From assembly GCA_937968065.1 (NCBI GenBank), contig CALBUD010000061.1, positions 1-5,984 on the forward strand: a DNA stretch of 5,984 nucleotides, in the 5' to 3' direction. Positions 1 to 5,984 of the stretch are shown in pieces. The notes beneath the pieces are model-generated. The model made no database searches, was not told the DNA's origin, and saw nothing but the letters and a program-made list of their open reading frames with translations. This DNA comes from Candidatus Iainarchaeum sp. (GTDB taxonomy: Archaea > Iainarchaeota > Iainarchaeia > Iainarchaeales > CSSED10-239). The translations under genes and the position numbers were made by a program. Position 1 is the first letter of the stretch. Each line of letters opens with the position of its first letter.

Positions 1-45
1 AAAAAAAAATAAAATATAAAAGTAAAATATATTAATTAAAAAAAG

Positions 46-77
46 AAAACATATAAATATTTTAAAAATCATATAAT
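46..77 (+). promoter_or_regulatory. Candidate promoter region for the 113..622 ORF: AAAACATATAAATAT element at 46..60 and TATAAT at 72..77
   Basis: TATAAT hexamer at 72..77 lies about 35 nt upstream of the ATG. An AAAACAT-TATA-type element at 46..60 resembles the one upstream of glyA (669..682). Such hexamers occur by chance very often in DNA this AT-rich. Confidence 0.2.
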
Positions 78-112
78 ATGTATTATATTTTAATAAATAA
101 AGGAAAATTAAT

Positions 113-622
113 ATGCCCCCATTAAAAAAACCAAACAGTCTTAGAAGAGAGATAAAAATAGAGACAAAAAAACATTTTAAAGAAAGTGGAGTTCTTTCTT
201 TTTATAAACAAAGAAAATCTACAACTAAAGATAAAATGCTTATTCAGTATACAAAAGCAAATGCAAATATACATCTTTTAGATTCAAAATTAAGTGTTTT
301 GTTTAGAAAAGGATTGTATAAAAATTCAAGAGAAGCAAAAAGAACTATTAAAAAATTTAAAGACATTTATGATGTTAGTCTTGATACTTTTTTAAAAAAA
401 TCAGAGGTGTATGTAAAGCAAAAGACACAATATGAATTATATAAAAATACAAGAGTTAGTGAACATCTTTTAGTTTCATTAACTTCAAGATATTCAAAAA
501 CATTAAATGAATTGGTTAGAAAATCAAATGATATAATTTTTATTGAAGATTTAAATCCTTTATTAGATAAAATTAAAAAAGATTTTTTTTATCTTTTTAA
601 AGATAGACCAAAACTTAACTAA
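113..622 (+). CDS. Hypothetical, highly basic protein (169 aa) with no confidently recognisable domain
   Basis: A 169-codon ORF is unlikely by chance in sequence where stop triplets are very frequent. AGGA (101..104) sits 8 nt upstream of the ATG, and the stop is TAA. The protein is Lys/Arg-rich with no Cys or Trp. It is separated from the downstream operon by an 88-nt spacer. The only motif noticed is DIIFIEDLN near the C-terminus (see findings). Confidence 0.5.
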   Translation: MPPLKKPNSLRREIKIETKKHFKESGVLSFYKQRKSTTKDKMLIQYTKANANIHLLDSKLSVLFRKGLYKNSREAKRTIKKFKDIYDVSLDTFLKKSEVYVKQKTQYELYKNTRVSEHLLVSLTSRYSKTLNELVRKSNDIIFIEDLNPLLDKIKKDFFYLFKDRPKLN

Positions 623-666
623 TTTTGTTAAAAACAAAATAATATAATAAAGTTGTTAAAATATAC

Positions 667-699
667 ATAAAACATTTATATAAAAACATTTTCTATAAT
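667..699 (+). promoter_or_regulatory. Candidate operon promoter upstream of glyA: tandem ATAAAACATTT / ATAAAAACATTT repeat, TTTATATA at 675..682, TATAAT at 694..699
   Basis: This lies in the only sizeable non-coding gap before the 8-gene cluster. ATAAAACATTT (667..677) is repeated as ATAAAAACATTT (680..691). TTTATATA is centred about 32 nt before the ATG, and TATAAT ends 11 nt before it. There is no G anywhere between 656 and the ATG at 711, so there is no Shine-Dalgarno sequence. Confidence 0.3.
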
Positions 700-710
700 A
701 AATATATTAA

Positions 711-1937
711 ATGAATAATATTCAACATATATTGGATCTTATAGATACAGAAAAAAAAAGACAACAAGAAACAATAGAACTTATAGCTTCAGAAAACATA
801 ACTTCAAAAAAAATAAGAAAAGCGTGTGGTTCTGTTCTTACAAATAAATATGCTGAAGGATATCCTTATAAAAGATATTATTCTGGTTGCATAAATGTTG
901 ATAAAATTGAAGAAATTGCAATGAATTCTTGTAAAAAACTATTTTCTTGTAACTTTGCAAATGTTCAACCTCATTCAGGATCAAATGCAAATGAAATTGC
1001 ATATTTTTCTTTACTTGAACCAAAAGATAAAATATTAGGTATGTCTCTTGATGCTGGTGGGCATTTAACACATGGGTATAAGATTAATTTTTCTGGTAAA
1101 AATTATGATTCTTTTTCTTATGGTTTAGATGATAAAGGATTTATTGATTATGAATCTCTTGAAAAAACAGCAAAAGAAATAAAACCAAAGATGATTGTTG
1201 CTGGAGCATCAGCATATCCTAGACAAATAGATTTTAAAAGATTTAGAGAGATTTCTAATTCTGTAGGTGCTTATCTTCTTGTTGATATGGCACATATAGC
1301 AGGTTTAATTGCAACTAATAATCATCCATCACCGGTTAAATATGCAGATATAGTTACATCCACTACACATAAGACACTAAGAGGCCCAAGAGGTGGATTT
1401 ATAATAACTAATAATGAAGAGATTTCAAAAAAAATAGATAAAGCTTGTTTTCCTGGTTTTCAAGGAGGGCCTTTAGAACATATTATTGCTGGTAAAGCAA
1501 TTTGTTTTGAAGAAGCTTTAAAACCTTCTTTTAAAAAATATCAAAAACAAGTTTTAAGAAATTCAAAAGTATTATCTGAAGAATTAATTAAATATGGTTT
1601 TGATCTTGTAACAAATGGAACTGATAATCATTTGATGCTTGTTGATCTTAGAAGTAAAGGAATTACAGGAAAAAAAGCAGAAGAAATTTTAGAAAACTGT
1701 AATATTTCTGTAAATAAAAATGCTATACCAAATGATCCTGAAAAACCTTTTATAACTTCTGGTATAAGGATAGGAACACCTGCTATAACTACAAGGGGAG
1801 TTAAAGAAGAAGGAATTAAAATTATTGGTAAGTTTATAAATGATGTTTTATCTTCTCCTGAAGATAAAAATAATCAGGAAAGAATAAAAGAGGAAGTTAT
1901 TTCTTTTTTAAAAAATTATTCTATTAATAAATTTTAA
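711..1937 (+). CDS. glyA: Serine hydroxymethyltransferase (tetrahydrofolate-dependent, bacterial type)
   Basis: The 408-aa protein is collinear with E. coli GlyA from memory. Matching motifs include [41 protein letters not shown], the PLP-lysine motif [14 protein letters not shown] (K221), FPG.QGGPL.H.IAGKA, GTDNHL.LVDL, NKN.IPNDP..PF.TSGIR.GTPA.TTRG. The TLRGPRGG form is the folate-type rather than the methanopterin-type motif. Confidence 0.97.
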
Positions 1938-1949
1938 AAGTGATAAAAT

Positions 1950-2369
1950 ATGAAAGTTTATTTTGCAGGATCAATTACTGGTGGAAGAGATGATCAAGAA
2001 ATCTATTTAGAGATTATTAATTATTTAAAAGAAAAAAAAATGAATGTTTTAACAGAACATCTTGCTGATAAAAATCTATCTAGTTATGGAGAAACGAAAC
2101 TTACAAGTAAAGAAATATTTAAAAGAGATGTTGAATGGATTAAAGATGCTGATCTTTTAATTGCTGAAGTTACACAAGTATCTTTAGGTGTTGGTTATGA
2201 GATTGGATTTGCAGAAAGTTTAGAAAAAAAAATAATTTGCCTTTATAGAGAAAAAGAAGGTGAAAGATTATCAGCTATGATTGATGGAAATGAAAATGTT
2301 AAAATAATTAAATATAAAGAATTAAAAGATTTAAACGAAAAATTAAATGAGATTATAGGAGAATTATAA
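1950..2369 (+). CDS. 2'-deoxynucleoside 5'-phosphate N-hydrolase, DNPH1/Rcl-like (nucleoside 2-deoxyribosyltransferase superfamily), apparently catalytically intact
   Basis: The 139-aa protein is near-collinear with mammalian DNPH1/Rcl as I remember it. Shared segments are VYFAGSITGGRDD (cf YFCGSIRGGRED), VLTEH, RDVEW..DADLLIAEVTQVSLGVGYEIG (cf QDLEW..ADVVVAEVTQPSLGVGYELG), IICLYR....ERLSAMIDG (cf ILCLFR...GRVLSAMIRG). Equivalents of the Rcl catalytic Tyr, Asp and Glu are present (Y4, D60, E84). An SD-like GTGA (1940..1943) lies 6 nt upstream of the ATG. Confidence 0.87.
   Translation: MKVYFAGSITGGRDDQEIYLEIINYLKEKKMNVLTEHLADKNLSSYGETKLTSKEIFKRDVEWIKDADLLIAEVTQVSLGVGYEIGFAESLEKKIICLYREKEGERLSAMIDGNENVKIIKYKELKDLNEKLNEIIGEL
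2181..2246 (+). repeat. Copy 1 of a 66-nt paralogous core block shared by the two DNPH1-like genes
   Basis: Ungapped hand alignment with 2595..2660 gives 52 of 66 identical positions, including 22 of the first 24. The block encodes SLGVGYEIGFAESLEKKIICLY. Confidence 0.8.
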
Positions 2370-2783
2370 ATGAAAATGTTTTTTACATATAAATCAAAAG
2401 GAAGTATTGATACTTCAGATAAATTAGAAAAAATAAATAACTTTCTTGAAAAGAAAGGAGAACTTTTAAGTAAAGATTTAAGATTAAAAAACTTTAAACC
2501 ATCTGGAGAAAAGATGAATGATAAAGACATACTTGACAGAAGTTTAAATTTAATTAAAGAATGTGATGTTTTTATTGCAGATGTTTCTTTTCCTTCTTTA
2601 GGTGTTGGATATCAGATTAATTTTGCAAAAAATCTTAATAAAAAAATAATTTGTTTATATGAAGTTCAAGTAAAACAAGAACTTTCTCCAATTATTAATA
2701 GAGATAACTATATTCATTTAATAAAATATAAAGATTTAGAAGAGATGTTTATTCAACTAGAATTATATTTTAAAAGGTTATAA
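2370..2783 (+). CDS. Degenerate DNPH1/nucleoside 2-deoxyribosyltransferase-like paralogue, predicted non-catalytic (nucleophile Glu replaced by Gln)
   Basis: The 137-aa ORF has its ATG directly abutting the upstream TAA (TAAATG at 2367..2372). A strong AGGAG (2357..2361) lies 8 nt upstream, inside the preceding gene. The core CDVFIADVSFPSLGVGYQINFAKNLNKKIICLY aligns without gaps to ADLLIAEVTQVSLGVGYEIGFAESLEKKIICLY of the upstream gene. Q82 replaces E84 (cag at 2613..2615 versus gag at 2199..2201). S58 aligns to D60. The N-terminal loop is GSIDTS instead of GSITGGR. Confidence 0.75.
   Translation: MKMFFTYKSKGSIDTSDKLEKINNFLEKKGELLSKDLRLKNFKPSGEKMNDKDILDRSLNLIKECDVFIADVSFPSLGVGYQINFAKNLNKKIICLYEVQVKQELSPIINRDNYIHLIKYKDLEEMFIQLELYFKRL
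2595..2660 (+). repeat. Copy 2 of the 66-nt paralogous core block shared by the two DNPH1-like genes
   Basis: See 2181..2246. The block encodes SLGVGYQINFAKNLNKKIICLY, and 52 of 66 nt are identical by hand alignment. Confidence 0.8.
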
Positions 2784-2786
2784 GAT

Positions 2787-3290
2787 ATGAAAGGAAGAAA
2801 TAACTTAACTAACATTAAAAAAAATATTAAAAAAGACATTGGGAAAACCATAAATCCTAAAAACAGCTTTTCTGGATCTATTAATCTATTGAAAAGTTAT
2901 AAAGAATCTAAATCTAAAAACCCAATATTTGAAAGATTGAGAAAAGATAATATGAATTTAGCAATATTAAATAGTAGAGCTAACATTCTATTAAAAAAAA
3001 ATCTAAATCCAGATTTGGCATTTTCTATTCATGAAAAAATAACTAATATTGAAAATGTAGTTTTTAGTCATTCTCAAAAGATGATTACTTTAGAAAGGAT
3101 TATTAAAGAAAAAGGTAATTTTGCAGAAAATGTCGGTAATAGTTATCAAATTAAAAAAATAGTTGAAATTGATAAAAAATATAAAAAATATTTTTCAGAA
3201 GTTATGAAAAAATCAAATCAAGTAGATAACTTAAATGATTTAAATAAATTATTAACATATTATGAAAAACTGTTTAAAACAATTTTATAA
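2787..3290 (+). CDS. Hypothetical Lys/Asn-rich protein (167 aa), an orphan embedded in the operon
   Basis: The ATG is 3 nt after the upstream stop, with AAGGT (2774..2778) 8 nt upstream. The 167 codons contain no stop in very AT-rich DNA. There is no Cys or Trp, no hydrophobic segment long enough for a membrane helix, and no signal-peptide-like N-terminus. I recognise no catalytic motif. The composition suggests a mostly helical soluble protein. Confidence 0.6.
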   Translation: MKGRNNLTNIKKNIKKDIGKTINPKNSFSGSINLLKSYKESKSKNPIFERLRKDNMNLAILNSRANILLKKNLNPDLAFSIHEKITNIENVVFSHSQKMITLERIIKEKGNFAENVGNSYQIKKIVEIDKKYKKYFSEVMKKSNQVDNLNDLNKLLTYYEKLFKTIL

Positions 3291-3310
3291 AATTAAAAAT
3301 TAGGAAAAAT

Positions 3311-4000
3311 ATGAAAGGAAAATTAATTGTTATAGATGGAACTGATGGTACTGGAAAACATACACAAACAATGCTTTTAAAAGAAAATCTTGAAAAATTA
3401 GGATATTTTGTAGAAACTATTGATTTTCCACAATATGGAACTAAATCTGCAGGACCAACTGAAGATTATCTTAATGGTAAATATGGGTCTGCAAACGATG
3501 TTACTCCTTATCAAGCATCTGTTCTTTATGCTGTTGATAGATTTGCAGCATCTTTTAAAATAAAAGAATGGTTAAATCAAGGAAAAGTTGTTCTTTGTGA
3601 TAGATATGTTTCAGCAAATATGGGACATCAAGCAGGAAAGATAAAAGATTTAAAAGAAAGAGATAAATTTCTAGAATGGTTATTTGATTTAGAATTTAAT
3701 ATTTTTAAGATACCAGAACCAGATATTAATATTTTATTATATTTGGATGTTGATCTTGCAAGAAGTCTTGCTCAAAAAAATGAATCTAAAAAATTTACAA
3801 ATGATGTTAAAAAAAACGATATTCATGAAAAAGATCCAGAGCATATGAAAAAAGCACTAGAATCTTTTTTATATGTTGCTGATAAATATAATTGGATAAA
3901 AATTGATTGTACTGATAAAGAAATTGGAATAAAAACAAGAGAAGAAATCTCAAAAATAATTTTTGATAAAATAAAAGAAAAAGGAGTTTTTAACATATGA
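3311..4000 (+). CDS. tmk: Thymidylate (dTMP) kinase
   Basis: The P-loop is LIVIDGTDGTGKHTQ (G10..T18) and the DRY motif is VVLCDRYVSAN (D97-R98-Y99). Downstream come EPDINILLYLDVD plus a lid-like segment. The overall length of 229 aa and the architecture fit the Tmk family. AGGA (3302..3305) lies 5 nt upstream of the ATG. The TGA stop overlaps the thyA start (ATGA at 3997..4000). Confidence 0.9.
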   Translation: MKGKLIVIDGTDGTGKHTQTMLLKENLEKLGYFVETIDFPQYGTKSAGPTEDYLNGKYGSANDVTPYQASVLYAVDRFAASFKIKEWLNQGKVVLCDRYVSANMGHQAGKIKDLKERDKFLEWLFDLEFNIFKIPEPDINILLYLDVDLARSLAQKNESKKFTNDVKKNDIHEKDPEHMKKALESFLYVADKYNWIKIDCTDKEIGIKTREEISKIIFDKIKEKGVFNI

Positions 4001-4863
4001 AAGCATACTTAAGTATTATAAAAAAAATTATAGAAAAAGGAGAAGTTAAAGATAATAGAACTGGTGTTAACACACTTGCTATTGCTGGAGCTATGTTTGA
4101 ACATGATATGGAAGATGGATTTCCATTACTTACAACTAAAAGTGTTCCATTTAGACTTGTTGCATCAGAACTTGAATTTTTCATAAAAGGACTTACAGAT
4201 AAACAATGGTTAATTAAAGAAAATAATCATATCTGGGATGAATGGTGTTCTCCTGATATTGTTCCTTATGGAACTGATGAAGAAACAAAATATAAAATGA
4301 AAGAAGAAAGAGAACTTGGACCTATCTATGGTTGGCAATGGAGGCATTTTGGAGCAAAATATACTTCTTTTGATAAAGCACCTGAAGGTAATGGTATTGA
4401 TCAACTTAAAAAAATGGTTGAAACTTTAAAAAAAAATCCAAATGATAGAAGAATGATTGTTTCTGCATGGAATCCTATAGATATACACCGAATGGCTCTT
4501 CCACCTTGCCATTATGGTTTTCAAGTTACAGTTATTAATGGAAAATTAAATCTTTTATGGAATCAAAGATCTGTTGATTCTGCTTTAGGCCTACCTTTTA
4601 ATATTGCAAGTTATGGTTTACTTTTACATTTACTTGCAAAAGAAGCAGGTCTTAAAGAAGGTAAACTAATTGGATTTTTAGGAGACACTCACATTTATGA
4701 AAATCATATTGAAGGTTTAAAAGAACAACTTAAAAGAGAACCCTTTACTTTACCAAAAATAATAACCAAAAATTTTAAATCTATTTTTGATTGGAAATAT
4801 ACAGATTCAGAAATTATTGATTATAAAAAACATCCACCAATAAAGTTTGAAATTGCAGTTTAG
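3997..4863 (+). CDS. thyA: Thymidylate synthase, ThyA type (canonical, reductive methylation)
   Basis: The 288-aa protein is collinear with E. coli and human TS from memory. Conserved positions are DNRTG (R21), E58, IWDEW, LGPIYGWQWRHFG, NPNDRRMIVSAWNP (R151/R152), MALPPCH (nucleophile C171), NQRSVD (D194), LGLPFNIASY (N202, the dUMP-specifying Asn), GDTHIY (H232, Y234), and a C-terminus ...KFEIAV like human ...MEMAV. The short insert after IWDEW resembles the human and B. subtilis ThyA-type proteins. AAGGAG (3981..3986) lies 10 nt upstream, and the 4-nt ATGA overlap with tmk implies translational coupling. Confidence 0.97.
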   Translation: MKAYLSIIKKIIEKGEVKDNRTGVNTLAIAGAMFEHDMEDGFPLLTTKSVPFRLVASELEFFIKGLTDKQWLIKENNHIWDEWCSPDIVPYGTDEETKYKMKEERELGPIYGWQWRHFGAKYTSFDKAPEGNGIDQLKKMVETLKKNPNDRRMIVSAWNPIDIHRMALPPCHYGFQVTVINGKLNLLWNQRSVDSALGLPFNIASYGLLLHLLAKEAGLKEGKLIGFLGDTHIYENHIEGLKEQLKREPFTLPKIITKNFKSIFDWKYTDSEIIDYKKHPPIKFEIAV

Positions 4864-4886
4864 TTTTTTAAAAAGGAAAAATAAAT

Positions 4887-5366
4887 ATGAAAGAAATAAT
4901 AATTATTGCAGCTGTTTCAAAGAACAATGTTATTGGAAAAGATAATAAGATACCATGGTATATTAAAGAAGATTTTCTTCATTTTAAAGAACTAACAACA
5001 GGGTATCCTATAATAATGGGAAAAAAAACCTTCTTATCTTTACCAAAAAAACCTTTACCTAACAGAACAAATATTGTTTTAACATTTAAAGAAGATAATT
5101 TTACTTATCCTGAAATAATTATTAAAAATTCTTTAGAAGATGCAATAAATTTTGGACATTCTTTAAATGATAAGATATATATTATTGGAGGAGCTTTTGT
5201 TTATAAACAAGCAATTTCTCTTGCAACTAAACTTGAAATTACAAGAATTGATAAAGAATATGAGGGAGATACTTTCTTTCCTGAGATTAATTTAAATATT
5301 TGGAAAATTATTAAAGAAGAGAAACATGATGGTTATTCTTTTTTAACATACATTAAAAAGATGTGA
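4887..5366 (+). CDS. folA: Dihydrofolate reductase (FolA type)
   Basis: The 159-aa protein begins with IIAAVSKNNVIGKDNKIPW.IKEDF.HFK, with D29 aligning to E. coli D27. Other motifs are PIIMGKKTF.SLP.KPLPNRTNIVLT, IYIIGGAFVYKQ, L.ITRID.EYEGDTFFPE. AGGA (4874..4877) lies 9 nt upstream, and the stop is TGA. Confidence 0.93.
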   Translation: MKEIIIIAAVSKNNVIGKDNKIPWYIKEDFLHFKELTTGYPIIMGKKTFLSLPKKPLPNRTNIVLTFKEDNFTYPEIIIKNSLEDAINFGHSLNDKIYIIGGAFVYKQAISLATKLEITRIDKEYEGDTFFPEINLNIWKIIKEEKHDGYSFLTYIKKM

Positions 5367-5371
5367 AAAAT

Positions 5372-5984
5372 ATGACAATTGCATTAGTTGATAAAAATAT
5401 TAAAGAATTAATTTTTAAAAAAGTTTTTAAATCAGAATTTGATTTAAAAAAATATGTACAACCTGCAAGTTTAGATATACCTATTGGTAGTAAAGCATAT
5501 CTTATTAATGAAAAATTTATTCCATTTAAAAAAAATATTGAAAAAATAATTAAAGAAAATAATGTTATAGAAATGGATATAACAAAAGGAAAAGTACTTT
5601 ATAAAAATCAAACTTATTTAATACCTACAATTGAAGTTAATCTTTCAAAAGATTATTATATTAAGATAAGTCCTAAAAGTTCAATAGGGAGAATAGATTT
5701 ATTTGTAAGAGGTATTATTGATAATATTGGATATTATGATTATATTCCTTCTAAAACAAAAGGAAGATTATGGCTTGAAATTACACCGCAATCTTTTAAT
5801 GTTAAGATTAAAAAAGGTATTAGTCTAACACAATTAATGGTTCTTAGAAATAAAGAAAATAAAAATATAGATTTAAAAAATGAAAAAATAATGTATGATA
5901 ATAAAAATAGACTTATAAAAAATAATATTTATGATAAAAATAAAATTGTTTTATCATTAAATTTAAATAAAAATGATATATTTG
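5372..5984 (+). CDS. dcd: 2'-deoxycytidine 5'-triphosphate deaminase family protein, long (DCD/PF06559-like) type; 5' part only, truncated by the window end
   Basis: This ORF is not in the supplied track because it has no stop. I translated it by hand from the ATG at 5372, 5 nt after the folA stop, with GTGA at 5363..5366. It gives 204 complete codons with no stop through 5983. The protein is MTIALVDKNIKEL...VQPASLDIPIGSKAY...ISPKSSIGRIDLFVRGIIDN...GRLWLEITPQSF.V.I..G..L.Q. This matches the QPASLDLRLG, NPKSSTGRLD.FTR and L.LEI.P motifs I recall for the roughly 360-aa alphaproteobacterial-type DCD. It also matches the GRSS..R and VLEF (catalytic Glu, here E136) motifs of classical Dcd. Confidence 0.8.
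   Translation, partial: MTIALVDKNIKELIFKKVFKSEFDLKKYVQPASLDIPIGSKAYLINEKFIPFKKNIEKIIKENNVIEMDITKGKVLYKNQTYLIPTIEVNLSKDYYIKISPKSSIGRIDLFVRGIIDNIGYYDYIPSKTKGRLWLEITPQSFNVKIKKGISLTQLMVLRNKENKNIDLKNEKIMYDNKNRLIKNNIYDKNKIVLSLNLNKNDIF

Follow-up and report, generated by a model that had tools for sequence, protein, structure and literature searches.

Why should a thymidylate gene cluster carry two adjacent genes of the same N-glycosidase family, the second of which has Gln in place of the catalytic Glu? The question arises in a window of 5,984 nucleotides (the whole stretch of DNA analysed), where all the features described below lie on the + strand. The cluster opens with serine hydroxymethyltransferase (SHMT, 711..1937; PF00464, 8.7e-162) and continues with gene A (1950..2369, 139 aa), an intact 2'-deoxynucleoside 5'-phosphate N-glycosidase gene of the DNPH1/Rcl type, and its paralogue, gene B (2370..2783, 137 aa). 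Further downstream lie thymidylate kinase (Tmk, 3311..4000; PF02223, 7.4e-20), thymidylate synthase (ThyA, 3997..4863; PF00303, 2.5e-97) and dihydrofolate reductase (DHFR, 4887..5366; PF00186, 7.3e-51). The slot between B and Tmk is variable: it holds here a Lys/Asn-rich ORF of 167 aa (2787..3290), which matched no family in Pfam, PADLOC or PHROGs and is missing or substituted in relatives. Scans of the window for Rfam families, tRNAs, promoters and terminators returned nothing above chance. The tandem arrangement given in the original prediction was confirmed: the ATG of B directly abuts the TAA of A, and an AGGAG Shine-Dalgarno-like motif (2357..2361) lies within the 3' end of A, 8 nt before that ATG. 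GGA(G) motifs also occur upstream of Tmk, ThyA and DHFR in the window. A single TAA separates A from B in the same frame, and their fusion by read-through was considered and rejected as a general mechanism, because in the lineage L001 the two genes overlap by 4 nt in different frames and because TAA terminates other genes here.

Gene A has the features of a live enzyme. It matches PF05014 with 63.4 bits (cut-off 28.8) and is approximately 45% identical to DNPH1/Rcl over 113 residues, with matches spanning E=3e-28 to 1e-26 (3e-28 for rat Rcl, about 6e-27 for human DNPH1). In these enzymes, a Tyr-Asp-Glu triad carries out the chemistry together with a Glu/His pair acting on the leaving group and water (PMC10603095, PMC10483697, PMC12751057). 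All seven functional residues are found in A (Y4, E36, H37, D60, S78, E84, and S108), and Y4, D60, S78, E84, and S108 align with the rat Rcl residues of the same roles; the expectation that A would keep every hallmark of the family thus held in the alignments to rat Rcl and human DNPH1. The nucleophile, Glu84 (human E104), is encoded by the gag codon at 2199..2201. The A clade shows no variation at H37, D60, E84, S78, and S108 and almost none at E36. We therefore predict from these residues that A is a working DNPH1-type dNMP N-glycosidase.

Gene B is clearly related to A (41% identity over 128 residues, BLASTP E=1e-28, far beyond chance), even if it scores only 22.9 bits against PF05014, under the cut-off of 28.8, and matches it over residues 46-100 only. 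A profile of the B clade matches DNPH1 at 4e-14. We established the residue equivalences by profile-profile alignment of the B clade with the A clade (hhalign, probability 99.95), which is gapless over the N-terminal 30 residues and pairs F4 of B with Y4 of A, S58 with D60, S76 with S78, Q82 with E84, and S106 with S108. The human positions Y24, E55/H56, D80, and E104 are accordingly occupied in B by F4, K35/D36, S58, and Q82, so that all five residues of the chemistry (Tyr, Glu/His, Asp, and Glu) are replaced. The catalytic Tyr gives way to Phe4 (2379..2381), which is invariant in the six clusters of the B clade, and the general acid Asp to Ser58 (2541..2543), which is Asn in the other five. 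The Gln at the nucleophile position, which had motivated the original prediction, is borne out by the codon itself (cag, 2613..2615), by the hhalign pairing and by the best PDB match of the B-clade profile, the human E104Q substrate-trapping mutant 8qhq, in which Gln stands opposite Gln. The loss goes beyond this single change, as four further residues of the chemistry are replaced. The other residue-level claims also stood: the N-terminal GGR is gone, as the GSIxGGR phosphate loop has become YKSKGSI (residues 7-13, 2388..2408), in which the B clade conserves Y7, K8, K/R10, and G11, and both phosphate-binding serines are retained. Ser76 of SLGVGY (2595..2597) corresponds to human S98, which binds phosphate (PMC10603095, PMC10483697), and is the same in every A and B sequence; Ser106, the trans-acting serine of the helical extension, is invariant across the B clade.

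Could another residue of B stand in for those that were lost? The original prediction had left open whether Y7 aligns with Y4; we rejected Y7 as a substitute because F4 lies opposite Y4 without a gap. D56 was rejected as a displaced acid because it reads D/N/N/K/E/Q across the B clade, and D36 and E98 because they are not conserved there. Conserved acids specific to B are limited to E/D104 and D112, which lie in the extension, outside the pocket of B itself. Position 82 reads Q/L/Q/Q/Q/Q across the clusters. Hence, the residue is non-acidic in six of six clusters, and Gln itself is not constant, given the Leu in one of them: judging from the alignment, what the clade conserves is the absence of Glu at this position, not Gln as such.

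The loss of the catalytic residues is not accompanied by a loss of the predicted structure. The AlphaFold2 model of B is confident (pLDDT 87.6, pTM 0.84), and the top 50 Foldseek matches to it are all DNPH1/Rcl proteins, with TM scores of 0.72-0.89 (around 0.8 to the DNPH1 crystal structures). In DNPH1, helix alpha3 is the dimer interface helix (PMC10603095), and the helical extension inserts S128', A129', and M130' into the active site of the partner subunit (PMC10603095, PMC10483697). The counterpart of alpha3 in B is I83-K92 (2616..2645), a region that the model folds as a helix at 77-88, and that of the extension is E104-D112 (ELSPIINRD, 2679..2705). By alignment and predicted structure, B thus keeps the DNPH1 fold, the helix of the dimer interface and the extension. 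By its residues, B is a structural relative of the DNPH1/Rcl N-glycosidases, not an enzyme of the family.

The B clade is rare and restricted. It comprises six clusters at 90% identity, against at least 7,937 members of the family, and is found only in Iainarchaeota-like DPANN archaea. Its members are intact ORFs with 48-65% identity and invariant motifs, and past the six clusters the match scores fall from 197 to 130 bits. The clade is monophyletic in neighbour-joining trees (bootstrap 0.995); local duplication of A and transfer were compared as origins, and the support for any sister group was at most 0.31. Patterns of B-only peptides had no match in GTDB genomes or JGI metagenomes, and broader patterns retrieved 16 and 80 loci, nearly all of them single A-type genes, with one further pair (L034). 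A defence or phage origin found no support in PADLOC or PHROGs, and there was no B-type sequence in IMG/VR. The dN/dS of B ranges from 0.30 to 0.74, with a 95% confidence interval below 1 in nine of ten pairs; that of A is somewhat lower (0.27-0.42). The most conserved B-specific stretch is the extension, which reads (Q/C/T/K)(E/D)LSxII(N/D)(G/R)D in the six clusters, and the loop that precedes it is variable in A. At twelve sites, nearly all of them in the pocket, the A and B clades have fixed different residues; these sites include a charge reversal on the interface helix (K87 in B, Glu89 in A). The pocket loops of B, YKSKGS and KDxR, are conserved within its clade. These patterns show that B is kept by selection and support its reading as an old, catalytically dead paralogue.

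Is B also tied to A in the genomes? In each of the five lineages whose context could be read, B adjoins A or is separated from it by Tmk alone, even if the order changes: A-B, B-A in L003, and B-Tmk-A in L116 and L034. Intact and degenerate copies are therefore linked in homologous loci, as the original prediction asked of a functional pair, and B travels with A and Tmk as part of the SHMT-Tmk-ThyA-DHFR operon in a small Iainarchaeota-like DPANN group. The association is one-way, because A often occurs without B and B, where the context is readable, always near A. Four close relatives (L014, L114, L115, and L113) have A and lack B, and in L016 the SHMT, A and Tmk are 94-95% identical to those of L002, yet B is absent. 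The A orthologues that stand alone in close relatives show that A does not need B and that B was lost repeatedly. The proposal that the two genes are expressed in a coupled and roughly stoichiometric manner fared only partly well. The arrangement of A stop and B start with an upstream GGAG is found in three lineages; besides the AGGAG of the window, GGAG or GAGGA precedes B in L001 and L002. However, the gene order is not fixed, and the B-A and B-Tmk-A arrangements argue against stoichiometric coupling as a general feature.

What, then, does B do? Probably it serves either as a partner without catalytic activity or as a nucleotide binder. We give an even chance to the more specific reading in which A is a live DNPH1-type enzyme and B a dead but selected protein, a putative non-catalytic subunit that pairs with A. 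Catalysis by DNPH1 requires the dimer, whose active sites are built by both subunits (PMC10483697), and this argues for a partner role, as do the conservation of the extension (the segment that would enter the site of a partner), the charge reversal on alpha3 together with the pocket-centred fixed sites, and the existence of a natural tandem DNPH1-DNPH1 fusion (P0017). Heterodimerisation of A and B is thus plausible. B would pair with A through the common alpha3 helix and donate its Ser106-Pro-Ile extension, completing the active site of A. Such a dimer would have one catalytic pocket, its wall towards the base altered, and a second pocket that only binds and may thereby hold or sense nucleotide. 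In human DNPH1, calorimetry (ITC) and crystals suggest that one site is used per dimer, although the matter is unsettled (PMC12751057); the pair may have turned the half-of-the-sites behaviour suspected there into a fixed asymmetric enzyme. Several observations argue against a partner role: A orthologues occur alone in the nearest relatives, alpha3 and the extension do not differ systematically between the A proteins that have B beside them and those that lack it, and the gene order varies. A stricter version, in which heterodimerisation is obligate and asymmetric wherever both proteins are present, the Ser-Pro-Ile of B completing and retuning in trans the single live site and its remodelled, lysine-rich pocket binding a nucleotide and thereby sensing the thymidylate pool allosterically, is a tentative proposal that we regard as rather doubtful.

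The conservation of the pocket loops of B also fits autonomous ligand binding. B could act alone, as a B2 homodimer that buffers or senses (deoxy)nucleotides or helps to provide substrate to Tmk without catalysis, in which case its place in the operon would reflect the pathway and not contact with A. Six residues of its pocket are conserved in the clade (Y7, K8, K/R10, G11, R38, and S76), and K/R10 lies opposite human R30 (hhalign), whose replacement by Ala cost most of the signal of 5hmdUMP binding; the E104Q mutant of DNPH1 still binds substrate (PMC12751057). The neighbours and fusions of related proteins point the same way: nucleophile-less DNPH1-like proteins elsewhere are encoded by stand-alone genes, P0160 joins such a domain to adenylate kinase, P0038 joins Tmk to an active DNPH1, and in L116 B is directly upstream of Tmk, with A beyond it. 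Yet B is seen solely beside A, its best conserved specific part is the one that acts in trans, and a fresh duplicate of a homodimer is initially capable of forming heterodimers; alpha3 of B still resembles that of A. Moreover, the GGR loop is gone, which makes nucleotide binding by B only putative. We regard the autonomous homodimer as possible but clearly less probable than the pairing of B with A.

It is improbable that B is a neofunctionalised enzyme using residues outside the triad for another chemistry or substrate, for example a ribonucleotide as with MilB. F4 does parallel F17 of MilB, which accommodates ribose (PMC10603095), and the clade has conserved polar residues of its own (K8, K10, R38, E/D104, and D112). 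However, no acid is conserved in the pocket of B itself, where Q or L occupies position 82, S or N position 58, and neither D56 nor D36 is constant; MilB still requires its Glu nucleophile, and E104Q abolishes the activity of DNPH1 (PMC12751057). Finally, a functionless decaying duplicate or a chance ORF could account for the absence of B from several close relatives, its slightly higher dN/dS and its score under the Pfam cut-off, but we consider this very improbable given the intact and motif-conserving ORFs of the six clusters, the bootstrap-supported dN/dS below 1, the confident fold and an A-B linkage that survives changes in gene order. The original view of B as a pseudoenzyme and not a decaying duplicate is therefore upheld, by the loss of the chemistry residues, the kept fold, the purifying selection and the co-inheritance in five lineages.

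DNPH1 sanitises the nucleotide pool and is currently a drug target, and genome-reduced DPANN archaea rely on salvaged nucleotides. A natural pair of live and dead subunits, if real, would be a ready-made system for the question of whether DNPH1 works one site at a time, and the nucleoside deoxyribosyltransferase/DNPH1 fold would join the families with conserved pseudoenzyme partners. The thymidylate operon of these archaea houses extra, apparently regulatory, proteins. Members of the B clade are very few and patchily distributed, and whatever goes past a conserved dead paralogue is what we infer.

How does the pair compare with known systems? Within the superfamily of PF05014, A has in common with DNPH1/Rcl, the 5-hydroxymethyl-dUMP N-hydrolase, all the catalytic and phosphate-binding residues; B has in common with it the fold, SLGVGY, both serines, alpha3 and the helical extension, and differs in lacking the Tyr, the Asp, the Glu and the Glu/His pair and in having the YKSKGSI loop instead of GSIxGGR. 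The known DNPH1 enzymes form homodimers from the product of one gene, whereas here two diverged genes lie side by side in an archaeal thymidylate operon. The original prediction named no described enzyme/pseudoenzyme pair of DNPH1, and our search found none in the searchable literature. Six proteins (P0021, P0047, P0068, P0074, P0093, and P0139) resemble B in that the residue following GVGY or GVGF is non-acidic (L, Q, V, or M) and, in those with an N-terminus, Phe or His occupies the position of the catalytic Tyr. They differ from it in keeping the GGR loop, in having Glu at the Asp position and in branching outside the B clade. Where their context is readable, they are encoded by single genes in bacterial-type neighbourhoods, with no intact DNPH1 within 6 kb. 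DmtZ, a phage DNPH1-like dAMP hydrolase/phosphodeoxyribosyltransferase, is also encoded in a deoxynucleotide-pool cluster and in some cases is joined to the pool enzyme next to it, but its triad is intact, it is active and no dead partner is described for it (PMC12884076). B naturally has equivalents of the engineered, inactivating human substitutions E104Q, D80N, and Y24F (PDB 8qhq, 8rps, 8rqd) at all three positions. E104Q is inactive and still binds 5hmdUMP (PMC12751057); B further alters E55/H56 and the glycine-rich phosphate loop, so it need not have kept the ability to bind 5hmdUMP. A further parallel is offered by the prozymes of trypanosomatid AdoMetDC and deoxyhypusine synthase (PMC5201418, PMC3663545). 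In those systems, complex formation and activation are demonstrated and the active subunit depends on its partner, whereas the A-B complex is putative and orthologues of A occur without B. In both cases, a dead paralogue stands beside an active enzyme with subunit-spanning sites, and B combines the paralogy with catalytic loss, the purifying selection and the co-occurrence with its active relative that would be expected of a prozyme-like protein.

All long ORFs of the window (GC content, 19-31%) are closely spaced on the + strand. They start with a Lys/Asn-rich ORF of 169 aa (113-622) and SHMT (711-1937), followed by the two DNPH1-like genes, A (1950-2369) and B (2370-2783), a second Lys/Asn-rich ORF of 167 aa (2787-3290), the thymidylate kinase Tmk (3311-4000), ThyA (3997-4863), and DHFR (4887-5366). 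The last ORF runs off the window end; in the related loci L001 and L114 the syntenic gene belongs to the dCTP deaminase family. The window is a complete thymidylate-cycle operon enclosing two DNPH1-like genes. The sequence confirms that an AGGAG (2357-2361) precedes B and that its ATG immediately follows the TAA of A. The two genes are in the same frame, separated by one TAA, and the same is found in locus L002 with one extra codon; read-through, if it occurs, would yield a tandem two-domain protein like the homologue P0017. This arrangement is absent in L001, where they overlap by 4 nt in another frame.

The Lys/Asn-rich ORFs form a lineage-specific family of roughly 170-210 aa whose copies are weakly related (26-41%) and gave no match in Pfam, NCBIfam, PHROG, or PADLOC. 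Their place around the thymidylate operon varies: it is upstream of SHMT or between A/B and Tmk. Besides the two in the window, copies occur in L001 (4983-5495, 5505-6038, and 8461-8994), L016 (2730-3365), L113 (5439-5973, split by a frameshift), and L115 (about 2490-3390). Compared with L002 (window 2787-3400, L002 2529-3150), the 167-aa ORF is 94% identical in DNA and 91% in protein, against only 75-84% in DNA for the neighbouring SHMT, A, B, and Tmk genes. The tract of high identity extends from near 2800 into the 5' end of Tmk and, judging from these identities, resembles a segment recently recombined or transferred into an otherwise diverged operon.

The residues at stake are well described in human DNPH1. 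Its catalytic triad is Y24, D80, and E104; H56 stabilises the leaving base, E55 activates the water for the second step, and the phosphate is gripped by S98 and by S128' from the "helical extension" of the other subunit, the dimer interface being the third helix (PMC10603095). The dimer is essential, and the partner's A129'/M130' line the base pocket (PMC10483697). The E104Q mutant has no activity but retains substrate binding, and calorimetry (ITC) gave ~0.42 sites per monomer, suggesting half-of-the-sites behaviour (PMC12751057).

A and B share 41% identity across 128 residues (E=1e-28). A matches rat Rcl (3e-28) and human DNPH1 (~6e-27) with Tyr, Asp, Glu, and both serines aligned, and carries all DNPH1 residues: triad, Glu/His pair, both serines, alpha3 (the interface helix), and extension. 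The profile-profile alignment of the two clades (probability 99.95, N-terminus ungapped) places F4, K35/D36, S58, and Q82 of B at Y4, E36/H37, D60, and E84 of A, and pairs the serines S76 with S78 and S106 with S108. It thereby bears out the proposed Gln at the nucleophile position (codons confirmed in the sequence: gag at 2199-2201 in A, cag at 2613-2615 in B) and the pairing of S58 with D60. Among PDB entries, the B profile scores best against human DNPH1 with the laboratory mutation E104Q, Gln opposite Gln. None of the five chemistry residues is left in B, and both serines, alpha3, and the extension are kept. The two clades are fixed for different residues at twelve sites (B|A: F4|Y4, T6|A6, Y7|G7, K8|S8, S12|G12, S34|T35, N58|D60, L61|W63, Q82|E84, K87|E89, I108|M110, and D112|N114); nearly all are in the pocket, and one reverses a charge on the interface helix. 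B is predicted to keep the DNPH1 fold: its AlphaFold2 model, built from a 71-sequence alignment, has the expected beta-alpha layout (mean pLDDT 87.6, pTM 0.84), and Foldseek against the PDB gives only DNPH1/Rcl among its top 50 matches (TM 0.72-0.89).

B-type proteins are rare. Word-indexed and exhaustive HMMER searches of 1.84 billion representatives returned one B-type representative below 1e-30, and searching 5.8 billion sequences with a profile returned six clusters at 90% identity (P0001, P0002, P0003, P0013, P0279, and P0280). The scores then step down from 197 bits to 130, where ordinary members with Glu begin; the whole family numbers at least 7,937 (E<=1e-10). Across the six, the nucleophile is replaced by Q, L, Q, Q, Q, Q and the Asp by S, N, N, N, N, N, with F invariant in place of Tyr. 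The clade is monophyletic (NJ bootstrap 0.995), with support of at most 0.31 for any sister group within the family. Pairwise dN/dS of B is 0.30-0.74, with a bootstrap 95% CI below 1 in nine of the ten pairs, compared with 0.27-0.42 for A and 0.12-0.28 for SHMT and Tmk. These patterns indicate that B is old and maintained. Decay is essentially excluded, given the intact clade, the dN/dS below 1, and the kept linkage to A.

The context of B is readable in five lineages. The order is SHMT-A-B-(Lys-rich ORF)-Tmk-ThyA-DHFR in the window, L001, and L002, SHMT-B-A-Tmk-HAD-x-ThyX-dCMP deaminase in L003-L008, and B-Tmk-A-PurA in L116/L034. B remains linked to A and Tmk through three gene orders and a switch between ThyA and ThyX; the linkage therefore outlasts rearrangement. 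Among A-type loci (16 from GTDB and 80 from metagenomes), a second copy occurs in L034 only. In L016 (Candidatus Iainarchaeum), SHMT, A, and Tmk are 94-95% identical to those of L002 and directly adjacent, without B; L113 has A, the frameshifted Lys-rich ORF, and Tmk, again without B, and A is also alone in L014, L114, and L115. Since the closest relatives carry A without B, B is ancestral to the group and was repeatedly lost, and A is independent of it. The source of the window is probably an Iainarchaeota-like DPANN archaeon. In sum, these results establish B as a DNPH1 paralogue that is conserved and correctly folded, has lost catalysis, and stays linked to A and Tmk, which supports and extends the original prediction of a pseudoenzyme.

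Some of these loci have further peculiarities. Both B and the 167-aa ORF are absent at 5412-5442 of L016 (2119-3055 of L002), leaving a spacer of only 25 nt that contains ATGAAAGGTAGTG. In L002 this ORF and Tmk both begin with ATGA(A/G)AGGAAA, short direct repeats between which a deletion could have taken place. In L003 the 17 nt before the start codon and the first 10 coding bases are the same for B and A (9985-10012 and 10417-10444; ATAAATGTGATATGAAATGAAGATAT), the genes being far more diverged beyond, a pattern suggestive of a common initiation signal or of local gene conversion. The A-type protein P0163 (937-bp NCBI contig), close to the A of L001, has no stop codon and continues as WKYFLLIN, resembling the start of B in a shifted frame; it is probably either a further A-B pair truncated where the contig stops or the result of a frameshift in sequencing.

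Whether B pairs with A is, from sequence and analogy, roughly an even bet. The two would dimerise via alpha3, with B inserting its extension (E104-D112) into the site of A, where Ser-Pro/Leu/Ser-Ile instead of Ser-Ala-Met could alter base recognition; half-of-the-sites behaviour would render a dead second site cheap. Pairing is favoured because dimers of this family form through alpha3 and depend on the partner's serine in their active sites, because a duplicated homodimer begins heterodimer-competent, because A-B similarity is highest in the SLGVGY-alpha3-beta4 block, and because the most conserved private segment of B is the extension that would enter the partner's site. It is disfavoured by the repeated loss of B and by the likeness of A sequences in B-carrying and B-lacking genomes.

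The main alternative is that B works autonomously as a nucleotide-binding protein, perhaps for Tmk. The loops of its own pocket, YKSKGS and KDxR, are conserved, and K/R10 occupies the position of human R30, where R30A eliminated most of the signal for 5hmdUMP binding. Nine further nucleophile-less DNPH1-like proteins occur among the top 150 representatives, and the three with readable context are stand-alone genes in bacterial-type neighbourhoods; one of the nine, P0160, is fused to adenylate kinase, and in P0038 Tmk is fused to an active DNPH1. The B pocket has no conserved acid, which makes an enzyme with a new activity unlikely.

The nine (P0021, P0047, P0065, P0068, P0074, P0093, P0099, P0139, and P0160; loci L027-L032) are distinct from B: Glu is replaced by L, Q, I, V, T, or M, and many keep the GGR loop, with Phe in place of the Tyr and Glu in place of the Asp. 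Twice the gene lies beside a TrmB-family regulator. Fusions of DNPH1-like domains (P0038, P0160, P0034, P0017, P0060, P0097, and P0078) include Tmk-DNPH1, Nudix-DNPH1, and a DNPH1-DNPH1 tandem that has both Glu; other partners are DUF4269, GNAT, and a methyltransferase, and P0160 carries a 300-aa tail besides its dead domain and kinase. The kinase fusions echo the linkage of A/B with Tmk.

We found no DNPH1 or NDT enzyme/pseudoenzyme pair in the literature searched. Within the DNPH1 family, A is an ordinary prokaryotic member; B is related in structure but lacks the catalytic residues that define the enzyme, for which reason it is not classed as a DNPH1 enzyme. The A/B arrangement resembles prozyme-type dead paralogues, the complex that defines such pairs being a putative one for A and B.

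Follow-up and report, generated by a model that had tools for sequence, protein, structure and literature searches.

The closest described relatives of the enzyme reported here are the animal 2'-deoxynucleoside 5'-phosphate N-hydrolases DNPH1/Rcl (PDB 2khz, 4fyh, 8os9 and 8qhq), in which a TEH motif activates water, the mark of a hydrolase, and each subunit gives a Ser in trans to the phosphate site of the adjacent subunit; the human E104Q mutant binds substrate and does not cleave it (PMC10603095). The kcat/KM of human DNPH1 is 52,380 M-1 s-1 for 5hmdUMP versus 27 M-1 s-1 for dUMP (PMC10483697). In the human enzyme R30 touches the base O4 via a water, and the R30-equivalent residue determines base specificity in phage DmtZ (PMC12884076). 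Other known systems are MilB and BcmB, which are CMP or hydroxymethyl-CMP N-glycosidases with the TS-homologous partners MilA and BcmA, the DmtZ-DutZ pair of Z-genome phages, the house-cleaning enzymes (dUTPase, NUDIX/MutT and the ITPase-like DUF84), and the Lactobacillus-type NDT/PDT.

The first of two DNPH1-like proteins encoded in the window, i.e. the whole 5,984-nt stretch of DNA analysed, is referred to as DNPH1-A and has in common with the animal enzymes the fold, the catalytic Tyr/Asp/Glu, the LTEH motif, the Ser/Gly phosphate site and the trans-acting Ser-Ala-Met helix; it is predicted to perform the same chemistry, from dNMP to base and deoxyribose 5-phosphate (dR5P) via a covalent Glu intermediate. 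It differs from them in being prokaryotic and operonic with tmk, thyA, folA, glyA and dcd, in having Thr for R30 with a D73 partner that is not Asp, and in coming with an apparently dead paralogue (DNPH1-B), whereas animal DNPH1 is a homodimer. As for MilB and BcmB, a PF05014 gene lies beside a TS-family gene and action on a 5-substituted pyrimidine nucleotide is proposed, but the TS here is a dTMP synthase and DNPH1-A would dispose of an unwanted nucleotide rather than generate a product; moreover, at the Y24 and H56 positions MilB carries Phe (ribose) and Glu (cytosine), and DNPH1-A Tyr and His (PMC10603095). DmtZ-DutZ likewise combines a DNPH1-like enzyme of the NDT superfamily with an adjoining or fused dUTPase-type enzyme that together reshape the dNMP pool, and the gene order tmk-DNPH1-dut in Patescibacteria is similar; DmtZ, however, is dAMP-specific, has Asn/Asp at the D80/R30 positions and a transferase-type Pro, and transfers dR5P (PMC12884076), while DNPH1-A has the hydrolase residue set. 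With the house-cleaning enzymes it would share the logic of removing a non-canonical precursor before the polymerase, although these act on triphosphates by pyrophosphohydrolysis, and DNPH1 intervenes one step before this, at the level of the monophosphate, and removes the base. NDT/PDT share PF05014 and the Glu nucleophile, but act on nucleosides rather than 5'-phosphates and transfer to a base, and their matches to DNPH1-A in the PDB are marginal (E 1e-3 or worse).

The window is very AT-rich (GC 24%), and from glyA through dcd every gene is on the + strand, no gap exceeding 23 nt. The order is glyA (711-1937; serine hydroxymethyltransferase, PF00464 E 9e-162, NF000586 E 2e-184), the product of which supplies methylene-THF, DNPH1-A (1950-2369; PF05014 E 2.8e-17), DNPH1-B (2370-2783; PF05014 E 1e-4, under the gathering score), a 167-aa ORF of no family (2787-3290), tmk (3311-4000; dTMP kinase, PF02223 E 7e-20, NF005923 E 5e-35), thyA (3997-4863; folate-dependent thymidylate synthase, PF00303 E 2.5e-97), folA (4887-5366; dihydrofolate reductase, PF00186 E 7e-51) and dcd (5372-5984; long-type dCTP deaminase, PF06559 DCD_N E 9e-33), which is partial since the window ends inside the gene. 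According to the ORF calls the successive gaps are 12, 0, 3, 20, -4 (tmk and thyA overlap by 4 nt), 23 and 5 nt. Upstream of glyA, also on the + strand, are a 169-aa Lys/Asn-rich ORF (113-622) and, read by eye in AT-rich DNA, a weak candidate for an archaeal TATA box, TTTATATA (675-682), approximately 30 nt 5' of the glyA start. A sequence scan revealed no terminator-like sites in the window, and matches in a scan that models sigma-70 sites only showed no excess over shuffled sequence (43 versus 46.5 expected), which together make co-transcription of the glyA-to-dcd genes likely. The window thus probably represents a thymidylate-supply operon in which DNPH1-A and DNPH1-B are embedded. This agrees with the tightly packed thymidylate cluster described in the initial annotation, which placed the pair between glyA and tmk and in doing so passed over the third inserted gene (2787-3290), even though its junction coordinates took that gene in.

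As judged from sequence, DNPH1-A is a true DNPH1 orthologue and is predicted to be catalytically competent. Its best PDB matches are rat Rcl (E 3e-28; 50% identity over 113 aa) and human DNPH1 (E 6e-27), with MilB and BcmB further down (E 4e-6 to 1e-4). Fifteen of the 16 tabulated functional-site residues (sites according to PMC10603095 and PMC10483697) are identical, including Y24, E55, H56, I76, D80, W83, S98, E104, S128, A129 and M130 (human numbering), and these sites are approximately 98-100% conserved among 80 prokaryotic DNPH1 homologues; the dN/dS of DNPH1-A is 0.28-0.36. The R30 position is Thr or Ser throughout the clade of the window, and hence the base specificity of DNPH1-A may differ from that of the human enzyme.

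DNPH1-B is 41% identical to DNPH1-A, matches Rcl in the PDB (E 3e-11) and, based on its AF2 model (pLDDT 88), has the DNPH1 fold with human DNPH1 as best Foldseek matches (TM 0.75-0.84). The substitutions Y24F, D80S, W83L and E104Q (the nucleophile; human numbering), the change of TEH to SKD and the loss of the GSIxGGR phosphate loop predict that it cannot perform DNPH1 chemistry. The initial reading of the two copies, one DNPH1-type and the other a pseudoenzyme, is therefore borne out by the PDB matches and by which residues are retained and lost. With a dN/dS of 0.32-0.50, i.e. below 1, purifying selection still acts on DNPH1-B, in which SLGVGY and the equivalent of S128, the Ser given in trans in DNPH1 (PMC10603095), are retained. 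A single B-like cluster was found among 1.84 billion representatives, and B recurs in approximately 16 related contigs, every time adjoining an active copy: the stop of A and the start of B abut here, overlap by 4 nt in the relative L083 and are 3 nt apart in L084, and the two adjoin in L085-L087 as well, where the A/B order is reversed. Neither L081 nor L060 has a B copy, which indicates that DNPH1-A works without it. Taken together, DNPH1-B is most likely a non-catalytic heterodimer partner of DNPH1-A.

The DNPH1-thymidylate arrangement is not a chance event, and the comparative-genomics test proposed in the initial annotation came out positive: the neighbourhood is kept in relatives and recurs widely, and its absence from relatives, named there as refuting, was not observed. 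It is present in L081, L083 and L084 (same cluster order), L060 (variant order) and L085-L087, and also in Patescibacteria. Thymidylate genes lie within 7 kb at 19 of 80 genome loci with a DNPH1 homologue (tmk at 16, dut/dcd at 15, glyA at 13, thyA at 10, folA at 7 and NUDIX at 4), and these 19 loci form eight groups at 60% identity; the remaining 61 are without thymidylate context and the link is thus not universal. Among the 152 direct neighbours of DNPH1, Tmk, dUTPase, ThyA, NUDIX, SHMT and dNK predominate (p ~2e-14 against a background of 1.5%), and tmk is within 50 nt at seven loci (p ~2e-9), both p-values being optimistic because the loci are not phylogenetically independent. The commonest direct neighbours are tmk and dUTPase, NUDIX and other house-cleaning genes are recurrent, and the rest are heterogeneous. 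Recurrence in many small-genome microbes suggests an ancient function in keeping the thymidine nucleotide pool clean. L085 also carries the archaeal DTD2 and, 3' of tmk, a HAD-family sugar-phosphate or nucleotide phosphatase, and L083 carries archaeal HTH families. The archaeal families of these two relatives are indirect grounds for assigning the window to the Archaea; its source is probably a tiny symbiont of the DPANN type.

We propose that DNPH1-A sanitises 5-substituted dUMP of the hmdUMP type before Tmk, with DNPH1-B as its non-catalytic dimer partner, a model that in our judgement stands about an even chance of being right. Using the nucleophile Glu84 together with Tyr4, Asp60 and the Glu36-His37 "TEH" pair, DNPH1-A would cut the N-glycosidic bond of a 2'-deoxy-pyrimidine 5'-monophosphate to give free base and deoxyribose 5-phosphate, and DNPH1-B would pair with it, lending its Ser-Pro-Ile helix to the composite active site of A. 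Orthology and context suggest that the substrate is most likely a 5-substituted dUMP, the best candidate being hmdUMP, which would be removed ahead of the first step by which Tmk would take it toward a DNA precursor. The most likely job of DNPH1-A would accordingly be pool sanitation in the dU/dT branch, akin to that of dUTPase and NUDIX. Overall, the initial interpretation is partly supported: action before Tmk fits with tmk as the commonest direct neighbour and with dUTPase and NUDIX, both pool cleaners, nearby, while ThyA as the source of hmdUMP and the pseudoenzyme as a sensor are not supported, as discussed below.

That source would be the co-encoded TS if water captured methylene-dUMP and DNPH1-A hydrolysed the resulting hmdUMP. 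Some ThyA mutants are reported to release hmdUMP, and DNPH1-A is co-located with thyA here and at 10 of the 80 loci. The acid-trapped ThyX intermediate is 5hmdUMP (PMC3498832), and since the DNPH1 pair sits with ThyX, replacing ThyA/FolA, in the L085 lineage, either type of TS could be the source. On the other hand, ThyA has thymidylate synthases throughout as its closest PDB matches (E 5e-80), and its alignment to these shows the canonical PPCH, QRS-D and FNIAS motifs and nothing to suggest a leaky variant. The link of DNPH1 to thyA is also looser than that to dut and to tmk (16 loci, seven of them within 50 nt), and in L081 thyA has an in-frame TAA and a frameshift and folA an in-frame TGA, yet DNPH1 and tmk are intact. 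We know of no meaningful hmdUMP release by a wild-type TS and consider this origin unlikely; thymidine nucleotides that have been salvaged or oxidised are a likelier source of the aberrant nucleotide than a side reaction of ThyA.

The DNPH1 family was originally described as broad dNMP N-glycosidases, and Patescibacteria and DPANN hosts are scavengers, so that DNPH1-A might instead degrade ordinary scavenged dNMPs, the resulting free bases and deoxyribose 5-phosphate supplying carbon and energy to a symbiont with a reduced genome. The HAD-family phosphatase of L085 would suit such catabolism, but genes for deoC, deoB or a phosphorylase are not recurrent in the set of 152 direct neighbours, and an unselective destroyer of dNMPs within a dTMP-synthesis operon would be futile. 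Given also that the human enzyme is ~2000-fold worse on dUMP than on hmdUMP (PMC10483697), we regard general salvage as improbable.

Transfer of dR5P from a dNMP to free thymine or uracil, giving dTMP or dUMP, is suggested by DmtZ, which both hydrolyses dAMP and transfers dR5P and adjoins or is fused to a dUTPase-like gene (PMC12884076), an arrangement that the Patescibacteria order resembles. This is very unlikely, considering that DNPH1-A retains the water-activating TEH Glu and the full hydrolase residue set (PMC10603095) and is 50% identical to animal DNPH1, its matches to PDB transferases (NDT) being marginal.

A scheme in which DNPH1-A trims surplus dUMP/dTMP and DNPH1-B acts as a nucleotide-binding sensor would take account of the fact that every dUMP-to-dTDP enzyme is encoded alongside, and of the Gln at the E104 position in B, as in the substrate-binding human E104Q (PMC10603095). 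Without the phosphate-binding glycine loop, the base-reading His and the Trp, nucleotide binding by B is nevertheless doubtful; a regulatory domain is absent, hydrolysis of the pathway's own product would be wasteful, and a heterodimer partner is the more economical explanation, for which reasons we see only a slim chance for this control of pool size.

Nucleotide-depleting defences exist, and DNPH1-A could in principle destroy the hmdUMP of viruses with hydroxymethyluracil in place of thymine. Many phages make hmdUMP via a ThyA homologue (PMC3498832, PMC5889632). However, the best PADLOC match is not significant (E 1.6e-3), B and the family-less ORFs have none, and the setting is a housekeeping operon and not a defence island. 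To our knowledge there are no hmU viruses of such hosts, and an anti-virus role appears highly improbable.

Finally, a biosynthetic pair in which a nucleotide is modified by a ThyA-like enzyme and its modified base is then freed by the PF05014 enzyme for a secondary metabolite, as in the operonic MilA (a TS homologue) and MilB (PMC5175136, PMC10603095) and as the MilB and BcmB matches might suggest, is largely refuted by the residue pattern of DNPH1-A, where Tyr, not Phe, at Y24 predicts deoxyribose specificity and His, not Glu, at H56 the reading of uracil, not cytosine (PMC10603095), besides which ThyA is canonical, folA adjoins and tailoring genes are absent.

The two ORFs at 113-622 and 2787-3290 have no family matches in Pfam, NCBIfam, PADLOC or PHROGs. 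The 2787-3290 protein has an all-helical AF2 model (pLDDT 75) that matches nothing in Foldseek at E<=1e-3, and a search of 5.8 billion proteins returned one homologue only; L084 has a 91% identical ORF in this slot, and the L083 ORF there is an unrelated protein. The proteins at 113-622 and 2787-3290 share 26% identity over 130 aa (E 1e-5), by which the former is classed as a distant paralogue of the latter, and the 113-622 protein is 41% identical to the ORF at the equivalent position in L083.

The window (5,984 nt; GC content 24%) contains nine ORFs, each of them on the + strand. Specifically, a gene for a 169-aa protein without family match (113-622) is followed by glyA (711-1937; PF00464, 9e-162), two DNPH1-like genes, referred to as A (1950-2369; PF05014, 2.8e-17) and B (2370-2783; PF05014, 1e-4, which is under the gathering score), an ORF for a 167-aa protein without family match (2787-3290), tmk (3311-4000; PF02223, 7e-20), thyA (3997-4863; PF00303, 2.5e-97), folA (4887-5366; PF00186, 7e-51) and the gene for a long-type dCTP deaminase, dcd, which is partial at the window edge (5372-end; DCD_N, 9e-33). 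The initial annotation had placed the DNPH1-like pair in a tightly spaced thymidylate cluster and was correct with respect to ORFs and gaps; the glyA-tmk insert, however, consists of three genes and not two. From glyA through the dCTP deaminase gene the gaps are, in order, 12, 0, 3, 20, -4, 23 and 5 nt, and co-transcription of the entire glyA-to-dcd cluster would be the natural reading of this arrangement. No terminator-like hairpin was detected in a scan of the window, and sigma-70-like matches numbered 43 compared to 46.5 expected from shuffles, in a scan that covers sigma-70 sites and not archaeal promoters. Ahead of B, the 2787-3290 ORF and tmk there are short strings resembling Shine-Dalgarno sites (GGAG, AGGT, AGGA). 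The Rfam scan gave no riboswitch or other RNA (its single match was far under the threshold), and tRNA genes were absent from the related loci. The sequence TTTATATA at 675-682, roughly 30 nt 5' of the glyA ATG, is a candidate archaeal TATA box that would give a near-leaderless transcript; it is unremarkable given the local GC content of ≈19% (fraction 0.186-0.208 in windows covering 675-682).

As judged from its sequence, A is a genuine DNPH1 orthologue. Among solved structures it matched rat Rcl (E 3e-28; 50% identity over 113 aa) and human DNPH1 (E 6e-27; entry name "5-hydroxymethyl-dUMP N-hydrolase"), with other PF05014 members far behind (MilB/BcmB, 4e-6 to 1e-4; the deoxyribosyltransferase NDT, 1e-3). 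Functional residues were mapped onto A from descriptions of the human enzyme (PMC10603095, PMC10483697), the numbering of which is used for residues given in three-letter code. The catalytic triad Tyr24/Asp80/Glu104 is retained as Y4, D60 and E84, and the 5'-phosphate site is retained in full (GSITGG loop, S78 and G80 for Ser98 and Gly100, and S108-A-M, the Ser of which corresponds to Ser128), as are Gly27, Gly31, Arg33, Thr54, Ile76, Trp83, Ser98 and the trans-acting Ser128-Ala129-Met130. At the LTEHV motif, in which Glu55 activates the water that releases the glycosyl-enzyme and His56 reads the base O2 (PMC10603095), A reads LTEHL; 79 of 80 prokaryotic homologues share the motif, and the positions retained in A are ≈98-100% conserved over these 80. 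JGI pipelines already label A/B-type proteins 2'-deoxynucleoside 5'-phosphate N-hydrolase, so the gene identity as such is not new; our literature search identified no paper describing a prokaryotic DNPH1 or its linkage to tmk, dut or thyA.

Recurrence of this neighbourhood in other genomes, which the initial annotation had put forward as a check, was borne out both within the clade and beyond it. The cluster is kept in the closely related loci L083 (glyA-A-B-hyp-tmk-thyA-folA-dcd), L084 (glyA-A-B-hyp-tmk-thyA...) and L081 (glyA-A-tmk-thyA-folA), while locus L060, listed as "MAG: archaeon", has the order tmk-glyA-hyp-A-thyA-folA-(kinase/dCMP deaminase). In 13 further contigs (L085-L087) the order is purA-glyA-B-A-tmk-HAD-hyp-ThyX-(kinase/dCMP deaminase), i.e. 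the pair is inverted and the flavin-dependent ThyX takes the place of ThyA and FolA. Moreover, when one genome per GTDB species was scanned and the 80 best DNPH1 loci were searched with the window proteins, thymidylate genes were found within 7 kb of DNPH1 in 19 of them. The counts per gene were tmk 16, dut/dcd 15, glyA 13, thyA 10 and folA 7, together with dCMP deaminase and NUDIX (4 each). Nearly all linked loci belong to Patescibacteria, with repeated orders such as tmk-DNPH1-dut and glyA...DNPH1-(NUDIX)-tmk, and clustering of the 19 at 60% and 70% identity gives 8 and 16 groups, respectively. The most frequent Pfam families among the 152 direct DNPH1 neighbours were Tmk (6), dUTPase (5), ThyA (3), NUDIX (3), SHMT (2), dNK (2) and the ITPase-like DUF84 (2). 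Rough binomial tests gave p ≈2e-14 for neighbour enrichment and p ≈2e-9 for tmk within 50 nt, values that are optimistic because the surveyed loci share ancestry.

Several features of the related loci are of interest in their own right. In L085 the segment 6863-10816 (tmk-HAD phosphatase-hyp-ThyX-P-loop kinase fused to dCMP deaminase) corresponds to tmk-thyA-folA-dcd of the window, so that synthase and dUMP supplier have in effect both been exchanged for non-orthologous enzymes; deoxyribose 5-phosphate or dNMPs could be the substrates of the HAD phosphatase. The kinase-dCMP deaminase fusion (L060, 6179-7273; L085, 9737-10816) gave a weak match to the NCBIfam "anti-phage dCTP deaminase" (99 bits, cut-off 400) and, given its housekeeping context, is probably an ordinary dUMP supplier of the same architecture. 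The slot after folA is occupied by the long-type DCD_N dCTP deaminase in the window (5372-5984) and by a 174-aa short Dcd/dUTPase-like protein in L083 (11061-11585), and tblastn detected no similarity between the two. In L060 (2496-3721) a frame disruption breaks glyA into ORFs of 257 and 109 aa, which points to a pseudogene or to an error in sequencing. L085 encodes the archaeal D-aminoacyl-tRNA deacylase DTD2 and neighbours in L083 match archaeal HTH families; the organisms of the window clade are therefore probably DPANN-type archaea.

On the basis of the enzyme family, the hydrolase-type residues and the repeated association with tmk and other pool-cleaning genes, we favour the reading that A acts as a sanitiser of the dU/dT branch at the monophosphate step. 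A would remove 5-substituted dUMP before Tmk directs such a nucleotide towards DNA, and hmdUMP is the best candidate substrate: human DNPH1 favours it ≈2000-fold over dUMP (PMC10483697), and both the Ser128' helix that reads the hydroxymethyl group and His56 that reads the uracil O2 are unchanged in A. General dNMP catabolism, an alternative role, lacks any recurrent deoC-type context; no second recurrent context, such as one with deoC or nucleoside phosphorylases, was found among the DNPH1 neighbours, the rest of which are heterogeneous. The sole departure among the mapped residues is Arg30, which is Thr10 in A. In human DNPH1 Arg30 reads the base O4 via water together with its salt-bridge partner Asp73 (PMC10603095), which is also missing in A; Arg is present in 68 of the 80 prokaryotic homologues and Thr/Ser only in the window clade. 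Since the human R30A variant drops only ≈6-fold in activity (PMC10603095), Thr at this position does not bar A from DNPH1 membership; it may shift the specificity, and it is a real caveat since the equivalent residue determines base specificity in the phage enzyme DmtZ (PMC12884076). A deoxyribose 5-phosphate transferase activity as in DmtZ is disfavoured, and was rejected on residues, as the water-activating Glu is conserved in A. A CMP N-glycosidase of the MilB/BcmB type was excluded, since these enzymes, with ribose and cytosine in their substrates, carry Phe in place of Tyr24 and Glu in place of His56, respectively (PMC10603095), where A has Tyr and His. A role in anti-virus depletion or defence was rejected as unsupported by gene context or PADLOC, in which A was only marginal (E 1.6e-3 or worse) and B and both ORFs without family match gave no match.

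With respect to the origin of the aberrant nucleotide, the initial annotation had suggested that ThyA might generate the hmdUMP that the hydrolase destroys, and this part of the proposal is not supported. The top 60 PDB matches of the window ThyA are thymidylate synthases only (E 5e-80), it scores 305 bits against TIGR03284 (cut-off 108), folA (DHFR) adjoins it, and its PPCH, NQRSVD and FNIAS motifs line up with canonical TS; it thus carries the marks of a ThyA (catalytic Cys, the Asn selecting for dUMP, the Q-R-S-x-D and Tyr/Trp motifs, a DHFR partner) and is predicted to be a thymidylate synthase and not a dUMP/dCMP hydroxymethylase. This motif-for-motif match speaks against ThyA as the source, as do the tighter linkage of DNPH1 with tmk and dut compared to thyA, and L081, where thyA and folA are interrupted next to intact glyA, DNPH1 and tmk genes. 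Specifically, L081 thyA (9127-9993) is interrupted by an in-frame TAA at 9760 and shifts frame close to its end, and folA (10009-10491) contains an in-frame TGA at 10387. The pattern suggests that this lineage has recently lost de novo dTMP synthesis, unless it reflects assembly errors; NCBI and Logan assemblies are identical in this region. Stop-codon recoding in L081 was ruled out since TAA, TAG and TGA all terminate normal genes there. The exchange for ThyX in L085 is neutral on this question, as 5hmdUMP has also been recovered as an acid-trapped ThyX intermediate (PMC3498832). In scavenging organisms, oxidised or foreign thymidine nucleotides would be the likelier source.

B is 41% identical to A, the SLGVGY...KKIICLY core being the region most alike. 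It matches Rcl in the PDB (E 3e-11), and its AlphaFold2 monomer model (pLDDT 88, pTM 0.85) is closest to human DNPH1 chains (TM 0.75-0.84). The triad is lost (Tyr24 to Phe, Asp80 to Ser, Glu104 to Gln), as are Trp83 (Leu), TEH (SKD, giving LSKDL at the LTEHV motif) and the GSIxGGR phosphate loop (TYKSKGS), while SLGVGY and the Ser98 and Ser128 equivalents are retained. In the three other B-like sequences known the triad reads Phe, Asn, and Gln or Leu, with the chemistry likewise lost; in B-like sequences the two positions after the Ser128 equivalent are Pro/Leu/Ser and Ile. With phmmer, run exhaustively against 1.84 billion representatives, one B-like cluster was obtained (7e-36) ahead of the next ordinary DNPH1 (6.5e-19), and scans of metagenome contigs, which used low-complexity back-translated patterns, gave no further B-like loci. 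We found no paper describing a dead DNPH1 paralogue. The dN/dS values are 0.32-0.50 for B, 0.28-0.36 for A and 0.06-0.22 for glyA/tmk/thyA/folA, and those for B rule out a decaying pseudogene. B adjoins an active copy in every case, and in the A-B lineages it abuts or overlaps the stop codon of the active copy. The active sites of DNPH1 are composite, each one including Ser128, Ala129 and Met130 from the partner subunit, on a helix that positions the substrate hydroxymethyl (PMC10603095), and the most economical reading is an A:B heterodimer with one live site. B would be accessory since A works without it in L081 and L060. The phmmer search also gave P0139 (312 aa), in which two full-length DNPH1 domains, each apparently active and bearing the GYE nucleophile motif, are fused in tandem; such a covalent dimer fits the idea of a family that acts as a two-subunit unit.

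DNPH1 is a current cancer drug target, since its loss potentiates PARP inhibitors, and to our knowledge its biology is known almost solely from mammalian cells, where hmdUMP derives from 5hmC turnover. Near-identical active sites are present in hundreds of bacteria and archaea, and in many cases the gene directly adjoins tmk, dut, thyA or NUDIX genes; taken together this suggests that the ancestral task of DNPH1 is keeping the pool of thymidine nucleotides clean at the monophosphate level. Simple microbial systems are thereby available in which the substrate range of DNPH1 and the physiological need for it can be studied, the conserved dead paralogue B offers a natural experiment on how a two-subunit active site sets specificity, and a quality-control step in salvage is indicated for minimal-genome symbionts that depend on scavenged nucleotides. 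A more far-reaching scheme, which we consider rather doubtful, is that DNPH1 has long guarded the thymidylate branch as a gatekeeper beside dUTPase and NUDIX, that it has become an obligate asymmetric A:B heterodimer in one DPANN lineage, and that the trans-acting Ser-x-x helix of B, touching base and 5-substituent, thereby alters the choice of modified dUMPs that the one live site removes ahead of Tmk. If true, a physiological rationale for DNPH1 would be available outside animals for the first time, and B would be the family's first natural pseudoenzyme partner.

Finally, Lys/Asn-rich helical proteins of 167-192 aa are encoded 5' of glyA and, in some genomes, within the thymidylate cluster (window, 113-622 and 2787-3290; L081, 5787-6365; L083, 4983-5495 and 5505-6038; L084, 2529-3032). 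The family is without family or structural match, and identities are 26% between the two window proteins and 30% between the 2787-3290 protein and that of L081. The 167-aa protein (2787-3290) had no Pfam, NCBIfam, PADLOC or PHROGs match and a single homologue in a large protein search; AF2 predicts a helical structure (pLDDT 75) for which Foldseek gave no match. The protein is 91% identical to its L084 counterpart (2529-3032; dS 0.17), whereas identity in the flanking genes reaches only 61-84% (dS 0.5-0.65), which suggests recent exchange of this ORF alone between lineages. In L083 the corresponding slot holds an unrelated 177-aa ORF.
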